Virus record (IMG/VR): IMGVR_UViG_3300033153_002115
Location: 34,469 to 98,468 of that record
Origin: a virus
Reading direction: 5' to 3' (one strand)
DNA length: 64,000 bases
Shown here: positions 1 to 64,000 of the stretch, piece after piece
How positions within the stretch are numbered: position 1 is the first letter of the stretch
Layout of the letters: the number at the start of each line of letters is the position of its first letter
Made by a program: the position numbers and the translations under genes
The notes under the pieces: model-generated
The model's input: the letters and a program-made list of their open reading frames with translations, nothing else
Database searches by the model: none
What the model was told of the DNA's origin: nothing

Positions 1-1
1 T

Positions 2-511
2 ACTGTTCGTAGTGTTTATGATATAGATAAACAAGATGTGTTGTTTGTATTCGAAAGTACCTCTATTGTTTATAATAAATATATTGGAGAGTTTACAAGA
101 ATAGAAGATACTCATAATTATATCCATATATTTGATAATAAAGTATTCTCTCTTGTTAATGATAATCTAAATGAACATTATACTGGAACTGATTATAATC
201 CAATGTATATCACTTATATGTTCGCTCCGATGCCTACCATGGATAAGGTGTTTCATAATATAGAATACCGTAAAATAGGGGATAATAACTTTAATTATAT
301 TAAAGCAGAAGATACTATTAATAGGACTGGAATTATTAACGATCCGGTTATAAGTAATAAATTTAATATAAACAGAATTCATATACCAAGGATAGATAAT
401 GAGATAGAACGTTTTAGAGATGTAAATATTTTATTAACTTTACAGTGTCCTCAAAGTGCAGATCTTATGTCTGTAGATGATATGGTATTAATGTATAATA
501 TAAAAGGGTAA
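2..511 (+). CDS. Tail stabilization protein, C-terminal part (5'-truncated by window edge)
   Basis: Frame is open from nt 2. DKVFHNIEYR...KFNINRIHIPR...RFRD resembles the C-terminus of crAss-like tail stabilization proteins, and it lies directly upstream of the cargo genes. Confidence 0.65.
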   Translation, partial: TVRSVYDIDKQDVLFVFESTSIVYNKYIGEFTRIEDTHNYIHIFDNKVFSLVNDNLNEHYTGTDYNPMYITYMFAPMPTMDKVFHNIEYRKIGDNNFNYIKAEDTINRTGIINDPVISNKFNINRIHIPRIDNEIERFRDVNILLTLQCPQSADLMSVDDMVLMYNIKG

Positions 512-515
512 TACT

Positions 516-2012
516 ATGGCTAGATTAAAAAGAAAAAGTAAAGTTAATCCCTATTCTCTGGGAGGTATAGCAATGAGTGCCGGTGCTGGAGTCGCTGGAG
601 GAGCTGCCGGAGGTCCAGTAGGAATGATTGCAGGTGGAGCTATAGGTTTAGCTAAAGGGATATTCGGACATGTAGCTGAAGAAAAAGCTGCAGAAGTAGC
701 AGCAATACAAGAAAACTTAGCACAAGTAGCAGCAACACAAACTAAATTATCTAGTATGACAAGTAAAGGAGGTAAATTGCTTAATGCAGCAGGACAAGAG
801 ATAAACCCGTTTAATAAGAATGCCTATGGAGGTTTCAATAAAACCAGAGACCTTGAAGAGTATAATGTTGGAGGTTCCCATGAACAGAACCCTAACGGTG
901 GTATCCAAGTTGGTATAGGTGAGAATGGGAAGCCTAATACTGTAGAAGAAGGTGAAGCTGCTTTTGATGATTTTGTATATTCTAATAGGATACCTTACCA
1001 AAAAACAGACACTTTACCGGGATTTGTTAAAGGGGATACTGTTGCAGATGCAGCTAAATCTATCAAGAAAGCTTTTGCCAATAGAAATGATAAGTATTCT
1101 AAAGATACAGAAAAAGAACTGTATGGGCGTCTTGCTAAATGGCAAGAACAACGTAAACAAGAAATGGATATAGGACAAAAAGAGGATACTTTACAAGGAC
1201 AAAACCAATTTACTGGAGGGGGTTTTCCAGAAAGTGTATTTAACTTTGATAAAGATGCAATAGGAAATACAGCTTTTCCAGAAAATAAGTTCATCACACC
1301 TGAAGGCGTGCCAGGTATAAGAGAAAGTATGGCTGCGAATACAGCAGTAACTGAAGGAGTAACTGAAGAAGGTTCTACAAAAGATCAAACTTGGCTTGAA
1401 AGAAATAAGGATACATTACAAACCGGAGCTTTAATAGTAGGAGTAGGGTCTCAATTAGCAGGAGTGGCGTCTAATATAAGGGCGAAGAATAGACTTGAAA
1501 AATCACCGCCAGTTGTAGCAGAGACTTTAGACCCGAATCAAATAAGTCCTCATTTAGTCAATAAAGGAGAAATTCTGACTCAAATAGGTAGAGGACAACA
1601 ATCCGCTATTAATGCTTTAGGAGCCAGAGCTAGTGGAAACTTTGGGGCTTTTGCTGCAAATGTGGCTGGTATACAAGGTAAAACAGCCGAAGCTACTTCT
1701 ACAGCAATGCTACAAGCAGAACAGATGGATGCCGCAGAGTTAGCTAGAGTTGAAGAATCACGAGCAGGTATTAATCAGTTCAATGCGAAAATGCGAATGG
1801 CGGCAACAGAAGCTACTGCACAAGATACTGCTGCTTATGAAGGACAAAGAGGAAGATACGAAAGAGATACAGTAAGGAATATAGGCTCTCTTGGACAGAG
1901 TTTAATTAATTACGTAACAGGTACAAAATTTGCTGAGTACGAAGGAAAAGCCGCAGAAGCAGAAGCTTTAAGTGAAGACCCTTACAGATATTCAAAAAGA
2001 AGAAATAGTTAA
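516..2012 (+). CDS. Virion (cargo/ejection) protein, 498 aa
   Basis: Gly-rich hydrophobic N-terminal segment, GGSHEQNPNGGI...VEEGE...YSNR domain typical of crAss-like virion proteins, Ala/Gln-rich helical C-terminus. Confidence 0.65.
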   Translation: MARLKRKSKVNPYSLGGIAMSAGAGVAGGAAGGPVGMIAGGAIGLAKGIFGHVAEEKAAEVAAIQENLAQVAATQTKLSSMTSKGGKLLNAAGQEINPFNKNAYGGFNKTRDLEEYNVGGSHEQNPNGGIQVGIGENGKPNTVEEGEAAFDDFVYSNRIPYQKTDTLPGFVKGDTVADAAKSIKKAFANRNDKYSKDTEKELYGRLAKWQEQRKQEMDIGQKEDTLQGQNQFTGGGFPESVFNFDKDAIGNTAFPENKFITPEGVPGIRESMAANTAVTEGVTEEGSTKDQTWLERNKDTLQTGALIVGVGSQLAGVASNIRAKNRLEKSPPVVAETLDPNQISPHLVNKGEILTQIGRGQQSAINALGARASGNFGAFAANVAGIQGKTAEATSTAMLQAEQMDAAELARVEESRAGINQFNAKMRMAATEATAQDTAAYEGQRGRYERDTVRNIGSLGQSLINYVTGTKFAEYEGKAAEAEALSEDPYRYSKRRNS

Positions 2013-2024
2013 TATTTAAAAGAT

Positions 2025-4121
2025 ATGGGAGTAGTAAATAGATTTACACAAGCGCAAGATCCATTAGTATTCAACCCTATAAGTGTTGAGCAGTTTGCTA
2101 TGGTTCCATTAGCTAAAGCTAAAGCTAAAGCTTCTGGTATACGTGCAGTTTCTAGTTTAGATATAGACTATGATGTTGATCAAAAAGACCAAGCCAGGAT
2201 AAAGAACAGTGTAGATGCTGTAGATGCGGGTAAGGATAAAGTCATAAACCGTATTATGTCTGAAGGGGTTACGGATAACATGATAACAGAATTTATGGGT
2301 TTAAAACAAACCTATAAAGCTGTTAAAAATGATGTTAAACTAGCAGAGACTAATAAAACCCGTATTGATAAGTGGAAAGCTCAAGTGATGCAGTTACATC
2401 AGAATGACCCTAAGTACATACAATATATTTATGATAAAGAATACGAAAATAAATGGACAGGGACTTTCAGGGAAGATGGTACTTCTAATCAATTTGAAGC
2501 GGAACTTGGGCCAAGATCATTTAGCATAGTGGATGATGCCGCACAGGCATTAAAAGGTATACCGATGACTATGAAAGATGATATTAAAGGTGGCGGTAAA
2601 TTTGTTATGGAACCTGACCCTAATAATCCGGACGGTCCAGGTTATATGACTTGGGTTACTACTGAAGGTAAAAAAGTATATGAGAACAACTCGAATGTCC
2701 TTTTAAGGATGAACGCCTATCTCAGAGAATATAGAAATACAGAAACTCAACGAGGAGCTTACGCCGGTTATAGAGGGATAAAAGATGAGTACATAGAGAA
2801 TGTATTTAATGATATGGCTCAGTCTATGTTTAGAAGCGAAGTTAGAGGAGGTGGAAGTAAAACACAAGTATTAAATAAAATAGAACCACCTGCAGAGTCT
2901 ATTGTTGAACCAGGATTGACTATAAAAACTAACATAGACCATAGTACAGAAGCTGTAGGGAAAGGACAAGAGTTGGATTATAATCCTGCAGTTCGGGCTG
3001 GAATTATGGGAATTAAGCCGGTAATTTCAACTATAGGTTCTGCTATAGAAGCTATACTGCACCCCGGGGAGTTTATGTTTAGTTTATTTACTACTGCGCC
3101 ATTAGAGAAACGTACAGAGCTTATAAGTGAAGGGTTAGAGAAAGCAGGTGAAGCGTTTAGTACAGATACAAAAGAAGTACAAAGAATTCAAAGTGTTGCA
3201 GGGCAGGTATATATAGACAAAGCTTTAAAGCAGTTAACATATGATAGGGAAAGAACTGGAAATACTTATGACTATAGAGAAGGTTTAAGTACAAAAGAGA
3301 ATACGCTTATGACTAAAATCGAGGCGTTTCAAATTAAAATAAACAATAAAAAATTTGACAATCCTCAAGAAGCTTATGCTGATTTTTATCTGGAAACTAT
3401 AATGCCTTATATTGATCAAGAAGTTAAACATAAAACCCAAGAATTTACTTACTCTACTCGTAAGAGTCTGGAGAATAAAGAGATGGGTTTCAAAAATGAC
3501 AATAAAGGAGAAGCTGCAGATAATGTAAAAGCCTTAACACAAAAATCTACTCATAAGATATTCTTTATGGGTAATAAAACTGTTATAGGAAACGGTAGTA
3601 CTGCTGGAGAAAACCTAATAAAAGGCTTGCGTAATTTCCAACCTACTAAAGTCGGGGCTTTAAAATCAGGGGAGTATTTTACTGAGGAGATAAGTGTAGG
3701 GGGAGCTCACCCGGGTATGTATCTAAATAGAAATGGGAAGTTTGTAGATGATATAGCTTATGGCACTATGTATGCTTTATATGAAAAGACAAGTGATGGT
3801 ACTAAAACAATAGGGAATTATATGGTAAGTCCTCCTGAACATGTACGTAAGAACCCAAAATATGTAAGGAATCAGAATACAATGAGAGCGATGGGTAATA
3901 TCGGAATAGAAGGAGTACCTGTACCTATGACATGGTATAGAGGAGGACAAGCGTATAGAGTTGATATGATAAAGTCTGGAATGCCTACAAACGCAGCTAA
4001 TACAGCTAACAATGAATATGGCGTAACAGGTGCTGGGGCTTTAACTTTTATATTACCTGAAACAGGGGATACATTCAAATTCGATCAATCAGATTTAGAT
4101 AATCTAGAAGTAATACGATAA
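2025..4121 (+). CDS. Virion cargo protein, 698 aa
   Basis: Long ORF in the cargo block with N-terminal NRF...FNP motif; no cysteines seen. Confidence 0.55.
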   Translation: MGVVNRFTQAQDPLVFNPISVEQFAMVPLAKAKAKASGIRAVSSLDIDYDVDQKDQARIKNSVDAVDAGKDKVINRIMSEGVTDNMITEFMGLKQTYKAVKNDVKLAETNKTRIDKWKAQVMQLHQNDPKYIQYIYDKEYENKWTGTFREDGTSNQFEAELGPRSFSIVDDAAQALKGIPMTMKDDIKGGGKFVMEPDPNNPDGPGYMTWVTTEGKKVYENNSNVLLRMNAYLREYRNTETQRGAYAGYRGIKDEYIENVFNDMAQSMFRSEVRGGGSKTQVLNKIEPPAESIVEPGLTIKTNIDHSTEAVGKGQELDYNPAVRAGIMGIKPVISTIGSAIEAILHPGEFMFSLFTTAPLEKRTELISEGLEKAGEAFSTDTKEVQRIQSVAGQVYIDKALKQLTYDRERTGNTYDYREGLSTKENTLMTKIEAFQIKINNKKFDNPQEAYADFYLETIMPYIDQEVKHKTQEFTYSTRKSLENKEMGFKNDNKGEAADNVKALTQKSTHKIFFMGNKTVIGNGSTAGENLIKGLRNFQPTKVGALKSGEYFTEEISVGGAHPGMYLNRNGKFVDDIAYGTMYALYEKTSDGTKTIGNYMVSPPEHVRKNPKYVRNQNTMRAMGNIGIEGVPVPMTWYRGGQAYRVDMIKSGMPTNAANTANNEYGVTGAGALTFILPETGDTFKFDQSDLDNLEVIR

Positions 4122-4125
4122 TAAT

Positions 4126-7100
4126 ATGCCACTATACGAAGATGGGGAAAAGATCAACTATAATAAAGATGATTATAACCCAGTAACTCAAAGAAATGAG
4201 CCTTTAAAGGCAGATCTACTTGCTGCTAAAGAAAAGGCCGCTACCAAAGTACCAGATTGGGTAGATAAAGGTACTATTGTTACAAGTGACTTAGACCCTA
4301 AGAAGAATGCTATTACATTAAGTGGTTATGGTAATCGAGGTATCGGTCCTGGTGATTTAGACGAGGACTATGATATGTATGGTGCCTTTGGTTCTTGGGA
4401 TGAGATAAAAGCTAATAGAATAGCATTACAATCAGATTGGGCGAAAGGAAGTCGTGCTGTTTTCGGCGGTTTAATGAAAGGTATAGGTACTGCGTTTAAA
4501 GACGTAGGGTTTATGTTAGATTGGAGAAGCTATGCCAAGGTTGGTGGTCTTATGAACATGGAAGAGACTGGAGCCATTAATGATATACTTAATAATGTCG
4601 GGGATTGGATACATGAATCTGTAGATGAATATGCTCCTATATACGAAAAGAACGATACTAAGTCTATTGTAGGACAACTTATGAAATGGGGTACTGTTAG
4701 TAGTATACTAGATAGTGCTGTTGGTTTTGCTTTACCTGGAGGTGTCGCATCTAAAGCCGGTACTTATGCTATGAAAGGTGTAGCTCTTAGTGGTAAACTT
4801 TTAAAATGGACTAATCGTCTAACAAATTTATCCAGAAGTGACGCTGTTGCTTTACGTTTGATGAGAGCAGAGAAAGCTTTTATAAATTTACAGAAAGCAG
4901 CCCCAAAAGCATCAAATATAATAAACACTGTAGGTCCTATGACTATGCAAGGTATAGGAGAAGGTATGTGGGAAGCTACTGATTCTTATAAAGAACATCT
5001 TGAATCAGTATCTGATTTAGTTTTAACAGGAGAGTTAAGTTTACAAGACGCAACTAATCAAGCTAATGATATAGCTGAAAACGTATTGCAACTAAACATG
5101 GCTAAAAGTTTCTTAAATCTACATATATTTAATAGTGTAGCTAGGAAATTTGGTAAAGGTCTTATAAGAAGTAAACCTACATTTGGAAAGAAGTTACAAA
5201 GTATGGTAAAGGAGATGCCTTTAGAAGCAATAGAAGAAGGCGGCCAAGAGATTTTCAAGAAAGAATCAGAATTTAGAGCTATGCGTGAGTACGAAAAAAC
5301 TCATAAAAATAGTCCTGTATTAGAAGAGTTACGAAAGAAAGGTAAGTATTCTGGTAATTTACCAAATGACTTCTTTGAAAGAATGGCTAATCTAACTAGC
5401 ACAAATCAAGTTTTATTAGCAGGTATTATAGGTGCTGTATCTGGGCCTATTCAACACGCACTTATGAGAGGTGTCGGCAGTAAAAAAAGATTTAAAGACC
5501 AAGTAGATGCGTATGAAAAGCAACAAGCTTTTATTAAAAAGCGTCAAGGGGTTTTGGACGACAGTGATGAGTTTAAAAAGTTTATTGAGCAGGTAAATAA
5601 AGATAATAAAAAAACAGGAGGAGCCACATTTAAAAAGGTAAAAGCAGAACAAGATCTAGCTAAGACTGTAGATAAAACAGCTCTAACAAATAAACTGATA
5701 GAGTTGGCTGATAATATGGATAACGACGATTTACGTGAGTTAGTGAAAAAGCAAGCTTATACAGCTCTTATACAAGAACACGTAGCTGCTGGTACTTATG
5801 AATATCTGGAAAAAGAAGCGGCTAAGTACTCTGGAACTAATCACCATATGAGTGAACTTGCAGGATATATGAAGCGCCTTAAACCTGTAATCAATAAGTC
5901 TAGGGGGTATTTAAATGAAGGTAATATATTTAATACAGCCATGGGTATAGAGTTAAGTAAAGACTTAAAGAAAGCATATACCGGGATGTTAGAGGAAATA
6001 CAGACAGATAAACTAGATAAGACTACAGAAACTCTTGAAGAGCATGACCATCAAATACAACTTATAAATACTATTAAAAAGATAGATGAAAATATACAGA
6101 CGGAACAGGAATACTTAAAGTCTATTACTTCTATGAAGCATCAACATCTATTATCAAGAGAGTTGATATATGATAATGAAAAGAAAAAAGCACTAGAGAG
6201 TCTTGTTAATGTAAAGACAAAGTCACAACTAAATAGAATAATAAGAGCATATCCAGAACTACGTGGGACTAAAGAATATACAAATCAAGTTAGAAATATA
6301 GAATCAGGTAAAGTTACAAAAGCACCTAAAAAGAAAATAACTGCAGCTACTAAGTCAGTAGAGCAACATGAGAAAGAAACTACACAAACTGTAGAAGAAA
6401 ACATACCTGGAACAAAAGAGGGTTTAACTCAACACGATGAAAACCAAGGACGAGTTATTAACGAAGAAGGTAAAAAGGTCAATAAAGCAGGAGTTCCTAT
6501 ATTAGCTATAGAAAATATAGAAGCTCATGTGACAGGAGCTGTTACAGATGTGTCAGATAAGATATCACCAGAAGAGGTAAATGATATTACAAAGATAGTG
6601 CATAGAAAATATGAAAGAGAAGCAGACACTTTTACAAGTCCAGAAGAACAGGTGACTTTTGTAGAAAACCTTGTGAATGATATAGTGCAAGGTTACGTAG
6701 AAGGAGAACGTACTGATATACAAGAAGAACAAGAAGAAGTAAATCAAGAGGTACAAAGACTTGAAAGACGTACTGAGTTATTTGGATCTACAGATACAAC
6801 ACAAAAACTTCCGGAAGAGTTGTTTGAAGAACATATAGCACATTTACAAGAAGTAAAAGTATTTAATGATGAAGTAGATAAGTTAAAGAAAAAAACTACG
6901 CTTACTGAAGAAGAAGATGCCTTTTTAATGCAGGTACCAGAAAATGCAGACGCTACTAGTAAAGAGTTAATCGCTGAAGTGAGAGCAATAGCTGAAGCAA
7001 TAGGTCATGAAAAACCTGATGGGTTTGTGAACTTTAAAGATTACGTGGAGTACCTTAAAGCTATTCTTGGGGAAGATTTTGTAAATGATAATTTCATAGA

Positions 7101-9471
7101 AGCTAAATTAGTGTACCGTACATTAACTGATCATAAGGGAGAACTTCCAGGTGTATACAATGATGTATCTGATAATGTAACAGATTATGGCCTTCCTGAA
7201 GATATGCCTACACCAGAAAAGAATGCTGTAGTATTTGGCTCGAAAAGTCCTGCAGGAACTACTTTTGAGGATGTAGTTGTTGAGATGTATAAAGCAGAAA
7301 AAACAGCAAAGAAATCCTACAATCGGGATCCTTCTGAATCTATAGCACATAAGTCTGAGAGTTCTCATATAGAAATAGATGCAGAAACTAAAGAAGCCTT
7401 CTTAGAAGAAGATACTAAAGCTGTAAAAGACTTAGCTGTATTTCTTAATCCTTATAAATATAACAGTAGGGAAGAAATAGCTTTTGAAATAGATCGTGAT
7501 TATAATTTAGGAGCTCAAGCTTCTTATATATTTAATGAAGATGGTAGTATAAAAGAAGATGGACCGGAATTTCAAGAATACGTTAGAGAAAATGGTTTTC
7601 CTGGGGATACTATTCCTGAAGATTTTGTTCCTATAAAGATAATAGGACCCGCAGGAGAAGATTTTAAGTGGGTGCATAAACCTGAATGGGCTGAAACATT
7701 AGCTGGGCAAGATACACAAGCTCAACGCGAAAAGATAAGAGCTAAACGTTTATCTATATTAAGTCAGATAAAGAAAAGTGAAAAGGGTCAGGCTGTAGGA
7801 AACTTAGAAGGTAAAATAATGTATTGGGATGATAAGAACAGTACTTATAGGGGATTCGTAATGAATGAGGTAAAGAGTCCAATACCTACTTCAGAAGCTA
7901 TCCGTGATAATATAAATATAGGTATTAAAAAGTCTGGTGGTTTAATAAACAGTAAAGTGAAAGAAAGTCAGATTATGAACTTAAACTATATTAAAAACTT
8001 ACCAACAGGTGTATCCTATGTATTATTACCTATAACTAAAGTTGATGGGGTTATGCAATACCATGCGGAACCTTTACGTACTACAAAGTTAAATGAAAAG
8101 TTAGGACGTACAGCACATGCTTTAATACAAGCTTATTTAACGCAAGATAAAAAAGGTGAATTAGCAAAAGAGTATAAAAATAAACGTAACTTAGATATAA
8201 CAACACCAACAGGTCTAGAGAAAGCTCTGGAAACCTTTATGTATGTGTATAAACCTAAAACAGATATAGAAGCTCACTCTCGTTATGCCAGAAATAAGCA
8301 TGGTGGTATAGGTTTATTATCTATAAATAAAGAAACAGGAGTTATATCCTTTGGTATTCAAGGACGTGAGTTAGTGGCTCCGGTAAGTGAAGAGGTTAGT
8401 GATGTTAGCGATAAAAATATAACCGGTTCACTTAAACTATTAGACGGATATTTTAAAACAGGTAAATTTATGTTTAACATAGATAAAACCAGAATGAACG
8501 GTAATAAAGCTTTTTATCATATAACTGTAGGTGAAGAAGGTAAAGTATCTACAACTACTGTTCTTTATAATGATTTAGTTAAAGATAATACAGAAACAAC
8601 TGTAGTGGGGCAACGTTTAGCAGATGGATCCTATACTTATACTCTTCAAAACATTGTTACGTTTTCTGTAAAAGATTCTAAAGAAGAGAGTTCGCGAATT
8701 TTAGAAGACGAAAATCCTATAGCAGCAGAGTGGGATGCTATTGAAAAGAAAGAAATAACTATAAAATACACTAATGGAAAGCCAGTACTAGATGGAACAG
8801 CTTTCAATGTATTCCAAAGAAAGATACATGAGAATATAGATAAAGACAGTGACTCTATATTGCAAATACTAAAAAGTGAAGGTATGATGGTATCTAAAAA
8901 TGAGGTACCTGTACTTAAATCTTATATTGCTATGCTTCGTAAGAATAAAATAGAACCTATGCGATTTGATGAGTTTGCTACTAATCGTGAAACTATAGAA
9001 AAAACTAGAAGTAAGAAACACAGTGAAGCATATAAAGAAAATTTAAAAAAAGCACAAGCAAAGTCGAAAGAAGATATAGAAAAAAGAAGTGTACAAAAAG
9101 TATTGACTGGTTTAGGAATAACAGATATAACTACAGAAATGACTGAGGATGAGATTGCAGAGACTACTGGTAGTGCAAAAGAAGCTAAAGTTATTAAAGA
9201 ATTGATAGATGCAAAAGATACTGTAGGTTTAAATAACAACATACCGCATATGCGTTTTTATAAAGAACGTAATCCTATAGCAGAAACAGCGTGGTATAAA
9301 GAATTATCTGAAGACGACAAGGAAGACGCATCTGAATTATATAAGTTAAATGAGAATACTAGCAATAAAATAGCTACTTTAGCAAAAGAAGGTTTAATAG
9401 AAGAGCAAGCAACAAACGCTTACTCTGAAGGTTTTACCACTATACAGGAACTACAGAAAAAATGTGAATAA
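4126..9471 (+). CDS. Giant virion cargo/ejection protein, 1781 aa
   Basis: Directly upstream of the virion RNAP; Gly-rich amphipathic N-terminal region, EAIEEGGQ motif, coiled-coil middle. Confidence 0.65.
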   Translation: MPLYEDGEKINYNKDDYNPVTQRNEPLKADLLAAKEKAATKVPDWVDKGTIVTSDLDPKKNAITLSGYGNRGIGPGDLDEDYDMYGAFGSWDEIKANRIALQSDWAKGSRAVFGGLMKGIGTAFKDVGFMLDWRSYAKVGGLMNMEETGAINDILNNVGDWIHESVDEYAPIYEKNDTKSIVGQLMKWGTVSSILDSAVGFALPGGVASKAGTYAMKGVALSGKLLKWTNRLTNLSRSDAVALRLMRAEKAFINLQKAAPKASNIINTVGPMTMQGIGEGMWEATDSYKEHLESVSDLVLTGELSLQDATNQANDIAENVLQLNMAKSFLNLHIFNSVARKFGKGLIRSKPTFGKKLQSMVKEMPLEAIEEGGQEIFKKESEFRAMREYEKTHKNSPVLEELRKKGKYSGNLPNDFFERMANLTSTNQVLLAGIIGAVSGPIQHALMRGVGSKKRFKDQVDAYEKQQAFIKKRQGVLDDSDEFKKFIEQVNKDNKKTGGATFKKVKAEQDLAKTVDKTALTNKLIELADNMDNDDLRELVKKQAYTALIQEHVAAGTYEYLEKEAAKYSGTNHHMSELAGYMKRLKPVINKSRGYLNEGNIFNTAMGIELSKDLKKAYTGMLEEIQTDKLDKTTETLEEHDHQIQLINTIKKIDENIQTEQEYLKSITSMKHQHLLSRELIYDNEKKKALESLVNVKTKSQLNRIIRAYPELRGTKEYTNQVRNIESGKVTKAPKKKITAATKSVEQHEKETTQTVEENIPGTKEGLTQHDENQGRVINEEGKKVNKAGVPILAIENIEAHVTGAVTDVSDKISPEEVNDITKIVHRKYEREADTFTSPEEQVTFVENLVNDIVQGYVEGERTDIQEEQEEVNQEVQRLERRTELFGSTDTTQKLPEELFEEHIAHLQEVKVFNDEVDKLKKKTTLTEEEDAFLMQVPENADATSKELIAEVRAIAEAIGHEKPDGFVNFKDYVEYLKAILGEDFVNDNFIEAKLVYRTLTDHKGELPGVYNDVSDNVTDYGLPEDMPTPEKNAVVFGSKSPAGTTFEDVVVEMYKAEKTAKKSYNRDPSESIAHKSESSHIEIDAETKEAFLEEDTKAVKDLAVFLNPYKYNSREEIAFEIDRDYNLGAQASYIFNEDGSIKEDGPEFQEYVRENGFPGDTIPEDFVPIKIIGPAGEDFKWVHKPEWAETLAGQDTQAQREKIRAKRLSILSQIKKSEKGQAVGNLEGKIMYWDDKNSTYRGFVMNEVKSPIPTSEAIRDNINIGIKKSGGLINSKVKESQIMNLNYIKNLPTGVSYVLLPITKVDGVMQYHAEPLRTTKLNEKLGRTAHALIQAYLTQDKKGELAKEYKNKRNLDITTPTGLEKALETFMYVYKPKTDIEAHSRYARNKHGGIGLLSINKETGVISFGIQGRELVAPVSEEVSDVSDKNITGSLKLLDGYFKTGKFMFNIDKTRMNGNKAFYHITVGEEGKVSTTTVLYNDLVKDNTETTVVGQRLADGSYTYTLQNIVTFSVKDSKEESSRILEDENPIAAEWDAIEKKEITIKYTNGKPVLDGTAFNVFQRKIHENIDKDSDSILQILKSEGMMVSKNEVPVLKSYIAMLRKNKIEPMRFDEFATNRETIEKTRSKKHSEAYKENLKKAQAKSKEDIEKRSVQKVLTGLGITDITTEMTEDEIAETTGSAKEAKVIKELIDAKDTVGLNNNIPHMRFYKERNPIAETAWYKELSEDDKEDASELYKLNENTSNKIATLAKEGLIEEQATNAYSEGFTTIQELQKKCE

Positions 9472-9473
9472 TT

Positions 9474-12400
9474 ATGGCTGCTTGTAATACAGAAGAACAA
9501 TTGTTCTTAACTCAAGAATTATACAATAAGATTGTAGAGACTCACAGTGACCTACAAATAGAGGGTTTGACATTTGCAGAGCAAAGGGAAATCGTATCCT
9601 TTATATCCAATAAAATGTATAAGGAAGCTCAGGTTCCGGATCAAAAATATACATTAGCAGATGTAAAAGTATACATCCTCAAGACTATATCTGATATTGT
9701 AGATAAAAATAGCAGTAGTATTGCTGGGTTAACTGCTACCACAGAATCTGCGGAAGAGTTTAAAGATACAGTCAATGCCTATAAAAAAGTTAATAACACA
9801 CTAGGTAAAGTGACAGACACTAAAAACCTGGAGAAACTTATAGGGATAAGCAGAGTCTACTTATCTAATATACAAGGTATAACTGTTGTAGATGAAGGAG
9901 TACCTTTCATAGAAACTGCAGAAATAGATATATCTAAAGTATATTCTAACTACGGAGAAGTAGACGCAGAACGTACTACATTTAATGATAACTTCTCACT
10001 TCAGTTAGATTCTAAAGAGAAAATAGGCGGAAAACTTAGGTCATTTCTTACTTTCGTAAAGAGGAAAAGGTTTAGAAGAAGTGGTAAAGCTATAGATGTG
10101 ACAACATTCTTTGGTACTGAAGAGTATGTACCTTATCAAGAAGTATACAACGAGTTACATAGACTTTTAGAAGGCGTATATCCTACAGAGACGAAGTTAA
10201 TCGCAAGGCTTAAGGAGCAATATGAAGAAGCCAAAGCAACCAAAAACAATAGTCTTGCCTGGCTAGGCGATATGATTACCGGACTTGAAGCTGCAGATCA
10301 AACAACTAAACGTATGTTTGTTCGTGATATGGCTAAACACAAAGCTACAATGGAGTATGTGTATTTCGAAGGTTACACAAACTATGAAGGTGATTATAAA
10401 ACAAGACTTACTATAGCTAACGATAATTCAAGTACCGCCGGTAATAGGTTATTACGCTCATGGCAAACAGCACATATGAAATCTAGTGTAGTAGATGGTG
10501 GTGGGTTTTATGATATACAAAAAATCGTACCTCATATTAACAAGTTAGACGCACTTAAAAATAAAAGTACGTTTAGACCTACTGAAGCAAAGATTGCGAT
10601 ATCAAATGCACTGGAAGATGTAGGTATACTAATTCCAGAAACATTTTTAGACGCTATAATAGAAGGTAAGATTACACTATACGGAGGTAATAGAGAAATA
10701 TACGACACAGGATATGATATCACTGGAGCCATTGTGCGTGACTTAAAAACTATATCAGGAGAACAAGTACAAGTTGGAGATGATATAAAAACTAAAGCTG
10801 ACAATAAATGGATAAGTAGTTCATTCCTTAAATCTCTAGCTACTAATGCGGCTAAATTCAACAAAAATGAGTTTGGTAATGTATTTAGGGTAGCAGATAA
10901 ATTAGTGTATACATACACAGCTAATCACCATTTATATAATAAAGTAAGGGACTTAAAAGAAAATAAAAATTTACTGGATAGTTTAGGTAACACTTCTTTC
11001 TCTGAATACTCTTTATATAGAGATTTGTTAATAAAAGAAGAAAGTCCGTTTAAAGACTGGTTTGATATGACATATGTGTCATTAGCTACTATATTAAAGA
11101 AAACACAAAACGGCTATAGACGTTCTGATGGTTATACAACATTACCAGACGTAGATCTAGAAATTACTAAAATTGCACATGCATTCAGAAACTCTCATAA
11201 GTTTACAGAAACTTTTGGACAAGATGGAACCGGTAATAGTATAGACATAAAAGTAAGTAAAGGTACTAATATTCTACCTACTATATCAGATAAAACAAGA
11301 GTAGTTACTCTTAATGGTTATACATTTCATATAACCAATTATGATAGTTCTATACAAGAGAAAAACGATGCTCCAGATACAGCAATAGAAGATAAAGAAA
11401 ACCCGTTTTTTATATCTGCAGCCGGTATTAATTTGTATTATAATACAGTGGTTATGGCTGAGATTAGTAGGATAGCTGAATCTTCTAATCAAGAGTTTTT
11501 AGATAAACTAGATCTTAAAACAGAAGGTAAAGGGACTAGTTACAAAGGAGACTTATTTTATCTTACACCGTATCTTAATACCATGGCATTTAACGCTGCA
11601 GGTGCTGTAGTAAGCCCAGATACAGAAGGAGCAAAACTACTTATCGATATGATAGTTGATGGAGATAATATAGCCCTTTATCAAGAACATATCAAAGCAG
11701 CCGTACGTAAAGATCTTGAAACTAAAGCGCAAGATAGATATGATGAATGGGCCTCTTATGGTTTAATAAAGGGGGATCATTTGAAGCATATGAACGACGT
11801 AAGCTCTTATGAATCCGGTTTAGATGGAGGAGATGGTTCTCCTATATTTGCTATGGAAGCTGCTATGTCTATCACTTTTAGTGAAGAGATGAATAATGCT
11901 AATGCGTTCCAGTTAATACTGGGAGATCCAGCACAATACTTCAAAAAAGATGTAAAAGGTACATACGGTAATATAACCAAACGTTTAGCTTCAGTGGTGG
12001 CTCCTGGAGACGAAGCAGATTATTCAGACGAACCTACTTATTTACAAGTATTCATGAATGATATGGTTACTCCTTCTAAAGCTATTGATAGTATAATGCA
12101 AACACTAGATGGTGTAAAGTATAATACTTATTTATCCTGGGTAGATAAAGTAAATACATGGGAAAAAGAAAACCCCGCAGTAGAAGAGTACCCAGAAGAT
12201 ATAGAAAATCTTTTAGATAAAATAAACAACCTTAAATCTCTTGCTTATACTGAAATTGAGAGTACAGATGCACAGGAATACTTAACCTGGAAGACGCATT
12301 TAAAAGAGATGCTACGTTATGGAGAATTAACAGACGAAGAGCATAAAGAGATATATGATATAATAGATTCAGGAGAAGAACTTAAAGGGGATAAGTTAGA

Positions 12401-15400
12401 CAAAGTATTAGGGCCACGAAAACCTGTATATGCAAATACTGAGCTACAAGAAGTAGCTGGTGGTAGATATTTTTATAGAAATACTTATATCAAATCTTCT
12501 ACATTTCCTTTATTACCTCAGTTAGTTAAAAAACTACAAATAGAGAAGTTGGCTGATGCTATGGAAAAGCTAGAGGCTGATGAGAGTAAAATAGCTAAAC
12601 GTCCTATGAGTGTACGTGCCGCATATAAGACTGCGGCTAAAGTAGGTTTTCCTGAAAATGGTGCTGAGGTATTTAATTCCGATGGTACAGTTAAAGATGA
12701 TTTAGACTTACGTTCAAGTGCTAGAGAACTGCAATCAAGTGGCTTACGTATACAACAAGCAGTACCATATAAAAAGACAAAAAGAAATATAAAGAAAGGC
12801 TCACAGGAAGCAAAACTTTTATTTGCTAATATGTTAGCTAAACAATTCAAGTTTGAAGGTAAATCTATATCAGGTTTAGAATTACAAGAACTGTATACTG
12901 CTACTTATCATGAACTATACAAGTTAGGTTTTGAGCAGTTAAAAAAGGTATTACTTACAGACCCTACAGTTGAAGGGCCAAAAGCCGCGTTAGATTATAG
13001 TAAATTATCGGAACTGCTGCTTAGCGAATTAGATGCCAGAAAAGAAGAATCCAAACCGTTACGGGATGGTCTTCAGGTAAATGAAAAAATAGGTAAGTTT
13101 GATATGCCTCTATGGCAAAGTGAGTACGCTGATAAATATATGGCACTACTTAATTCTGTTATACAGAATAACGTATTACAACAGAAAGTGAGAGGAGATA
13201 GTTATGTGTTAGGTTCTGAAGAAGGGTTTATTGCCTGGGAAGAGGGAGGAAAAGAGAAAACTAAGAAAATAAAAGGTATTATCTATGCAGAAGGGTATGA
13301 TGAAACAGTAGGTTTATTACCGCAAAGAACGGATCCTAATACCGGAGAAGTACTTCCAGCTCAGATACTACTTCCTATGAAGTATGAAGATGACAAGGGT
13401 AATCTTATAGAGCCTTCTAAATTAGTAGATCCTGAAACAAACAGACTGGATCTAAGTAAACTACCTGCAGAACTTAGGGAGACATTTACATTTCGTATTC
13501 CTACACAACTACAGCAATCTATGGCTTATGCCGAAGTTGTAGGCTTTTTACCAACAGCAGTAGGTAATTTAGTTATAGCTCCTAAAGACTTTGTAGTTCA
13601 AATGGGTTCTGACTTTGATGTAGATAAACTATATGGGTACATGTTTAGCACTAAGTATGTAGATGGTAAATTAGAAAAAGTACCTTATGCTTCTTATGAA
13701 AAATATATTAAAGAGTTAATTAAATATGAGGCTTTAATAACTGAAACGAAAGATCGAAAAGAATTAAAAGAACATAAAAAACAGCTTAAAGGTTTAACTA
13801 AAGACTTTAAATCAGGATTACAAAACAGGATACTAGATATCCATAAAACAGTAATGCTTGATCCACAAACACAAAAGCAAATACTTAAACCATTAGAAGC
13901 AGATTCACGCGGTTTTAGTAAAACAGCAGAGTTTGTCGATAACGTAAATTCTAGTAGACAGGAAGGGATAGACTCTGTTATATCTCATCGTTATAATAAA
14001 AAGAAACTAAAGGAAGGTAATGCCGGTAATGATGCTATTGCTATATTCTCTTCTGATAGTATATTTAATGCTTTAGCTCAAGGGAAAGAACTAGTAGTAG
14101 GTGAGAAAGTACCAGGAGAACCTTGGAAAAACATTACTGTGGAATTCGGAAATAAGTACAGTATATCCAAAGGAGAAATAGGGTTAGATTATAGTTTAAA
14201 AAAGGGTAGTGAGAAAACTCCTGCAGATATGATATCTGCTACACAAACACTTGCTGTGGATAACGCTGTATTAGAAAGTATGGCTAAGATTAACATGACT
14301 ACAGAAACATCCGGAGTATATAGTTTACTTCATATGTTAGGGTTTGAAGATGATATTACAGCTAATTTTATGTCTCAACCTATACTATTTGACTATGTGC
14401 AGATGCTTAGAAATAGTAGAGGTATGTTTGCTAAGTTTGATCCAAACTCTGAAGATAAAATATTATCAGCTTTAATTAATAAGTACGATACTAAAAGACA
14501 ATATAAAAGTAAGGAACATGCAAAGTTAGCTGATTTTAAAAGTCAGGATGCTGAAGTACATTTACAGGATATGATCCAAAGAAGAGAAGCTTATGGGGAT
14601 AATTATGGGCTTGTACAACTTGCTATACTAGAGAAATATAGGGCATTAGAAGAAGACGCTTTAAAGTTAACTTCTCTTAAACGCTTATCTAACATAGACT
14701 CTAAAGGACTGAATAAAAATATTTATGTAACTAAAGAACAATTAACAACAGCTAATAAACTGGAAAAACACCCTGTAAAAAACGCTGACAAATTACTAGG
14801 TAAATACACAGGTACACACGGACGTCAACTAGCTGCACCTACAACATTAGCTGGATTTGATGTTATCTATGGGGTTAAATTTTCAGTGGATACTTTTGGA
14901 GAAGAGTTTATTGAAACATCAAATGACTTCGAATTCGGTAGTATAGTAAAAACAGTAGAACGGACTTTAGGCCGTGATTTATCCGATGCAGACTTATATG
15001 AATTACGTAATAACATAGTACATTATACTCATTCTATGTTAAAAGGTAAGGATACTGCACGATTACGTGACTTATTAATGCATAATATAGATGAAGGAAG
15101 TCTTTATGCTAACTTACTTAAACTGCAAAATACTAAGTTCGGTAGACTTAATCCTTTAATGAAAAGTATATCTATAGATAAGCAAGAAGGAGAACCTTTA
15201 ATAGTCAATTATGAACGTGTATCTGGTGATAAATCTAATGATACAGAAGTATACATGGGATTGGTTGATATGCTTAAACATAATGTAGCTTTAGAAAATG
15301 GAGTAATACCTTCTCAAGTAGCACAACAACTGATATATTATTCTTTATTAAAAGGAGGAAGAAAAGGAACTTCTTTTAAAAAGTTTATACCTGTGGATGT

Positions 15401-17645
15401 ATTAAAAGAGATACTAGATCCAAACGCAGCAAGTGACTTTGATAAAAGTACCTTTTTAATGCAGTATTACCAACATAATATTAATATGGTAAATGAGTAC
15501 CCTTATGGTTCTCTGGAAGCTGTAAATGGCGGCTTCGCATTGATGGAAGAAGAGGCACCCGCTGCGATAGTCACGCAAATTCCAGGAGAAGAAAAAGGAA
15601 TGTATGAGACTGTATTATTAGTAAGGAACGAAAAACTAAGTATTTACGAACCAGTAGAAATATATACAGGAGAAACATCTAGGTATAACGCGAATATACA
15701 AGTAGAAGTACCTAACCCTAATCCGGTTTATGAAGATGTAGAACAAAACTCAGGAACTTTACTTACAAGACTTGTAGATAATAAACCTAGTACTTTAGAG
15801 CATCTATATAATTTAATAGACACTGAAAACCTACCTACGTCTACAGCTATTTTGTTGGATAACCTTAAAAAAATACCTTCTAGTGGAGTTACTGTGAAGT
15901 ATGTAGACACTCCGCCAGATGCCGGAGGTTTACTAGAAGCAGATTATAATACAGCAACACGTACTCTTACTATTAATTTGTATGCGTTAAAACTAGAGAA
16001 TGCGAAAGATAGCGAAGCTGTAGTAGCTATATTACATGAACACATGCATGACCTTACATCTGGTGCTATACAAAATCATTTTGCTGCAGGTTCTGCCAGT
16101 AAAACTGTAGGGCAAGCTATAGATAATGTAGATACTTTCTTGCAAGAACAATTGACGGGAGTATTTGACAGTGATCAGGCTTTAGACTTCGAGAATTTTC
16201 TTTTAGCTCAGTATACAGCATTAGATGTTGACACTTTAAAAAGAATAAGAGAGGCCACAACTAATGAGCACATATATAATAATATAATTCCAGCAGCTAT
16301 AGCACATGTAGACGGTACAGAGGTATTAGATAAAGGGCAATTGGCAGCTATGAGTGATGCATTAGGTAATGTAACTAGAAACGGTAATTTTGATTATTAT
16401 TATGCTATGTCTAGTATATATGAATTTATGGCTGTAACTCCATCTAATTTAGAAGCTATACAAGATAAATTGGACGGTAAACGGTATAAGTCTTTAATAG
16501 TACAGTTCTTCGCCGATTTATTTAAAAGTTTAGGGGTAACAGAAGACATTAAAGGGTTATTAAATGACATCTATACTGTAGCTAATATTACGCCTACCTC
16601 ACTAGAACAAGAGACTGGTAATGAACGTTCTATATTACATGGAACAAATACATATGATTACAGTATAGATGAAGATGCTTTTAAATGTTGTGAAGGAAAG
16701 CTGACTACTTTGGAGAAAGAGCCATTATTATATAAAGAACTGACTCGTAATATGTACGAAAAGTACAGAAGTAAACCAGAAACAAGAGAGTGGTTTGACA
16801 TTAGCTTGGAAGATATAATGGCGAATATAGAAACTAGAGATAGTTTACCTGTACCTATGAGAGTTTATCCTGAACAAGGTGTATATGGTCTTGCTTTAAT
16901 AGAAAACGAGCTAGCTACTAATGGTAAATTACAACAACGTCATATAGATAGGTATATCGATGCGATAAACTTTTTAAAAGAGAGTATAGGTATAGACCAA
17001 AGCACTTCACAAAAAAAGGTGTCTAAAGAAGGTATAGGGGAAAAGGGAGATGAAAAAGTACAACCTAAAGTATCTTATTCGGATAATAGTAAGTTAAACA
17101 CGTATATGGCAAATATGTCTCAATACGCTACTAGCTCTAGAGGAACTAATAACTTATCAGTTAAATTAAAAGAAACTAAGGATTTAGGTAAACTTACAGA
17201 CCAGGCTACATTCAATAAACTAAAAGAAGCAGGTAAGACTTTAATTGAAAAATGTGGTGGAGTAATTCGTTCAGGAAAGAAATGGCAAATCGTAAATGGT
17301 AAGTCCACGTACAACGCTAAGAACGGATTATCTATAGCTAAAACACCTACTAGTACTAAACCCGGTAAATGGGCTGCTGTACAAGCTAAAAATGGTTATT
17401 CTCATGAATATGGTTCTGTAACCAGAGCGACCAGAAAATTAAGTAATAATAAGTGGTCTAAAGTGGTTAAATTAAAGGGGCCAAGTCATGCTCAAGGTGG
17501 GATAGATCTTACCATCAATAATGGTAAAGTATCATATTCTAAAGGAGGTACAATATTAAAGGCTGCACATGGTATGTTTATAGCTGCGGATGGACTTACT
17601 ATTCCACCTGATGAAAAACCTGCTAGATACTACAGGTTATCGTAA
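9474..17645 (+). CDS. Virion-packaged DNA-dependent RNA polymerase (two-barrel, single chain) with C-terminal zincin-like domain
   Basis: Catalytic GSDFDVDKLY (DxDxD, nt 13611-13628) preceded by FRIPTQ; KRLAS, TDAQEY and RIQQ motifs as in crAss-like RNAPs; HEHMH (HExxH) at 16035-16049. Confidence 0.9.
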   Translation: MAACNTEEQLFLTQELYNKIVETHSDLQIEGLTFAEQREIVSFISNKMYKEAQVPDQKYTLADVKVYILKTISDIVDKNSSSIAGLTATTESAEEFKDTVNAYKKVNNTLGKVTDTKNLEKLIGISRVYLSNIQGITVVDEGVPFIETAEIDISKVYSNYGEVDAERTTFNDNFSLQLDSKEKIGGKLRSFLTFVKRKRFRRSGKAIDVTTFFGTEEYVPYQEVYNELHRLLEGVYPTETKLIARLKEQYEEAKATKNNSLAWLGDMITGLEAADQTTKRMFVRDMAKHKATMEYVYFEGYTNYEGDYKTRLTIANDNSSTAGNRLLRSWQTAHMKSSVVDGGGFYDIQKIVPHINKLDALKNKSTFRPTEAKIAISNALEDVGILIPETFLDAIIEGKITLYGGNREIYDTGYDITGAIVRDLKTISGEQVQVGDDIKTKADNKWISSSFLKSLATNAAKFNKNEFGNVFRVADKLVYTYTANHHLYNKVRDLKENKNLLDSLGNTSFSEYSLYRDLLIKEESPFKDWFDMTYVSLATILKKTQNGYRRSDGYTTLPDVDLEITKIAHAFRNSHKFTETFGQDGTGNSIDIKVSKGTNILPTISDKTRVVTLNGYTFHITNYDSSIQEKNDAPDTAIEDKENPFFISAAGINLYYNTVVMAEISRIAESSNQEFLDKLDLKTEGKGTSYKGDLFYLTPYLNTMAFNAAGAVVSPDTEGAKLLIDMIVDGDNIALYQEHIKAAVRKDLETKAQDRYDEWASYGLIKGDHLKHMNDVSSYESGLDGGDGSPIFAMEAAMSITFSEEMNNANAFQLILGDPAQYFKKDVKGTYGNITKRLASVVAPGDEADYSDEPTYLQVFMNDMVTPSKAIDSIMQTLDGVKYNTYLSWVDKVNTWEKENPAVEEYPEDIENLLDKINNLKSLAYTEIESTDAQEYLTWKTHLKEMLRYGELTDEEHKEIYDIIDSGEELKGDKLDKVLGPRKPVYANTELQEVAGGRYFYRNTYIKSSTFPLLPQLVKKLQIEKLADAMEKLEADESKIAKRPMSVRAAYKTAAKVGFPENGAEVFNSDGTVKDDLDLRSSARELQSSGLRIQQAVPYKKTKRNIKKGSQEAKLLFANMLAKQFKFEGKSISGLELQELYTATYHELYKLGFEQLKKVLLTDPTVEGPKAALDYSKLSELLLSELDARKEESKPLRDGLQVNEKIGKFDMPLWQSEYADKYMALLNSVIQNNVLQQKVRGDSYVLGSEEGFIAWEEGGKEKTKKIKGIIYAEGYDETVGLLPQRTDPNTGEVLPAQILLPMKYEDDKGNLIEPSKLVDPETNRLDLSKLPAELRETFTFRIPTQLQQSMAYAEVVGFLPTAVGNLVIAPKDFVVQMGSDFDVDKLYGYMFSTKYVDGKLEKVPYASYEKYIKELIKYEALITETKDRKELKEHKKQLKGLTKDFKSGLQNRILDIHKTVMLDPQTQKQILKPLEADSRGFSKTAEFVDNVNSSRQEGIDSVISHRYNKKKLKEGNAGNDAIAIFSSDSIFNALAQGKELVVGEKVPGEPWKNITVEFGNKYSISKGEIGLDYSLKKGSEKTPADMISATQTLAVDNAVLESMAKINMTTETSGVYSLLHMLGFEDDITANFMSQPILFDYVQMLRNSRGMFAKFDPNSEDKILSALINKYDTKRQYKSKEHAKLADFKSQDAEVHLQDMIQRREAYGDNYGLVQLAILEKYRALEEDALKLTSLKRLSNIDSKGLNKNIYVTKEQLTTANKLEKHPVKNADKLLGKYTGTHGRQLAAPTTLAGFDVIYGVKFSVDTFGEEFIETSNDFEFGSIVKTVERTLGRDLSDADLYELRNNIVHYTHSMLKGKDTARLRDLLMHNIDEGSLYANLLKLQNTKFGRLNPLMKSISIDKQEGEPLIVNYERVSGDKSNDTEVYMGLVDMLKHNVALENGVIPSQVAQQLIYYSLLKGGRKGTSFKKFIPVDVLKEILDPNAASDFDKSTFLMQYYQHNINMVNEYPYGSLEAVNGGFALMEEEAPAAIVTQIPGEEKGMYETVLLVRNEKLSIYEPVEIYTGETSRYNANIQVEVPNPNPVYEDVEQNSGTLLTRLVDNKPSTLEHLYNLIDTENLPTSTAILLDNLKKIPSSGVTVKYVDTPPDAGGLLEADYNTATRTLTINLYALKLENAKDSEAVVAILHEHMHDLTSGAIQNHFAAGSASKTVGQAIDNVDTFLQEQLTGVFDSDQALDFENFLLAQYTALDVDTLKRIREATTNEHIYNNIIPAAIAHVDGTEVLDKGQLAAMSDALGNVTRNGNFDYYYAMSSIYEFMAVTPSNLEAIQDKLDGKRYKSLIVQFFADLFKSLGVTEDIKGLLNDIYTVANITPTSLEQETGNERSILHGTNTYDYSIDEDAFKCCEGKLTTLEKEPLLYKELTRNMYEKYRSKPETREWFDISLEDIMANIETRDSLPVPMRVYPEQGVYGLALIENELATNGKLQQRHIDRYIDAINFLKESIGIDQSTSQKKVSKEGIGEKGDEKVQPKVSYSDNSKLNTYMANMSQYATSSRGTNNLSVKLKETKDLGKLTDQATFNKLKEAGKTLIEKCGGVIRSGKKWQIVNGKSTYNAKNGLSIAKTPTSTKPGKWAAVQAKNGYSHEYGSVTRATRKLSNNKWSKVVKLKGPSHAQGGIDLTINNGKVSYSKGGTILKAAHGMFIAADGLTIPPDEKPARYYRLS

Positions 17646-18030
17646 TAGATCTGCGGAATTATTAGCTAAAAATAAAGACTTGAATTTTATACGTAGAATA
17701 AACGAAGGTAATGATTTAACCCTTGATTTTGTTGATAATGAAGGTAAACCGGCTAGTGGTACTCATTATATGGCTAACGATAAGTATGACGGGAAACAGT
17801 ACGTATACCCAACGATAGTGCAAAAACCGGGTAAAAAGGAATTAGAGCACCTAAAAGAAAAAGCTTTTGATTATGCTATCGAGACAGGAGAATATATAGA
17901 TGCTGGAGAAGACCCAGACTTTGCGCTATATTTTGCTAGTGCTGGGTATAAACAAAATTTTCCTGAAGATGTGTATAACGAAGCAGTACAAAACTATATA
18001 GATAACACAAACATCAAAAAGAAAGAATAA
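17590..18030 (+). CDS. Hypothetical virion-associated protein; possibly a +1 frameshift continuation of the RNAP ORF
   Basis: 146-aa ORF overlapping the RNAP 3' end by 56 nt in the +1 frame. Confidence 0.55.
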   Translation: MDLLFHLMKNLLDTTGYRNRSAELLAKNKDLNFIRRINEGNDLTLDFVDNEGKPASGTHYMANDKYDGKQYVYPTIVQKPGKKELEHLKEKAFDYAIETGEYIDAGEDPDFALYFASAGYKQNFPEDVYNEAVQNYIDNTNIKKKE

Positions 18031-18035
18031 TTTTG

Positions 18036-18043
18036 TAACTTTG
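18036..18043 (+). promoter_or_regulatory. Bacteroidota sigma70 -7 element (TAACTTTG)
   Basis: TAnnTTTG ending 16 nt before the ATG at 18060. Confidence 0.55.
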
Positions 18044-18059
18044 TATAAAATATAATACT

Positions 18060-20153
18060 ATGAAAGTAAAAGCGGAAGGAAAAGAGTTTATACTACGTAA
18101 TGAAGTAGGTGATATGGCTATTATACCTAAAGCATTAGGTGGACGTATCCAACAATTACTTGATGTAGGAAATAACGAAGAGATAGATAATATCGTAAAT
18201 AGTTTACCTTCCTCTGAAGACTATGCTGAAGATGGTAGTTTATATATTGGTGGTAAGCCTACTGAAGAGAAACCTAAAGGATTCTTTGGTACTGTAGACG
18301 AAACTATAGCTAAATACGCTAAGAAACCAAAAAGGTTTACTGAAGAAGAGTATGCGGATAAAATAAAACAGTTAAATAAAGATGTTGAATATTATACTGG
18401 TGTAAGTGATGATTATAAAACTAGGTATGAAAAATCTGACAAGTATGATGATAAGTCTACTGAAAATTACTATAGAGGTAAAGTGTCCGATAGAAACATA
18501 CAGCTTCAGAAACTTAATAAAGACTACCCTGAATATAATAATGAGTACGCTTATGGTGGTACAATAGATCCTCCTACCAATGACCCAGTAACAGAAAAAG
18601 AAGTTATAGAACAAGGAAGGCAATTGGATCCTTATCAAACACAAGCTGCTCAAAAGTCGTTTGGTACGTCTTATGATTATGTTTCAGGTGCACTAGGGGA
18701 TGCGTCTTCTACATTAGAAGATAGAGATAGAGGGTATGGTTTTAATGCACAACGTGATAATACTTTTGCTAAAAGTTTTAATGCTTCCATTGCAAATAAG
18801 ACACCATATGTAGGTACAGGCGAAGAGACAATGTTTACTTTGAATCCTGGAAGAGATATGGTTGTAGATAAATCTAATCCTAATATAAACCCAAGTTTAA
18901 AACCTGGAGGTAGAGAATATAACGTAAGTGTAAATGCTTATAGAGAAAATCCTGGAGCATATAGTGATATAATAAATAGTACTGCTGGTTTAGATCAGTT
19001 CAATGAATACCTTGGTGTTAACCAAAAAGCTTATGGTGGGCCTATCAAAGCTGAGGCAGGTCTTAGCGTAAAGGGTGGGGGTAAAAAAAAAGTTCAGCAA
19101 CAAAATTTTGAAGCTTCTCAAAAACAACAGACGGGTTTATTTGAAAAAATGAAAAGTATGTTTAAAAGCGAACCTACTGAATTAAATGTACCTGAAGTTA
19201 GTAATGAACCTATGTCTGAAGAAGACATGATTCCATCTATAACAGAGTTTGGTAAAGAAGAAGTATCTATACCTAAATCTATTTATACTTCAAGAAAAAA
19301 GTTAGAGATTGAAGATAAAAAAGATATGGAAGTGTTTCTTGATTGGGATGAGAGAGCAGAAAGAGATGAAGAAGGAGACTATAAAAAAGATGATAAAGGG
19401 AACTATATAACTCCTTATGAGATGTCAGGAAAATATGGGATTCACCCTAAAATACAAGGGTGTATGGGTTCTGGTTGTCGTGTAAGAGATAGAGTACTTA
19501 ATGATTTACCGGGATATTATGAAGTAAGAAGTGGCTCTAAGTACGGTAATATAGAAAGTATTAGTACAGGACAAAAAGGTAAAACCAATAAAGATTTTTA
19601 TGGGCCAGATACTTGGGAAAGTCCGCAAGCTTTAAAGCATTTAGGTTTGGCTGATTATGTATTTGCAACAGGAAATAAAGTTACAGATTATGAAGACTCT
19701 AAAGCAGGTAGGTTAAAATTTAATAAAGAAGCTGGTAAATACAGAGAGGAATTTCTAAAAGATGAAGGTTGGAACAAAGTTTCTCCAGGTGATATACTTA
19801 CTCATGGTACAGCAGAAGGTGTAAAAGAAGGTTCTTATACTAATAGAGGGGATAAAACTACTATTAAATACAAAGATGGATCTACAGAAGAAATCGATGT
19901 AGATAATAGAGAAAGACATACTTCTAATGTATTAAGTTATGAAGAAAATGGAAATATGAATGTGTATAATTACGGAAATTATTATACTGTAGGTTATGCT
20001 AAAGGAGCTACACATACACCAGAAGAGTATTTTAAAGAAAAAGATGTTAATAGAGTTACAAGGATTAAAGCTACCGGAGATTGGTCTAAAAATAGGTTAG
20101 ATAGGATTGCAAAGCACAATAGAGCAATGCAACCTACCAAACCAAAAAATTAA
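18060..20153 (+). CDS. Virion protein with putative C-terminal NlpC/P60-like (Cys-His) hydrolase domain
   Basis: N-terminal AEGKEFILRNEVGDMAIIPK module; repeated AxGG/AxDG motifs; C-terminal GC...DTW...PGDIL...RH pattern. Confidence 0.55.
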   Translation: MKVKAEGKEFILRNEVGDMAIIPKALGGRIQQLLDVGNNEEIDNIVNSLPSSEDYAEDGSLYIGGKPTEEKPKGFFGTVDETIAKYAKKPKRFTEEEYADKIKQLNKDVEYYTGVSDDYKTRYEKSDKYDDKSTENYYRGKVSDRNIQLQKLNKDYPEYNNEYAYGGTIDPPTNDPVTEKEVIEQGRQLDPYQTQAAQKSFGTSYDYVSGALGDASSTLEDRDRGYGFNAQRDNTFAKSFNASIANKTPYVGTGEETMFTLNPGRDMVVDKSNPNINPSLKPGGREYNVSVNAYRENPGAYSDIINSTAGLDQFNEYLGVNQKAYGGPIKAEAGLSVKGGGKKKVQQQNFEASQKQQTGLFEKMKSMFKSEPTELNVPEVSNEPMSEEDMIPSITEFGKEEVSIPKSIYTSRKKLEIEDKKDMEVFLDWDERAERDEEGDYKKDDKGNYITPYEMSGKYGIHPKIQGCMGSGCRVRDRVLNDLPGYYEVRSGSKYGNIESISTGQKGKTNKDFYGPDTWESPQALKHLGLADYVFATGNKVTDYEDSKAGRLKFNKEAGKYREEFLKDEGWNKVSPGDILTHGTAEGVKEGSYTNRGDKTTIKYKDGSTEEIDVDNRERHTSNVLSYEENGNMNVYNYGNYYTVGYAKGATHTPEEYFKEKDVNRVTRIKATGDWSKNRLDRIAKHNRAMQPTKPKN

Positions 20154-20725
20154 TCGTATAGAGTCTCTGGAAGTTTACCGGCATAAGGGATAATAGTTAA
20201 AGGATCTATTTCACCTCTACATTCACCATAACCACCTAGTCCGTTTTTAAAACACAGGTTAAAAGTTATTTCAAAATGTAAGTGGGCTAAATGAGTCCCT
20301 TCTTTGCCTATTGTGGCGATTGGTTCCCCCTTTTCGACAAAATCCCCTTCTCTACTAAAAACTGTATCACAATGAAAATATATAGCCTTTATAATACCAG
20401 CATGATATTTATGTAATACTGAAAGATGACAAGTAGATTCTGCATAGTCTACTATTCCATGCCCTATGGAGTAGATAGTATCCCCTAAATCAGAGTCACC
20501 TCCAGGAAAACCACTTATATCCAAACCTAAGTGTTCATCTGTGTTTTGAAAACCTTGTGCTATATAATAGCCATGTCCTACAGAATCTCCACAAGGGAAT
20601 CTAAAGGTTTCATTGTATGGCAAACGGGAGCCTTTTTTCATATGAGGGAGTCTTGTTAATTGTAACTGACTAGCCGCATTTATAGTAAATAAGCTCAGCA
20701 TCGAGATAATTAATAATTGTTTCAT
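20150..20725 (-). CDS. M23 family peptidase with signal peptide
   Basis: HLGLD (HxxxD) and HLHFE (HxH) zinc motifs; VEKGEPIATIG; hydrophobic N-terminal signal. Confidence 0.88.
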   Translation of the reverse strand: MKQLLIISMLSLFTINAASQLQLTRLPHMKKGSRLPYNETFRFPCGDSVGHGYYIAQGFQNTDEHLGLDISGFPGGDSDLGDTIYSIGHGIVDYAESTCHLSVLHKYHAGIIKAIYFHCDTVFSREGDFVEKGEPIATIGKEGTHLAHLHFEITFNLCFKNGLGGYGECRGEIDPLTIIPYAGKLPETLYD

Positions 20726-20758
20726 TTACGTGAATTTTAAAAATTAGACATAATTCAG

Positions 20759-20766
20759 TACATTTG
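20759..20766 (+). promoter_or_regulatory. Bacteroidota sigma70 -7 element (TACATTTG)
   Basis: TAnnTTTG upstream of the ATG at 20790. Confidence 0.55.
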
Positions 20767-20789
20767 TACTAAACATTAATATAAATAAT

Positions 20790-23700
20790 ATGCAGTGTTT
20801 AAATATTAATCTACCGAGCATAAGAAAAAACCTAGATGACCTGACTAAATTGACAGGTGATAAAGAAGTAGCTTATGCAACCTTAGCTAGTAATAATGGT
20901 TATACAATGAAACAGACCATGACTGGTAAAGTTTCTTCTCTGTATAACGAATTGGAAGCTATTTCTAATATACCAGAAGAAGCAGAGATTCTAAAAATGA
21001 ATGTGCATTCTTCGGAATTCATAGAAAAATTTGGTGATTGGCGAAATTTAAAACAAGGTAGGTTGAACACAGACAACGAACCAAAGTTGTTTACCGAAAC
21101 CGGTAAATATTATTACATAGGTGAAAAGAATAAACGTATTTCGATTAAAGTAAATAAACCTGCATCTTTTAAAAAAGTAGCCCCACTTACAAGTGAAGAG
21201 ACAAATAATGCGTTAAAAAAGCAATACACTAAAGATACAGAAGGGCCAATAAAGAAAGGATCCTTTGTATCATTCAAAAGTAAAGACGGAGGTATTACTG
21301 ATGCCATGGTGTATAAAGTAAATCCTAATGGGTCATTCAATTTATTTAACACTACAACAGTTACCAAAGATCATATCGGTATTTTACAAAACAAAACCCC
21401 TAGACAACTTACTAAAAAGGGGGACTATCATACCATAGGTGGAGCTAAAGGTAAACCAGAAGTGTTAGTATTATACGCAAATAAAGACCGTAAAGAACCT
21501 CTAATACTTAATATAAAAGATAAGATTAGTGTTAATAAACAATCTTCTAACATACAACAAAACTATATAGACGCTGCTGTACAGTATGGTCTATCTAAGG
21601 AACCTACTATAAAACCTACTGAAACAGTAGAAACTAAACCGTTACATACAGATAAAGATAAAGTCTTCGTACATGCCGAAAATGTACAGGAAGTTGATGA
21701 AGTTAAAGCAGGCATAGATGAAGATATATCCAATGGTGTGAAAGTATTTATGGTGCTGCCTCCTCAATTCGCGAATCAACACGATATGGCTATATCAGCC
21801 TATCTAACTGATATGGATTGGGTATATAATGTAAATGAAGGTGTGGCTTATTTCGCTAAACCTAAAGCTAAAATACCTACAACAGAATCTCAAAAAGTTC
21901 CAGGCCCAACACAATCCTTTTCCAAAAGAACTCCAGGTACAATTACGGATTCAAAAGGAAACTTACATAAACTTGGTACGTTAGCTGCTAATATGATACA
22001 GTTTCTACAAGAGAAGAGACAAGATGCACTACCTTATTTGAGACAAGGAAAACAACTAGTAAGTAAAATTGAAAGAGCGTTATTAAAAGCTGTACCGGAT
22101 GCAACATTATTTATATATAATAAGATTCCAGAAGTGGTATTGGCTAATAGACAATTGAAAGAACGTATAGCTACAGATTCAAAAGATCCAAGGATACGTC
22201 AGGTTACAGGGTCAGATAACATAGACCTATACAATAGTTTAATGTATGATTTATATACAGAAACTGTACATAGAGCTATGCAATTAGATCGCAAAGTTCC
22301 AGGTAAAGGAGGCTCATTCAATCTACGTAGTGATCATATACAAGCTAAACTTAGAAACGATATTAGGAGTTTAGAGGAAAGGAAGCTTAACTTACAAAAT
22401 ACAGGAGCAGCGAATAAGGATATAGATGCTGTAACAACAGAAATTAACGACATCAATGCTATATTAGAACAAGATGTAGAAGAATACAACCTAAAGACTC
22501 TTAAAGATATAGCAAAAACTGACTTAGCAAAAGCCAGAAGAATACTTGCTAAAGAAAATATAAGTCCTGATGAGTTTGTACGTGCTAAAAACATACTGCA
22601 GAATTGGATAGACGTAGGGAATTTTGAGGATACAGATAAAAATATATTTCTGGACGAGTCTCAAGCAGTAAATCCGGAAATACAAAAAGACTTTAAAGAG
22701 ATAGCTAATGAAGCTGAATCAATCAAGGATACATCATTGAACAATAAAGGCAGGAACTTGATAACTAGTAAAATAAGTTCTACTTTAAACAAAGTATTCA
22801 ACTTTAATGACATAACTAAATTAAAGAATAAAGTAAACGGTTGGTTTAAAACAGTATTTTCTATAGCTAAAGTGGATAACCCGACTGTAGCTTACATAAT
22901 GAAAACTATAAACACTGCCGCTAAGAAAGCAGAAGTAAAAGCTATTACAGAAAGTAATCATTTAGCTGAGTTATATGAGACTTTGCGACAAAAAGGTTTT
23001 GATTTTGAGTTGTTTTGGCAAAAAGATAAAGATGGTACGGTTACCGGTAATCTGGTTAGTGAATACACTTCTGAATACCTAAAAAGACTACGTAACTTTA
23101 AAAGAGGTTACGGTAGACTTTCAGACTATAAAAATGATAATGTATTTATCGATGTAAGTAGATTAGCAGGAGCTTCAACTCTAGCTATAGAAAAATACGT
23201 AGAAGAGTTAACTCCGATTATAGGCAGAGATAAAGCTATATCTGCTGTAGCAGAAGCCGACATGCTCTTTAAACGGTATATGGAAATAAAAGACCATTAT
23301 TTAATGGCAGAGTTTGGTGTAGAGAATGAAGAGGAATTGGAAGCAGGTAGTGAAGAGGCGAGTAGGATGTTACAATGGAAAATACAAAATTCCCCTGCTA
23401 TACGTGCTGCTGCTATAGATAAAGCGAATACAGGTACTTTTAACGAGATTCAAGGGGCTGCTGCTGACAGATTCCTGGTAACTGTACCAAAAAAGTTCGA
23501 TGAAAATGGAAAACCTACTGAACTATACGACGATACATTTACGTCTATTACTGAAGACACAGACGCCGCTGCTTTCTATAAGAGAGCTTATGAAATAACT
23601 AAAAAAGCAAAAGAACATTTCAATACTAGCGGTATGACTGAGTATGCTTTAGGTGCTATACAGAATACCATACTAGAAGAATACCAAGAACACGGTATAA

Positions 23701-25538
23701 AAGAATTTACAAAGAAAACTTTATGGGATAATGCAGTAAACTATGCTGCAGGTAAAGATAATAAAAAAGAAATAACAGATCCAGTTACAGGTAAAACTGT
23801 AAAAGTACTGGATAAAGGAGTACAAACCTTAGAGTCTTTAATATCTAAGGAAATGAAAAACATACACGAAGTTAGGGAGTTAAATCCACAACAAATTAGA
23901 GAGTTATCTGCCGAAGATAGAGCTGAGATATACCGAGAAGCATCGGATATTGTAATGAAGAGTCATAGTGGTGATATATTTAAAGCCCTTAACTCATTAA
24001 ATCTTGCGGCTCTTTCTTATGGATATAAATCTGCTATTAAACCTGAAATAGATATGGCTCTCCACTACTTAGAGCAAATGGAAGCAGGTATATCGGATGA
24101 AGAGTTCAGTTTTGGTGATATAGATAGTAAAGATGTAGGCAATGTTAAAGACATGGTAGACTACTTTATCGACAGAGAATACTTCGATATAGGAAACCAG
24201 GATAAGTCGATGAAACTGCCGATTTCTGTCTATACATCGGATGAAAAGAGAAGAAGAAAGCAATTGTTAGAACAATTAGAAAGACTAGCTACAGATCAAA
24301 CTCTAAAAGGTAAAACTACAAAGAAACGTCTTGAAACAGAATTAAAAGAAATCGGGCGTAATGTAACAGTGAATTCTATCCTTAAGAGTTTAATGGATTT
24401 TATGAGAATATCTACAATGGGGTGGAATATACAGTCAGCTATTGCTAACTTTATGCAAGGTCAGATAGTAAATATAATACATGCCGCTGAAGGGAAATTG
24501 TTTACTTGGGAAACTTTAAAAGCAGCTTATTCTACAGTATTTACAGAAAAGTTCGATAATATTATAAAGAACTACGCTGTTCTTGGTGATATTATGTATG
24601 ATTTTGAACGTAAGAACCCATTCGAAAAGAAAAAAGGGGTTTTCGGTAAAATAAAAAGCGCTGTAATGCCTTACGCTGGTACAAAAATAGCCGAAAAATT
24701 GAATCAAGGTAACATAACTGTTGCTATGTTAATGCATATGCAAGTACAAGATAAAAATGGTAATGATATAAGCATTTGGGATGCTATAGATGATAAGGGG
24801 ACTTTATCAAAAGAATACACATTTAATGGACAGAAAGGAGACGCAGCTATAGCAGAAGTTATTATACCTATAAGAGATCAAATAAACTTAATTCATGGTG
24901 ACTATAATAACGCTAAATTACTTGGTAAAACTATTGTAGGTAAAGCAGCATCGATGTTTCATTTATGGTTTTTTGAACCATATCATGCGCATTTTGGAGC
25001 AAGAAAATATAATGCTATTTTAGGTAGAGAAACAAGAGGACGTGTATTATCGGCTATGGAATTAATCCCAAAATACGGATTAAGTTATAAAAAAATGCGA
25101 CAAGCTAGAGCAACCGAGAAAATAACTGAAGTTGATCTTAATAATATAAAAGTACTTTTTATGGAACTTAGTGCTATAGCTGTTACAGGGTTACTATCTC
25201 TATTAGCTAAAGCTACTTTATGTAATGATGAAGAAACCAAATGTGGTGGTGTAGGGACTACTTATCTAGTTAATACTCTTAATCGTATAGCAAGAGAAGT
25301 AAAAACATTTACAGATCCTACTGCATATTATGATCTTGTAACGAATCCTGTCGCTGTAGCTAGATACCTTAAAAGTATAGCTAGGATATTCCAGTATATG
25401 AGTGATGCGGCAGCAGGAGAGGATATGGATAATAAAGATGGGGATAATAAAATACTTATAACTTTAAGTAAAGAATTCCCTATATTAAGAAGATTAATTA
25501 TTGAACGTGATTTAATGGAAAATATTAGAAATTATTAA
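20790..25538 (+). CDS. Giant virion cargo protein, 1582 aa
   Basis: Last gene of the cargo block; N-terminal FIEKFGDW...NEP motif seen in large phage virion proteins; helical body; hydrophobic C-terminal segments. Confidence 0.65.
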   Translation: MQCLNINLPSIRKNLDDLTKLTGDKEVAYATLASNNGYTMKQTMTGKVSSLYNELEAISNIPEEAEILKMNVHSSEFIEKFGDWRNLKQGRLNTDNEPKLFTETGKYYYIGEKNKRISIKVNKPASFKKVAPLTSEETNNALKKQYTKDTEGPIKKGSFVSFKSKDGGITDAMVYKVNPNGSFNLFNTTTVTKDHIGILQNKTPRQLTKKGDYHTIGGAKGKPEVLVLYANKDRKEPLILNIKDKISVNKQSSNIQQNYIDAAVQYGLSKEPTIKPTETVETKPLHTDKDKVFVHAENVQEVDEVKAGIDEDISNGVKVFMVLPPQFANQHDMAISAYLTDMDWVYNVNEGVAYFAKPKAKIPTTESQKVPGPTQSFSKRTPGTITDSKGNLHKLGTLAANMIQFLQEKRQDALPYLRQGKQLVSKIERALLKAVPDATLFIYNKIPEVVLANRQLKERIATDSKDPRIRQVTGSDNIDLYNSLMYDLYTETVHRAMQLDRKVPGKGGSFNLRSDHIQAKLRNDIRSLEERKLNLQNTGAANKDIDAVTTEINDINAILEQDVEEYNLKTLKDIAKTDLAKARRILAKENISPDEFVRAKNILQNWIDVGNFEDTDKNIFLDESQAVNPEIQKDFKEIANEAESIKDTSLNNKGRNLITSKISSTLNKVFNFNDITKLKNKVNGWFKTVFSIAKVDNPTVAYIMKTINTAAKKAEVKAITESNHLAELYETLRQKGFDFELFWQKDKDGTVTGNLVSEYTSEYLKRLRNFKRGYGRLSDYKNDNVFIDVSRLAGASTLAIEKYVEELTPIIGRDKAISAVAEADMLFKRYMEIKDHYLMAEFGVENEEELEAGSEEASRMLQWKIQNSPAIRAAAIDKANTGTFNEIQGAAADRFLVTVPKKFDENGKPTELYDDTFTSITEDTDAAAFYKRAYEITKKAKEHFNTSGMTEYALGAIQNTILEEYQEHGIKEFTKKTLWDNAVNYAAGKDNKKEITDPVTGKTVKVLDKGVQTLESLISKEMKNIHEVRELNPQQIRELSAEDRAEIYREASDIVMKSHSGDIFKALNSLNLAALSYGYKSAIKPEIDMALHYLEQMEAGISDEEFSFGDIDSKDVGNVKDMVDYFIDREYFDIGNQDKSMKLPISVYTSDEKRRRKQLLEQLERLATDQTLKGKTTKKRLETELKEIGRNVTVNSILKSLMDFMRISTMGWNIQSAIANFMQGQIVNIIHAAEGKLFTWETLKAAYSTVFTEKFDNIIKNYAVLGDIMYDFERKNPFEKKKGVFGKIKSAVMPYAGTKIAEKLNQGNITVAMLMHMQVQDKNGNDISIWDAIDDKGTLSKEYTFNGQKGDAAIAEVIIPIRDQINLIHGDYNNAKLLGKTIVGKAASMFHLWFFEPYHAHFGARKYNAILGRETRGRVLSAMELIPKYGLSYKKMRQARATEKITEVDLNNIKVLFMELSAIAVTGLLSLLAKATLCNDEETKCGGVGTTYLVNTLNRIAREVKTFTDPTAYYDLVTNPVAVARYLKSIARIFQYMSDAAAGEDMDNKDGDNKILITLSKEFPILRRLIIERDLMENIRNY

Positions 25539-25539
25539 G

Positions 25540-25625
25540 AAGAGAGGATGGGATTCGAACCCACGGAGCTTTTACACCCTCTGATTTAGCAAACCAGTGC
25601 AATAGACCAACTCTGCCACCTCTCT
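25540..25625 (-). tRNA. tRNA-Ser(GCT)
   Basis: Anticodon arm CTGGT-TT GCT AA-ATCAG, long variable arm, TTCGAAT T-loop. Confidence 0.9.
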
Positions 25626-25630
25626 TTATG

Positions 25631-25701
25631 AGATGCCGGTCAGGATCGAACTGACGAACGGAGCTTTGCAGGCAACTACCTTACCACTCGGTTACAGCAT
25701 C
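25631..25701 (-). tRNA. tRNA-Cys(GCA), imperfect anticodon stem
   Basis: Loop CT GCA AA; acceptor GATGCTG/CGGCATC; two mismatches in the anticodon stem. Confidence 0.75.
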
Positions 25702-25704
25702 ATG

Positions 25705-25776
25705 CACAGGGAGTAGGATTCGAACCTACAAACTACGCTTTTGGAGAACGCTTGCCACACCTATAACTGCCCCTGT
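25705..25776 (-). tRNA. tRNA-Trp(CCA)
   Basis: Loop CT CCA AA; acceptor ACAGGGG/TCCCTGT, G73; atypical D-arm. Confidence 0.8.
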
Positions 25777-25780
25777 ATTG

Positions 25781-25860
25781 TGCCTCACGAAGAATCGAAC
25801 TTCCTAGTCATTAGACACCAGATTTACAGTCTGGTCCTGATCCCACTCAGCAGACTCGGC
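25781..25860 (-). tRNA. tRNA-Tyr(GTA), irregular acceptor stem
   Basis: CCAGA-CT GTA AA-TCTGG, long variable arm; acceptor stem only partly paired. Confidence 0.7.
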
Positions 25861-25865
25861 ATTAG

Positions 25866-25950
25866 AGGAAAGTGTGGGATTCCAACCCACAAGACTTTGA
25901 CATCCTACTGGTTTTCAAGACCAGGCCCTCGTGCACCACGGACACTTTCC
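25866..25950 (-). tRNA. tRNA-Ser(TGA)
   Basis: CTGGT-CT TGA AA-ACCAG; acceptor GGAAAGT/ACTTTCC; long variable arm. Confidence 0.85.
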
Positions 25951-25955
25951 TTATG

Positions 25956-26028
25956 TGGAATCAGATAGACTCGAACTACCGTCTCAAGATCTTCAATCTC
26001 GTGCTATTGCCTCCTCAGCTATGATTCC
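25956..26028 (-). tRNA. tRNA-Phe(GAA)
   Basis: CGAGA-TT GAA GA-TCTTG; acceptor GGAATCA/TGATTCC. Confidence 0.88.
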
Positions 26029-26033
26029 ATTAG

Positions 26034-26108
26034 TGCGGAAAGAGAGACTCGAACTCTCAGAACTCTGGAGCCTAAATCCAGCGACTTTACCTATTTGCCC
26101 ACTCCCGC
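26034..26108 (-). tRNA. tRNA-Leu(TAG), short variable region
   Basis: CTGGA-TT TAG GC-TCCAG; acceptor GCGGGAG/TTTCCGC; only 6 nt between anticodon and T arms. Confidence 0.85.
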
Positions 26109-26114
26109 ATTTTG

Positions 26115-26201
26115 TGCACCTGGTGAGAGTCGAACTCACAAGACCATCACTGATCACTGGGGCTTAAACCCAGCGCGTTTCTCCAGTTTCGCCACAGACG
26201 C
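26115..26201 (-). tRNA. tRNA-Leu(TAA)
   Basis: CTGGG-TT TAA GC-CCCAG; long variable arm; A73. Confidence 0.9.
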
Positions 26202-26204
26202 ATA

Positions 26205-26241
26205 TAAACCAGAAAGACCCTACTCGTTAAAGTAAGGTCTT
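26205..26241 (-). terminator. Attenuator terminator of tRNA operon B
   Basis: Hairpin AAGACCTTACT-TTAACG-AGTAGGGTCTT followed by TCTGGTTT, just before tRNA-Leu(TAA); its 5' arm (CCTTAC) can alternatively pair with GTAAGG in the leader. Confidence 0.75.
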
Positions 26242-26272
26242 AGTACTATATTGTATTATTTATATAGCTATC

Positions 26273-26332
26273 CTAATCCCTTACCGAAGTAAGCAGCGAC
26301 CAGAAACTAAATAAATAACATGTTGTTTTCAT
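26273..26332 (-). CDS. Leader peptide B, MKTTCYLFSFWSLLTSVRD (19 aa), putative attenuator of the Leu/Phe/Ser/Tyr/Trp/Cys tRNA operon
   Basis: Translated by hand. Codons TGT TAT TTA TTT AGT TTC TGG TCG CTG CTT match the 8 downstream tRNAs; the 3' end overlaps the antiterminator arm. Confidence 0.85.
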   Translation of the reverse strand: MKTTCYLFSFWSLLTSVRD

Positions 26333-26442
26333 AAAATGTTATATTAAAACCGGTTAAATTAATAACCGGCCTTTACAATTTAAAGTGTCAATCAGGTTTT
26401 GCACCCCTGTTTTACATGACAAACTCGTTGTTTTTGCGGTAA

Positions 26443-26474
26443 CAAATATACACCTTATATATTATACAACCAAA
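26443..26474 (-). promoter_or_regulatory. Bacteroidota sigma70 promoter for tRNA operon B
   Basis: TTTG-N20-TATATTTG, matching the -33/-7 consensus. Confidence 0.75.
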
Positions 26475-26480
26475 TAAAAG

Positions 26481-26553
26481 TTACCCCGGCTGGATTCGAA
26501 CCAGAATTACAAGGCTCAAAACCTTGTGTGCTTGCCGTTTACACTACAGGGCA
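26481..26553 (-). tRNA. tRNA-Gln(TTG)
   Basis: CAAGG-TT TTG AG-CCTTG; U1-A72. Confidence 0.88.
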
Positions 26554-26558
26554 ATATG

Positions 26559-26631
26559 AGAAGGTGAAAGGAATCGAACCTTCAACCTCCGAATTCGTAG
26601 TCCGGGGCTCATCCATTTGAGCTACACCTCC
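26559..26631 (-). tRNA. tRNA-Arg(ACG)
   Basis: CCGGA-CT ACG AA-TTCGG. Confidence 0.88.
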
Positions 26632-26636
26632 ATTAG

Positions 26637-26709
26637 TGATGCCTCTGGGTTTCGAACCCAGGCTCTTCGCATTAAAAGTGCGAGGCTTTACCAACTAAGC
26701 TAAGACACC
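26637..26709 (-). tRNA. tRNA-Lys(TTT)
   Basis: TCGCA-CT TTT AA-TGCGA. Confidence 0.9.
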
Positions 26710-26826
26710 TGATAAATAGAATATCTATACTCCTTTATCGGTGCGGCCAGTTCTCCGTACATCTCTACGACCTCCAAGCCTCTTGAATTAACACTATACA
26801 TAACATTTAATTTTAATTAATACTAG

Positions 26827-26901
26827 TACTGCCAACGAGGCTCGAACTCGCATCTTCCAGGATGAAAACCTGACGTCCTACTCCATTTAGACTACAGCAG
26901 C
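26827..26901 (-). tRNA. tRNA-Glu(TTC)
   Basis: TCAGG-TT TTC AT-CCTGG. Confidence 0.88.
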
Positions 26902-26912
26902 ATATAATTTAG

Positions 26913-26984
26913 AACCCCTACCGAGAGTCGAACTCAGGACTTGGGTTTAGAAGACCCACGCTTTTCCAGTTAAGCTATAAGGGT
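26913..26984 (-). tRNA. tRNA-Arg(TCT)
   Basis: TGGGT-CT TCT AA-ACCCA. Confidence 0.85.
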
Positions 26985-26989
26985 ACCTG

Positions 26990-27063
26990 TAGGGATGGCA
27001 GGAATTGAACCGACGCTCTCCCGGATATCAGCCGGGCACTTTAACCAACTAAGCTACACCCCC
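26990..27063 (-). tRNA. tRNA-Ile(GAT)
   Basis: CCCGG-CT GAT AT-CCGGG. Confidence 0.88.
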
Positions 27064-27068
27064 ATATG

Positions 27069-27144
27069 TTGACCTGGGCGGATTCGAACCGACGACTTCT
27101 TCCTTGTAAGGGAAGCACTCTGAACCAGACTGAGTTACAGATCA
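27069..27144 (-). tRNA. tRNA-Val(TAC)
   Basis: CTTCC-CT TAC AA-GGAAG. Confidence 0.88.
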
Positions 27145-27149
27145 ATTTG

Positions 27150-27223
27150 CGGACTGGTAAAGATTCGAACTTTACATACTTTCTGATATTCATCAGATTT
27201 TCTTTCCCGTTAATTTACAGCCC
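27150..27223 (-). pseudogene. tRNA-like element with 6-nt anticodon loop and no clear D-arm
   Basis: Acceptor-like GGGCTG/CAGTCC, T-arm GTAAAG-TTCGAAT-CTTTAC, arm TCTGA-TGAATA-TCAGA. Confidence 0.6.
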
Positions 27224-27230
27224 AATATAG

Positions 27231-27306
27231 CGGTCCCGGAGGGTATCGAACCCTCGTTTTTCTAGCGTGACAGGCTAGATCCCCGGCCATTGGGGCTCAC
27301 GAAACC
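27231..27306 (-). tRNA. tRNA-Asp(GTC)
   Basis: CTAGC-CT GTC AC-GCTAG; G73. Confidence 0.88.
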
Positions 27307-27310
27307 ATTG

Positions 27311-27384
27311 TGGGCAATGCTGGATTTGAACCAACGACCTTCTCCTTATGAGGGAGCTGCTCTACCTGACTAAGCTAAAAGCCC
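27311..27384 (-). tRNA. tRNA with CAT anticodon, probably Ile2 (lysidine, reads ATA)
   Basis: Loop CT CAT AA; 5' GGGCTTTTAGCTTAG resembles Ile2 rather than Met; leader A contains an ATA codon. Confidence 0.7.
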
Positions 27385-27389
27385 AAAAG

Positions 27390-27464
27390 TTGCGGGAGTG
27401 AGAATCGAACTCACGTTAATCTTGCTTATGAGACAAGGCTGGAACCCCTCCAGACCACCCCGCA
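27390..27464 (-). tRNA. tRNA-Met(CAT)
   Basis: Loop CT CAT AA; fMet-like acceptor TGCGGGG/TCCCGCA but lacking the three anticodon-stem G-C pairs. Confidence 0.8.
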
Positions 27465-27566
27465 ATATAAGATCAGGTGTCGCACCTAAAGACTTACTTA
27501 AATCCAGCTCGGAACTGCAATCTATTTATCTTAGCGATACAAGGGAATCGAACCCTTCACCTAATG

Positions 27567-27639
27567 AGCCTCCGACAGGAATCGAACCTGTTATCCTCTG
27601 ATTACAAATCAGTAGCTTCGCCAGCAAAGCTTAAGAGGC
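27567..27639 (-). tRNA. tRNA-Thr(TGT)
   Basis: CTGA-TT TGT AA-TCAG; acceptor GCC/GGC. Confidence 0.85.
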
Positions 27640-27643
27640 ATAA

Positions 27644-27683
27644 TTGGTCGGTGTTTTTATACAGGTACCAACCAAGAGCCTGT
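27644..27683 (-). ncRNA. Putative 40-nt H-type pseudoknot RNA in a tRNA spacer
   Basis: S1 ACAGG/CCTGT, L1 CTC, S2 TTGGTTGGT/ACCGACCAA, L2 A, A-rich L3 ATAAAAAC. Confidence 0.5.
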
Positions 27684-27688
27684 CTTCG

Positions 27689-27762
27689 AGCGAGTAGACG
27701 GGATCAAACCGACTCTAATCCTGGTTGGAAGCCAGGTGCACCATCATTTATGCGTTACTCGC
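27689..27762 (-). tRNA. tRNA-Gly(TCC)
   Basis: CCTGG-CT TCC AA-CCAGG; acceptor GCGAGTA/TACTCGC, U73. Confidence 0.88.
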
Positions 27763-27767
27763 TTATG

Positions 27768-27839
27768 CGGAATGAGATGGATTCGAACCAACGTACATCT
27801 GCTTAACAGGCAGGCGCTAAGCCGCTTAGCTATCATTCC
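27768..27839 (-). tRNA. tRNA-Asn(GTT)
   Basis: CTGC-CT GTT AA-GCAG; G73. Confidence 0.88.
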
Positions 27840-27843
27840 TTAG

Positions 27844-27915
27844 TGGAGCCGAAGTGAATCGAACACTCGTAACTCTGCTTGCAAGGCAAAGCTTCTAACC
27901 AACAAGACCAACCCC
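27844..27915 (-). tRNA. tRNA-Ala(TGC)
   Basis: Loop CT TGC AA; G3:U70 identity pair present. Confidence 0.85.
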
Positions 27916-27919
27916 ATTG

Positions 27920-27993
27920 GGTGTATGATGAGACTCGAACTCACTTCAACTGGAACCACAATCCAGCCCCTCGGCCACTTCGGGATCATACAC
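27920..27993 (-). tRNA. tRNA-His(GTG)
   Basis: CTGGA-TT GTG GT-TCCAG; C73; position -1 encoded as T, not G. Confidence 0.85.
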
Positions 27994-27995
27994 AG

Positions 27996-28069
27996 TAGGG
28001 TGAGTCAGATTCGAACTGACGGACCGGTGATTCCAAATCACCGTAGTATAGCCTCTGCAATACCACCCT
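27996..28069 (-). tRNA. tRNA-Pro(TGG)
   Basis: GGTGA-TT TGG AA-TCACC; acceptor AGGGTGG/TCACCCT. Confidence 0.8.
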
Positions 28070-28073
28070 ATAT

Positions 28074-28111
28074 AAAACAAAAAAGACCTTCCTGTTTAGT
28101 CGGAAAGTCTT
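28074..28111 (-). terminator. Attenuator terminator of tRNA operon A
   Basis: Hairpin AAGACTTTCC-GACTAAACA-GGAAGGTCTT plus TTTTGTTTT immediately before the first tRNA; its 5' arm can alternatively pair with GGAGGGCTCTTGCT in the leader. Confidence 0.85.
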
Positions 28112-28141
28112 ACTTGTGTTATTTTATATTATACGATAATA

Positions 28142-28219
28142 TCACATAGCAAGAGCCCTCCCACGAATTGTATCCGCCTTCGGCTGCTCGACTGTATGTA
28201 TATTATTCATTGTTCTCAT
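28142..28219 (-). CDS. Leader peptide A, MRTMNNIHTVEQPKADTIRGRALAM (25 aa), putative attenuator of the 16-tRNA operon
   Basis: Translated by hand. Contains all 14 amino acids served by the downstream tRNAs and no C/Y/F/W/S; the 3' end overlaps the antiterminator arm. Confidence 0.85.
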   Translation of the reverse strand: MRTMNNIHTVEQPKADTIRGRALAM

Positions 28220-28223
28220 GTTG

Positions 28224-28231
28224 CAAATATA
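28224..28231 (-). promoter_or_regulatory. Bacteroidota sigma70 -7 element for tRNA operon A
   Basis: TATATTTG-CAAC-ATG: the leader start codon sits about at the expected +1 (near-leaderless mRNA); -33 element not canonical. Confidence 0.7.
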
Positions 28232-28317
28232 TATAAAAGATTCGATTTTAAAGTCCTTTAGAATGAATTATTTTAAAATTTCTTACCTATGATACTGTTA
28301 GATTGATTCTCAAAGGG

Positions 28318-31020
28318 TTAGATATGCCCACCTGTAGACCATTTAGTATATAATGCCTGACTTGATGCTAATGAGAAATTTCCTGGTAAAGTAGTCGGCT
28401 GAATACTTAACCATAACTCATCTCCAAAATCACCATCTCTTCTTGCTATCATTTCTGACACATCTAATAACGCTTGGAAAGTAATCTTTTCATCTAACAC
28501 GGCAGCTTTACTTATAACTATACTATTTGAATTGGTTATAGGAGCACCAGGTTCTGAATAAGTAATAGGATCACCATCTTTTAACCATCCCCAACGTACA
28601 GTCCATTCATAAGTTCCTGTAGAATTTGCATGCCCACTCCACATTAATTTAATAGGACTTGAAGTATCAAGATCAAAAGGCAGAAATCCACTAACACCTA
28701 ATATATCACCTGTAGCTGTAAATTTGTTATTTGTTAATCCTGCTCCTATATCTTCACTTATATATAAAGTCTGACTCTGCATACTACCTTCAAAAGGTTT
28801 ACCAGAAGCTAAGTTCAAACCTAATTGTGCTTCAGGTCTAGCTGTACCAAAGAACTCTATCCAACCATCACCATTTACCTCAAGTCTGTTTGAATGCACT
28901 TTCCATTGTTCGAATACAGGAGCTGTAGTAATAGTTGCTGTAATTCTATATCGTATCCAATAATAATCTACACCTAATACAGGTGTTATAGGATCATTCT
29001 TGGCCCACCCATCATTTTGTAGTACACTATCATATCTAATTTGAGTAGAGCCTACAGCCTGGAAAATGTTTTTAGCTTTTGGGTAATACTTTCCACCAGA
29101 ATCTGCTTCCATTACATTAAGTTCAACCCAAACACTTCCATTCCAGTATTCTGTAACAATATTTCCTGTACCAAAAACTGCAGCTAAAGTAACTTTTGTT
29201 TTAATACCATAATGATGTAGAACATCTACAGTATCAGCACGCATACTTGCTATATATATAGCAGAATCGGCGTCTAAATTAGGGAACGTAAAAGTAGATC
29301 CACTAGCAGATTTAGCCGCAGCAGAAACATCCACAAAAGAAGCACCATCATAAGTATACACTACCATACCGGCAGTATAACTATCTCCTTCACCAAACAC
29401 ACTTTCTGCTGGTATCCCTGGACTTCCTACGTGTAACTCGCCAAGAATATTTAACCCTTCATCATCTTCACTTACATCCAGTATATAAACATAAAAACCA
29501 GCTCCAGGTATGACGTAGCTGTTATTGATCTCAGAAAATCCGTTACCTGTAACAAGAGAATTAGGATTTAACACATTAAAATTAAGCCCAGTACATTGGG
29601 TTATAGTTGTAGAAAATAGACTTACTTTTACATTAGTTCCTACATTGTCAACCCTAAACCCGTTGTTTTGACAGAACATTATACGTAAAGCATCAAATCT
29701 AACGTCGGTGTTATCCCCTGAAATAACCATAGCATCGTAAACATACCCTATAGAGGCAGTACCACCTAGAAGTAAAGCACCATCTAATACCTGTAATACA
29801 GTTGTAATAGTAGGACTTATTGTTATTAGATTATGAAGACTTACTTTTGTATTAGGGCCGGATATGATAATACCATTAGTTACAATTACAGTTGATCTGA
29901 ATGTTATATTATCTAAATCCGCATTTCCACTTTGAATGTTTATAGCATTTACAGTAGTTGTTAAAGCAGGGTTATTTACAGTTAAAGCTGATATTTCAAA
30001 AACAGCGCTTGCGTGATTTAAATAAAACCCATTAGCAGCATCTCTTAATACACAATTATTCACTGTAGTGACACCAGGACTTTCGTGTTTCAATATATAA
30101 GCAGTACCTGTATTACCACTGAACACTATACCAGTTATGTATGCAAATACACCGCCGGTAAACATATCATTAGTAGTAACTAAAGGTTTGAATACTATAG
30201 CTCTTCCACCAATAGCAGTGATATTAGTAAAGTCTTTTAGAGCAATAGGCCCTAAACTATTATCTATAATATATTCACCAGGAGCAACTTCTATACTATA
30301 CCTATTTGCAGAAGTGTTATCTGTAATAGAAGCTATAGCCAAAGCTATGTCTGTAAAGTCCCCTCCAGATTTAGCTACAGTAATAACATTACTTAAAGTA
30401 CCGCCTGCAGGGAAGGTTATAGATTGATCGATTATATAATCAACATTAAGTTCATCAAAATGCTTTAATGGGACTAATATCCAATAGATAAAAGCTGCTG
30501 GATTAGTTGCCAAAGTTCCTGATAGTGTATAGTTACCACTACTATCCAGAGTGTTAACAACAACACCAGTTGCAGCGTAATCCGGCTTACCATCCACAAT
30601 ATTGCTGACCACAGCATCTTCACCATTCGCCCACTGATCGAAGAGGATTGTACTACCCGTAGGTGGGCTGATTTGGCCGCTAGTGCTTGTACCATTGATT
30701 TGCTCATAATATAGTATTTTAATTTGTGTATCTTCTATAGCAGTCATTCTACCTTCCAATGACGTAACATCACCGGCATATCCACCCTTAAAAAAGTCCT
30801 TAGTAGCGACAAGTAGTTCTGCTAGATCAGTATAATAGGAATCATCTTCTTTCTGGAGATATACAATCTCTGTAGGACTCATAGTTGACTCATGAGTATC
30901 TGAAGACTCTATAGCTACTTTAAGTCCATTATCATAGATTCTAAGTATATATCTACCAGCAGGAAGAATATCATTACCTACATGAAATATATTATTAAGT
31001 GCTTCTTTATAGAAATACAT
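28318..31020 (-). CDS. Tail spike/fiber with pectin-lyase-like beta-helix
   Basis: ITVAKSGGDFTDIALAI...IEVAPGEY beta-helix cap followed by Asn/Ile/Val-rich coils; N-terminal about 80 aa shared with 33483..34151. Confidence 0.75.
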   Translation of the reverse strand: MYFYKEALNNIFHVGNDILPAGRYILRIYDNGLKVAIESSDTHESTMSPTEIVYLQKEDDSYYTDLAELLVATKDFFKGGYAGDVTSLEGRMTAIEDTQIKILYYEQINGTSTSGQISPPTGSTILFDQWANGEDAVVSNIVDGKPDYAATGVVVNTLDSSGNYTLSGTLATNPAAFIYWILVPLKHFDELNVDYIIDQSITFPAGGTLSNVITVAKSGGDFTDIALAIASITDNTSANRYSIEVAPGEYIIDNSLGPIALKDFTNITAIGGRAIVFKPLVTTNDMFTGGVFAYITGIVFSGNTGTAYILKHESPGVTTVNNCVLRDAANGFYLNHASAVFEISALTVNNPALTTTVNAINIQSGNADLDNITFRSTVIVTNGIIISGPNTKVSLHNLITISPTITTVLQVLDGALLLGGTASIGYVYDAMVISGDNTDVRFDALRIMFCQNNGFRVDNVGTNVKVSLFSTTITQCTGLNFNVLNPNSLVTGNGFSEINNSYVIPGAGFYVYILDVSEDDEGLNILGELHVGSPGIPAESVFGEGDSYTAGMVVYTYDGASFVDVSAAAKSASGSTFTFPNLDADSAIYIASMRADTVDVLHHYGIKTKVTLAAVFGTGNIVTEYWNGSVWVELNVMEADSGGKYYPKAKNIFQAVGSTQIRYDSVLQNDGWAKNDPITPVLGVDYYWIRYRITATITTAPVFEQWKVHSNRLEVNGDGWIEFFGTARPEAQLGLNLASGKPFEGSMQSQTLYISEDIGAGLTNNKFTATGDILGVSGFLPFDLDTSSPIKLMWSGHANSTGTYEWTVRWGWLKDGDPITYSEPGAPITNSNSIVISKAAVLDEKITFQALLDVSEMIARRDGDFGDELWLSIQPTTLPGNFSLASSQALYTKWSTGGHI

Positions 31021-31076
31021 ATTGTATTATTTAGTTCTATTTGTACTGTATCTATGTGGCCTTATAACTAAAAATA

Positions 31077-32936
31077 TTATCCCCAAGCCCCCTCTAATTG
31101 TAAATTATTTAACTCATAGTTAGCTGCTGCACCCCAAACCTTGCCAAAAGCTATTCTTACTGTATCTGTGGAATTCAGAGGATAATTAGTACCAGATAAC
31201 TCCCGTAGTACTATCCAATTTTCTCCATCATCTACACTATATTTTATAATTACTGCCGGTGTAGCAATAATATGTTCTACTCTAAATTTATAAGAGTCAT
31301 CAACATCAACGCCTGAACTGATAAAAACATTTCCATTTTTACCAGTCCAATAGTCTAGAGATGCATTACTTTTTCCTATAAAATTTAAAAAATCACCTTT
31401 ACTACTAGGCAAAGAACTAAATTCAGGTGTCATTCCCAAAGAAGGTTCTCCGCTACCACCAGGTAAAAAAACTAAATAAAATTCAACAGCAAAATCTTGA
31501 TTGGCCTGGATTGATTGTTGTGTTTGTATTGTTGATGCTGTTAAACTGGAAGCACCTAATGCAACACTATTTCCATTTATAATCATATCTTCTATTGAAC
31601 CAGAAACGTATTCAAAAGAAGCGTTAATTAGTTCAGGAGCATCCTCATTATACAAGGCTGTAATTTCTTCTTGTGTTAGGACTCTGTTGTAGATACGGAT
31701 ATCATCCATACTACCATTATAATACCTTCCTGGATTCCCACTAGCATCATTATAACACCCAAAACGTAAAATAATACTTGATTGGAAATCTTGATTTACC
31801 TTTGAACTTATATCCACAGGAGTTCCTGCTACGGTGTTTTTATACACAACCATGTTTTCAGATCTGGTATAAGTAATTATATAATTCACCCATGTATCTT
31901 CAGTTTGTGTATTATCTGCTTGTAACGTATCAAAAAAACTAGATAGATATGTTGAAATAAATATTCCCCAACGATTTGCTCCAGCTCCAAATAAGGATTT
32001 TGAGATAACTCCTTTAAAAACCCCATCAACAATAGGAGTTTTAAGCCAGAAACTTATAGTTCTATCATCCAGGCCAAAATCGTATTTATCTCCTATCTCA
32101 ATAAAAGCGCTAGTCCCATTAAATGAATAAGCTGAATCTAAGTTTCCGTGTCTATCTTCTACTAATACTGCATCTGTTACTACCCCATCATTCCCTTCAC
32201 CACTCGTATCTAAGGCATTCCCGTCAAACAACCACTCTCCAATCAACCCATCTCTAGGTATCGGAGGTCTATCCTCATTGTACAAGGTTGTAATCTCTTC
32301 TTGTGTTAAAGCTCTGTTGTAGATACGAACATCATCTAAACTTCCAGTAACAAATTTCCCTTCTTCTTGAGACGCACCAAAATATAGATCTCTGGTATTT
32401 GTCATACTTGATGTGTTTTCAACAGGAATACCAGATTGTACACTATTAAAATACCATTCACCAAAACCAGATTCACGTTTAACAATACAATGAGTCCAAG
32501 TATCAACCGGTAAGCCTAAAGTAATACCTTTTATTTGATTCGCAACTCCACCAATTAGCATAGTAGACTCATACCCTGATAGAAACCCGATCTCATAATT
32601 TCGCCAGTAATCTTTCCCGAAATAATAATTATTTATCCCCCAACTTGCTTGTTTAATCCAAAAGCTAAAAGTAAAATCCCCAATACCTAAATCAAATACA
32701 GAGTCATTTAATATTTTTATAAAAGCAGTCGTGCCATTAAAATTATAAGCACTATCCAATTCCCCAAATCTATCGGCAACCAAAATAGCGTCATTTACTA
32801 TTCCATCATTTCCATTTCCACTTGTATCATCAGCATTCCCGTCAAACAACCATTCACCTATAAGTCCATCTCTGGGAATAGGTAAAGGTTCAGATCCAAC
32901 TTTAGGATTCAGAAGTCCAACAGGTAATGTAAACAT
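31077..32936 (-). CDS. Tandem LamG/concanavalin A-like domain protein (putative receptor-binding or decoration protein)
   Basis: Two copies of PIPRDGLIGEWLFDGNA.DTSG...G.(L/M)DD.RIYNR.LTQEEIT.LYNED plus a C-terminal beta-sandwich. Confidence 0.85.
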   Translation of the reverse strand: MFTLPVGLLNPKVGSEPLPIPRDGLIGEWLFDGNADDTSGNGNDGIVNDAILVADRFGELDSAYNFNGTTAFIKILNDSVFDLGIGDFTFSFWIKQASWGINNYYFGKDYWRNYEIGFLSGYESTMLIGGVANQIKGITLGLPVDTWTHCIVKRESGFGEWYFNSVQSGIPVENTSSMTNTRDLYFGASQEEGKFVTGSLDDVRIYNRALTQEEITTLYNEDRPPIPRDGLIGEWLFDGNALDTSGEGNDGVVTDAVLVEDRHGNLDSAYSFNGTSAFIEIGDKYDFGLDDRTISFWLKTPIVDGVFKGVISKSLFGAGANRWGIFISTYLSSFFDTLQADNTQTEDTWVNYIITYTRSENMVVYKNTVAGTPVDISSKVNQDFQSSIILRFGCYNDASGNPGRYYNGSMDDIRIYNRVLTQEEITALYNEDAPELINASFEYVSGSIEDMIINGNSVALGASSLTASTIQTQQSIQANQDFAVEFYLVFLPGGSGEPSLGMTPEFSSLPSSKGDFLNFIGKSNASLDYWTGKNGNVFISSGVDVDDSYKFRVEHIIATPAVIIKYSVDDGENWIVLRELSGTNYPLNSTDTVRIAFGKVWGAAANYELNNLQLEGAWG

Positions 32937-32950
32937 AACAAGTTCAGGTT

Positions 32951-33472
32951 TTAAAGTTCACTTATTTTAGTCCAACCAGTAGCTATAAGTAATTCAGCAT
33001 CAGCAATAGTCAATATCTCTACTGTAGCGTGTATATCATTGATAAGTGCTATTTCACTACCTTTAAGATATTGAGATACATTTCCAGCAAAAGGGTTAGT
33101 GTAAAACATGATCTCAGTGTCATCATCCTTTCTCCAAATCTCTGCACCAGGAAGTATCCAATGCTTAAAAGCTTTAGGTACTTCTGTAGCACTACCATCC
33201 AAAGTCATCCTTTTAGGAAGACCTTCCGGAACTTCTGTATCAAGTAAAGACATAGGTGCATGAACAGCCATTAGATAAGCCTCTACTTCGCCCCCATTGG
33301 CTAGGATAGTGCCTACATCCGATATACTAAGATTAAAAATACCTTCCGCTGTAGCAAGTACGGCGTCAGTCTTTTTGTTTATATCACTTCTAATGATAGC
33401 TTCATCATAATACCAGCCATGAAGAGTTCCTCCATTCTGTACTTCTGCGATAGGTAAAATTATTTTTGTCAT
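32951..33472 (-). CDS. Hypothetical protein (tail-associated by context)
   Basis: 173-aa ORF between fiber-like genes. Confidence 0.5.
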   Translation of the reverse strand: MTKIILPIAEVQNGGTLHGWYYDEAIIRSDINKKTDAVLATAEGIFNLSISDVGTILANGGEVEAYLMAVHAPMSLLDTEVPEGLPKRMTLDGSATEVPKAFKHWILPGAEIWRKDDDTEIMFYTNPFAGNVSQYLKGSEIALINDIHATVEILTIADAELLIATGWTKISEL

Positions 33473-33482
33473 GATTATTTGT

Positions 33483-34151
33483 TTAATTAGTTGTTATTAA
33501 GTAGTCTTTTGCGCCACTAGGCCATACTGTTAATGTTACTATATTAGTATCTCCGTCTGCATCTTTAAGCGTTCCTCCACCAAGTAAAGTACCATAACTT
33601 GTACCTACAGTTATAGCAGGGGACGTTCCTACAGTTATAGGTAATCTAAATATATAAGTCCCTGCTTCTTCATTTTCAACTTCTATTGTAGTGTCAGCAG
33701 TAATAGGCATTTCTTGTACACCCCCATTATCCAGATCAAAAGTTTTAGTAGCACTAAATGCTTCTAATGAATCACCTGCATGAGCTTGGTTAGTAAACTT
33801 CTTATTTCCTGCAATAGTCTGGTCTTGGTCATCTATATGTCCTTGGGTTATACCACTGGCAGCCAGTCGCACATTAGCCAGAACATCATGATCTCCAGCA
33901 GCAGCTTCATTAGTAACCATACTAAAGAATTCTGCATTAAGGGATAATAATTCTGCAAGACTCACATAATAACTATCATCTTCTTTTTGTAGAGTAATAA
34001 TTTCAGCAGGTCCCATCGTTTGAGTATGGGTATCCGCAGATTCTATGGATACCACAGTCTCGAATTGATAGATGTGTAATATATAATTACCAGGAGGTAG
34101 TATATCACCGTTTATATGGAATAAGTTATTTGCGTCTTTATAGAAATACAT
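33483..34151 (-). CDS. Short tail fiber/adaptor protein
   Basis: N-terminus homologous to the 900-aa spike; DQTIAGNKKF fiber motif; FDLDNGGVQ-type C-terminal domain. Confidence 0.65.
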   Translation of the reverse strand: MYFYKDANNLFHINGDILPPGNYILHIYQFETVVSIESADTHTQTMGPAEIITLQKEDDSYYVSLAELLSLNAEFFSMVTNEAAAGDHDVLANVRLAASGITQGHIDDQDQTIAGNKKFTNQAHAGDSLEAFSATKTFDLDNGGVQEMPITADTTIEVENEEAGTYIFRLPITVGTSPAITVGTSYGTLLGGGTLKDADGDTNIVTLTVWPSGAKDYLITTN

Positions 34152-34182
34152 AATAAGCTATTATAGTATATCCTGCCGAGTA

Positions 34183-34190
34183 CAAATGTA
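34183..34190 (-). promoter_or_regulatory. Bacteroidota sigma70 -7 element (TACATTTG)
   Basis: Upstream of the fiber gene block starting at 34151. Confidence 0.5.
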
Positions 34191-34200
34191 CAAAATTTTA

Positions 34201-34572
34201 TTATACTTTTATCCGTGTAAATGAAAAAGTAGTAGTTTGATAGGTTATATATAGCCTATCTTCTATTATAGAATATGTGCATTTGTTATTAAATAACTCT
34301 AATAATTGAGGAACTGTAATAGTTACCTGTTTCCAGGTTATCACATTACCAATTACTTCATAACTACCTTCAAACATCGCTACAGCAGTATTACCGCTAA
34401 AAATAGACTCTTTAAAGTTAATTTCAATATCCGGGATAGATAAAGATTTCCAAGCACCAAGTAAACGGTTTACTGGTCGACCTGGAGGGTTGTATGGAAG
34501 GCCAGTTTTTTTCTCTTTACATTTAAATAGTTGTTTAACCCAAGCAATAAATTGTATGAATAAAGTTTTCAT
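34201..34572 (-). CDS. META/HslJ-like beta-barrel protein
   Basis: LLGAW...FSGNT....FEGSYEVIGNVITW...T pattern; the usual Cys pair is absent. Confidence 0.45.
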   Translation of the reverse strand: MKTLFIQFIAWVKQLFKCKEKKTGLPYNPPGRPVNRLLGAWKSLSIPDIEINFKESIFSGNTAVAMFEGSYEVIGNVITWKQVTITVPQLLELFNNKCTYSIIEDRLYITYQTTTFSFTRIKV

Positions 34573-34594
34573 AGTGTGTGATTTACATTTATAA

Positions 34595-34602
34595 CAAATA
34601 TA
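34595..34602 (-). promoter_or_regulatory. Bacteroidota sigma70 -7 element (TATATTTG)
   Basis: Upstream of the ATG at 34572, directly after a terminator. Confidence 0.55.
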
Positions 34603-34608
34603 CGAAAT

Positions 34609-34641
34609 AAAAAAGAAAGAACAATGTACTTGCTCTTTCTT
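34609..34641 (-). terminator. Intrinsic terminator
   Basis: AAGAAAGAGCAA-GTACA-TTGTTCTTTCTT followed by a T-run. Confidence 0.6.
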
Positions 34642-34657
34642 CTATCTTTTCTGATTA

Positions 34658-34933
34658 CTACTGTTTAGGTGCTGGTTGAAATTCCGGATTACTAAGAATA
34701 CTATTAATAACCATTTGCACATCATTGATAGTAGCGTCAAGACCTTTATCCTGATACAACTTATTTAAACGTAGTAATACTGCTACATTAGGAAGACTTA
34801 AGTTGATTCCTGCAGTACGATATAGACTACCGATATGTGCAGCTTCTTCTACAGGAGATTTAGGCATTACCTGTTTAGCTTTACTGTTTGTCCCTAATTT
34901 TTTTACAGGGGGTTTTGTTGCTTTATCTGCCAT
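34658..34933 (-). CDS. Hypothetical protein
   Basis: 91-aa ORF with A-rich upstream region. Confidence 0.55.
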   Translation of the reverse strand: MADKATKPPVKKLGTNSKAKQVMPKSPVEEAAHIGSLYRTAGINLSLPNVAVLLRLNKLYQDKGLDATINDVQMVINSILSNPEFQPAPKQ

Positions 34934-34973
34934 CTTTTAAAAATTAAATTAATAAAGTATAAAAGTATGAAAA

Positions 34974-35717
34974 CTATTTGATTTCTACACTCTCTTCTGT
35001 ACTTTTTATAATAGCAAACTGTTTTAACTTCTTGATAATATAATTCAAACCCTTCTGTGTGACAATAGTTTGAGTAAATAACCTGTCTCCTTTTCTAGTA
35101 GACATAACAACTTCCCTCACTTCAAAGTAGTCACGATCAATGAAATTTCTATAAGGAATATTATCCGGCATCAAAATACTTTCAACACGTAAAAATTCAA
35201 ACAGTTTATTACGTCCGAAACCTTTTATACCAAGTATACCAGCTACTTTCTTCATATCGATAGTCTTATCTGTAGCCTGAACAGTTTTAGAGAATAAGAC
35301 GTGAGGTTCTGTTTCTTTTAATTTAACCTCAGTCAACGCTTTCTGTTCTACTGCTTCAGCTAAAGCCCTCAATGCACTTGGATAATCTTTAGGTATACTT
35401 TGATGTAATGTCGCTTCCATTTTATTAAAAGCTTCAATATACTCCAATTTAAATTTCATAGCCTCTCTACCTGTAAACCCCATAACTAACACAGTAAAAC
35501 CATCTCGTGTAAGTGTGTAGTATTTCTCTCTTGTATTCCCGACGGTTAACTGCTTGGTTTTCAGGCGTAACGCAAAATTGCGTTTCCAAAAATCCCTGTC
35601 AATCTCTAGACTTCGAATTGCTCTTAATACGTCAGAATGTCTCTTCTTAAATTTATCTGCTATTAATTGTGAACTTGTTAATGCTTCACCTTTATATTCT
35701 CTTACTAGTATTTCCAT
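34974..35717 (-). CDS. Rha family regulator fused to antirepressor KilAC/ANT domain
   Basis: TSSQLIADKFKKRHSDVLRAI...YTLTRDGFTVLVMGFTG..A.KFKLEYIEAFNKME (Rha) and GRNKLFEFLR...T.VTQKG (KilAC); start MEILV preferred over 35822. Confidence 0.88.
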   Translation of the reverse strand: MEILVREYKGEALTSSQLIADKFKKRHSDVLRAIRSLEIDRDFWKRNFALRLKTKQLTVGNTREKYYTLTRDGFTVLVMGFTGREAMKFKLEYIEAFNKMEATLHQSIPKDYPSALRALAEAVEQKALTEVKLKETEPHVLFSKTVQATDKTIDMKKVAGILGIKGFGRNKLFEFLRVESILMPDNIPYRNFIDRDYFEVREVVMSTRKGDRLFTQTIVTQKGLNYIIKKLKQFAIIKSTEESVEIK

Positions 35718-35846
35718 TTGTTTATGTATTAGTTTAAATAAAAATACCCGGGAATCGCACCCGGGTACCTGGAAATTTGTTTCAAGGTCATTGCCACCCA
35801 CAAATTCCTTCTTAATCATCATATCTAGACAATGTAATTAGATTTT

Positions 35847-36536
35847 TTAGAGACTACTTAATAGTAATATCTCTTTTGGAAGTCTTTTTAATGCTTGCTT
35901 TTTGACTTCTTTAACGGTAACTTTTCCATCCTTGTTTAAGTCTAAACCTCTATTCTGTTTAGCTATAAGAGACGCAGAAAGTTTACCATATTTTATTATT
36001 CTATGATCTTTCCATTCGTTAAGTACCGATATAGGGAAAAATGCATATAGATATAAATCTGTCATCTCATTAAGTTTCCCTTTAGCATGCCTGTAGAATT
36101 TATAAACATAATCTAGTTGTTGGACATCAGTCATATTTCGCAACTTGTATGTACTCGTTCCTAGACCTCGTGCTGTTCCAGGTAAAAACTGAATTAATCC
36201 GACAGCGCCTATACTATTTCTAGCCCTATGGTTTATCCCGGATTCATGTTTCATGATACCTACAAGCCAAGAGAAGTGTATCTCTAAACTGTCTGATATG
36301 TCTAACACTTTTTCTATAAAAGCAGCATGTTCAGTATCAGTTTTATCTCTTTTGTAACTATCTAAAATAACAAAAGCCGCACTATCTGCAGCATCTACTA
36401 TCTTTTGCCTTCTCAGGCACTCTTTTTCAATCTTTAATTCCTCTAATGTCTGTAAATTAATTTCTCTCTTCACATGCACTGGAGCGTATGTAGAAAGGTT
36501 AACCAGAAGGATTGAAATCAAATATAACCATCTCAT
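35847..36536 (-). CDS. Lytic transglycosylase (SLT-like), probable endolysin with N-terminal signal
   Basis: MKHESG...AVGLIQFLP.TA motifs; QQLDYV; GLDLNKDGKVT; hydrophobic N-terminus. Confidence 0.85.
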   Translation of the reverse strand: MRWLYLISILLVNLSTYAPVHVKREINLQTLEELKIEKECLRRQKIVDAADSAAFVILDSYKRDKTDTEHAAFIEKVLDISDSLEIHFSWLVGIMKHESGINHRARNSIGAVGLIQFLPGTARGLGTSTYKLRNMTDVQQLDYVYKFYRHAKGKLNEMTDLYLYAFFPISVLNEWKDHRIIKYGKLSASLIAKQNRGLDLNKDGKVTVKEVKKQALKRLPKEILLLSSL

Positions 36537-36588
36537 AATCTTAATTTAGTGTAACATCCCCAGCTCAAGTCTGGGCATAACTGTATTG

Positions 36589-36596
36589 CAAATATA
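36589..36596 (-). promoter_or_regulatory. Bacteroidota sigma70 -7 element (TATATTTG)
   Basis: Upstream of the transglycosylase gene. Confidence 0.5.
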
Positions 36597-36602
36597 CTAA
36601 AA

Positions 36603-37109
36603 TTACTCAATTCCATACTTTTCTTTTTGAGTATGCACTTTAATAGTTTCTAACATGTATTCCCTAGCTACTCTAGCTACTAATTTAGGATTAGTCTTAG
36701 CTCCGTCATGAGAAAGTAATGCTGCAGTGTAGTCTGTAAGTATTTTTAAAGTTATATCACTTGCAATTTTAAATTCAGTTAGAGCTATAGATTTATCGAA
36801 TTCATATAAATATCCTATTACTAATTTATCCCCAACACTTATGTGATTCTTTATAGTTTTGATCCCGTGCATTACTGTAGCATGATCCCTATCTACAGGC
36901 GCTCCTATCTTACTAAAACTTATAGTGAAAGGTTTATGATTATTGGCTAAATAAAAATACAATTGCCGGGTTAAAGCTACAATTTCTTTGTTTCTTGTGT
37001 AGGCTTTTAAAAAGTTTATCGGCACATTTGTAACTTTAGCTATAATTTCTAATACCTTACTGAGATATTGTATCTCAGGTTCTGATAAATCTTCTTCTTT
37101 AAACTTCAT
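36603..37109 (-). CDS. DnaA domain IV-like HTH DNA-binding protein
   Basis: RQLYFYLA...SFSKIG...RDHATVMHGIKTI signature; start MKFKEE preferred over 37154. Confidence 0.8.
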   Translation of the reverse strand: MKFKEEDLSEPEIQYLSKVLEIIAKVTNVPINFLKAYTRNKEIVALTRQLYFYLANNHKPFTISFSKIGAPVDRDHATVMHGIKTIKNHISVGDKLVIGYLYEFDKSIALTEFKIASDITLKILTDYTAALLSHDGAKTNPKLVARVAREYMLETIKVHTQKEKYGIE

Positions 37110-37524
37110 CTTTTTTAAGTTTATAAATAGTTTCCATATGTACCATTCTCGCATCTACAGCTTCTTCTAATTCATCTGTAGAAATAGCATTCTCTAAAGC
37201 CTCATAAGTGGCTTGGTTTATCCCAGAAAAGCAATCATCCCCAGTTAATACAACATAAGCACAACTAGCACATTCTTTTTTATGCCTTATTTTTATCTCT
37301 TGTCCAGATTCAGTATTGTCATTATGCTTTATCATAACAGCTTTACACAAAGTACACGTTCCTCTAGTACCAAATCCTGTTATATCTGATAATACTTCAT
37401 GTCCCCAGTTTTCATCTAAAGGATTCTCCTCATAGTTTTGAGCAATTTCGTCTAACCAGTCTACATCAATCTTTTTATATAAGACTATTAGATCTAAAAA
37501 TTCTTTTTCATTCTTCATCGTCAT
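37099..37524 (-). CDS. Hypothetical Cys-motif protein
   Basis: CTLC and CASC pairs. Confidence 0.55.
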   Translation of the reverse strand: MTMKNEKEFLDLIVLYKKIDVDWLDEIAQNYEENPLDENWGHEVLSDITGFGTRGTCTLCKAVMIKHNDNTESGQEIKIRHKKECASCAYVVLTGDDCFSGINQATYEALENAISTDELEEAVDARMVHMETIYKLKKDEV

Positions 37525-37762
37525 CTATGTTTATAGGTACTTCCTTATAGGGAATACCTGAGTTTAATAACGTATTGCTTTCTTCCAATGCCCATTTAAA
37601 GGCTTCTATATTACCTTCTAAAATTAACAATGATTCGAACAATTTAGAAGTTTGATCTAAATCCCCTCCAAATTCTGTAGCATATTTCAGTTTTTTATCT
37701 TTTTCAAGTCTTTTTTCTCGAAACTCGTCAAGCTTCTTTCTTATTTCTTCTGGTGTCTTCAT
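37508..37762 (-). CDS. Hypothetical protein
   Basis: 84 aa, overlapping-gene chain. Confidence 0.55.
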   Translation of the reverse strand: MKTPEEIRKKLDEFREKRLEKDKKLKYATEFGGDLDQTSKLFESLLILEGNIEAFKWALEESNTLLNSGIPYKEVPINIDDDEE

Positions 37763-37778
37763 AATTTACATTTTTAAA

Positions 37779-37985
37779 TTAAAAAATACTTAATCCCATT
37801 TCTTCAAATAAGCCTGCCATCGCAGCTATTCCAGCTATAGGAATAAGCATAAATGCCCGAGCTGTACGTTTCTTTTTTCTGTACAACTTAGGTCTTTGAG
37901 CATAATAATGCCATTTTTCATGGTCAGTTATATAATAACCATCTATATTATGCTCTCCATACTTTTCATATAAATCCCAATTCAT
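37779..37985 (-). CDS. Hypothetical membrane protein
   Basis: C-terminal hydrophobic segment after a basic patch. Confidence 0.5.
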   Translation of the reverse strand: MNWDLYEKYGEHNIDGYYITDHEKWHYYAQRPKLYRKKKRTARAFMLIPIAGIAAMAGLFEEMGLSIF

Positions 37986-38773
37986 AATGATTTGATTGCT
38001 TCTGTTACTAAACGTACTTGTTTTAAGGTTATGTCTTTAATACAGCCTATTTCAATAGAACCATGTTTTACAGAAAGTGTATCATATTGCGCAAGTTGTA
38101 TTCCTATTTCACCTGTCTTGGCTATAGAATAAAACTGTTCTACTTTATCATACCAATCTAACCACTGTTTTGTAGTAACAAAATAGATATTAACTGTAAC
38201 CCCTGAATGTGTAACTATAGCTTTTCTATCACCTAACATTAACTTAGGTTCTTTTAGTTGCCAATTATTAACTCGTGGTAGTTTAGACATTGCACAAGTC
38301 CCACAAATTCCAGTATTATTTAAATCAGCGTATTCAAATACACAAGTTTTACAAGTCTTATCAATATCATAATCAGAACCTTTTTGTATAGGTATTTCAG
38401 CAGCTTTATGTAAAGCATCTTCTGCCCACTCTATATTTTTTTCAGCTTGTAATTCAGCAAAATACTGTTGAGCATTTTCTTTTGTTGAAAAGTATTTGTA
38501 TACAACAACTTTACCCGAACGAGTAGTACAAAGTTGATTATATAGAAAAGTACTTGAAGTAAACCACCAATACATATCTCCTACATAAATATCTACACCA
38601 TCTTCAGTAGTAAATACGTGTGGTGCAAAATAGTCAGAATATTGTTCTACAATACTACAACGTATAGGACTTCCTTTATCCCCTTCATAATAACTTATAG
38701 TTTCATATCTATCTTTAATTATATCTCCTTTTTCATAAGGTGGATAATCTTTAAGTAATTTATATTGTTTCAT
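37982..38773 (-). CDS. Hypothetical protein
   Basis: 263 aa; FTTEDGVDIYVGD motif; CxxC pairs. Confidence 0.6.
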   Translation of the reverse strand: MKQYKLLKDYPPYEKGDIIKDRYETISYYEGDKGSPIRCSIVEQYSDYFAPHVFTTEDGVDIYVGDMYWWFTSSTFLYNQLCTTRSGKVVVYKYFSTKENAQQYFAELQAEKNIEWAEDALHKAAEIPIQKGSDYDIDKTCKTCVFEYADLNNTGICGTCAMSKLPRVNNWQLKEPKLMLGDRKAIVTHSGVTVNIYFVTTKQWLDWYDKVEQFYSIAKTGEIGIQLAQYDTLSVKHGSIEIGCIKDITLKQVRLVTEAIKSL

Positions 38774-39024
38774 TCTTGTTCCTCCAAATTATTAGTTAAA
38801 ATATCATCAATAATACCTTGCAATTCTTCAAGGTCTACTTCCGGTTTTTCGATAACTTCTTCGTCTTCATCCAAACCTTCTACATACTTCTCAGTAGCTT
38901 CTTCGCAGTAACTCCCTTCACATTGAAAGTGTTGAGAGTTACTGCTACCTTCGATAATAAACATTTCGCAATATTTGCAGATATCATCCTGATGATCCTC
39001 TACCCATTGTTGGTCTTTTTCCAT
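38770..39024 (-). CDS. Hypothetical acidic Cys-motif protein
   Basis: CKYC...CEGSYC. Confidence 0.55.
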   Translation of the reverse strand: MEKDQQWVEDHQDDICKYCEMFIIEGSSNSQHFQCEGSYCEEATEKYVEGLDEDEEVIEKPEVDLEELQGIIDDILTNNLEEQE

Positions 39025-39030
39025 AATAAG

Positions 39031-40095
39031 TTATTTATCAAGTCTAAATCCAACACATACAGGAAAACGAGGTATTCCAGAATCCGTTTCTTCAAAGTAC
39101 CTAATCTCAGCAACCTGTCCGATATACTTATCTTTATTAGTTAGTATTTCCTCACGTTCTTTATGAGAACACTTAAGAGAGGCTTTAAACTGTCTATCAC
39201 TTGAAATACTACAAAGCAATACACCTTGTTCTGGTCTAGCTTCAGAAGGTAATATATCTATAATCACAGCAGGCATATCTTTAAAATCTTTATACTTTAA
39301 CAGATTAGAACTTCTACCATTTACTTTATAGCCTTCTTCTCCATAACGTATTATAGTGCCTTCATACCCTTGTTTAAGGAATTCTGAATGAAGATCCTGC
39401 ATATCCGCTTCCTCATACACACGCGTAGTACTTACTCTATGAATAAACTCAAAAGGATAAAGAGCAAAAGCTCCATCGATGGCTTTATTTCTCATCTTAA
39501 ATGAATCCTGAGATACCATATCATAAACATGATAGTGTACTTTTTCTGTGGCACCAGGTCTGTACTTTTTAATCAACTTCATATTTTCCTGAAATGAAAT
39601 ACCGTGGGCATATAACTCACCATCTGGTATAGCACCAAGAAAACCTCGAAGTATATTCAATTCCTCATTTAAATGCTTAACAGTTTCAATAACACTACCT
39701 GTTCTTGACAAGAAAGTATCATCTGCTACACCTATACTACGCATACCGTCTAATTTAGGTTGGGCATATACAGGAAGACCCCAATTTACCTTCTTACTTT
39801 CTTTTTTGTAATCCTTGGCCAACATAGGAAGAACCACTACTTCATTTTCGGCTTGTTCAATAGTATCGAAGTAACCCTGTTTGAGTTTCTCAGTTACTTT
39901 ACTTGCAGCCTCTAGTTCTGCCTGGTATCTCGGCGTAGTCTCGTTAGATCTACCGATATTCTTACCTTTACAGGTTTTTACATTAGTTACTTTCTTACCG
40001 TCAAGTAAACCAGAAACTTGAAATAAGTACTCACCTTCATTATAAATATCTAATGAACGTATTTTTCCCTTTGTATCTTTTTTATATATTTCCAT
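39031..40095 (-). CDS. ATP-dependent DNA ligase
   Basis: PMLA, QPKLDGMR (motif I), DGELY, EGTIIR, LLKYK, GIPRFP; start MEIYKK preferred over 40140. Confidence 0.93.
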   Translation of the reverse strand: MEIYKKDTKGKIRSLDIYNEGEYLFQVSGLLDGKKVTNVKTCKGKNIGRSNETTPRYQAELEAASKVTEKLKQGYFDTIEQAENEVVVLPMLAKDYKKESKKVNWGLPVYAQPKLDGMRSIGVADDTFLSRTGSVIETVKHLNEELNILRGFLGAIPDGELYAHGISFQENMKLIKKYRPGATEKVHYHVYDMVSQDSFKMRNKAIDGAFALYPFEFIHRVSTTRVYEEADMQDLHSEFLKQGYEGTIIRYGEEGYKVNGRSSNLLKYKDFKDMPAVIIDILPSEARPEQGVLLCSISSDRQFKASLKCSHKEREEILTNKDKYIGQVAEIRYFEETDSGIPRFPVCVGFRLDK

Positions 40096-40107
40096 CTTTT
40101 TTAAGTT

Positions 40108-40137
40108 AAAAAGGGACAAGGTTGCAAACCTCATCCC
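40108..40137 (-). terminator. Hairpin with T-run between dUTPase and ligase
   Basis: GGGATGAGGTT-TGC-AACCTTGTCCC-TTTTT. Confidence 0.5.
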
Positions 40138-40164
40138 CACATTATTAACAACATTACTAATAAA

Positions 40165-40800
40165 CTAATCACCAGTATGTCCTAGACCACCTCTGTTTTT
40201 ATGAGAAGGCAGTTCTTTGATATACTGTACATTTAATTCAGGCATCTTTTTGACTAACCTAAATTGTGCTATTCTAGTATACGCCGGTATTTTAGTATGA
40301 TATGTAGCATAAGCCAGAAAATGCCATTCTTCACCATAAGTATTATCCACAATACCTTTACTGTTAGCCATTAGGATTTGATATTTACGATAAGTACTAC
40401 TACGTGGAAGAATGTGAGCTTCATAACCTTCAGGTATATCTATTTTAACACCTAAAGGTATTTGTTTATACGCTCTGGTTCCTATAAATGTTTCTTCTCT
40501 ACATTTCAAATCGATCCAGTCACCGTGTTGTTCAGGTGTACATTCCGGATCCAAAAGAACAATATTTAGATCTAACATAAAAATCTCTATGACATTTTCT
40601 ACGTTATGGGCTGGTATATAGAACTCTGCTTTCTCCTTCCCGGTATACGGAGTATTATCGGATATCCTATACCCAAGATCATTAACATATTGATCAGCGA
40701 CTAGAGTTTTTCCTGCAAATTTAAACCACCAAGTGTTAGAAGGTTGTATTTTGTATAACGTTATTTTATATCTTTGCATAATTTTATTATATGTTTTCAA
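40165..40800 (-). CDS. dut: dUTPase (trimeric) with N-terminal extension
   Basis: GDWIDL, ILPRSS, GIVDNTY, RIAQF, RGGLGHTG motifs. Confidence 0.9.
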   Translation of the reverse strand: MKTYNKIMQRYKITLYKIQPSNTWWFKFAGKTLVADQYVNDLGYRISDNTPYTGKEKAEFYIPAHNVENVIEIFMLDLNIVLLDPECTPEQHGDWIDLKCREETFIGTRAYKQIPLGVKIDIPEGYEAHILPRSSTYRKYQILMANSKGIVDNTYGEEWHFLAYATYHTKIPAYTRIAQFRLVKKMPELNVQYIKELPSHKNRGGLGHTGD

Positions 40801-41338
40801 TAAAGTCTGAAGAATCCAACTTCTCGGTCAACTCTCCTTTATGTAAAGTTTCGAACAACTCATCATTATGTTTGTCGCTACCTCTGAGCGCATCAAACAT
40901 ATAATTACGTAATTCTTCATCTTTGTGTAAAGCGAATATTAACTTGGAAGTATACTTATGTCCATCAGAACCTACTGTATTAAAGAATAAACCAGACTTA
41001 GTAGATATTATCTGTTTTGCTTTAGAAGATATCTGACTATACTTCCCTTTTAAAATAAGAGAAATATCACTCAGAAACTCTTCTGGTACCGAATAAACAA
41101 GAAATAACAAGTCATTACTGACTATTTTATTAGTATGTATGGTATCAGAGTATATATCTTCTTTCACTTGCACAAACACAGACGTACCGGCATGGTTGAT
41201 TTTAGTGACGATGAAATTAGGTCCAAAGTCGTCTTTGCTTAAACCCACTAATGGCAAAGCATAGTAATTTAAAATGGAATCTCCATCTTGATAAGGCAAA
41301 AACCTACTTTTCATACGTTTAGTTTTAGAAATTACCAA
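40787..41338 (-). CDS. Hypothetical protein
   Basis: 183 aa in the replication module; GKYS.IS motif. Confidence 0.55.
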   Translation of the reverse strand: MVISKTKRMKSRFLPYQDGDSILNYYALPLVGLSKDDFGPNFIVTKINHAGTSVFVQVKEDIYSDTIHTNKIVSNDLLFLVYSVPEEFLSDISLILKGKYSQISSKAKQIISTKSGLFFNTVGSDGHKYTSKLIFALHKDEELRNYMFDALRGSDKHNDELFETLHKGELTEKLDSSDFIENI

Positions 41339-42120
41339 TCTTGCAGTCCAGTATGGTCAACTTGATCATACTCAAAACAATCTATTGTATTAAAAATATC
41401 TACTTCCTTTTTGTCAGTAAACTGTTTTAACTCATCGATGCTATGTAATAGTCTTATTAAGTGGTAATTTAAATAACAGTTGCGTATCCAATCAGGTAAT
41501 TTAGCTTTTTTATAAGCAGCTCTAAATGCTTTAAACACACTAACATGCTTATCCATATGTTTAGCTGCCCATACTTTACCTACACCAGGCACACCTTTAA
41601 TATTATCAGTACTATCGCCAGCAAGGACTTGACATTTAAATATATAATCCCCTTGATCGACTTTAACCTCTTTAAAGTTTTCACCTTTTAAGTTACAATG
41701 CCTACCAGGAATACAATTCAAGTCTTTATCATTATGAGCAAAAGTCATCTGATACTCAAGCATGTACTTGTAATAGTAAATAGATAAAGCGTCGTCACTT
41801 TCAATTACTTCTAGACCGGTTACACCTTTGTAACTATTGAACACTTCGTGAATATAAGGACGCCAATACTTGACATACTCAGGTGTAGGGGGTCTATGAG
41901 CTTTATACTCCGGATAAAATTCCTTTCTAAAATTAGTATGTCCTTCTTTTTGATAAAAACCGGCATAAGCTTCAGCTTCTGTCTTTGACACTATAGTATC
42001 GATGGTTTCTTTAACTTCATCTTGTACAATTATAGCAGCCATAACTCCTTCTTCATCTTTATGTCGATATGCAATAACATAAACAATACTATCTAAATCA
42101 ATAACTGTCAATCTTTTCAT
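41332..42120 (-). CDS. 5'-3' exonuclease / flap endonuclease (RNase H-like)
   Basis: IDLD, FRKEFYPEYKAHR, ESDD, DKDL, GDSTDNIKGVPGVG. Confidence 0.92.
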   Translation of the reverse strand: MKRLTVIDLDSIVYVIAYRHKDEEGVMAAIIVQDEVKETIDTIVSKTEAEAYAGFYQKEGHTNFRKEFYPEYKAHRPPTPEYVKYWRPYIHEVFNSYKGVTGLEVIESDDALSIYYYKYMLEYQMTFAHNDKDLNCIPGRHCNLKGENFKEVKVDQGDYIFKCQVLAGDSTDNIKGVPGVGKVWAAKHMDKHVSVFKAFRAAYKKAKLPDWIRNCYLNYHLIRLLHSIDELKQFTDKKEVDIFNTIDCFEYDQVDHTGLQDW

Positions 42121-42644
42121 AAACCATTAGCATTTAAAAATGCATTTAATTTTACTTGCGCATCTTCGTTCAAAGAATCGAAGTACTTTAAGAATTCTTC
42201 GTAGACTTTCTCATGTAAACGTAATTTTACATAAAGTTGTTCAAAATCAGTAGCATTTAATATCACAAATTCACCTCTTTTCATAAACCGAGGTTTAACA
42301 TTAGGGGTTTTTTGTACTCTTTGAGTCTGTTTGTGATACACGATTGGTATCCCACCAAAAATTTCGACTGCTTCTTTCATTAAACCTAGTAGTTTAGGGT
42401 AAGAAGGAGCAGTAGTTTTATTTTTAGCTTGAATAGTTAGACCAAATTTTTCATATTCTTTAGGTTTAACTGTTGTGATATCAACCTTTTTAGCGTCCAT
42501 AGCCCTACTTAATTCTCTAGTAGAACCTAAAGTAGGAAAAAGAGGGGTCTCACGCCCCTCTTCGTCAACGTAATTAAAAGAATTATACCTTTTAACTATA
42601 TCTAATTCATAAGCATTACCTGCCGTACGATTTCTATTTGCCAT
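42117..42644 (-). CDS. PD-(D/E)xK nuclease, putative Holliday junction resolvase
   Basis: NRTAGNAYE...DAKKVDI...IQAK. Confidence 0.7.
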   Translation of the reverse strand: MANRNRTAGNAYELDIVKRYNSFNYVDEEGRETPLFPTLGSTRELSRAMDAKKVDITTVKPKEYEKFGLTIQAKNKTTAPSYPKLLGLMKEAVEIFGGIPIVYHKQTQRVQKTPNVKPRFMKRGEFVILNATDFEQLYVKLRLHEKVYEEFLKYFDSLNEDAQVKLNAFLNANGL

Positions 42645-43836
42645 CAGTAATATCTTTTAACAAACCGGCATTTACAGCTTCCTGCTCTTTTCTCTCTTTA
42701 AGAGCCTCAGCTTCCTCTTCTAACACCTTCTTGAATTGTGTAGCAATACGAGCATCACTTTCTTTAGCATACTCAGAGATAAAGTACATACCTTCTAATT
42801 CCCCTTCCATCATAGCACCGTTTATAAAGCAACGATCAGCTCTAAAAGCTTTACCATCACTCTGGAAACTAATAATGTCATAAGGATCAATGAAACAAGT
42901 CAATGTCTCAGTTTCAGAGTTACTATACCCTTCGATATAAGCTTGTCCACCAAAATAAAGACCACCACCACCAAAGGTGTTTTCGTGATTACGTTTAGCA
43001 CCTACCGGTAATACATGTTCTTTACCAATTTTATACTTATAACCTAGCTCATCTCCACACATAAAGTTATCTCCATCTTTACAAATAGAAGGTGTGAAAG
43101 TAATCTCTTCAAGATAAATAGGTGCTCCAGGGGTTTTAATTACCTCACCAGTAACCTCATTAATTACTTGAGTACCAGGAAAAGCGTCAACCTGCCTTTT
43201 GATTTCATTACCATCCTTATCTTTAGTAAGTTCCCAGATTAACTTTACCACATCAACTACCTTATAAGTAGCCAAGATACCAAAACTGGTAATAGCGATA
43301 TCGTTATAAGTACTGGAAGCTACTGCCTGTTCTTCAGTAAAACCTTGCTCTTCCACGAAATGCCTCTTATGTTCCTGATTCACATACATAGCAGTAAGGT
43401 AATTGGCGAATAGACGACAGTTCTCTTCATTACCCATGTGTCTCGCTAAGAAACGTCTCCAAGCCAATAATATAGGCATGTAATCTGCTTTCTCGTCATA
43501 AGACTCAACGATACGTTCTGCAAGTGTCTCTGGTAACGGGATACGGGAAACTTTCTCAGATTTTTTACCTTTGTTAATTACAAGGTGATATTGTCCGGTA
43601 ACAGGCTTATATTTAAGATACCCATTAACCGAAGCGACTTCTTCTTTGTGATCCACCTGGATTATCTCACGAGCATTATCCAATACCTCGTTATATGTGG
43701 CAGTATCTTTGCACTTATCAAGTCTACCAGACAGAACCCCTAAAGATTCAAATTTAGCCTGATCAAACAAGATATTGAAAGGTTTACCTTGGATAGCACC
43801 GGTAATCCGGTCATTCTTTCTGTTTACTAAAATCAT
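42634..43836 (-). CDS. rIIB-like protein
   Basis: Downstream of the rIIA-like gene; ITSFGILATYK, GGLYFG..YI..Y, IDP.DI.S motifs. Confidence 0.65.
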   Translation of the reverse strand: MILVNRKNDRITGAIQGKPFNILFDQAKFESLGVLSGRLDKCKDTATYNEVLDNAREIIQVDHKEEVASVNGYLKYKPVTGQYHLVINKGKKSEKVSRIPLPETLAERIVESYDEKADYMPILLAWRRFLARHMGNEENCRLFANYLTAMYVNQEHKRHFVEEQGFTEEQAVASSTYNDIAITSFGILATYKVVDVVKLIWELTKDKDGNEIKRQVDAFPGTQVINEVTGEVIKTPGAPIYLEEITFTPSICKDGDNFMCGDELGYKYKIGKEHVLPVGAKRNHENTFGGGGLYFGGQAYIEGYSNSETETLTCFIDPYDIISFQSDGKAFRADRCFINGAMMEGELEGMYFISEYAKESDARIATQFKKVLEEEAEALKERKEQEAVNAGLLKDITDGK

Positions 43837-43866
43837 GTTATTAAATTTAAAATGAATAAATAATAC

Positions 43867-46728
43867 TTATAAAGATACTAATTTTTTGTCAATCTGCGCA
43901 TCAAGAAGATCGTATAGTCCGTTTTTATCATAATGAGTGTCATGTTCATATACTATATATCTTAACAATACTAACTCCATAATTTCCCGGTATTTAAGTA
44001 AGTCACGGTCCAAATTATCAATAAAAGTTTTGTCAAATACATTGATATCTACCTCATTAAACTTCTGTACTATAGTCTTTTGTTTATCCTGTAAACCTTC
44101 TACAGGTAAATCCTGTATCTCGGATAAAGAATATAAACTATCAATTAATTCTGCTACTCCTGTACTATCTACATTTAACACTTTTTCAAAATTGTGTTTA
44201 ATGTTTACAATAGGATCTGTAGAGTCGTCATACTTAGGTACAGGAAAAGACTGCAATAATGTATTTGCAGCTATTATATTTTCCGTGTTCTCTTCACCAA
44301 TAACTTTTTCTAAACGGAGAACAAAAGTTCTGGAATCTAAAGCACGATTTACAGGGTTCAAAGTAATTAACTTATGTAAATATAACCCTGTAATGAAGTT
44401 ATTTACTGTTTCTCCGAACTTAATGGTTAATTTCCCATCACTTACACTCTGTTCTTGTTTTACATATGTCTTTACGTCCATACTTCCTGGTATTTCTTTA
44501 AAAAATTTAATATTATCTTTTGCAATTTGTATAAAAGAAACATCACCTTCTAAAGCAGATTCTAAGTCTCCAGTATCACCTCTTTTTCTATCTACATTTA
44601 ACAGACGCATGTAAGCAACAGCTAACAATAATAACCTGTCTTCTGTAGAAGCGTATACTACAGTTCCTTTTACATCACCAAGTTCTATTGTTTTCATATC
44701 ATGTAAATTGAAATTTACTTGACTTGCTTCATAAGAACTTATAGTAGTTAAAACGTTATTGTTTATTCGTTTATAAACAGACAAAGTTCTATAAGGAAGT
44801 ATCTGCTTTTCTTTCTTTAACTTAGCCAGATCTCTCTTCTTAGTTTCATGTACAGACTCTGTAGCTACCATTACTTTCCCTTCAACTTTATTTTTCTTCT
44901 GTTCAGCAGTTTGCCTTACTACAGGGTCATCTACAAGATGTATCTCTTTTATAAAAGCTTTAACATCTTCAGGATCTATTTTTCCTATATCCTGTATAGC
45001 GTATTTCTTTACTATCGCTGCAAAAAGTTCAAAGTATAGACCTTTCTTACTGAAGTGTTCTAAATACCTACGATACTTAGCAAGGTTAGCTTTATCTTTT
45101 TTTATTAAACCCTTAGTAGTAGTTTTACGTAAATACTCATCAATGTCTACAGGCGTTTCAGTAAAGTCCTTAAAAGTCATAAACTGATACATATCCTGAT
45201 CTTGTGCACACAATTTACGTTGAATATACAAAGCCGTACTTGCACGAAAAGGGTATGTATTATCCTCATGTCGAATAAAGAATAGCTTATTAAAATTCAA
45301 ACTAGTATGATCACGTAATTCAGCAGTAGTTATCGCGTAAGTACTTGCACCAATCGCATTAGTTTTAAATGCATAGAACATTTCTAACATATTATATACA
45401 GATACTTTTGGTACGACACCTCTAGATGATACTTTTTTAAGAGTAGCTGCATCTAAATAGTCTTTAGGGTCTATATCAACATTCATATGTACAGCTCCAC
45501 CAAAACTACGTAATTGCTTAATTAACTCAGAATCATCATCACCACTAACTTGGTATTTAGTTGCAGATAAATAACGCTCTACAGGATTTTCAATAGAAGC
45601 TAATTTAGATTCCAAAGCTTTACCCGCCTCTTCACTGGCCGCTGTAATAGCATTTTGAACAAAATTACGCGTCTTATCGGTCCATTTAACAGCTTCTCTA
45701 TTTGCTGCTACATCAATATCATTAGCATTACCTTTTACAGCTATGCTACCATACTTTTTATTCATACCCAATTCCGGAAAGTCAATAGTCCCATAGTTCA
45801 CATTGTTAATGAGAATATGAGGGACAGTAAAGTAACTATTCCTGGATACTATAAATAAATCTGTCTCATGTAATATTGTAGCTTTAAAAGAAGGTTCATA
45901 TGATACACCATCTTCGATTATCTCAAAAGTAAGGTGATTGCCAAAATACATAAGCTGCTTCTTAACAGCATCAACGAATCTATCTTTATTATGTGACTTT
46001 ACATTAAATGAAAGACGAACACTATTACTGGTACTAGAATTTTCCCAATATATAGGTTCTTTAACTTCAACACGTTGCGCTTCATCATTATCATCAATAA
46101 TTTCTTTATAGCCTACAATGTACTCGGTTTTAGCCGCATCCTTTTCAGGGATAATACACTTATAATACTTGTCATAGATCATGAACTTAGTATAATACCC
46201 ATTGTACCATGTTTCTAACACATAATACTCGATGTTAGTCGCTAATGAGCTTTTACTACCTAGTCCATATTTACCAAGCATATCTTTAGATAATCTCTTA
46301 GAAGAATACCCGGGACGCATGTAACCTTTAAGTCTTTCACCCCCTAAACCTACACCAAAGTCACGAAAAGCGATAGTATCTTTACCATCTTCTTCATTAA
46401 CTGTATAAATAATGTTTACTTTATTATTACCTTGATCTAAATACTCAGGGTCATAATAAGATTCATCAAATATACTGGCTTTAGTTTCGATACGAGTGTC
46501 CACTACAAAGTGGTCTTCAATTTCTGCTTCTTTATTTAGTATAGATAAAGCTATTTTCTTTTCCTTGATGGAATCATACGCATTAGAGAAATTCTCTCTA
46601 ACAGACGACTCAAAAGGAAAGCTGTAAATATCTTTTTGTACTACATCCAGAATCATAGAAATCGAATCTCTATCAAGTTCTTTAATTAAACCTTGATTTT
46701 CTACAAGTTCTTTGTCTAATACTGCCAT
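43867..46728 (-). CDS. rIIA-like protein (N-terminal GHKL ATPase)
   Basis: IYS...VRENFSNAYDS, FRDFGVGL, SSKR...GKYGLGSKS, NREA.KW. Confidence 0.82.
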   Translation of the reverse strand: MAVLDKELVENQGLIKELDRDSISMILDVVQKDIYSFPFESSVRENFSNAYDSIKEKKIALSILNKEAEIEDHFVVDTRIETKASIFDESYYDPEYLDQGNNKVNIIYTVNEEDGKDTIAFRDFGVGLGGERLKGYMRPGYSSKRLSKDMLGKYGLGSKSSLATNIEYYVLETWYNGYYTKFMIYDKYYKCIIPEKDAAKTEYIVGYKEIIDDNDEAQRVEVKEPIYWENSSTSNSVRLSFNVKSHNKDRFVDAVKKQLMYFGNHLTFEIIEDGVSYEPSFKATILHETDLFIVSRNSYFTVPHILINNVNYGTIDFPELGMNKKYGSIAVKGNANDIDVAANREAVKWTDKTRNFVQNAITAASEEAGKALESKLASIENPVERYLSATKYQVSGDDDSELIKQLRSFGGAVHMNVDIDPKDYLDAATLKKVSSRGVVPKVSVYNMLEMFYAFKTNAIGASTYAITTAELRDHTSLNFNKLFFIRHEDNTYPFRASTALYIQRKLCAQDQDMYQFMTFKDFTETPVDIDEYLRKTTTKGLIKKDKANLAKYRRYLEHFSKKGLYFELFAAIVKKYAIQDIGKIDPEDVKAFIKEIHLVDDPVVRQTAEQKKNKVEGKVMVATESVHETKKRDLAKLKKEKQILPYRTLSVYKRINNNVLTTISSYEASQVNFNLHDMKTIELGDVKGTVVYASTEDRLLLLAVAYMRLLNVDRKRGDTGDLESALEGDVSFIQIAKDNIKFFKEIPGSMDVKTYVKQEQSVSDGKLTIKFGETVNNFITGLYLHKLITLNPVNRALDSRTFVLRLEKVIGEENTENIIAANTLLQSFPVPKYDDSTDPIVNIKHNFEKVLNVDSTGVAELIDSLYSLSEIQDLPVEGLQDKQKTIVQKFNEVDINVFDKTFIDNLDRDLLKYREIMELVLLRYIVYEHDTHYDKNGLYDLLDAQIDKKLVSL

Positions 46729-46729
46729 A

Positions 46730-46966
46730 TTATATCATTTTTAACAGTTCAAGTTGTTTTTGTGCTTCTACACATCTATTATGGTATGTAGACTTAGATA
46801 TCATAGATGTTTGGATATTTCCGCCTTGCATTATACTTACATCATTTATAGATATAGCATAGTTCATTTTAGCTTCTTTTGCATCACCAGCGACTGTATA
46901 TCCAACTATAAATCCACGATCATTAGGGCCACCATCCATATATTCTTTAATTTCAAATATGTTCAT
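46730..46966 (-). CDS. Hypothetical protein
   Basis: 78 aa in gene chain. Confidence 0.5.
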   Translation of the reverse strand: MNIFEIKEYMDGGPNDRGFIVGYTVAGDAKEAKMNYAISINDVSIMQGGNIQTSMISKSTYHNRCVEAQKQLELLKMI

Positions 46967-47951
46967 TTATTAATGTTTTAATTTCATTTAATACTTTCTG
47001 TTTATCTGTGCTATTCTTATACCGGTCAGTAGGATCCTTATCCTTAACCTGGTAATAGATTGGCACTAAAAAAGGGTATTCTTCAAGGTATGCTTTCTGA
47101 GCTTTCTGGCCGGCGACATCATTGTCAAGCCAAATATATAATGTCTCAAATTTATCTAACAACTTGAGCATCATAAACCTCTTGATAATAGTAGATTCAC
47201 TTTTACCTGCTACAGCGTCCCAACCGAAGTGTTCACGGAAAAACATAATCTCTTTAGTACTCTTGGTTATTATACAAAACTTGTGTTTATATTCTAATTG
47301 TAAATAACCTTCAACATAACTAAGAGGGTAATTGTTCCGAAATCGGTCTTTGCGTTCTGCTTCAGGCATGTAAAGTTTATACTTATCATAAATTCGATAA
47401 GCAATGCTTAAACCTCGTGGATAATATACCGAAGTAGCGCCGCCATCATAAAAATAATGAACGGCAGTTACTTCAGTAACATGGTATTTAAGTAAAATAG
47501 TTAAGGATATACCGTATTGATTCCAGAAATCTTTATAATTGGTGGAATTTATTACACGGGAAACTACCCTAATATCTTTTACTTTAGCCTTAACCTTATA
47601 ATTATTAATTCTTGGTGCTTTGGTTGTAGGTGCTACATAAGTACTTTCACTATGTAAGCCTAAATCAAAGTCAGAGTTAATACGGTCAAGCACATCATCC
47701 ATCTTTGTATACTCGAATAATAACTTTACAAAACTAAAAACATTCCCTGTTACACTTAAGCCATGATCTTTAAAGAAAATGACATTCTTATACTTGAATA
47801 AAGCGAACGAAGGTACTGAATCATCTATCCTAAGAGGGGAGTTATAAGCTCTACCTACCTCCAATTCTCGACCAATATAGAAAGAGTAGATACTATAATC
47901 ATCTACTCTCTCTAAAATTGCTTCTTCAGTAACTAGGTCCTCAAGAAGCAT
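46953..47951 (-). CDS. DNA primase (TOPRIM)
   Basis: SPLRIDDSVPSF...FKDHG N-terminal domain; ITKSTKE; WLDND.AG; KDPTD. Confidence 0.85.
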   Translation of the reverse strand: MLLEDLVTEEAILERVDDYSIYSFYIGRELEVGRAYNSPLRIDDSVPSFALFKYKNVIFFKDHGLSVTGNVFSFVKLLFEYTKMDDVLDRINSDFDLGLHSESTYVAPTTKAPRINNYKVKAKVKDIRVVSRVINSTNYKDFWNQYGISLTILLKYHVTEVTAVHYFYDGGATSVYYPRGLSIAYRIYDKYKLYMPEAERKDRFRNNYPLSYVEGYLQLEYKHKFCIITKSTKEIMFFREHFGWDAVAGKSESTIIKRFMMLKLLDKFETLYIWLDNDVAGQKAQKAYLEEYPFLVPIYYQVKDKDPTDRYKNSTDKQKVLNEIKTLINEHI

Positions 47952-47954
47952 AAC

Positions 47955-48704
47955 TTAATCAAATGGAAGTGAATTATCTGTCGATTCTTCCTTAATTACA
48001 GTGGTAGGAAGTGCATCCTCACCATTACCAGCAAATGCGTCATTCCCTGGTGTAGCAGCTTTAACTGCATCCGTAGTTGTTGGAATAGCATTGTCATAAC
48101 CTTTAGAGATCTCATAAGAAGTGAATTTCACTTTAACAGGATCTTTACCGGTTGACATTAACTCAATCCAATTGTCATACTCTGGTTTATAAGTTAATCT
48201 TGGGAATGCTTTGTCTTTACTCTGACGTAGCATCTTGATACGAAACTCTTCTTTGTCCCATAATTCTTCTTCCTTAATCAACTTAATAGCACCATTAGCC
48301 AGGTTAGCAAACATTTTACTAACAATACTCTCTTGAACCATCAAAGTACTTTCGTTATCTTTGGTGATACCAGTATCTTCATAGATTATAGAAGGCGGAA
48401 ATTTATCCTGCAATTCAGCTTTAGTAAAGTATAATGCAAAATGCATATACACTTTCTTATACTCAGCTCTAAGATCCCGGGCTACTTCAATAGAAGTACG
48501 GGGAGCTTTAGTTTTATAGTCTACCACTTTTGGTGGAAACAATAATATAAAACTTTCCTCTTGTTCGGCATCTTCCGCGTTCATCAGTTCAAGAGCAGAA
48601 GTTATAGCTACACCTTTAATGTAATTTAACTCCAAACCGCCTTTATCACTGACTTTACTGTTAGGGCCTAGTTTCCAATTTTCGTTCAATCCAATTTCTA
48701 ACAT
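47955..48704 (-). CDS. Putative single-stranded DNA-binding protein
   Basis: Between the Sak4-like ATPase and primase; acidic tail ending DNSLPFD. Confidence 0.5.
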   Translation of the reverse strand: MLEIGLNENWKLGPNSKVSDKGGLELNYIKGVAITSALELMNAEDAEQEESFILLFPPKVVDYKTKAPRTSIEVARDLRAEYKKVYMHFALYFTKAELQDKFPPSIIYEDTGITKDNESTLMVQESIVSKMFANLANGAIKLIKEEELWDKEEFRIKMLRQSKDKAFPRLTYKPEYDNWIELMSTGKDPVKVKFTSYEISKGYDNAIPTTTDAVKAATPGNDAFAGNGEDALPTTVIKEESTDNSLPFD

Positions 48705-48733
48705 AATTTATTGATTTTCAATGATTTACACTA

Positions 48734-49246
48734 TTAATATTTATATTTCCAAACAAATCCACCTGCACTGTACCTTTTGTTGTTACATACTCTACTTATA
48801 GATTGATTAGGTATGCCTGTTTCTCTTTGTACTTGCATTGTAGAATGGTACTCTTTAATAAAGTTACCTTCTTTATCAAACTGTATTACAGTCTTAGACC
48901 TTTTATTATTAACTCCATTTTTTCTATCTGCCCAAGCTCTAATTATATTCTCACCCCAGGTGACTAAATGTAAATTACCAAAAGAATAACCTTTATAGTC
49001 ATCTATTCTATCTGTAGAGGGTCTTAATTCAGACAAAAACCCTGAGTCAACCCAATCGGAGTATAGTTTATCAAATTTAGAGTGAGTTAATACCCAATAA
49101 ATAAGATCATCTCTTGTATAAGGTAACACATAACCCTTTTCAGTAGCTCTTTGTTTTTGCCCACTATAAATATGAGTTACAAGCCCTACTCTTTTGTAGC
49201 CATAATGTAACTCATCAGAAGTCGGATCTTTATTTTTATTTAACAT
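48734..49246 (-). CDS. HNH-like homing endonuclease with NUMOD1 domain
   Basis: PSTDRIDDYKGYSFGN...WGEN; VIQFDKEGNFIKEYHS...AGGFVWKY. Confidence 0.8.
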   Translation of the reverse strand: MLNKNKDPTSDELHYGYKRVGLVTHIYSGQKQRATEKGYVLPYTRDDLIYWVLTHSKFDKLYSDWVDSGFLSELRPSTDRIDDYKGYSFGNLHLVTWGENIIRAWADRKNGVNNKRSKTVIQFDKEGNFIKEYHSTMQVQRETGIPNQSISRVCNNKRYSAGGFVWKYKY

Positions 49247-49271
49247 ATTCGAATATATTAATGATTATTAA

Positions 49272-49523
49272 TTACACTTCTAAAAGAACACCTTCTTCTA
49301 AAATACGAACCCTCTTTATCCCATCTTGTTCTGAAGGTTTTATATTAAATAAAGTAGGGTAACTTTGTTCTTCATTTTTCCCTAAAACTATAAGAGATTT
49401 TTTATGTCTCATTACAATAATATTTTGCATCTCAGGTTCATTCCAACTAACAATGACAGCTATATCTCCATCTTTCATTTTTGATATAGATACTCCGTAT
49501 GTCTGTTCTGCCGCTAATTTCAT
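49272..49523 (-). CDS. Hypothetical protein
   Basis: 83 aa. Confidence 0.5.
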   Translation of the reverse strand: MKLAAEQTYGVSISKMKDGDIAVIVSWNEPEMQNIIVMRHKKSLIVLGKNEEQSYPTLFNIKPSEQDGIKRVRILEEGVLLEV

Positions 49524-50314
49524 TTCTTCTTCTTTTTAGATAAACTAGGAAATATCTTATCCCAGTAAGTATGTACGATTTTATTCTCGTCACTCTCTGA
49601 GATTAATATAGATCCGGATAAGTAAGCATATCGACTACCTGCGGCAGCACTTCCGCCTGCTTCAAATACAAGATAACCTTTATTGGCTGTCCTTTTGAAG
49701 TGAGCGATAGCATCTACTTTAGTAGAATATATAGACTTTACTTTACCGGTCAAATTAAGATCGATAGTTTCAACAACATCACCAGATTTAGACTCAATAT
49801 ACTTGTCCTTAATGTGGGCTAAGAATATGATAGTTTTACCTGTGTTTATTGCTTCATTGTACCATTTAGACATCACTTCACGTGAATACCTGTAACCATA
49901 ACCTTCCCCCATCTCATGAATAGACTGCCAGTTAGGATTTAAATGATTGACTTTGAGGTTATCTACGACATTCCATCGTTTACCTTGCGGCTTATTCATA
50001 AACCGGTAAGTTCCGACTAGTTCACTCCATTCATCCCACTTAGTGATAGTATCAATAACAATAATATCGATAGTTTTATCTGATTTAAGCTGTGCTAATA
50101 AAGGGGTGATGTCATTAGGGTTATTTACCTCCAGATACCGAGCTTTCAATGCTGCGGCGCCATTAGTCTCATGTTCAATAATCAAAGAGTTAAGTAACTG
50201 AGCAACAATGCTCGTCTTACCCATCTTCGGGGCCGAATAAATAATTAAACTCTTCGGCTCAGTGCTTACCGGGGCAACCGGCGCTCCTGGAATTACAAAT
50301 GTTTTCTCTGCCAT
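49520..50314 (-). CDS. AAA_24/Sak4-like ATPase (ssDNA annealing)
   Basis: YSAPKMGKT Walker A, IVIDTIT Walker B, GYGY, FLAH. Confidence 0.8.
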   Translation of the reverse strand: MAEKTFVIPGAPVAPVSTEPKSLIIYSAPKMGKTSIVAQLLNSLIIEHETNGAAALKARYLEVNNPNDITPLLAQLKSDKTIDIIVIDTITKWDEWSELVGTYRFMNKPQGKRWNVVDNLKVNHLNPNWQSIHEMGEGYGYRYSREVMSKWYNEAINTGKTIIFLAHIKDKYIESKSGDVVETIDLNLTGKVKSIYSTKVDAIAHFKRTANKGYLVFEAGGSAAAGSRYAYLSGSILISESDENKIVHTYWDKIFPSLSKKKKK

Positions 50315-50316
50315 AG

Positions 50317-50517
50317 TTATATAGATTTGCGTACTACAATATCGACCAGTTCTTTATGGAACAGGTGATGCATACTAGCTGGAATTCTAGTTATAGGTAA
50401 TTGAGCTTTAAAGTCCAGCGCTTTTAAAATCTCTTTAATATCTTCGATAGTTTGAATACTATCGATATTAAATATTCTACCTTTTACTATTTCTGTGTCT
50501 CCTGATACTACTTCCAT
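50317..50517 (-). CDS. Hypothetical protein
   Basis: 66 aa. Confidence 0.5.
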   Translation of the reverse strand: MEVVSGDTEIVKGRIFNIDSIQTIEDIKEILKALDFKAQLPITRIPASMHHLFHKELVDIVVRKSI

Positions 50518-50519
50518 AA

Positions 50520-51749
50520 TTATTTTCCTTGTGTTATTTCCTGGTATACTGCTTGTAATCCCGATACGTCTTCCGGAACAGGCATCGCTTCAAAATACAT
50601 CGATTCTCCTGTAAACCTTAAAACTTGAGACACACCATCTATACCATTTGAATTCTTTAAAATATGAATACTACGAGCTCTCTTCTGCCCGATAGGTGTT
50701 ACCATAGCATCTCTGATGTTATATCCTTTATAGTTACCGCTTGCATCCCAGGATTTATACCTTCCCGGGTCAAACAGACTAAGGACAAGATCAGCGCTTT
50801 CAGTTAAATTACCGGTATCTTTAAAATCCTCCAGTACAGGATCCAGATCCCCTTGATTATACTTTAATCTATCGATACCAGAGATAGCTCTATTAAACTG
50901 AGATATAGGCATCGGACTAAACAAGTAATTATCCCTTGCATCACTTAACACCTGATCTAACTCATCCAATGTAGCTTTCTTACCACCAGGAACACTACGA
51001 ACTTTGCCAATATGATCTATGATGATAAACACAATGGTTGGTTTTGGGGTCAGGTAGATCTTGTCGTTCTGATATAAAACATGAGTATTACCTGCATATT
51101 CAATCTCAGTATACAACCTCTTACCATATTTAGTCTGTATAAAGTTATTAGGATCAAAACTACCTACTCTCTTATCAAATCTAAATATATCCGTATCATC
51201 TGCATGATAGAAAGCACCAAGCTTCTTGGCCAACTTATCTATATCCAATCTAATAGTCTCGATTGATCTAGGGCCTTCTCTAAGATCTATATAATCCAAC
51301 ACGTCTTCTAACCAAGGTCCATATCCAGTTCTTAAATGGTCTAATTGCTCAAGTTGCATAGTATTTAACCGATTGGAGATGGTATCTGAAGATATACGTG
51401 TTTTATTCTCATTATACATTTTCCATGATATCCATTTAGCGTACTTAACTTTCTTTTTTCTCTCCATGGAGTAGTAAAGTACTTCGAAATGAATATCTTT
51501 TGGTTTATTCTGTATAATGTGCAGCATATTATGGTCTAAGTAAGAAGTCTTACCTACACCGGTGATAGAGCCTATCAAAGTATACTGTCCGGGATAGAAA
51601 TTAAAGTAATTGGATAACCTGTCAATAGGGTTTAATATAAAAGGGGCTAAACCAGTAATACTACGCTCGACAGGGTCAAATAATTCCCTTTCTATCTCTG
51701 ATTGTAGAACCGGCTTGCTCTTCGTTGTCATAAACTTCCTCCCAAACAT
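50520..51749 (-). CDS. DnaB-like replicative helicase
   Basis: GSITGVGKT, YSME, IIDH, SQFNR, DFKDTG.L.E.AD, ILKN. Confidence 0.88.
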   Translation of the reverse strand: MFGRKFMTTKSKPVLQSEIERELFDPVERSITGLAPFILNPIDRLSNYFNFYPGQYTLIGSITGVGKTSYLDHNMLHIIQNKPKDIHFEVLYYSMERKKKVKYAKWISWKMYNENKTRISSDTISNRLNTMQLEQLDHLRTGYGPWLEDVLDYIDLREGPRSIETIRLDIDKLAKKLGAFYHADDTDIFRFDKRVGSFDPNNFIQTKYGKRLYTEIEYAGNTHVLYQNDKIYLTPKPTIVFIIIDHIGKVRSVPGGKKATLDELDQVLSDARDNYLFSPMPISQFNRAISGIDRLKYNQGDLDPVLEDFKDTGNLTESADLVLSLFDPGRYKSWDASGNYKGYNIRDAMVTPIGQKRARSIHILKNSNGIDGVSQVLRFTGESMYFEAMPVPEDVSGLQAVYQEITQGK

Positions 51750-52146
51750 TAGTTATTAAATAATTAGCAAAACCTGGAACAATTGTACCAGACTTATAGA
51801 ACTCTTTGGTCTTCTGAATAAACCTATTAAAGTCTATTTCTCGGCTGTCTAAGATAGCTTTCAACACACGTACTGACTCTTTAGTGGTAGTTCTAATAAT
51901 ATAAGGCTTACCACTGGAATTCATATAGGTTAAGGGTAAGTCACACAATGCCATTACCTTTTTATAAGTAATAGCTCCGCTTAAACCTACGAACTTCTCA
52001 GGAAAATTATCACATCTCTCAGATTTTTTAGTCTTCAGATGTTTTGTCAGTATAGTATTGATTATATATTTGCCACCTTTAACAGGGACTATAAGGTTAT
52101 TATCTTCTAACAATCTTATAATCTCACTTTTGGTAAAGTTACTCAC
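51676..52146 (-). CDS. Hypothetical protein (possible replication initiator or helicase loader)
   Basis: Upstream of the DnaB-like gene; F.NY....W C-terminal motif. Confidence 0.5.
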   Translation of the reverse strand: MSNFTKSEIIRLLEDNNLIVPVKGGKYIINTILTKHLKTKKSERCDNFPEKFVGLSGAITYKKVMALCDLPLTYMNSSGKPYIIRTTTKESVRVLKAILDSREIDFNRFIQKTKEFYKSGTIVPGFANYLITNVWEEVYDNEEQAGSTIRDRKGII

Positions 52147-52150
52147 AAAG

Positions 52151-53437
52151 CTAAGTAATTTTACCGATATTTAGACCACAAAAGTCAACTAATTCTTGTT
52201 CTATATTCGTCAAATTTAGAGACGAAAACATCTCTCTTGCCCATGTAACTGCCCTCGTAGGCTTAATAACATTCTCTTTAATCTCAACTATAGTACCATC
52301 ACTATTTTCTTTCTTCTTTGTTACTTCAGCAAGGTAATAAGGTAATAAAATATAGTTAACACCTTTGTCTTCCTGGTCAAGTCTCAACATACGGCCATTT
52401 CTCTGTGTAGCCGCAGTTACGTTGTTCTTGAAACTCTCATAAATAGAGTAATTTAAGCCCACCATATTAGCGCCACGATTGATCTTAGAACATACAGCCA
52501 TCTCTCTAATCTTGCCTTTATTAAAGTCATCGAATACCTTATCATTTACGGATTTTTTATTTTTACCATGATAGGTATGCTTTGACATTTTATCAGCTTG
52601 TGTTGTACGCTCAGAGAAAATTATAACCTTATTCTTAGGATCAGCTAGTATATCTGCCTTTAACCTGTGCACTATGTCTGCACTGGAGGCAAGGTTGAAT
52701 AAGAATTCAGCCCTCTTCCGTGGAATATTAGTAGACAACATATACTCACAAGAACTAATAGCTTTTTCATCGTCATTCCTTTCAGCTTCAGCAAGTTTAG
52801 CACGATATTTACGTTCTTGTTTCATAAAGTACTCATACATACCATTCTCAGACTGTTTAAAAGTTTTAGACTCTTCACCGCGTTTATATGTAATAGGTAT
52901 GTCTTTAATTTTATTCAGACAATACTGTACAAATATTAACTTGGTTTTATTAACAATCTTTTTATCTTGTAACTCACTCGTATCGATATGAACTAATAAG
53001 GGAAGATATTGCTTAAAGGCTTCATATTTATGAGTCGGTACGAAACCGGTCATAGCAAATGTGTCGACGTCGGCATATTCTTTAAAGAACTTACCATACT
53101 GTTCTGTCATAGCAAAATCCACCTCGTCCGCAATCACCAGGTAATCGTCTAGGGGTTTATCTTTCTTCTTCCACTTGTAAACTAACTGATAGGTAACAAA
53201 TTCTGTCTTATCAATATAATCTTCAAGTCCCCATTTTCTCATCTCTGCAGGCATAGTTATATCCCTACCCAAAGTACTCTCAGAAAGGAATAAAACCTTC
53301 TTAGGCTGTAGTTTTTGTATTACTAACATAACAGCCCGTGTTTTACCTCCTCCTGTACCGATCACAACTAAGGCTTTACGCTTTTTAAGAGCACAGAAAG
53401 CATTGGCTGTATCTTGTTGCATTTCATCTCTACTCAT
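52151..53437 (-). CDS. Superfamily 2 helicase
   Basis: GTGGGKT, IADEVD, AMTG, QRNGRMLR. Confidence 0.88.
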   Translation of the reverse strand: MSRDEMQQDTANAFCALKKRKALVVIGTGGGKTRAVMLVIQKLQPKKVLFLSESTLGRDITMPAEMRKWGLEDYIDKTEFVTYQLVYKWKKKDKPLDDYLVIADEVDFAMTEQYGKFFKEYADVDTFAMTGFVPTHKYEAFKQYLPLLVHIDTSELQDKKIVNKTKLIFVQYCLNKIKDIPITYKRGEESKTFKQSENGMYEYFMKQERKYRAKLAEAERNDDEKAISSCEYMLSTNIPRKRAEFLFNLASSADIVHRLKADILADPKNKVIIFSERTTQADKMSKHTYHGKNKKSVNDKVFDDFNKGKIREMAVCSKINRGANMVGLNYSIYESFKNNVTAATQRNGRMLRLDQEDKGVNYILLPYYLAEVTKKKENSDGTIVEIKENVIKPTRAVTWAREMFSSLNLTNIEQELVDFCGLNIGKIT

Positions 53438-53801
53438 ATTGTTTAAATTTATATGTTACTTTAACTTTTTTAGTCTGCACTAATCTAAGGTTATAATTCA
53501 TCATAACAAAGATTTTATTATACTTTCTTATTGCAGACCTACGATTATGTGCTTGATGGTAGATAGCATGAGGATTGTGTTCAGCTTTCGCAGTCATTCT
53601 AGCTTTCTTTTGCATAGTTATAGCTACCTCTCTTACCATCTCTACTTCTTTCAATATACCTTTCTTGGTATCGAATTCCCACAACTTTAGACCATTACGT
53701 AACTTGATAGAGCCTTTATATTTAAACTCTTGCTTTTCCTTACGTTTCATTTCGATCTCTTGTCGAATCTGTTTCGGATCTTGATTATGTATATCTAACA
53801 T
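53430..53801 (-). CDS. Hypothetical basic protein
   Basis: 123 aa. Confidence 0.55.
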   Translation of the reverse strand: MLDIHNQDPKQIRQEIEMKRKEKQEFKYKGSIKLRNGLKLWEFDTKKGILKEVEMVREVAITMQKKARMTAKAEHNPHAIYHQAHNRRSAIRKYNKIFVMMNYNLRLVQTKKVKVTYKFKQYE

Positions 53802-54019
53802 GAATAAAAGTCTTCAGCGTTAGCTACATCTTCGATCTTATCTACCTCACTTTCTTCCAGTATCTGTTCAATATCAGCATCAAGTTCAAACCCTTTATCT
53901 AACAAAGTAATAGCATTATGTAACTGTAGTTTAGCTATATTAGCTGCTACTAATCCTATTCTTTTGATGTTATCAATATTTGCTTCTGCATTTTGCAATG
54001 CTTCTAAAATTGTCGTCAT
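53795..54019 (-). CDS. Hypothetical protein
   Basis: 74 aa. Confidence 0.55.
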   Translation of the reverse strand: MTTILEALQNAEANIDNIKRIGLVAANIAKLQLHNAITLLDKGFELDADIEQILEESEVDKIEDVANAEDFYSC

Positions 54020-54038
54020 TTATCTAAGTTTTAAATTA

Positions 54039-54311
54039 TTAATTCACATCTTTAAACATAACTGTATTGAATTCCATATTAGGGAATTCTTTAAATTCTA
54101 CTGTAGAAGAACTTCTGCCCACATAGATTTCATGTACTGTTAATTGTGTTCCTATTTTAAATGGCGTATGTTTGTGTTGTATATCGTATCCATTTTTACC
54201 TGTATATTCTACTATACGTCCTTCTGGGGTTTTAAGTCTATCTTTATAATTATGGTGTAACATATACATATCGTAACCATCTTTAATACTCATTGTTTTT
54301 TCAAATCCCAT
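54039..54311 (-). CDS. Hypothetical protein
   Basis: 90 aa; FNTVMF motif. Confidence 0.55.
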   Translation of the reverse strand: MGFEKTMSIKDGYDMYMLHHNYKDRLKTPEGRIVEYTGKNGYDIQHKHTPFKIGTQLTVHEIYVGRSSSTVEFKEFPNMEFNTVMFKDVN

Positions 54312-54328
54312 GTATAATTTAATTTAAG

Positions 54329-54649
54329 TTATAAATACCACGCATTATCTATTGCAGCTCTTCCACAAATAGAACAAGCTACACTCATACTTACCAAGTC
54401 AATACCTTTCTCACTTAGAAAGTACAACTTATCTTCATCGCACATCTGTAAGTTCAGCTTTTCTTGTTTTGCTTTGGTAAATAAAGTACCACTAAATCCA
54501 TCTGAAAATCCATATATAGTAGCTTTCTCATCACATTCGTGATCAGTAGTTTCACCACCACACATTATTCCGGACATGTTATCTATTATAATTGTTCTAC
54601 ATCCTTGTCTCATGATATAATTAAGTTTAATGAATCCAATAGTCTCCAA
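54329..54649 (-). CDS. Hypothetical zinc-binding protein
   Basis: HEC...CSICG; true start probably downstream of 54649. Confidence 0.5.
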   Translation of the reverse strand: METIGFIKLNYIMRQGCRTIIIDNMSGIMCGGETTDHECDEKATIYGFSDGFSGTLFTKAKQEKLNLQMCDEDKLYFLSEKGIDLVSMSVACSICGRAAIDNAWYL

Positions 54650-56831
54650 TTACAGGTATATCTGCTTTTAAGATATCCTGTCTAAGTGCTAGCTTACCAG
54701 CTAGTTCCATATAATACTGAAGTTTAACTTTATAATACTCTGCTAAATCTCCAGCACCTTCCATAATTACTTCATCATATGGAGTTAATACAATCCATGC
54801 GTGGTGTCCCATATGTTTTATATGACGTCGTAGTAAAACTGTACAAACCTTTAGAATAGCCGCACCTAAACCTTGAATTGTGAAATTCCCTGCTTTACGT
54901 ATAATACTATTCTTATCATAATGTATCTCTCTAGGATTTACAAACCTACAAGTACCAAAAGCAGATTCTGGTGTATATGCGTGACTTAATGCAAACCTAC
55001 CTACCTTACTAAAATAAGGCTTAACGCCAGGTGAAGCATCATAGAATGCATCGATAAGATCTTGTGCTTGGTCTTCAGTTATCTTTAACCTAAACGCAGC
55101 ACCAAACTTACTCAAACCATATATTATACCAAAAGATATCTGTTTACTATTAGATCTAAGGTGTTTATGTTTCTTACATTTGCACTTATCCTTAGTCTTT
55201 TGATATTCACAATCTATCTCTGTACCTTGTTCCCACTCGTTTCCAAATATACGTTCAGAATTAACAGAATGTAAATCATGTCCTGCTTTAATAGCATCTA
55301 GCCAAGTTTTCTCTTTGGTCATAATAGCAGTAATGACAAGCTCTTCACTCTTATAGTCAGACATTATAAACTTATTACCTTCTTCTGCTTCGAAACAAGC
55401 ACGATAGTCTTTATCGTTTACAATGTTTAATACATTAGGGTTAGAACTTGATATACGTCCAGTATTAAGTACAGGGTTTATATTAGTTCTTACTCTACCA
55501 TCAGCTTCTACATGTTCAAGATAATTCAAACCAAACTTGGTAACTTTACCTATCGCTCCTTGATACTCTTCCAAATACACACTAAGAAGCCTATGTTTAT
55601 AAGCTATCTCTTCCATGTGATCTTTATCAGTACTTGTTAGGCCCGGAGATATCCATCGGAACACTTCCATTCTTTGTACATGTGAACCCCAATTGATTCT
55701 TACACTATCTTTAGGTATAAGTAACTCTCTTTCAACCATTTCATCACGAAAATGCTTAACAAACTGATTAGTAACATCACTTGTTCTACCTAATAGTATC
55801 AACTTAATAAACGTAAACTTACTGTTCGTAATAGTTGTTATGTACGGTTCAGCTTTCTTACTGTTAGGTGTCACACCTTCAGGCCAATCTGTATCATGTT
55901 TACATAAATATTTACGTAGTTCTACCTGGGAAGTATTTTCTAAGTCCGGGAATACTATCTGAAGCAAGTTAAGCTTATTTGCAGCAGAAGAGTACAACTT
56001 ATCTTTAGGTGTATCTTTATCGAATATATACCCTGCAGCTACACTTAACACATAAAAGTCTTCGAACAATATCCTATCGAGATGTTTGACAGCAGCAGTT
56101 ACTAAAGGTAAAGATTTATAATATAATGCTTTCCATTTCTCTACATTAAGTTTAATACCGTAATACTCCATATCAGCAAGAACCTTAATAAACTCATGGT
56201 TCCACCAATTAGCTTTCTTCAAGCCTCTGGTCTTATTCTTAGTAATAAGTTTTTTAAACTTAGTGTCATGCTCTTCGATCTCATCTTCCTGCAATTCTCG
56301 CACTTTAGCAAGAAATAGAACGTCATACACAGCATATTTAACCTGTGCATCAGTTATACTAATATTATCAACAAAGCTGGTTTGTAGTTCCTTGGGCATA
56401 TCTATATCTAAATACTTCTTAACTATAGAAGCCAAATCAGCTCGCCAGTTATTATGCCCCATACCTAACAGTTTCTCTGTCAAATAAGTATCATAAAAAT
56501 GATTGAAATCTACGCCATACTTCTTCCACATTTTGTATTCAAACTTGGCATTCTGTACCAAGAACTTACCATATGTCATCAAAGCGCATAATTTAGCAAG
56601 CTCTGTAGCGTTAAGTTCTTTAACAAATATAACCCAACATACGTCACCTGCATAATAAGTAGCTACTAACATTTCCCTATCTAAGATAGTTTCAGTCATA
56701 TTAGTTTCTAAATCATGAGCTACCCAGTCTTCACTTAGAAACCAGTCTTCAAACAGAGTAAAGTCATGTGTAACATTAGGTAGATACTCTTGTAATTTAC
56801 CACCTGTTTTACTTAATATTTTAAGTTTCAT
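54627..56831 (-). CDS. polA: DNA polymerase family A with 3'-5' exonuclease
   Basis: Exonuclease DLET, NAKFE, YAVYD; TGRISS.NPN; motif A DYKSEE; motif B RSNSKQISFGIIYG; motif C PYDE. Confidence 0.93.
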   Translation of the reverse strand: MKLKILSKTGGKLQEYLPNVTHDFTLFEDWFLSEDWVAHDLETNMTETILDREMLVATYYAGDVCWVIFVKELNATELAKLCALMTYGKFLVQNAKFEYKMWKKYGVDFNHFYDTYLTEKLLGMGHNNWRADLASIVKKYLDIDMPKELQTSFVDNISITDAQVKYAVYDVLFLAKVRELQEDEIEEHDTKFKKLITKNKTRGLKKANWWNHEFIKVLADMEYYGIKLNVEKWKALYYKSLPLVTAAVKHLDRILFEDFYVLSVAAGYIFDKDTPKDKLYSSAANKLNLLQIVFPDLENTSQVELRKYLCKHDTDWPEGVTPNSKKAEPYITTITNSKFTFIKLILLGRTSDVTNQFVKHFRDEMVERELLIPKDSVRINWGSHVQRMEVFRWISPGLTSTDKDHMEEIAYKHRLLSVYLEEYQGAIGKVTKFGLNYLEHVEADGRVRTNINPVLNTGRISSSNPNVLNIVNDKDYRACFEAEEGNKFIMSDYKSEELVITAIMTKEKTWLDAIKAGHDLHSVNSERIFGNEWEQGTEIDCEYQKTKDKCKCKKHKHLRSNSKQISFGIIYGLSKFGAAFRLKITEDQAQDLIDAFYDASPGVKPYFSKVGRFALSHAYTPESAFGTCRFVNPREIHYDKNSIIRKAGNFTIQGLGAAILKVCTVLLRRHIKHMGHHAWIVLTPYDEVIMEGAGDLAEYYKVKLQYYMELAGKLALRQDILKADIPVIGDYWIH

Positions 56832-56850
56832 ATCCTGTTAGATTTAAGTT

Positions 56851-56879
56851 AAAAGAACTATACTACTACGTAGTATAGT
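56851..56879 (-). terminator. Hairpin upstream of polA
   Basis: Perfect 10-bp inverted repeat ACTATACTAC/GTAGTATAGT followed by TCTTTT on the - strand. Confidence 0.45.
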
Positions 56880-56902
56880 CCTCGGGTTAATAAATAGACA
56901 AA

Positions 56903-57556
56903 TTACATACCTTTTCTGATATCGTCATCATCCTCTACTTTCTTCATGCTTGCACCGCTTTCTTCAGAAGTTTCTTCAAACTCAATTTCTTTTTGAGAAT
57001 CTACTGGTGCCATAACAGCAAAATCAGAAGTCGGAGAAATAGGCGACATAGTCACGTCTTCTCTTCGGATATAATCAGGCTTACCCTTGTCAACACCACG
57101 TTGAACAATTTTAGGCATGTGCATGATCTTAATATCCATACTTACATCCTCAATCTTAAAGTCTACATAAGTAGTCTCATCCCAATTGATGTTCCACAAT
57201 TCCTTAGCTTTCTCTAAGAAATAATTCTTAATGTAAGTACTTGTACCTTCAGTCTTTACATCAGCTTTAGCAGCTTTACCGAAAGGGTTGATGTGTAAAA
57301 AACAAACAGCAGGCTTATCCTGTGGATACACTGGCCAATCTGTACTAAATACAAAATCCAACCATTTTCGATCAGCAACTTCATCTTCACCACTTACTTT
57401 TGTAAGTAAACCGGCAAATTGCTCAGTAAATACAATACTACCATTCCTAAGAACTCTAAAATGCCCATCAATAGGGATAGTTCCTACACCTGAAGGTGTT
57501 TTTACTGTTTTTACAGGTTCTGCTACTTCAATGTCATTAATAAAATCAAAATTCAT
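56903..57556 (-). CDS. Hypothetical protein with acidic tail
   Basis: 217 aa, well-formed A-rich initiation region. Confidence 0.65.
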   Translation of the reverse strand: MNFDFINDIEVAEPVKTVKTPSGVGTIPIDGHFRVLRNGSIVFTEQFAGLLTKVSGEDEVADRKWLDFVFSTDWPVYPQDKPAVCFLHINPFGKAAKADVKTEGTSTYIKNYFLEKAKELWNINWDETTYVDFKIEDVSMDIKIMHMPKIVQRGVDKGKPDYIRREDVTMSPISPTSDFAVMAPVDSQKEIEFEETSEESGASMKKVEDDDDIRKGM

Positions 57557-57609
57557 AAAAATAAATTTAAAGTGTTAATAAAATGTTAAAAAAAAAGAAA
57601 AAAGAAAGG

Positions 57610-57822
57610 CTAAACTACACCTTCCCTTTTTTGTTGCACTATGAACCGAGCAATCGGATTTGTTATAAACTTGGTTTTCAAGTATAACACTCGATGTCCG
57701 GTACTACATAGTATAGTTGCTTGAACTGCTTCCTTTGGGATGAATACTCCGCTATTTATCTTGATGTTGCCATCGTAAGTAGCAGTATACTCATCCTCAT
57801 GAAGCTTAATATAACTTCGCAT
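57610..57822 (-). CDS. Hypothetical protein
   Basis: 70 aa. Confidence 0.45.
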   Translation of the reverse strand: MRSYIKLHEDEYTATYDGNIKINSGVFIPKEAVQATILCSTGHRVLYLKTKFITNPIARFIVQQKREGVV

Positions 57823-57994
57823 GTTCCTCCTTCTTTAGTTCGTTGTCTACTATTTTCGTATGATTTTGAGTATTAATGTTTAATATGGCCTTAATTGCCA
57901 TGTACTCACCATAGGAAACCGACTGAACTAAGTTTTCTAACTTTCCTTCCTCATTTACATAGGAAATATCTACTATACAACCAGGCTCATTCAT
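57806..57994 (-). CDS. Hypothetical protein
   Basis: 62 aa, overlapping chain. Confidence 0.5.
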   Translation of the reverse strand: MNEPGCIVDISYVNEEGKLENLVQSVSYGEYMAIKAILNINTQNHTKIVDNELKKEEHAKLY

Positions 57995-58394
57995 CTACAA
58001 CATCATTTAAGTGGACGTAATAATATGGCGTATCGCCATCATCGTACCACATCTCTATGATAGAATGGTATGCTTTACTATTGTCAGCTTTGATATAAAA
58101 ATACCACCAGTCACCTTTCTCTGATTTAGTTCTATCCTTATCTTCATCAAGCCACTTAATCATATCTCTATCGGATACACCTCTTTTATGGATATACATC
58201 TCATTACACATTCCATTTTTGAAGTAAAACCAGATAGTATCATCACTATACTTTACTTTAATCATCGACGAATCTGTTTCCACAATCGCCTGTTCATAAG
58301 TGTCATGGGTTGTTTTATAATACTTACCCAGTTGTGCATCACATTGCACTATGCCCATGATAAACACGAACATAAATAATAATACATTTTTCAT
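57987..58394 (-). CDS. Hypothetical secreted protein
   Basis: N-terminal signal peptide ending CDA-Q. Confidence 0.6.
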   Translation of the reverse strand: MKNVLLFMFVFIMGIVQCDAQLGKYYKTTHDTYEQAIVETDSSMIKVKYSDDTIWFYFKNGMCNEMYIHKRGVSDRDMIKWLDEDKDRTKSEKGDWWYFYIKADNSKAYHSIIEMWYDDGDTPYYYVHLNDVVDE

Positions 58395-58418
58395 TTCATT
58401 TGTTTTAATTATTAATAC

Positions 58419-58649
58419 TTAAACTGTCTCATCTGCACCTTCGGCAGCCTCTTGTCTAATATAATCAGGAACACCCCCCAATATAAGACTAGAATCAATA
58501 CCACTTTCTAACTTGAGTAAGTTTTCTACAACCTTCTCAAGTCTACTTTTCGGTATCATCACATTGTGGTTTAATGCTAAGTTATTTAACACAACCAATA
58601 CTCGACGAAGCGTTTCAGCCTCACCATCTTTAAAATGTTCTATACTCAT
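58419..58649 (-). CDS. Hypothetical protein
   Basis: 76 aa. Confidence 0.5.
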   Translation of the reverse strand: MSIEHFKDGEAETLRRVLVVLNNLALNHNVMIPKSRLEKVVENLLKLESGIDSSLILGGVPDYIRQEAAEGADETV

Positions 58650-58652
58650 AGC

Positions 58653-58889
58653 TTATTTTATATGTTTAGCGAACCATTCTCTTACCATTAACTTAGCTTC
58701 TGCATCATTATAAGGTTGATCAGAAATAGACAGCATGTAGTGATCTTCTATAGCTTCTTGACATAACCTAACCATAGCCATTAAAGCTTCAGTTATTTCT
58801 TCCGCTATTACCATAGGTTGTTCACTGTCTGCTACTCTAGTTGCCCAGTATAAAGGAACAAATACTTCTTTTTGTATCTCTATACTCAT
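58653..58889 (-). CDS. Hypothetical protein
   Basis: 78 aa. Confidence 0.5.
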   Translation of the reverse strand: MSIEIQKEVFVPLYWATRVADSEQPMVIAEEITEALMAMVRLCQEAIEDHYMLSISDQPYNDAEAKLMVREWFAKHIK

Positions 58890-59056
58890 CAGTCTCTCTT
58901 TAAATGTAAAATAACAATCATATAAGCAAGTGCAGCTCCTGCAATCATAGTTGCTGCAAAATCCTCTATCGGATCGTTCTCTAAATTATAGACACGATAA
59001 GCCGTTGTCAACATAAATATTAACATAGCTATTCCTAACTTTACTAGTGTTTTCAT
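58889..59056 (-). CDS. Small two-TM membrane protein (55 aa, below the ORF track cutoff)
   Basis: MKTLVKLGIAMLIFMLTTAYRVYNLENDPIEDFAATMIAGAALAYMIVILHLKRD; its TGA overlaps the next ATG. Confidence 0.6.
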   Translation of the reverse strand: MKTLVKLGIAMLIFMLTTAYRVYNLENDPIEDFAATMIAGAALAYMIVILHLKRD

Positions 59057-59208
59057 ATATTTATTTGTTTTAGTTACAATTTAAAATAAAGGCTTGATAC
59101 ATTGAGGTTTCGCTGCTCGATCCTGAGAAGGATTTTTAACGCTTAGCCGCATGCGAGTTCATATCAATACAAGGACGTCTCAGTTACTATCCCTTACCTT
59201 TACTATTT

Positions 59209-59412
59209 TTACTCTTCTTCGTCTCCAAAATGCTCCGTCCATTCTTCTGGTGTTATACCGGACATAATGAATTCTCTATCTTCTCCACTAAGATTAGGCA
59301 TTGCTCTTTGAATAGCAACGCCTTCTTCCCATGAGCGTAATTGCTCTGGAGTAACTGGTATCTCTCTTGTATGAGTGATATGAGTTATGTTTGACATTTT
59401 TGTTATTAACAT
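59209..59412 (-). CDS. Conserved small phage protein
   Basis: QL.SW..G..IQ.AMPNLS..DREFIMSGITPEEW pattern recurrent in phages. Confidence 0.65.
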   Translation of the reverse strand: MLITKMSNITHITHTREIPVTPEQLRSWEEGVAIQRAMPNLSGEDREFIMSGITPEEWTEHFGDEEE

Positions 59413-59440
59413 TATATAGTTGTTTTGATTACAATTTAAA

Positions 59441-59516
59441 ACCTCACTGTCCCCGGCTAACGGGTATGTTCCAACCTTGCTAACTTTTTATACGTTGGAC
59501 TCATGTACAGTGAGGT
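59441..59516 (-). ncRNA. Putative three-way-junction structured RNA
   Basis: 10-bp closing stem ACCTCACTGT/ACAGTGAGGT enclosing TCCAAC/GTTGGA and CCCG/CGGG arms. Confidence 0.45.
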
Positions 59517-59731
59517 AAGACATTAGATTACTCCTTCCCTTTCGTACGTGTTTTCTTCTACAAAAGTAAAAGAATGTTACGAAAACCCTACAGAGTATAT
59601 TAAGGTACTTAACCTCCCTTTCATGCCTCTAATGTCAATAAAGCACCCTAGTCGAATATTTATCTGCCAGTTGTCAGTATTTCTACGTGATGGCATCTAA
59701 GGCAAGCTTCATATAATTTAATTAATACTAA

Positions 59732-59914
59732 TTATAACCATAACAAACCTGCCTTCATAACATCAGACAGTTTATTTGGTAAAAATACAGAATCTTTACG
59801 TATTATCGAAGGCATTTCCACACCTGCAGCATTAGCTCTGCCTAACTGCTGTCTTGTCCTGAAATTGGTCGAACTGACCTTTTCAGACTTAATCATTTTA
59901 ATTCTATTTCTCAT
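59732..59914 (-). CDS. Hypothetical protein
   Basis: 60 aa. Confidence 0.45.
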   Translation of the reverse strand: MRNRIKMIKSEKVSSTNFRTRQQLGRANAAGVEMPSIIRKDSVFLPNKLSDVMKAGLLWL

Positions 59915-59992
59915 TGTACTATGTTTTAGTTACCTGCTTTCGCAACGCTTTGGACTTAAAACTCTATTTATACTCATCCAAATGAGTCGATT

Positions 59993-60019
59993 AAAAACCC
60001 TGCCCCGTAGGGCAAGGCT
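59993..60019 (-). terminator. Intrinsic terminator
   Basis: AGCCTTGCCC-TACG-GGGCAGGGTT followed by a T-run, after the stop at 60036. Confidence 0.7.
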
Positions 60020-60035
60020 AACCAAAACAAACACT

Positions 60036-60347
60036 TTAATATAAACTATTTAATAGTTGTTCAATACCATCTGCATCTTTTACAGCAATCAGGTGATTGA
60101 ACTTCTTTTGAATGTATTCTTTATCTTCTCTACCCACATTAGGTAGAGCTATTAAACTTTGTTGACTGAACTTTCTCTTCAGCCAATCAGGTGCAGTATC
60201 CCAATCACCACCGGCAAATCCTTTAAAGTTTGATTTAGGCTCTTGTTTAATATAACCTTGTTTGTTCTTAAGATAGAAATGAGTTTCATCAAATCTATAC
60301 ATACTGAACATACCTGGCCTATCTTTTAAATGTATTTTAATGTCCAT
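60036..60347 (-). CDS. Hypothetical protein
   Basis: 103 aa. Confidence 0.55.
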   Translation of the reverse strand: MDIKIHLKDRPGMFSMYRFDETHFYLKNKQGYIKQEPKSNFKGFAGGDWDTAPDWLKRKFSQQSLIALPNVGREDKEYIQKKFNHLIAVKDADGIEQLLNSLY

Positions 60348-60735
60348 CAGGTTTAGTTAATTTTTTAACTTTTAAAGAACCAAAGATTTGTTCAGTAAGA
60401 GTAACTTTTGCCATCAATTCTACTCCCTTTTTATACTCTGAATAAACTCTTTCTAGGTTTTTAAACTCTTCTTTAGCCTCTTTTTTAGTAGCAGCAAATA
60501 TGACATCTTCATACACTAAATAACCTGATACTTTTCTTATCTCTGTAAATAGAAACCTAGGCGTATTATATCTATACATTCTACTTATAATTTGTGTTAC
60601 TCTAGTAGCACTTAAGTTATATTTAACCTTTAGTTTTACTTTAGATATACCTGCTTTGTAATCTTTATACATAGCTTCATTTCTTTTTATGATAGCTAGA
60701 CCTTTTTCCGTTTTATAGTATTCTTCACTTGTCAT
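60337..60735 (-). CDS. HTH DNA-binding protein (Mor-like N-terminus)
   Basis: RNEAMYKDY..G.S...L...YNLS..RV.QII. Confidence 0.55.
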   Translation of the reverse strand: MTSEEYYKTEKGLAIIKRNEAMYKDYKAGISKVKLKVKYNLSATRVTQIISRMYRYNTPRFLFTEIRKVSGYLVYEDVIFAATKKEAKEEFKNLERVYSEYKKGVELMAKVTLTEQIFGSLKVKKLTKPDGH

Positions 60736-60750
60736 GATTATTTGCTTTAG

Positions 60751-60975
60751 TTATAAACTATGTTCTTCTAATACTGTCTTCTTACCGCAGTGTTTTATTT
60801 GGTAATTGTATCTGTTCTTAACACTATGTAAATGCTTTTTACATAAACATTTCACAGTAATTACGTCTCTATTTAAATGAGAAGCAAACGTAGTTATAGT
60901 TAGTTCATCAGTCGCATCGTTAGTACAACTATACTTATTACCAAACTGGTCTTGTATCTTAGCTTTACATTTCAT
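60751..60975 (-). CDS. Hypothetical Cys-rich protein
   Basis: C...C...CLCKKH. Confidence 0.5.
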   Translation of the reverse strand: MKCKAKIQDQFGNKYSCTNDATDELTITTFASHLNRDVITVKCLCKKHLHSVKNRYNYQIKHCGKKTVLEEHSL

Positions 60976-60987
60976 TGTGCTTGTTAT

Positions 60988-61416
60988 TTAGTTAAATTCT
61001 ATTCCATGAGTTACCAGAAATGCATGTAACTCTTCAGATAAACTTTCCATATCATCTGTCCATTTCTCAAAGGGGACATCTGAAATACCTAAGTAAGCTA
61101 CAAAGTAATAGCCTTTGCTTTTATAATGCACTTGGTTATGTTTATCGAAACCTTTAAATGGCTTACAATACACAACCTTTATATTATTGTGACCAAAGTT
61201 GTCAGTTATACTAACAAACTGTTCAATAATATCCTTTGTAATTCTATCCCACTTGTTATCTGTATTAAACAGTCTATCATTAATACTGTTCCCGTCTAAA
61301 AACAGGGACATAGTATTCTCATTATAATCAGGGATATGTTTAAGAGACTTAAATTTCTTCATGTGCTTGTAAGTTATAGTTAAATTATGTATATTTGCAT
61401 ATAATTCCGCATACAA
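60988..61416 (-). CDS. Hypothetical protein
   Basis: ORF; ATG start probably at 61362 (MKKFKS). Confidence 0.55.
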   Translation of the reverse strand: MYAELYANIHNLTITYKHMKKFKSLKHIPDYNENTMSLFLDGNSINDRLFNTDNKWDRITKDIIEQFVSITDNFGHNNIKVVYCKPFKGFDKHNQVHYKSKGYYFVAYLGISDVPFEKWTDDMESLSEELHAFLVTHGIEFN

Positions 61417-61955
61417 TTAGGGGGAAATGGGTCAAAGTTTAAAATCATCCCTATCCCCTATAAATAGAGCCAACCATCACAACATCCTCATACTTACTAA
61501 TAAAGAGTTAATAAATAATCCATAACGGATAGTGTAAATATGGAAAATAAAGTATAACTTTGTCCATACGCAGTAACGAATGTACTCATGCGTCCTCGAT
61601 CAGTAACCAGTCTCACTCAACAAGAAAAGACTTAACAAGACATACACCCGTCTTCTCAAGGACTTGAAACTCACCCTTCTAGACGACATAACCTAAAAGC
61701 GGTTCGTCTTCGAAAAAGAAGGAAATCAAGGGTTTAAACGGTTTGCAGTGCAAAACTTTCCACTCAACCGTGTCGTCCTCAACAAGTTAGACACAGTCGC
61801 ACTGTTCACACTGTCCAGCCTAACCAACACGGTGCTGGTCGAACTGGTCGACAAGAGAAAGACTGGTCCTTCACGAATTGCCGTCGTCCGGCGCCCCACC
61901 TCTGCCCTGTTCTCAAATCGTATTTATACGCCTTATATATTATACACTCAATTCT

Positions 61956-62027
61956 GCGCTAAGGTCACGGAACTTGAAATTGCGCTAAGGCTATGGACTT
62001 GAAACCACGTTCGCGCTAAGGCTGTGG
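61956..62027 (+). repeat. Three imperfect direct repeats with core GCGCTAAGG
   Basis: Cores at 61956, 61982 and 62013; the first two continue with GG(A)ACTTGAAA. Confidence 0.7.
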
Positions 62028-62149
62028 CCCAAATAGCTCCCCTGAAGGGCTTGCTCTTCCGTCGTCTGTTCGAGTTCTTCCGTATGGTGCTAGTGCGTTA
62101 GCTCCTGGCCGATAGGACAGGTAGGATAAGCCGTCCGCAGGACATCTAG

Positions 62150-62198
62150 AAAAAAAGAAAGCACCGCAAGGTCTTGCGACGATGCGGTTTTGCTTTCT
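62150..62198 (-). terminator. Intrinsic terminator after 62218..62682
   Basis: AGAAAGCA/TGCTTTCT plus ACCGCA/TGCGGT stems followed by a T-run on the - strand. Confidence 0.55.
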
Positions 62199-62217
62199 AC
62201 TTGATGAACGGTGAAAC

Positions 62218-62682
62218 TCATACCATTTTGGCCGCTTCCTTCTCGTCAATCTTTGCAGGCTTGTCCGTAGACTTTAGCTTGCTTATGCCACTTTGTGCGA
62301 ACACTACCGATTGCGTAGTAACTGGGTCACTCATTAGACGACAGTTAATTACGTTTTGAACTTGTGCAGATACTGCATCGTTGTCCAATACGATTGTCCA
62401 CTTCTCGAAGTCAATGCTGTCTTCTTTAGGTGTGAACTTACGCTTATTATAAGTTGCTTCCACACCTGCCTCATGAAGGGTAGCACCCTCATAAAGAAAT
62501 TTGCTACCAACAAGTAAATCAGCGTCAGCAAGATATAGATCCTGCTTTAACATTTTCTTTACTTTGTTTAATATGAAGCTAGACGGTGCGCCATATACAG
62601 GTATTGATTCGTCTGTGAAAGACAGGATGATACGTGCGAAATCCTTTGTGAAACTAGCCCTTGCAATTGTCAATTCTTCCAT
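62218..62682 (-). CDS. Hypothetical protein (first gene of the leftward early region)
   Basis: 154-aa ORF with its own terminator. Confidence 0.6.
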   Translation of the reverse strand: MEELTIARASFTKDFARIILSFTDESIPVYGAPSSFILNKVKKMLKQDLYLADADLLVGSKFLYEGATLHEAGVEATYNKRKFTPKEDSIDFEKWTIVLDNDAVSAQVQNVINCRLMSDPVTTQSVVFAQSGISKLKSTDKPAKIDEKEAAKMV

Positions 62683-63212
62683 GATATTGTCATTTATTGA
62701 AATGTGCCTACTCTACGTCGGGTTTTCGGCTTCGCCCGTAATGTCTTGTAATCAGTAAAATGATGGTAGTCACTTCTACGAGTTTTATCTGCACTGTGTT
62801 AGTGTTTTACATCAGATAAGAGACAGCGCCATCGCTTGTTAATATAATACTAAGCAGAGTTACTGTGAAACGTAGGTGGATAGTAACCACGGTGTTTCTA
62901 GTCTCATCCCTATCTTGTAGGTCGACAGCAGTCCAGTTAGCATTATATTAACAAGGCACACATGGTGATTGGTGCGAATCTCTACCGTGGTATGTCGTGC
63001 TTAGCACTGTAATTGCTCCATATGACCGGTACGGTTGGTTAGACCGATCATATGCCGTCAAGCTCATGGCTTGATGTCCAAAATCAGATCCTATCCTGCA
63101 AAGCAGGGGGTACACCGGATCCTTCAACACCCAACGGGGTCAATCGTAGGGATAGAATCACTCCCTTAACATACACAAAAAATATATAATTTTTTTTTCT
63201 AACCTTTTTCAC

Positions 63213-63220
63213 TAACTTTG
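63213..63220 (+). promoter_or_regulatory. Bacteroidota sigma70 -7 element (TAACTTTG)
   Basis: Upstream of the ATG at 63248. Confidence 0.55.
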
Positions 63221-63247
63221 TATCATCCACATATACACACCCACACT

Positions 63248-64000
63248 ATGAACCCAATAGGTAAGATTAAACCCGGCGGCTTAACTGGTAAAGAGATTAT
63301 TGAAGTTACAGGTAAAAAAGGAATAAAGTATCTTGCAGAAGTACAAGATGTAGCTGATACTGGAGGAAAAGGGAACGCTACAGTTTCTAAAGGTAGTGTA
63401 TTTACTCCCGCAATAACTTTTGATGTAGATGAAAAGTATTTTAGTAGATACATGCAAGCAGGGGCTTTAACAATTAGTTTAGGTTCTAATACAAATGGGC
63501 AGGGTTCTATAGTTTATTGTCCAATAATAACAGACGGCAGTGCAATTAATTTTCCTGCAAATTGGAAAGAGATTAAAAATGAGTACGTAAATGATATTGC
63601 TGTTTATGGAATTTCGGTATTTTTTGACGGAACAGTATATCAATATTGGATATACTATGTCGGTGTTTATGACGTAAATAGTCCTACCCTTGATTCGGTT
63701 AATATAACGGATGGGACAATTAATGAAGTAAATTTAGGCTTTTCCGAGGCTGTGGTTATTACTACAGATGGATGGTCAATATCGACAGATGGAGCAGCCC
63801 TGAGCATATTAAGTGTTACAGGTTCAGGAACTTCTATCCCTAGATTTGTTTTGAGTCGAGAGGTATTATATTCGGAAATTTTATCATTAGCCTATAATAG
63901 CACAATAGGAGAAACAAAGGATTTAAATGATAACGACTTAGCAACAATAGTAAGTCAACCTATTGATAATGATATTACAGGGATAGAGGAGATTACAGTA
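63248..64000 (+). CDS. Virion surface protein with SwmB/Ig-like domain (3'-truncated; not in the ORF track)
   Basis: Open from ATG 63248 to window end: MNPIGKIKPGG...SPTLDSVNI...LGFSEAV...VTGSGT...LAY...G..KD..DNDL. Confidence 0.65.
   Translation, partial: MNPIGKIKPGGLTGKEIIEVTGKKGIKYLAEVQDVADTGGKGNATVSKGSVFTPAITFDVDEKYFSRYMQAGALTISLGSNTNGQGSIVYCPIITDGSAINFPANWKEIKNEYVNDIAVYGISVFFDGTVYQYWIYYVGVYDVNSPTLDSVNITDGTINEVNLGFSEAVVITTDGWSISTDGAALSILSVTGSGTSIPRFVLSREVLYSEILSLAYNSTIGETKDLNDNDLATIVSQPIDNDITGIEEITV

What the first reader, a model, noticed from the sequence alone, without database searches (positions are those of the whole stretch)
25540..28231. Candidate new system: phage tRNA array controlled by two codon-auditing leader-peptide attenuators that together survey all 20 amino acids
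Seen in sequence: the 24 tRNA genes form two operons, each arranged as promoter, then short ORF, then antiterminator/terminator, then tRNAs. Leader A matches its 16 tRNAs (14 amino acids). Leader B matches its 8 tRNAs (the remaining 6 amino acids). The two control sets are complementary, and both terminators share an AAGAC...GTCTT base, suggesting common origin. Established: in trp/his/thr/pheST attenuators, ribosome stalling on control codons frees segment 2 to form the antiterminator. Phage tRNAs can offset host tRNA-cleaving defences such as PrrC, RloC and PARIS. Inference: this phage uses a leader that samples essentially every isoacceptor as a general sensor of host tRNA damage or starvation, and transcribes replacement tRNAs only on demand, giving a self-limiting feedback loop. 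I do not know of a described leader-peptide attenuator that controls tRNA genes themselves with a whole-alphabet leader, but I cannot search the literature here.
Basis: partly seen in the sequence, partly recalled or inferred. Interest (0 to 1): 0.97.

Follow-up and report, generated by a model that had tools for sequence, protein, structure and literature searches.

The report
Codon-matched leader attenuators gating phage tRNAs
In this crAss-like phage each of two blocks of tRNA genes sits behind a tiny gene spelled in the amino acids those tRNAs carry and joined to a switchable transcription stop, so the phage probably makes tRNAs only when decoding slows; I found no published account of such control, and I found the same design in three groups of cultured marine phages.

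Summary
All tRNA genes lie on the minus strand in two blocks (16 and 8 genes; 23 solid, one doubtful Tyr-like). Each block is preceded by a short ORF (25 and 19 codons) and a hairpin plus T tract that ends a few bases before the first tRNA. Leader A holds all 14 amino acids of block A and one foreign codon. Leader B holds a run of ten codons made only of the six amino acids of block B. Among 829 small ORFs of the genome, each leader is unique in this respect. Both leaders have an alternative pairing that sequesters the terminator's 5' arm. It is far stronger than in shuffles, and modelling predicts that it forms only when a ribosome sits on the matched codons. I found the same design in Cellulophaga phages phi17:2/phi4:1 and phi38:1/Calle_1 and in Maribacter phage Panino, whose tRNAs are partitioned differently and whose leaders follow that partition. 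crAss001 and a T4-like phage lack it. Translation, stalling and regulated readthrough are inferred, not shown. The trigger (tRNA-cleaving defence, starvation or codon demand) is open. Literature searches found no description. This scan had already noted the same design on other DNA.

The parts
28224..28231 (-). Promoter A: Bacteroidota-type -7 box (TAnnTTTG), ending 4 nt before the leader ATG. This implies a leaderless or nearly leaderless leader mRNA.
   Evidence: Pattern match. The same box + N4 + ATG arrangement occurs in 9 of 14 leaders of five phages. Promoter activity is inferred.
28142..28219 (-). Leader ORF A, 25 codons plus stop. It contains all 14 amino acids carried by block A. Its only foreign codon (Leu CTT) lies in the antiterminator strand.
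28133..28210 (-). Segment 1:2 hairpin of leader A. The matched codons pair with the ORF tail and downstream sequence. It is the predicted default fold when no ribosome is stalled.
   Evidence: MFE fold, z = -6.1, 0 of 200 shuffles as stable.
28149..28161 (-). Antiterminator A, 5' strand (codons 20-24 of the leader). It pairs with 28102-28117, which includes the terminator's 5' arm.
   Evidence: Antiterminator ddG of -10.8 to -11.9 kcal/mol; 0 of 500 and 0 of 300 shuffles reach it. Predicted to form with a ribosome at codons 1-15 and not at codons 17-26.
28074..28111 (-). Terminator A: 10-bp stem (28102-28111 with 28083-28092), 9-nt loop, T-rich tract 28074-28082. tRNA-Pro starts at 28069.
26480..28069 (-). 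tRNA block A, 16 genes: Pro, His, Ala, Asn, Gly, Thr, Met(CAT) x2, Asp, Val, Ile, Arg(TCT), Glu, Lys, Arg(ACG), Gln. The spacers hold tRNA-like remnants.
   Evidence: ARAGORN, Rfam, low-threshold ARAGORN.
26443..26474 (-). Promoter B: full Bacteroidota consensus TTTG-N20-TAnnTTTG, about 100 nt upstream of leader B.
   Evidence: One of 4 matches in the 64-kb window. Activity is inferred.
26346..26369 (-). Terminator-like hairpin plus T run between promoter B and leader B. Its role is unexplained. It may be the terminator of block A or an extra control point.
   Evidence: Fold.
26273..26332 (-). Leader ORF B, 19 codons plus stop. Codons 5-14 are ten consecutive codons for Cys, Tyr, Leu, Phe, Ser and Trp only.
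26254..26320 (-). Segment 1:2 hairpin of leader B. The matched codons pair with sequence downstream of the ORF.
   Evidence: MFE fold, z = -5.7, 0 of 200 shuffles.
26273..26285 (-). Antiterminator B, 5' strand (last codons and the stop codon). It pairs with 26231-26245, which includes the terminator's 5' arm.
   Evidence: ddG of -8 to -12 kcal/mol; 6 of 500 and 0 of 300 shuffles reach it. Predicted to form with a ribosome at codons 5-12 and not at codons 14-17.
26202..26241 (-). Terminator B: 12-pair stem-loop 26214-26241 and a weak T tract 26202-26213. tRNA-Leu starts at 26201.
25539..26201 (-). tRNA block B, 8 genes: Leu(TAA), Leu(TAG), Phe, Ser(TGA), Tyr-like (doubtful), Trp, Cys, Ser(GCT).

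Best explanation
These are two ribosome-mediated (leader-peptide) transcription attenuators. Each gates one block of phage tRNA genes, and each is written in the amino acids that its own block decodes.

Proposed mechanism. Host RNA polymerase starts at a Bacteroidota-type promoter. For leader A the transcript starts at or next to the AUG. A ribosome translates the leader while the polymerase moves on.

- If all sampled aminoacyl-tRNAs are plentiful, the ribosome runs into the ORF tail and stop codon. There it covers the 5' strand of the antiterminator. The terminator hairpin then forms and transcription ends a few bases before the first tRNA.
- If any sampled tRNA is scarce, the ribosome stalls on the matched codons. 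It breaks the 1:2 hairpin and leaves the tail free to pair with the terminator's 5' arm. The polymerase then reads through into the tRNA block.
- The new tRNAs restore decoding and shut the switch again.

Shown here: the ORF/tRNA correspondence, the hairpins, the alternative pairings and their dependence on the modelled ribosome position, and recurrence in other phages.

Inferred: promoter use, translation of the leaders, stalling, regulated termination and the physiological trigger.
For: 1. The match is far beyond chance. Leader A is the only one of 829 small ORFs that covers all 14 block-A amino acids. Leader B is the only short ORF that covers all 8 block-B tRNAs. A pure run covering the whole set occurs only in leaders among 1401 background ORFs.

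2. Position. Each leader lies between a promoter-like box and a terminator-like hairpin that ends 6-13 nt before the first tRNA.

3. Structure. The leader regions fold much better than shuffles (z = -6.1 and -5.7). Antiterminator pairing is stronger than in 300-500 dinucleotide shuffles (A 0/500 and 0/300; B 6/500 and 0/300). With a masked ribosome footprint, the terminator's 5' arm is sequestered when the ribosome sits on the matched codons. It is free when the ribosome sits on the tail or the stop codon.

4. Recurrence with co-variation of content. Cellulophaga phages phi17:2/phi4:1 (L001, L002), phi38:1 (L015) and Calle_1 (L016), and Maribacter phage Panino (L011, L009), each have three leaders matched to three blocks. 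All are followed by strong terminators. In those phages the Leu tRNAs sit with Pro/Glu/Gln/His/Arg and Asn sits with Tyr/Ser/Trp/Phe, and their leaders follow that grouping. In the window, Leu sits in block B and Asn in block A, and the leaders follow that instead.

5. The true leader-to-block assignment ranks first of all permutations in all four phages.

6. The Tyr/Ser/Asn/Trp/Phe leaders of phi17:2 and Panino keep their composition but not their residue order.

7. Six of eight leaders tested have a significant antiterminator.

8. Controls without such ORFs: crAss001 and Cronobacter phage S13.
Against: - There are no expression data.
- In leader A, the only codons that match Ile-GAT, Arg-ACG and Gly lie where a stalled ribosome is predicted to block the antiterminator.
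- Without a ribosome, the ensemble for leader A leaves the terminator arm mostly paired (0.73-0.82). The default state therefore depends on folding kinetics.
- At equilibrium the terminator of B wins almost everywhere, so the switch must be kinetic.
- The T tract of terminator B is weak.
- A terminator-like hairpin lies between promoter B and leader B.
- Two of eight antiterminators tested are not significant (phi17:2 leader 2, Panino leader 3).
- Transcription-translation coupling in Bacteroidota is not established (my knowledge).
- The three flavobacterial-phage arrays are homologous to each other, so they are not three independent replicates.
Confidence: 0.68

Rival explanations
1. The leaders are real, selected sensors of decoding, but their output is not classical stall-induced antitermination. 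Possible outputs are translation-dependent RNA processing or stability, Rho-type polarity, or reversed polarity (fast translation opens the terminator).
For: The composition match and its recurrence argue only for selection on codon content, not for a particular output. Equilibrium folding favours the terminator of B in nearly all ribosome positions. Leader A without a ribosome is ambiguous. Two of eight antiterminators are not significant.
Against: In six of eight leaders the terminator's 5' arm has a significantly strong alternative partner inside the ORF tail. The predicted switch point falls at the end of the matched codons. That is the geometry of stall-induced readthrough.
Confidence: 0.17
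2. The short ORFs encode small peptides with a function of their own, or are not translated at all. The hairpins are ordinary terminators or insulators, and the tRNAs are made from readthrough or other promoters. The composition match is then a by-product.
For: Several of these ORFs are annotated as hypothetical proteins in GenBank records. Leader B is hydrophobic and T-rich. All six block-B amino acids have U-first codons, so T-rich sequence favours them.
Against: Residue order is not conserved between phi17:2 and Panino while composition is. Leaders follow different tRNA partitions in different phages. There is no room for another promoter between terminator and first tRNA (6-13 nt). Background small ORFs, including T-rich ones, do not reach the match.
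Confidence: 0.05
3. Chance: two unremarkable small ORFs and two unrelated hairpins.
For: The finding was made by eye, with freedom in choosing ORFs. Codon-level isoacceptor coverage is not significant.
Against: Each leader is unique among 829 to 1401 small ORFs and sits exactly upstream of its matching block. Eleven leader-block pairs in four phage groups all match. Fold z-scores and antiterminator tests also argue against chance.
Confidence: 0.02

Closest known systems
Multivalent leader-peptide attenuators of enterobacterial amino-acid operons (ilvGMEDA leader for Ile/Leu/Val; thr leader for Thr/Ile; also trpL, hisL, leuL, pheL)
   Same: Short leader ORF enriched in regulatory codons. A 1:2 / 2:3 / 3:4 set of alternative hairpins with an intrinsic terminator. 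Ribosome position decides between terminator and antiterminator. More than one amino acid can be sensed by one leader. (Established knowledge; the features were tested here in silico.)
   Different: The regulated genes are tRNA genes, not biosynthetic enzymes. The leader samples 6 to 14 different amino acids, mostly once or twice each, rather than runs of one to three. The host is Bacteroidota, with no Shine-Dalgarno use and several apparently leaderless leader mRNAs. The element is carried by phages.
pheST attenuator (pheM leader) of Escherichia coli
   Same: A leader-peptide attenuator that controls a component of the translation apparatus in response to the supply of a charged tRNA. (My knowledge.)
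   Different: It controls an aminoacyl-tRNA synthetase, senses one amino acid, and belongs to the cell rather than a phage.
T-box riboswitches
   Same: They sense the state of a specific tRNA and decide between terminator and antiterminator upstream of translation-related genes.
   Different: T-boxes bind uncharged tRNA directly and need no ribosome. No T-box or other Rfam cis-regulatory family matches here.
Cryptic trn operon (long tRNA array) of Anabaena sp. PCC 7120
   Same: An accessory tRNA array that is silent by default and switched on when translation is impaired (PMC8421152).
   Different: [quoted passage not shown] Neither paper mentions a leader peptide, attenuator or terminator.
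Phage tRNA arrays as counter-defence or codon supplements (T4, T5 and others)
   Same: Phage-borne tRNA sets, proposed to replace host tRNAs cleaved by anticodon nucleases, PARIS and similar systems, or to serve phage codon usage (PMC10264068, PMC11464382).
   Different: Those studies do not describe demand-sensing control of the arrays. crAss001 and a T4-like phage examined here show no matched leaders.

Membership tests
Ribosome-mediated leader-peptide transcription attenuators | Short ORF in the transcribed leader, between promoter and regulated genes | tested here: met
   ORFs at 28142-28219 and 26273-26332 on the tRNA strand, downstream of -7 box / full promoter matches.
Ribosome-mediated leader-peptide transcription attenuators | Leader enriched in codons tied to the function of the regulated genes | tested here: met
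   Unique among 829 to 1401 small ORFs. True leader/block assignment ranks first in four phages.
Ribosome-mediated leader-peptide transcription attenuators | Intrinsic terminator (stable hairpin plus U tract) between leader ORF and first regulated gene | tested here: met
   A: 10-bp stem plus T6. B: 12 pairs with a weaker T tract. Strong terminators also occur in all nine leaders of the other phages.
Ribosome-mediated leader-peptide transcription attenuators | Mutually exclusive antiterminator whose formation depends on ribosome position | tested here: met
   ddG versus shuffles and footprint-masked folding. In silico only. Three codons of leader A fall outside the sensing zone.
Ribosome-mediated leader-peptide transcription attenuators | Leader is translated and stalling raises readthrough | not testable with these tools
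   No expression data could be reached.
Ribosome-mediated leader-peptide transcription attenuators | Regulated genes encode amino-acid biosynthesis enzymes or synthetases (true of all described members) | tested here: not met
   The regulated genes are tRNAs. Hence I class this as a new variant, not an ordinary member.
T-box riboswitch (RF00230) | Match to the T-box covariance model (specifier loop, T-box sequence) | tested here: not met
   The Rfam scan of 25300-28500 at E up to 1 lists only tRNA-clan and chance plastid matches.
Anabaena-type repressor control of a tRNA array | [quoted passage not shown] | not tested
   I did not look for this. The papers describe a mechanism without a leader or terminator.

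The most novel reading that the evidence does not exclude
Unrelated lineages of Bacteroidota phages (a crAss-like phage, Callevirus, Lightbulbvirus, Panino) share a modular tRNA-pool homeostat. Each tRNA block carries its own roster leader that reports slow decoding of any sampled codon. The device may serve as a counter-defence sensor that switches on replacement tRNAs when host tRNA-cleaving immunity, or infection-induced loss of host tRNAs, depletes even one isoacceptor. The sorting of blocks roughly by first codon letter would reflect separate sensing channels.
Probability: 0.3. Interest if true: 0.95.

Novelty: new variant of a known kind. Interest (0 to 1): 0.86.

Why it matters
How phages control their tRNA arrays is essentially unknown. 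Why they carry them has been debated for decades (codon supply versus escape from tRNA-targeting defences). A leader that reads out the decoding speed of exactly the codons served by the downstream tRNAs would make the arrays demand-driven. It would link them directly to tRNA depletion, and it would extend classical attenuation from amino-acid enzymes to the tRNAs themselves, in a phylum where attenuation is little studied.

The idea is directly testable, because I found the same design in cultured phage-host pairs (Cellulophaga baltica with phi38:1 or phi17:2; Maribacter with Panino). There is also a practical point. Small 'hypothetical proteins' annotated inside these arrays are probably regulatory leaders. 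Such leaders could also serve as compact multi-amino-acid sensors.

Tried and rejected
- Close relatives of the window phage. Scans with the flanking 900-aa and 1582-aa proteins found only an unrelated contig sharing a tail-fibre end (L003, no tRNAs) and a distant 101-kb phage with two tRNAs. Orthologous leaders could therefore not be compared.
- The leaders are too short for the search for related loci.
A pattern for the Pro/Glu/Gln/His/Leu/Arg leader found only phi4:1 itself.
The phi38:1 transcriptome paper does not discuss phage tRNAs or leaders.
- Codon-level claim: with the peptides fixed, hitting both isoacceptor families of Arg, Ile, Leu and Ser has P = 0.17. I rejected it as evidence.
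- Equilibrium folding with the full terminator present shows the terminator winning almost everywhere. I replaced it with a kinetic-style model in which the transcript is cut before the 3' arm.
- Generality: crAss001 and Cronobacter phage S13 arrays show no matched leaders, so the design is not universal.
- T-box or other known RNA families: none.
- Anabaena trn operon: a different mechanism.
- Common origin of the two terminators: only the shared five-pair base supports it. I left it open.

Full report
**What is there.** The window is part of a complete 98,468-bp phage genome with direct terminal repeats and 34.7% G+C. The structural genes lie on the plus strand and the replication genes on the minus strand. 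The DNA polymerase finds its best, though distant (about 25% identity), matches in crAss-like phages.

All tRNA genes are on the minus strand. ARAGORN. Rfam adds Gly-TCC at 27689-27762 and a weak Tyr-GTA-like element at 25782-25860. The Tyr-like element has a good anticodon arm, variable arm and T arm, but a defective acceptor stem.

Read in the direction of transcription, block A (28069 to 26480) holds Pro, His, Ala, Asn, Gly, Thr, two CAT tRNAs, Asp, Val, Ile, Arg-TCT, Glu, Lys, Arg-ACG and Gln. After a 278-nt gap, block B (26201 to 25539) holds two Leu, Phe, Ser, the Tyr-like element, Trp, Cys and Ser.

**The leaders.** A 25-codon ORF (28219 to 28142) lies upstream of block A. A 19-codon ORF (26332 to 26273) lies upstream of block B.

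Leader A contains every one of the 14 amino acids of block A and a single foreign codon, a Leu CTT. Leader B contains ten consecutive codons made only of the six amino acids of block B, and all six are present.

I scored every ATG ORF of 10-45 codons in all six frames of the whole genome. Of 829 ORFs, leader A is the only one that covers all 14 amino acids, even though ORFs of up to 45 codons were allowed. Leader B is one of four that cover all eight block-B tRNAs; the other three have 39-42 codons. Against 1401 small ORFs pooled from this genome and six other loci, an uninterrupted run covering the whole set occurs only in leaders.

The finer claim, that both isoacceptors of Arg, Ile, Leu and Ser are deliberately sampled, is not supported. 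With the peptides fixed and codons drawn from phage usage, this happens 17% of the time.

**Promoters and terminators.** A Bacteroidota-type -7 box ends four bases before the ATG of leader A. The leader mRNA would therefore start at or next to its AUG. A full TTTG-N20-TAnnTTTG promoter, one of four in the 64-kb window, lies at 26443-26474 between the blocks.

Each leader is followed by a stable hairpin and a T-rich tract that ends 6-13 nt before the first tRNA. No separate promoter can fit in that space. The two hairpins share an AAGAC...GTCTT base and are the only such hairpins in the window.

**The switch.** Both leader regions fold far better than dinucleotide shuffles (z = -6.1 and -5.7, none of 200 shuffles as stable). 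In the minimum-energy fold, the matched codons are buried in a long 5' hairpin and the terminator stands alone.

With the full terminator present, equilibrium folding favours it in almost every ribosome position. This is also true of classical attenuators, which work kinetically. I therefore folded the transcript as it exists before the terminator's 3' arm is made, masking a ribosome footprint (15 nt before to 14 nt after the first base of the A-site codon) at each codon in turn.

- Leader A: the terminator's 5' arm is paired upstream with probability 0.9-1.0 for a ribosome at codons 1-15. This falls to 0.1-0.4 at codons 17-26.
- Leader B: the probability is 0.6-0.8 at codons 5-12, the matched run, and 0.1-0.2 at codons 14-17.

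The partner strand lies in the tail of each ORF. In leader A it includes the lone Leu codon, which explains that exception.

The gain in stability from this antiterminator is -10.8 to -11.9 kcal/mol for A (0 of 500 and 0 of 300 shuffles reach it). For B it is -8 to -12 kcal/mol (6 of 500, 0 of 300).

Two weaknesses remain. The only codons that match Ile-GAT, Arg-ACG and Gly (codons 18-20 of leader A) lie in the zone where a stalled ribosome would hide the antiterminator. Without any ribosome, the ensemble for A leaves the arm mostly paired.

**The same design elsewhere.** No close relative of this phage could be reached. The tRNA genes, however, have weak DNA matches to arrays of cultured flavobacterial phages, and I examined those arrays with the same script.

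- Cellulophaga phage phi17:2 (identical in phi4:1) has three blocks: Pro/Glu/Gln/His/Leu/Leu/Arg; Ala/Lys/Ile/Gly/Met/Asp/Thr/Val/Arg/Met; and Tyr/Ser/Asn/Trp/Phe.
- Upstream of each block lies a short ORF with a run of 11, 16 and 10 residues drawn only from that block's amino acids (L001 5549-5617, 4574-4657, 3000-3098).
- Maribacter phage Panino (L011 822-902 and 1843-1917; L009 6365-6466) shows the same pattern.
- So do the podoviruses phi38:1 (L015) and Calle_1 (L016).
- Every leader is followed by a strong terminator directly before a tRNA.

Nine of the fourteen leaders have the -7 box, four bases and ATG arrangement. Six of the eight leaders tested have a significant antiterminator, with the same step in the footprint scan.

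The Tyr/Ser/Asn/Trp/Phe leaders of phi17:2 and Panino differ in residue order but keep their composition. That is what selection on codon content, rather than on a peptide, predicts.

The partitions also differ between these phages and the window, and the leaders follow the difference. Leu is sampled together with Pro/Glu/Gln/His/Arg in the flavobacterial phages but with Phe/Ser/Tyr/Trp/Cys in the window. Asn moves the other way.

When leaders are permuted among blocks within each phage, the true assignment is the best in all four (31 against 4; 37 against at most 18; 27 against at most 15; 26 against at most 16). The product of ranks is 1/432, the minimum attainable.

The arrays of crAss001 and of the T4-like Cronobacter phage S13 show nothing comparable. 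The script therefore does not find matches everywhere, and the design is not universal.

**Interpretation.** The best reading is a leader-peptide attenuator in front of each tRNA block. Fast decoding takes the ribosome onto the antiterminator strand, and transcription stops before the tRNAs. Slow decoding of any sampled codon holds the ribosome back, the antiterminator forms, and the block is transcribed. This gives self-limiting feedback.

What triggers it in nature is not addressed by my data. Candidates are the phage's own codon demand (the phage uses ATA for 53% of Ile codons), loss of host tRNAs during infection, tRNA-cleaving defence systems (PMC10264068, PMC11464382) or amino-acid starvation.

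**Comparison with what is known.** In mechanism this is closest to the multivalent attenuators of the ilv and thr operons and to the pheST attenuator. It fails one feature common to all described members: the regulated genes are tRNAs.

It is not a T-box. The Anabaena accessory tRNA operon is also switched on by translational stress, but it is controlled at the promoter by repeats and a repressor.

Six full-text searches found no paper that describes leader-peptide control of tRNA genes. No paper at all holds both 'tRNA array' and 'leader peptide'.

Earlier notes of this scan report the same design in several other phage genomes. They also proposed the hairpin segments of leader B on this genome. 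I treated these as leads and tested them here.

**Verdict.** The thing is a new variant of a known regulatory principle, and it is experimentally accessible in cultured phage-host pairs.

Noticed in passing
window 27149-27223 and 27465-27565: The spacers inside block A hold tRNA-like remnants. Low-threshold ARAGORN calls elements with abnormal anticodon loops, and a perfect T arm sits near 27543-27555. I did not test that.
   Followed up: partly
window 26346-26369 (minus strand): A terminator-like hairpin with a T run lies between the consensus promoter at 26443-26474 and leader B. It could end block A transcripts, or add a control step before leader B. A minimal ATG-stop pair also lies in this 5' region, near 26414-26419.
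   Followed up: partly
window 25777-25864 (minus strand): The Tyr-GTA-like tRNA has normal anticodon, variable and T arms, similar to the Tyr tRNAs of phi17:2 and Panino. Only three Watson-Crick pairs remain in its acceptor stem, so it may be a pseudogene.
   Followed up: yes
window 25539-28069; L001, L011, L009, L015: tRNA blocks are sorted roughly by the first codon letter. Block B of the window holds exactly the amino acids that have U-first codons. In the flavobacterial phages one block is mostly C-first, one A/G-first and one U-first. These classes also differ in position-37 tRNA modification (my knowledge). The meaning is unknown.
   Followed up: no
L001 4574-4693; L009 6365-6466; L011 807-902; L015 178-285: Several of the leaders are annotated in GenBank as hypothetical proteins (phi17:2 gp077, Panino CDS0108 and CDS0063, phi38:1 gp066), some with upstream alternative start codons that lie inside the promoter box.
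   Followed up: yes
L015 about 340-446 and 1850-1944: In phi38:1 the stretches between the leader terminators and the first ARAGORN-called tRNA contain further tRNA-like sequences, with Ala-TGC and Tyr-GTA anticodon loops. The software missed them. They fit the Ala and Tyr residues in the leaders.
   Followed up: partly
L013 (Bacteroides phage crAss001, 600-6400): The 23-tRNA array of crAss001 is interrupted by protein genes and shows no composition-matched short ORFs. The device is therefore not a general crAss-like trait.
   Followed up: yes
whole genome; window 54627-56831: The phage is a very divergent crAss-like phage. The DNA polymerase is about 25% identical to those of crAss-like phages. 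Giant plus-strand proteins of 1781, 2723 and 1582 aa precede the array. No close relative was found in IMG/VR or the metagenome contigs searched.
   Followed up: partly

Follow-up and report, generated by a model that had tools for sequence, protein, structure and literature searches.

A codon-matched leader ORF and switchable terminator before eight phage tRNA genes: a probable ribosome-mediated transcription attenuator

It has long been asked why phages carry tRNA genes and at what stage they use them, and the locus analysed here poses it in a specific form: what does a short open reading frame (ORF) do when its codons are cognate to eight tRNAs and it stands, with a terminator, directly before the genes for those same eight tRNAs? 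Phage tRNA arrays are explained as compensation for codon usage or as replacement of host tRNAs that are cut or degraded during infection (see Bailly-Bechet 2007, as cited in PMC11590407). The window, meaning the whole stretch of DNA analysed, comprises 64,000 nucleotides (positions 34,469 to 98,468) of IMG/VR record IMGVR_UViG_3300033153_002115, a complete virus record of 98,468 bp with terminal repeats and approximately 34% G+C. Judged by its giant virion protein and its polymerase, the window phage is a very distant crAss-like phage, with a DNA polymerase approximately 25% identical to those of IAS virus and cr108_1. Its tRNA array is convergent with a gene of 1582 amino acids and downstream of one of 900 amino acids. 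Searches through the two flanking giant proteins each led to one distant contig, neither with a homologous tRNA array, and megablast against phage records returned nothing useful; Cellulophaga phage phi17:2 was reached only by sensitive blastn of the tRNA array. An Rfam cmscan of positions 24000-30000 (E <= 1) detected no T-box and no leader family (Leu, His, Thr, Trp, Phe), its matches being tRNA models and three weak unrelated elements (salivarius-1 sRNA and two plastid UTR elements). The array, its second block and the ORF before that block are located as follows.

28069 to 25539, minus strand: tRNA array of the window phage (ARAGORN and Rfam)
25539-26201, minus strand: block B, eight tRNA genes (ARAGORN and Rfam)
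About 25861-25779, minus strand: non-canonical tRNA-Tyr(gta) of block B, scoring only 24 bits with Rfam
26332-26273, minus strand: leader B ORF, 19 sense codons plus TAG (ATG at 26332-26330, TAG at 26275-26273)
26320-26291, minus strand: regulatory run, codons 5-14 of leader B and also segment 1, cognate to 8/8 block B tRNAs

The block B genes follow in the order Leu(taa), Leu(tag), Phe(gaa), Ser(tga), Tyr(gta), Trp(cca), Cys(gca) and Ser(gct), and ARAGORN calls seven of them, missing Tyr(gta). The anticodon arm and T-loop of this Tyr gene are perfect, whilst its acceptor stem contains a tandem G.A mismatch and its T stem one mismatch; it may be impaired or decaying, though a Tyr codon is still present in leader B. 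At the far end of the block, the stop codon of the plus-strand 1582-aa gene abuts the 3' end of the last tRNA, Ser-gct, with zero spacer (25538/25539), and a separate terminator is not evident at this boundary.

The first-pass annotation, made from the letters alone, had counted eight tRNAs downstream and had described ten consecutive leader codons (TGT TAT TTA TTT AGT TTC TGG TCG CTG CTT) in which every tRNA of the operon is represented. The count was right, with the qualification that the Tyr gene is non-canonical, its low Rfam score and stem mismatches suggesting that it may be impaired. The codon run reads exactly so at 26320-26291 (C Y L F S F W S L L) and offers at least one cognate codon to each block B tRNA, including both Leu and both Ser isoacceptors, with decoding of CTT by Leu-UAG requiring four-way wobble. 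By itself the run is weak evidence, the genome being T-rich: runs of at least 10 codons of this class occur 21 times in the 98-kb genome (both strands, all frames), giving p ~0.01 for leader B's spot. Among approximately 104,000 open 10-codon windows, only that of leader B lies wholly within the codon set and also covers 8/8 tRNAs.

Five further codons follow the run before the stop, and the peptide begins M-K-T-T, a start in common with related leaders. Like ORFs of Bacteroidota in general, it lacks a Shine-Dalgarno sequence. Flanking-protein, terminator-frame and metagenome searches revealed no close orthologue of leader B: a metagenome scan for any synonymous spelling of its first 11 codons gave no match, and a scan for the terminator frame common to leaders A and B gave 29 unrelated matches, 0 of them beside tRNAs. 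The nearest relatives have the start and a 3' motif in common with leader B, and since the resulting five-sequence alignment was too small for column-wise covariation, a cross-module pairing test was used instead.

The first block of the same array, block A, has a leader of its own with the following features.

28142-28219, minus strand: leader A ORF, 25 codons, with cognate codons for 16/16 block A tRNAs
28072-28122, minus strand: leader A terminator, a strong one with its core at 28110-28084 and a long U-tract, immediately upstream of the tRNA-Pro at 28069
About 28164-28099, minus strand: leader A antiterminator, a predicted fold

Leader A begins 4 nt after a TAnnTTTG box and is the only site in the genome where 24 codons cover 16/16 block A tRNAs. 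It contains 0 codons for Cys, Phe, Ser, Trp and Tyr, and leaders A and B together divide the 20 amino acids just as blocks A and B do. Within block A, a tRNA-like gene (27149-27223, minus strand) combines a weak D arm with a six-membered anticodon loop, in which ARAGORN places an anticodon of two bases. Two structured spacers of 102 and 116 nt (27465-27566 and 26710-26825, minus strand) are not called as tRNAs, the former with a T-arm-like hairpin near its 5' end, and no terminator was found in either.

How transcription reaches leader B is less clear-cut, since no promoter was detected directly at this leader, unlike at its relatives. Two features upstream bear on the point.

26443-26474, minus strand: candidate promoter of the Bacteroidota type (TTTG, 20 nt, TAnnTTTG), some 105 nt ahead of leader B
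26345-26374, minus strand: terminator-like hairpin with A-tract and U-tract, 14 nt upstream of the leader B ATG

The Bacteroidota promoter pattern has 5 matches in the window against 3.3 expected, which is not an enrichment, and the candidate is not significant alone. Four nucleotides past the promoter-like pair (26474-26443) lies a stretch resembling the start of leader B, with no ATG, and then the bidirectional-looking terminator hairpin. This hairpin (26345-26374) could mark where block A ends, act as a pause site or be left over from a lost module. The region as a whole (26345-26474, minus strand), lying between tRNA-Gln and leader B, may likewise be a lost-module remnant or the end of block A, and it may be readthrough out of block A that brings transcription to block B.

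Between the codon run and the first tRNA, the leader B transcript is predicted to form three mutually overlapping structures, and its whole fold has a z-score of -5.7 against shuffled sequences.

26320-26254, minus strand: 1:2 anti-antiterminator hairpin, -21.0 kcal/mol
26285-26231, minus strand: 2:3 antiterminator, helices of 7, 4 and 7 bp, -15.7 kcal/mol
26203-26241, minus strand: 3:4 intrinsic terminator, 11-12 bp stem, UAAC loop and imperfect U-tract (core 26241-26214, -14.7 kcal/mol)

The antiterminator overlaps the 5' arm of the terminator, the anti-antiterminator includes the codon run, and the terminator lies 13 nt upstream of the first tRNA, tRNA-Leu. Most of this architecture had been proposed from the letters alone. 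Folding agrees with the earlier 2:3 antiterminator; the 3:4 terminator, with 12 pairs, was the top call of a consensus terminator scan over the array region; and the stop codon does fall within segment 2, inside the 5' strand of the 2:3 pairing. The U-tract, described earlier as imperfect, is indeed interrupted, reading UCUUUCUGGUUU, so basal readthrough may be high. The earlier 1:2 hairpin was in part too small: its cUUCGg hairpin (26293-26280) is present, and the predicted pairing is larger, joining the entire codon run with segment 2. The proportions of the 1:2, 2:3 and 3:4 energies resemble those of the trp leader.

Equilibrium folding of full-length leader B with a masked ribosome never lost the terminator, and this approach was replaced by folding of transcripts cut before the terminator's 3' arm, with the ribosome placed codon by codon. 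As the terminator wins at full-length equilibrium, the model needs kinetic, co-transcriptional pre-emption, as in classical attenuators such as the trp leader. In the cut transcript, the probability of the 2:3 pairing was 0.76 with the ribosome on codons 7-12, 0.23 with the ribosome at codon 14 and 0.05-0.2 further on. Without a ribosome, the 1:2 pairing sequesters segment 2 and the probability of 2:3 is again 0.23. Compared with shuffled sequences, the leader B antiterminator taken alone was not significant for pairing (8% of shuffles reach it) and marginal for energy (2%).

The design of leader B proved common to 16 other modules, 15 of them outside the window phage. The set of 17 comprises leaders B and A, three modules of phi17:2 (identical in Cellulophaga phage phi4:1), three of Maribacter phage Panino and nine from IMG/VR, the latter retrieved from a scan for the promoter-plus-start motif, in which 15 of 118 loci were followed by tRNAs. 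In each of the three phi17:2 modules a host-type promoter is followed by a tiny ORF, then by a strong terminator and finally by the tRNA block, and three homologous modules occur in Panino, one at a separate locus. The leaders and blocks of phi17:2 and of some of the IMG/VR modules are given here.

phi17:2 leader 1: 11 codons in a row, specifying Q, R, L, H, E and P, ahead of the block Pro-Glu-Gln-His-Leu-Leu-Arg(acg)
phi17:2 leader 2: 16 codons, specifying T, K, G, I, V, D, A and R, ahead of the block Ala-Lys-Ile-Gly-Met-Asp-Thr-Val-Arg(tct)-Met
phi17:2 leader 3: codons for N, Y, C, S, W and F, before the block Tyr-Ser-Ser-Asn-Trp-Phe-Cys
IMG/VR module: a leader run of L, Y and S only, before a block of Tyr, Leu and Ser tRNAs only
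IMG/VR module: a leader with S, L, Y, F and C, before the block Tyr-Phe-Leu-Ser-Ser-Cys-Leu
IMG/VR module: a leader run of L, R, E, C and W, before the block Glu-Arg-Leu-Trp-Cys-Arg
IMG/VR contig with two modules: AGG in the first leader with Arg-cct in its block, Trp and His in both the second leader and the second block

In phi17:2/phi4:1 and Panino, the assignment of Asn and Leu to blocks differs from that in the window phage, and the leader codons differ accordingly. The tracking of the tRNA partition by leader codons extends to the isoacceptors of Arg, Leu, Ser and Ile; for Arg, CGY goes with Arg-acg, AGA with Arg-tct and AGG with Arg-cct. In the two-module contig (3300033388_000958), a Cys codon in the leader predicted a tRNA-Cys(gca), which was found in a 75-nt gap before tRNA-Ser(gct); it is poor in its D arm, escapes ARAGORN and falls short of the Rfam gathering threshold. 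On another IMG/VR contig (L142), the leader has Ser and His codons and no Ser or His tRNA was found in the block; the AT-rich gaps of this block (89 and 97 nt) may be what is left of lost tRNAs, and if they are, the leader lags behind the decay of its block.

A TAnnTTTG box stands 4 nt before the ATG in 5 of the first eight modules (window phage, phi17:2 and Panino); the nine IMG/VR modules also have the box, but the pattern by which they were retrieved requires it. Several leader ORFs are already present in GenBank as "hypothetical proteins" (phi17:2 gp077, Panino CDS0063 and CDS0108), two of them with spurious N-terminal extensions, and phi17:2 gp078, also a "hypothetical protein", overlaps an unannotated tRNA-Ser(tga). 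The mis-read features lie at 2789-2908 and 4730-4831 of NC_021798.1 (L036) and at 25306-25401 (L040) and 37990-38091 (L039) of Panino (PP540027.1).

The design is not universal, since IAS virus lacks such leaders. Of two gut crAss-like phages probed, IAS virus (NC_049978.1; 22 tRNA matches by Rfam) was covered in detail, and its tRNA arrays showed Bacteroides/host-type promoter boxes and no codon-matched leaders. For the IAS virus region 1847-4861, RefSeq places 18 tRNAs on the minus strand, where Infernal and ARAGORN say plus.

The correspondence between leaders and blocks was quantified by permuting leaders among blocks, with block contents taken from ARAGORN output and the summed longest cognate run as the score. 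Across the 17 modules the observed score was 170, against 60 +/- 12 for permuted assignments (0/50,000 reaching the observed value), and 11 less redundant modules gave 117 against 43 +/- 11 (0/50,000). The modules are partly related, so these permutation p-values are not exact, the effect being very large. At the amino-acid level, the association of leader and block across the 17 modules had a Fisher odds ratio of 73 (p = 9e-32).

The geometry recurs along with the codons. In every one of the 17 modules the ORF has 19-33 codons and a canonical terminator precedes the first tRNA by 2-13 nt; the 3' part of the ORF is similar to the 3' arm of this terminator and capable of pairing with the 5' arm. 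In cut transcripts with the ribosome on run codons, the terminator 5' arm was paired upstream with a mean probability of 0.39-0.89; at least three codons past the run, the probability was 0.01-0.26 in 16 of the 17 modules and 0.43 in the exception, and in most modules the switch point lay at most about 3 codons from the last codon of the run. Relative to shuffled sequences the pairing was weak per module and reached p = 5e-6 when combined, with lower energies at p = 1e-15; upstream pairing of the arm was discarded as evidence for any single module, being too common in shuffles. In the cross-module test, terminator 5' arms paired with the 3' parts of their own leaders at -179.5 kcal/mol, against -139.8 +/- 8.2 kcal/mol for permuted partners (0/20,000), and leader B ranked 1/17 for pairing with its own terminator 5' arm. 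Sequence and computation show the ORF, the codon match, the terminator and the alternative pairings, together with their co-variation across the 17 modules. Strong 1:2 pairing was confined, among the first eight modules, to leader B and phi17:2 leader 1, and in 6 of these 8 the antiterminator forms without a ribosome (P 0.66-0.96), so that most sister modules would antiterminate whenever translation fails.

We conclude, with a probability of roughly 0.8, that leader B is a ribosome-mediated (leader-peptide) transcription attenuator gating eight phage tRNA genes. Classical leader-peptide attenuation, as the first-pass annotation had it, is supported, every sequence-level requirement of such a system being present; the weight is carried mainly by the 16 other modules, and we take the comparative co-variation of leader, block and terminator to be the decisive evidence. 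We infer that leader B is translated, that its translation is coupled to transcription and that readthrough is regulated, and the sequence of events would be as follows. RNA polymerase would transcribe the short ORF and a ribosome would translate it. With charged Cys, Tyr, Leu, Phe, Ser and Trp tRNAs plentiful, whether of host or phage origin, the ten codons would be read fast and the ribosome would reach the stop, where it would mask segment 2, allowing the 3:4 terminator to form and ending transcription 13 nt before the first tRNA. Were any of those tRNAs scarce, the ribosome would stall in segment 1, the 2:3 antiterminator would form and the polymerase would enter the tRNA genes. In the case of leader B, failure of translation would lead to formation of 1:2 and 3:4 and hence to termination. 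The expected outcome is negative feedback, with each tRNA set supplied on demand. Such a sensor cannot separate tRNA shortage from amino-acid starvation, in which extra tRNA would be useless.

Other explanations were weighed against attenuation. Chance, in the form of a T-rich open frame beside an ordinary terminator between two tRNA transcription units, might be entertained for leader B in isolation, given the 21 comparable codon runs in this AT-rich genome and the frequency with which shuffled sequences pair with the terminator arm; yet leader B is the sole genome window covering 8/8 tRNAs, leader A has the same property, and 15 modules in other phages have codons that co-vary with their blocks (0/50,000), so that coincidence is refuted as far as sequence can go and its probability is close to nil. 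It is also very improbable that the small ORFs encode functional micro-proteins, for example a hydrophobic peptide, with the terminator ending the ORF gene and the tRNAs expressed separately. The conserved ORF length, the M-K/R-T start in 15 of the 17 modules and the annotation of some ORFs as hypothetical proteins in GenBank would suit such a function, but what is conserved is composition and not residue order: in the four leaders that precede Pro-Glu-Gln-His-Leu-Arg blocks, the same residues recur in different orders. Leader composition tracks which tRNAs the block contains, a pattern that no peptide function accounts for. Nor was a promoter-like box detected in the 2-13 nt between terminator and tRNA from which separate expression could start.

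A more substantial alternative, though still an unlikely one, accepts the ORF as real and codon-matched and has it act by another route, with stalling controlling precursor processing or stability or release by RNase P/E, or with the ORF reporting translation capacity or starvation. Formation of the antiterminator without a ribosome in 6 of the first 8 modules, which implies a response to any loss of translation, is in keeping with this, as are the preference of the full-length equilibrium fold for the terminator and the poor U-tract of leader B. These observations must be set against the canonical intrinsic terminator that 17/17 modules keep exactly between leader and first tRNA, the co-variation of the competing segment with that terminator, and the coincidence of the end of the run with the point at which the ribosome begins to cover the competing segment, a geometry specific to attenuation. 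Attenuation consequently remains our preferred reading of leader B.

To our knowledge, all leader-peptide attenuators described so far regulate amino-acid biosynthesis or synthetase genes, while the genes that leader B would regulate are eight tRNA genes; this unusual target is the point of novelty and not a failure of the mechanism. Among enterobacterial leader attenuators, which also include trpL, hisL, leuL and pheL (PMC3082878), those of ilvGMEDA (Ile, Leu and Val codons) and thr (Thr and Ile) are multivalent. Like these two, the phage leaders combine a short ORF carrying regulatory codons, four pairing segments and a stop that masks segment 2, and sense several amino acids; unlike them, they are phage-borne and stand before tRNA genes rather than genes of biosynthetic enzymes. 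Rather than repeating one codon, the phage leaders sample each tRNA of the block one or two times, isoacceptors included, covering 6 amino acids in leader B and 14 in leader A. Many of the sister phage modules are moreover near-leaderless and would antiterminate by default, unlike enterobacterial attenuators.

Genes for aminoacyl-tRNA synthetases are controlled by the pheST attenuator, with its pheM leader, and by T-box riboswitches. In both, as proposed here, a component of decoding is regulated by the supply of charged tRNA. The pheM leader differs in sensing one amino acid and in having a protein gene as its target, and T-boxes differ in binding uncharged tRNA directly without translation, no T-box match having been obtained at this locus. 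The closest published parallel in function is the trn operon of Anabaena sp. PCC 7120, a long tRNA array that is silent and is induced under translational stress (PMC8421152), under the control of the ribbon-helix-helix repressor TrcR (PMC10272220). There, as proposed here, spare tRNA genes stay silent until translation is compromised; the differences are that the Anabaena array is bacterial rather than phage-borne, uses a protein repressor and has no codon resolution, and the text of PMC8421152 (2021) makes no mention of a leader, attenuator or terminator.

In cargo, the array is the same as known phage tRNA arrays, which carry large sets covering most amino acids. Existing accounts have phage tRNAs expressed with the phage programme, whereas each block here apparently has its own gate, a sensor of the codons that its tRNAs read. 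Full-text literature searches turned up no description of tRNA genes under leader-peptide control, and the Panino paper makes no mention of it.

Tentatively, and as a possibility to which we give somewhat less than even odds, the Bacteroidota phage cassettes, in which a promoter and survey leader precede a switchable terminator and tRNA block, may be modular, portable devices for codon-resolved surveillance of the tRNA pool and inducible counter-defence, and the first case of attenuation control of tRNA genes. If this is true, a host that destroys or withholds given tRNAs would switch on only the matching phage block, the loss stemming perhaps from anticodon nucleases, other tRNA-targeting defences, host shut-off or stress, and leaders would be re-tuned whenever tRNAs move between blocks. 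The leaders can also serve as a built-in annotation of the tRNAs in a block, one of them having predicted a Cys tRNA overlooked by ARAGORN, and as compact codon-specific sensors of translation state they may find use as synthetic-biology parts. The presence of the design in three cultured phages (phi17:2, phi4:1 and Panino), for which culturable hosts exist, Cellulophaga baltica for the first two and Maribacter halichondriae for Panino, makes the idea directly testable. Ultimately, if each block is gated by a sensor of its own codons, leader-peptide attenuation would extend from amino-acid and synthetase genes to tRNA genes, and phage tRNAs would be a regulated, on-demand supply rather than constitutive cargo.

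Follow-up and report, generated by a model that had tools for sequence, protein, structure and literature searches.

A 25-codon open reading frame (ORF) that precedes a cluster of 16 tRNA genes in a virus genome contains a cognate codon for each of these tRNAs, and the RNA in which it is embedded is predicted to form three mutually exclusive helices, the last of them an intrinsic terminator placed immediately in front of the first tRNA gene. We consider it probable, at roughly four chances in five, that this element, to which we refer as Leader A, is a ribosome-dependent transcription attenuator of the trp/ilv type that controls the 16 tRNA genes and thereby feeds back on the tRNA pool. A sequence-only reading had previously advanced the idea of a leader-peptide attenuator at this position, and the idea is supported by RNA folding, by a sister element (Leader B), by leaders from Cellulophaga phages, and by the agreement of the putative start position with the published position of the flavobacterial sigma-A box.

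The sequence examined corresponds to positions 34,469 to 98,468 of the IMG/VR record IMGVR_UViG_3300033153_002115; this stretch of 64,000 nt is referred to as the window, and its numbering is used throughout. The virus record comprises 98,468 bp, is complete, carries terminal repeats and has a G+C content of 34.7%. All tRNA genes of the phage reside in a single minus-strand array (28069-25539), in which ARAGORN detected 22 tRNAs and Rfam two more (Tyr-GTA at about 25860-25782 and Gly-TCC at 27762-27689). A gap of 278 nt divides the array into blocks A and B (Table 1). Block A owes 15 of its 16 tRNAs (28069-26480) to the ARAGORN prediction and the sixteenth, Gly-TCC, to Rfam; it additionally contains two degenerate tRNA-like elements, and the degenerate element at 27229-27145 was called under relaxed settings only. 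Two tRNAs with a CAT anticodon are present in this block. In BLAST searches of a phage collection, the one at 27384-27310 was closest to phage tRNAs annotated as Ile or ileZ and the one at 27464-27389 to phage tRNAs annotated as Met, while BLAST searches with both CAT tRNAs against E. coli genomes yielded no matches. The gene upstream of the leader encodes a protein of 900 amino acids that belongs to no PHROG family; it ends at 28318, and no terminator was found between this position and Leader A. The ORF, the promoter-like box, the hairpin and the tRNA genes are all located on the minus strand, at the sites where the sequence-only reading had placed them.

Table 1. Coordinates of the tRNA blocks, of their leaders and of the RNA segments of Leader A in the 64,000-nt window.
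Feature	Coordinates	Strand	Basis
-7 promoter box TATATTTG, Bacteroidota sigma-A consensus TAnnTTTG	28224..28231	(-)	sequence
Leader A ORF, 25 codons plus TGA, at least one codon per downstream tRNA (16)	28142..28219	(-)	sequence, coverage statistics
Segment 1 (5' arm of the 1:2 anti-antiterminator), codons 4-13	28183..28210	(-)	MFE fold, energies
Segment 2 (partner of segment 1 or 3), codons 19-25, stop codon and 9 nt	28133..28164	(-)	folds
Segment 3 (antiterminator 3' arm and terminator 5' arm)	28099..28122	(-)	truncated and ribosome-masked folds
Intrinsic terminator	28072..28113	(-)	folds; core -12.8, extended -17.9 kcal/mol
tRNA block A, 16 genes: Pro, His, Ala, Asn, Gly, Thr, Met, Ile2(CAT), Asp, Val, Ile, Arg-TCT, Glu, Lys, Arg-ACG, Gln	26480..28069	(-)	ARAGORN, Rfam, likeness of the CAT tRNAs to phage tRNAs
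Leader B, 19-codon ORF (26332-26273) plus terminator (26241-26214)	26204..26332	(-)	sequence, folds
tRNA block B, 8 genes: Leu-TAA, Leu-TAG, Phe, Ser-TGA, Tyr, Trp, Cys, Ser-GCT	25539..26201	(-)	ARAGORN, Rfam

The ORF of Leader A is the only one with an ATG start codon on the minus strand between position 28318 and tRNA-Pro, a leader region of 248 nt. Its 25 codons had been claimed to include one for each of the downstream tRNAs, and our count bears this out, since all of the block A tRNAs (16/16) possess a cognate codon in the ORF. Two of these assignments have a prerequisite. Coverage of the ATA codon requires that one of the CAT tRNAs is a lysidine-type tRNA-Ile2, an identity that is supported by the resemblance of the tRNA at 27384-27310 to the phage Ile/ileZ tRNAs, and coverage of the GTC codon requires four-way wobble by Val-UAC. 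Leader A samples the 14 amino acids served by these tRNAs, most of them only once, and it offers between one and three codons per tRNA. Cys, Tyr, Phe, Trp and Ser are missing, as had been noted before, and the only Leu codon (CTT) occupies position 23.

How readily such a roster arises by chance was estimated with random 25-codon ORFs that were generated according to either the base composition or the codon usage of the phage. These ORFs are expected to cover on average 10.4-10.8 of the 16 tRNAs; full coverage has a probability of P ~1e-4, and full coverage together with at most one foreign codon has a probability of P ~1e-5. That residues 1-22 all represent block A amino acids has a probability of P = 1.5e-4. 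The genome has 525 ORFs that start with ATG and comprise 15-45 codons; of these, Leader A alone contains all 14 block A amino acids, and it is also the only one of them with even 13 of these amino acids within 30 codons.

Three further measures were discarded. It is correct that codons 6-16 specify 11 different residues in a row, as the sequence-only reading had noted; such a run is unremarkable by itself, and we dropped it as stand-alone evidence. By a segment log-odds score for the match between leader and block, Leader A (11.0) does not stand out from the highest chance values in control phages (up to 11.3); block A serves 14 amino acids, so that each residue contributes little to the score, and the coverage statistics were used in its place. 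Finally, the rare codons ending in G at positions 10-15 are not a general trait of such leaders, as those of the Cellulophaga phage phi17:2 have mixed codons; in Leader A, these G-ending codons probably serve the stem formed by segment 1.

The minimum free energy (MFE) fold of Leader A is markedly more stable than those of shuffled sequences (z = -4.6). From the single sequence, three mutually exclusive helices are predicted: an anti-antiterminator (1:2; -24.0 kcal/mol), an antiterminator (2:3; -21.2 kcal/mol) and the terminator (3:4; -17.9 kcal/mol). The terminator consists of a G+C-rich core stem of 10 bp with a 9-nt loop (28110-28084) and a U-run (28083-28072) that ends 5 nt before tRNA-Pro. 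A scan with a consensus terminator missed this hairpin because its loop exceeds 8 nt. As the 5 nt between the U-run and tRNA-Pro leave no room for a promoter, block A can be expressed only by reading through the hairpin. A pairing of the final codons of the ORF with the 5' side of the terminator had been suggested from the sequence, and ViennaRNA indeed predicts it (28162-28148 with 28114-28102) when segment 1 is masked or when segment 4 has not yet been made.

We then folded the leader with a ribosome footprint masked at each codon, both for the nascent transcript that still lacks the 3' arm of the terminator and for the full leader. The footprint began 15 nt ahead of the A site and extended to +9, +12 or +15 beyond it. 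In these folds, the antiterminator was competitive. It stays intact when the ribosome stalls at codons 1 to 15-17 and is disrupted by stalls from codons 17-19 onward, up to and including the stop codon, which corresponds to the logic of the trp leader. In the full-length leader at equilibrium, the antiterminator wins with a ribosome parked at codons 8-15, and the probability of the terminator is 0.0-0.4 for stalls at codons 9-15. These results were stable across the +9, +12 and +15 footprints. In the ribosome-free truncated transcript, the 1:2 and 2:3 helices are about equally stable; hence, termination as the default outcome depends on the 1:2 helix folding first, a dependence known from classical attenuators. 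Searches of positions 25300-28420 with Rfam cmscan at E values up to 1 returned no leader family (His, Thr, Trp, Leu, Phe) and no T-box; the only matches were to the tRNA clan, along with chance matches to plastid UTRs on the opposite strand.

The ATG codon of Leader A begins 4 nt after the box TATATTTG, and the same spacing between box and ATG is found in two leaders of phage phi17:2. In Flavobacterium psychrophilum, the sigma-A box TAnnTTTG is located at -12 to -5 (PMC9723704), which would set the +1 position of Leader A at 28219, the A of the ATG codon. By analogy with these promoters, transcription probably starts at this A or within 1-2 bases of it, so that the mRNA would be leaderless, in keeping with the nearly leaderless translation that had been proposed from the sequence. 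Leaderless mRNAs account for 5.5% of the F. psychrophilum mRNAs, and leader-peptide attenuation has been reported for amino-acid operons of this bacterium (PMC9723704). Were the transcript to start some bases further downstream, translation from the in-frame ATG of codon 4 would still offer an ORF with an almost complete roster. The -33 box is imperfect, with a match to TTTA in three of four positions (28252-28249) at a distance of 17 nt upstream of the -7 box; readthrough from the upstream gene is a possible alternative source of the transcript. A Shine-Dalgarno core precedes only 1 of 57 phage genes, as compared with 8% of random 14-mers, and the phage genes are rich in A at -13 to -11 and at -3, the latter position being occupied by A in Leader A as well. 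A start pattern that is A-rich and free of a Shine-Dalgarno sequence is described for Flavobacterium (PMC6847099). Judged by this start-site pattern, the host of the phage is very probably a member of the Bacteroidota.

One has to consider whether an untranslated chance ORF merely happens to precede an ordinary terminator that ends the transcript of the upstream structural gene, with leaky readthrough yielding the tRNAs. The hairpin is indeed also the first terminator encountered after the upstream gene (28318), and the imperfect -33 box would fit such a scenario. We nevertheless regard it as very unlikely, given that the codon coverage (P ~1e-4 to 1e-5) and the uniqueness of the ORF in the genome speak against coincidence, that segment 2 is able to pair with both of its neighbors, and that Leader B and leaders of unrelated phages are built in the same way (see below).

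Under the attenuation model that we favor, the host RNA polymerase would start at or near the ATG codon, and a ribosome would translate the 25-codon ORF as the polymerase proceeds. When all codons are decoded promptly, the ribosome would reach the end of the ORF and cover segment 2, the 3:4 helix would form, and transcription would stop 5 nt before tRNA-Pro. In the absence of any translation, segments 1 and 2 would pair first and the terminator would again form. Scarcity of an aminoacyl-tRNA, on the other hand, would stall the ribosome at about codons 4-17; segment 1 would then be covered, segment 2 would pair with segment 3, and the tRNA genes would be read. Since the codons of the leader are read by the tRNAs encoded downstream, the newly made tRNAs would relieve the stall and the gate would shut, a negative-feedback homeostat acting on the decoding capacity of the infected cell. 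Candidate causes of such a scarcity are the AT-rich codon usage of the phage relative to the tRNA pool of the host, host shut-off, and defense systems that cleave tRNAs.

The roster of codons and the stall-sensitive window of the predicted switch do not coincide entirely. For Ile-GAT, Arg-ACG and Gly, codons occur at positions 18-20 alone, and a ribosome that stalls there would occlude segment 2; the codons for Arg-TCT are found exclusively at positions 2 and 21. A simple model of the switch would therefore sense 12-13 of the 16 tRNAs. A caveat concerning Ile18, Arg19 and Gly20 had been attached to the original proposal, and the masked folds justify it: according to this model, stalls at these three codons are probably not sensed. 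Furthermore, a single codon per tRNA is a weak signal unless the corresponding tRNA is severely depleted.

These features invite another explanation, in which ORF and hairpins form a generic sensor of translation stress that reports any slowing of the ribosome, be it through starvation, ribosome-targeting toxins or host shut-off, and in which the codons simply sample translation broadly. Besides the incomplete window, the representation of 14 amino acids by mostly one codon each is reminiscent of broad stall sensors such as the upstream ORFs of topAI (PMC12121999) and whiB7 (PMC10274678). What a generic sensor does not require is a division of the amino acids that follows the tRNA blocks, and it is precisely such a division that emerged from the second leader of the array and from other phages. 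Taking these data together with those described in the following paragraphs, we rate the generic sensor as unlikely and retain attenuation by the block's own tRNAs as the preferred reading.

Leader B occupies the gap in front of block B, 1.9 kb downstream of Leader A, and has the same architecture (fold z = -5.7). Its codons 5-14 specify Cys, Tyr, Leu(TTA), Phe, Ser(AGT), Phe, Trp, Ser(TCG), Leu(CTG) and Leu; each of the block B tRNAs (8/8) is represented in this stretch, both Leu and both Ser isoacceptors included. Masked folding delimits the stall-sensitive window of Leader B to codons 3-13, which coincides with the block B codons. The 20 amino acids are partitioned between the two leaders as they are between the two tRNA blocks, with a Fisher P value of 7e-5 for the whole ORFs and of 2.7e-5 within the stall-sensitive windows, a correspondence that a generic sensor would not need to display. 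The distance from the stop codon to the first tRNA is 72-73 nt in Leader A and Leader B alike.

Similarity of the phage to other phage records at the DNA level was found through the tRNAs alone; among these records are those of the Cellulophaga phages phi17:2 and phi4:1. Their tRNA array consists of three blocks, and in front of every block a small ORF is flanked by a promoter-like box on its upstream side and by a hairpin plus U-run on its downstream side. Within codons 4-17, the three leaders match the amino acids of their own block in 11/14, 14/14 and 13/14 cases and those of the other blocks in 0-3. The partition differs from that in the phage studied here, as phi17:2 groups Leu with Pro, Glu, Gln, His and Arg, and Asn with Tyr, Ser, Trp, Phe and Cys; that the phi17:2 leaders track this different split is again something that a generic sensor would not call for. 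The leaders of phi17:2 and phi4:1 are 98-99% identical and differ by one synonymous change, so that their comparison carries no information on covariation. A further case is provided by a metagenomic phage fragment (L030; 48% G+C), in which tRNAs for Gln, Gln and Ser are preceded by a hairpin and by an ORF that has an uninterrupted run of 13 Gln/Ser codons; a nearly pure Gln/Ser leader ahead of Gln and Ser tRNAs is likewise nothing that a broad sensor of translation would need.

No comparable ORF was present at 40 tRNA blocks of two jumbo phages or at the tRNAs of a distant relative identified by its DNA polymerase; the tRNAs in these controls are mostly single genes that follow protein genes. 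A search for orthologs of Leader A by degenerate back-translation of codons 5-16 found none in viral and metagenome contig collections. Relatives were also sought via the adjacent 900-amino-acid protein, with a single-sequence search and an alignment of 13 sequences, which led to 86 loci; an adjacent tRNA array was absent from all of them except L030, and in tRNA scans of the whole records of these relatives, tRNAs were detected only in unrelated jumbo phages. The closest relative by DNA polymerase (82% identical) resides on a contig of 98,725 bp. A relative with a 49% identical polymerase (88.5 kb) has no tRNAs, and those with 36% and 31% identity have a few scattered tRNAs without leaders.

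The peptide sequences are unrelated among the leaders and among the phages; what is shared is the codon set of the downstream block. This bears on the possibility that the peptide acts in trans, or that the hairpins are signals for the processing or stability of the tRNA precursor. Leader peptides that act in trans do exist, an example being peTrpL (PMC7298713), and the hairpin directly adjoins the first tRNA on its 5' side, the site at which RNase P must cut. The sharing of a codon set in place of a peptide sequence, the finding that the peptide pattern is without a homolog in two large collections, and the composition of the hairpin (a G+C-rich stem plus a U-run, as in an intrinsic terminator) all argue in the opposite direction, and we give this possibility the smallest probability among the alternatives considered. 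A role of the peptide or in processing would leave unexplained that the codon set alone is shared.

Among the enterobacterial attenuators, the ilvGMEDA leader (Ile/Leu/Val) and the thr leader (Thr/Ile) are multivalent, and trpL, hisL, leuL and pheL belong to the same group. With these systems, Leader A would, under our model, have in common a short translated ORF, control codons in segment 1, mutually exclusive 1:2, 2:3 and 3:4 helices, a terminator in front of the genes, and antitermination upon stalling. However, the enterobacterial leaders control biosynthetic enzymes, whereas Leader A would control tRNAs and sense the tRNA itself, so that the loop closes on decoding. Moreover, the classical leaders repeat their control codons in runs of one to three amino acids, while Leader A presents 14 amino acids mostly once and one to three codons per tRNA. 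Leader A further differs from them in its probably leaderless mRNA, its location on a phage, its Bacteroidota setting, and in that it is matched by no Rfam leader family. The E. coli pheM leader attenuates pheST, which encodes phenylalanyl-tRNA synthetase, by means of repeated Phe codons. Both pheM and Leader A can be viewed as leader-peptide attenuators of the translation apparatus that respond to the supply of charged tRNA, but pheM is cellular, targets a synthetase and monitors one amino acid, whereas Leader A is viral.

T-box riboswitches share with Leader A, as modeled here, a switch between terminator and antiterminator that is set by the status of tRNAs and governs translation-related genes. 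In contrast to Leader A, they involve neither an ORF nor a ribosome, as direct binding of uncharged tRNA is achieved by a specifier codon together with the T-box sequence, and no T-box match was obtained at the Leader A locus at E values up to 1. The mycobacterial leaderless polycysteine short ORFs are reported to be Cys-responsive attenuators (bioRxiv 10.1101/834739). They resemble the probable arrangement of Leader A in that the regulatory ORF lies at the 5' end of the transcript and is translated from a leaderless mRNA; they differ in that a single amino acid is sensed, the targets encode proteins, and the bacteria belong to another phylum. The long tRNA operon (trn) of Anabaena PCC 7120 is cryptic, induced by translational stress and repressed by TrcR (PMC8421152, PMC10272220). 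Like block A under our model, it is an accessory tRNA array that is silent until translation is impaired, but its control is exerted by a protein repressor, and a leader peptide, an attenuator or a terminator is not mentioned in these two reports. Full-text literature searches returned no paper that links leader peptides or attenuators to tRNA genes, whether of phages or of cells, and the stress-induced tRNA operon of Anabaena is the nearest published case. The best reading of Leader A is attenuation of the trp/ilv type applied to tRNA genes by way of a roster with one codon per tRNA.

Phage tRNAs are currently discussed as aids for codon usage and as replacements for tRNAs that have been destroyed by defense systems. 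If our reading is correct, a phage would measure decoding capacity codon by codon and supply tRNAs only on need, and trp-type attenuation would be extended to a new class of regulated genes, whose RNA products are the very ligand being sensed, as well as to an mRNA that is leaderless and to a phylum without Shine-Dalgarno initiation. We put forward, as a tentative proposal to which we give slightly less than even odds, that phages of the Bacteroidota, along with some other phages, are equipped with a kit of replacement tRNAs that is deployed on demand and has one roster leader per block. This would be an inducible counter-defense and the first instance in which ribosomes control tRNA genes by probing the tRNAs that these genes encode. 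With such a kit, loss of even one host tRNA, caused by anticodon nucleases, other tRNA-targeting defenses or phage-induced host shut-off, would switch on the exact block that replaces it. Cellulophaga baltica together with phi17:2 or phi4:1 is a cultured system that is suited to this idea, and the Leader A element itself could serve as a compact reporter of tRNA depletion.

A rule for the annotation of small ORFs inside tRNA arrays would follow as well; in phi17:2, one of the leader ORFs is currently annotated as a hypothetical protein. Independently of this, we noted that an annotated coding sequence near a phi17:2 leader is actually a tRNA-Ser(TGA).

The 19-codon ORF of Leader B, the element preceding the eight tRNA genes of block B, has a codon for every one of these tRNAs within its codons 5-14. 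Predicted folds contain all three helices of an attenuator: an anti-antiterminator (1:2), an antiterminator (2:3) and a terminator (3:4). When folding was computed with the ribosome footprint masked, the predicted stall-sensitive window comprised codons 3-13 and coincided with the stretch that carries the tRNA roster. Leader B should not be leaderless, since a Bacteroidota promoter with full consensus is located well 5' of its ATG. A terminator-like hairpin and a minimal ORF are also present in this region (see the table); the hairpin is additional to the helices of Leader B itself.

Coordinates of the features (window, the 64,000-nt stretch)
Feature	Sequence	Position	Strand	Remarks
Block B	window	25539-26201	-	tRNA genes
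Leader B	window	26204-26332	-	19-codon ORF
Strong hairpin with U-run	window	about 26371-26343	-	~70 nt beyond promoter, ahead of Leader B ATG
Minimal ATG-TAA ORF	window	26416-26411	-	
Bacteroidota promoter, full consensus	window	26472-26443	-	TTTG, 20 nt, TATATTTG; immediately 3' of tRNA-Gln
116-nt spacer	window	26710-26825	-	separates tRNA-Glu from tRNA-Lys
Two degenerate tRNA-like elements	window	27145-27229 and about 27465-27565	-	within block A
Leader A codons 10-15	window	28175-28192	-	GTC, GAG, CAG, CCG, AAG, GCG
Three roster leaders	L001 (Cellulophaga phage phi17:2_18, KT962247)	1865-1933, 2825-2908, 4384-4482		
L030 leader	L030 (metagenome contig Ga0180431_10008704)	8445-8655		
Weak candidate	L098 (G009)	496-579		small ORF with Pro-Leu-Pro-Leu, 33 nt ahead of tRNAs Leu and Pro
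Weak candidate	L127 (G033)	upstream of tRNA-Phe and tRNA-Gln		ORF with Phe-Gln-Phe

Block B combines the complete set of tRNAs that decode UNN codons, namely Phe, Leu-TAA, Ser-TGA, Tyr, Cys and Trp, with the remaining Leu and Ser isoacceptors and no others; hence, every tRNA with a long variable arm is found in this block. A block of phi17:2 (Tyr, Ser, Ser, Trp, Phe, Cys, plus Asn) resembles this set, and the shared grouping may reflect a common vulnerability or modification class of these tRNAs.

Each of the three tRNA blocks of the cultured phage phi17:2_18 is preceded by a roster leader, a small ORF with codons for the tRNAs of its downstream block, and the same holds for phage phi4:1 (L128). 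Leader 2 of phi17:2_18 is overlapped by the annotated CDS 077, the annotated CDS 078 (L001 4730-4831) is actually tRNA-Ser(TGA), and a tRNA-Lys was left unannotated. In the metagenomic locus L030, a phage fragment with 48% G+C, an ORF with 13 successive Gln/Ser codons and a hairpin stand ahead of tRNAs Gln, Gln and Ser; a peptide-chain-release-factor-like ORF is encoded downstream. Two weaker candidates, L098 and L127, have scores inside the chance range; the L127 ORF is flanked by TATATTTG on its 5' side and by a hairpin and U-run on its 3' side, followed by tRNAs Phe and Gln.

Codons 10-15 of Leader A, the element in front of the 16 tRNA genes of block A, are rare synonymous choices in this AT-rich phage (shares 5-28%), and they build the G+C-rich portion of segment 1, the 5' arm of the 1:2 helix. 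Because the phi17:2 leaders lack this bias, structure is a likelier reason for the rare codons than decoding speed.

Within block A, the two tRNA-like elements possess good T arms and six-base anticodon loops, and ARAGORN, which assigned them two-base 'anticodons', called them only when its settings were relaxed. Both could be either pseudogenes or non-canonical RNAs. The 116-nt spacer matched neither a tRNA nor an Rfam family.

Shine-Dalgarno motifs are missing from the genes of the phage (1 of 57 has one), and gene starts across the genome carry A at positions -13 to -11 and -3, sequence features that indicate a Bacteroidota host. The genome is laid out in two opposed gene arms, one with giant ORFs (1781 and 2723 aa), the other encoding the replication proteins DNA polymerase A, helicase, primase and ligase, with the tRNA array at its end.
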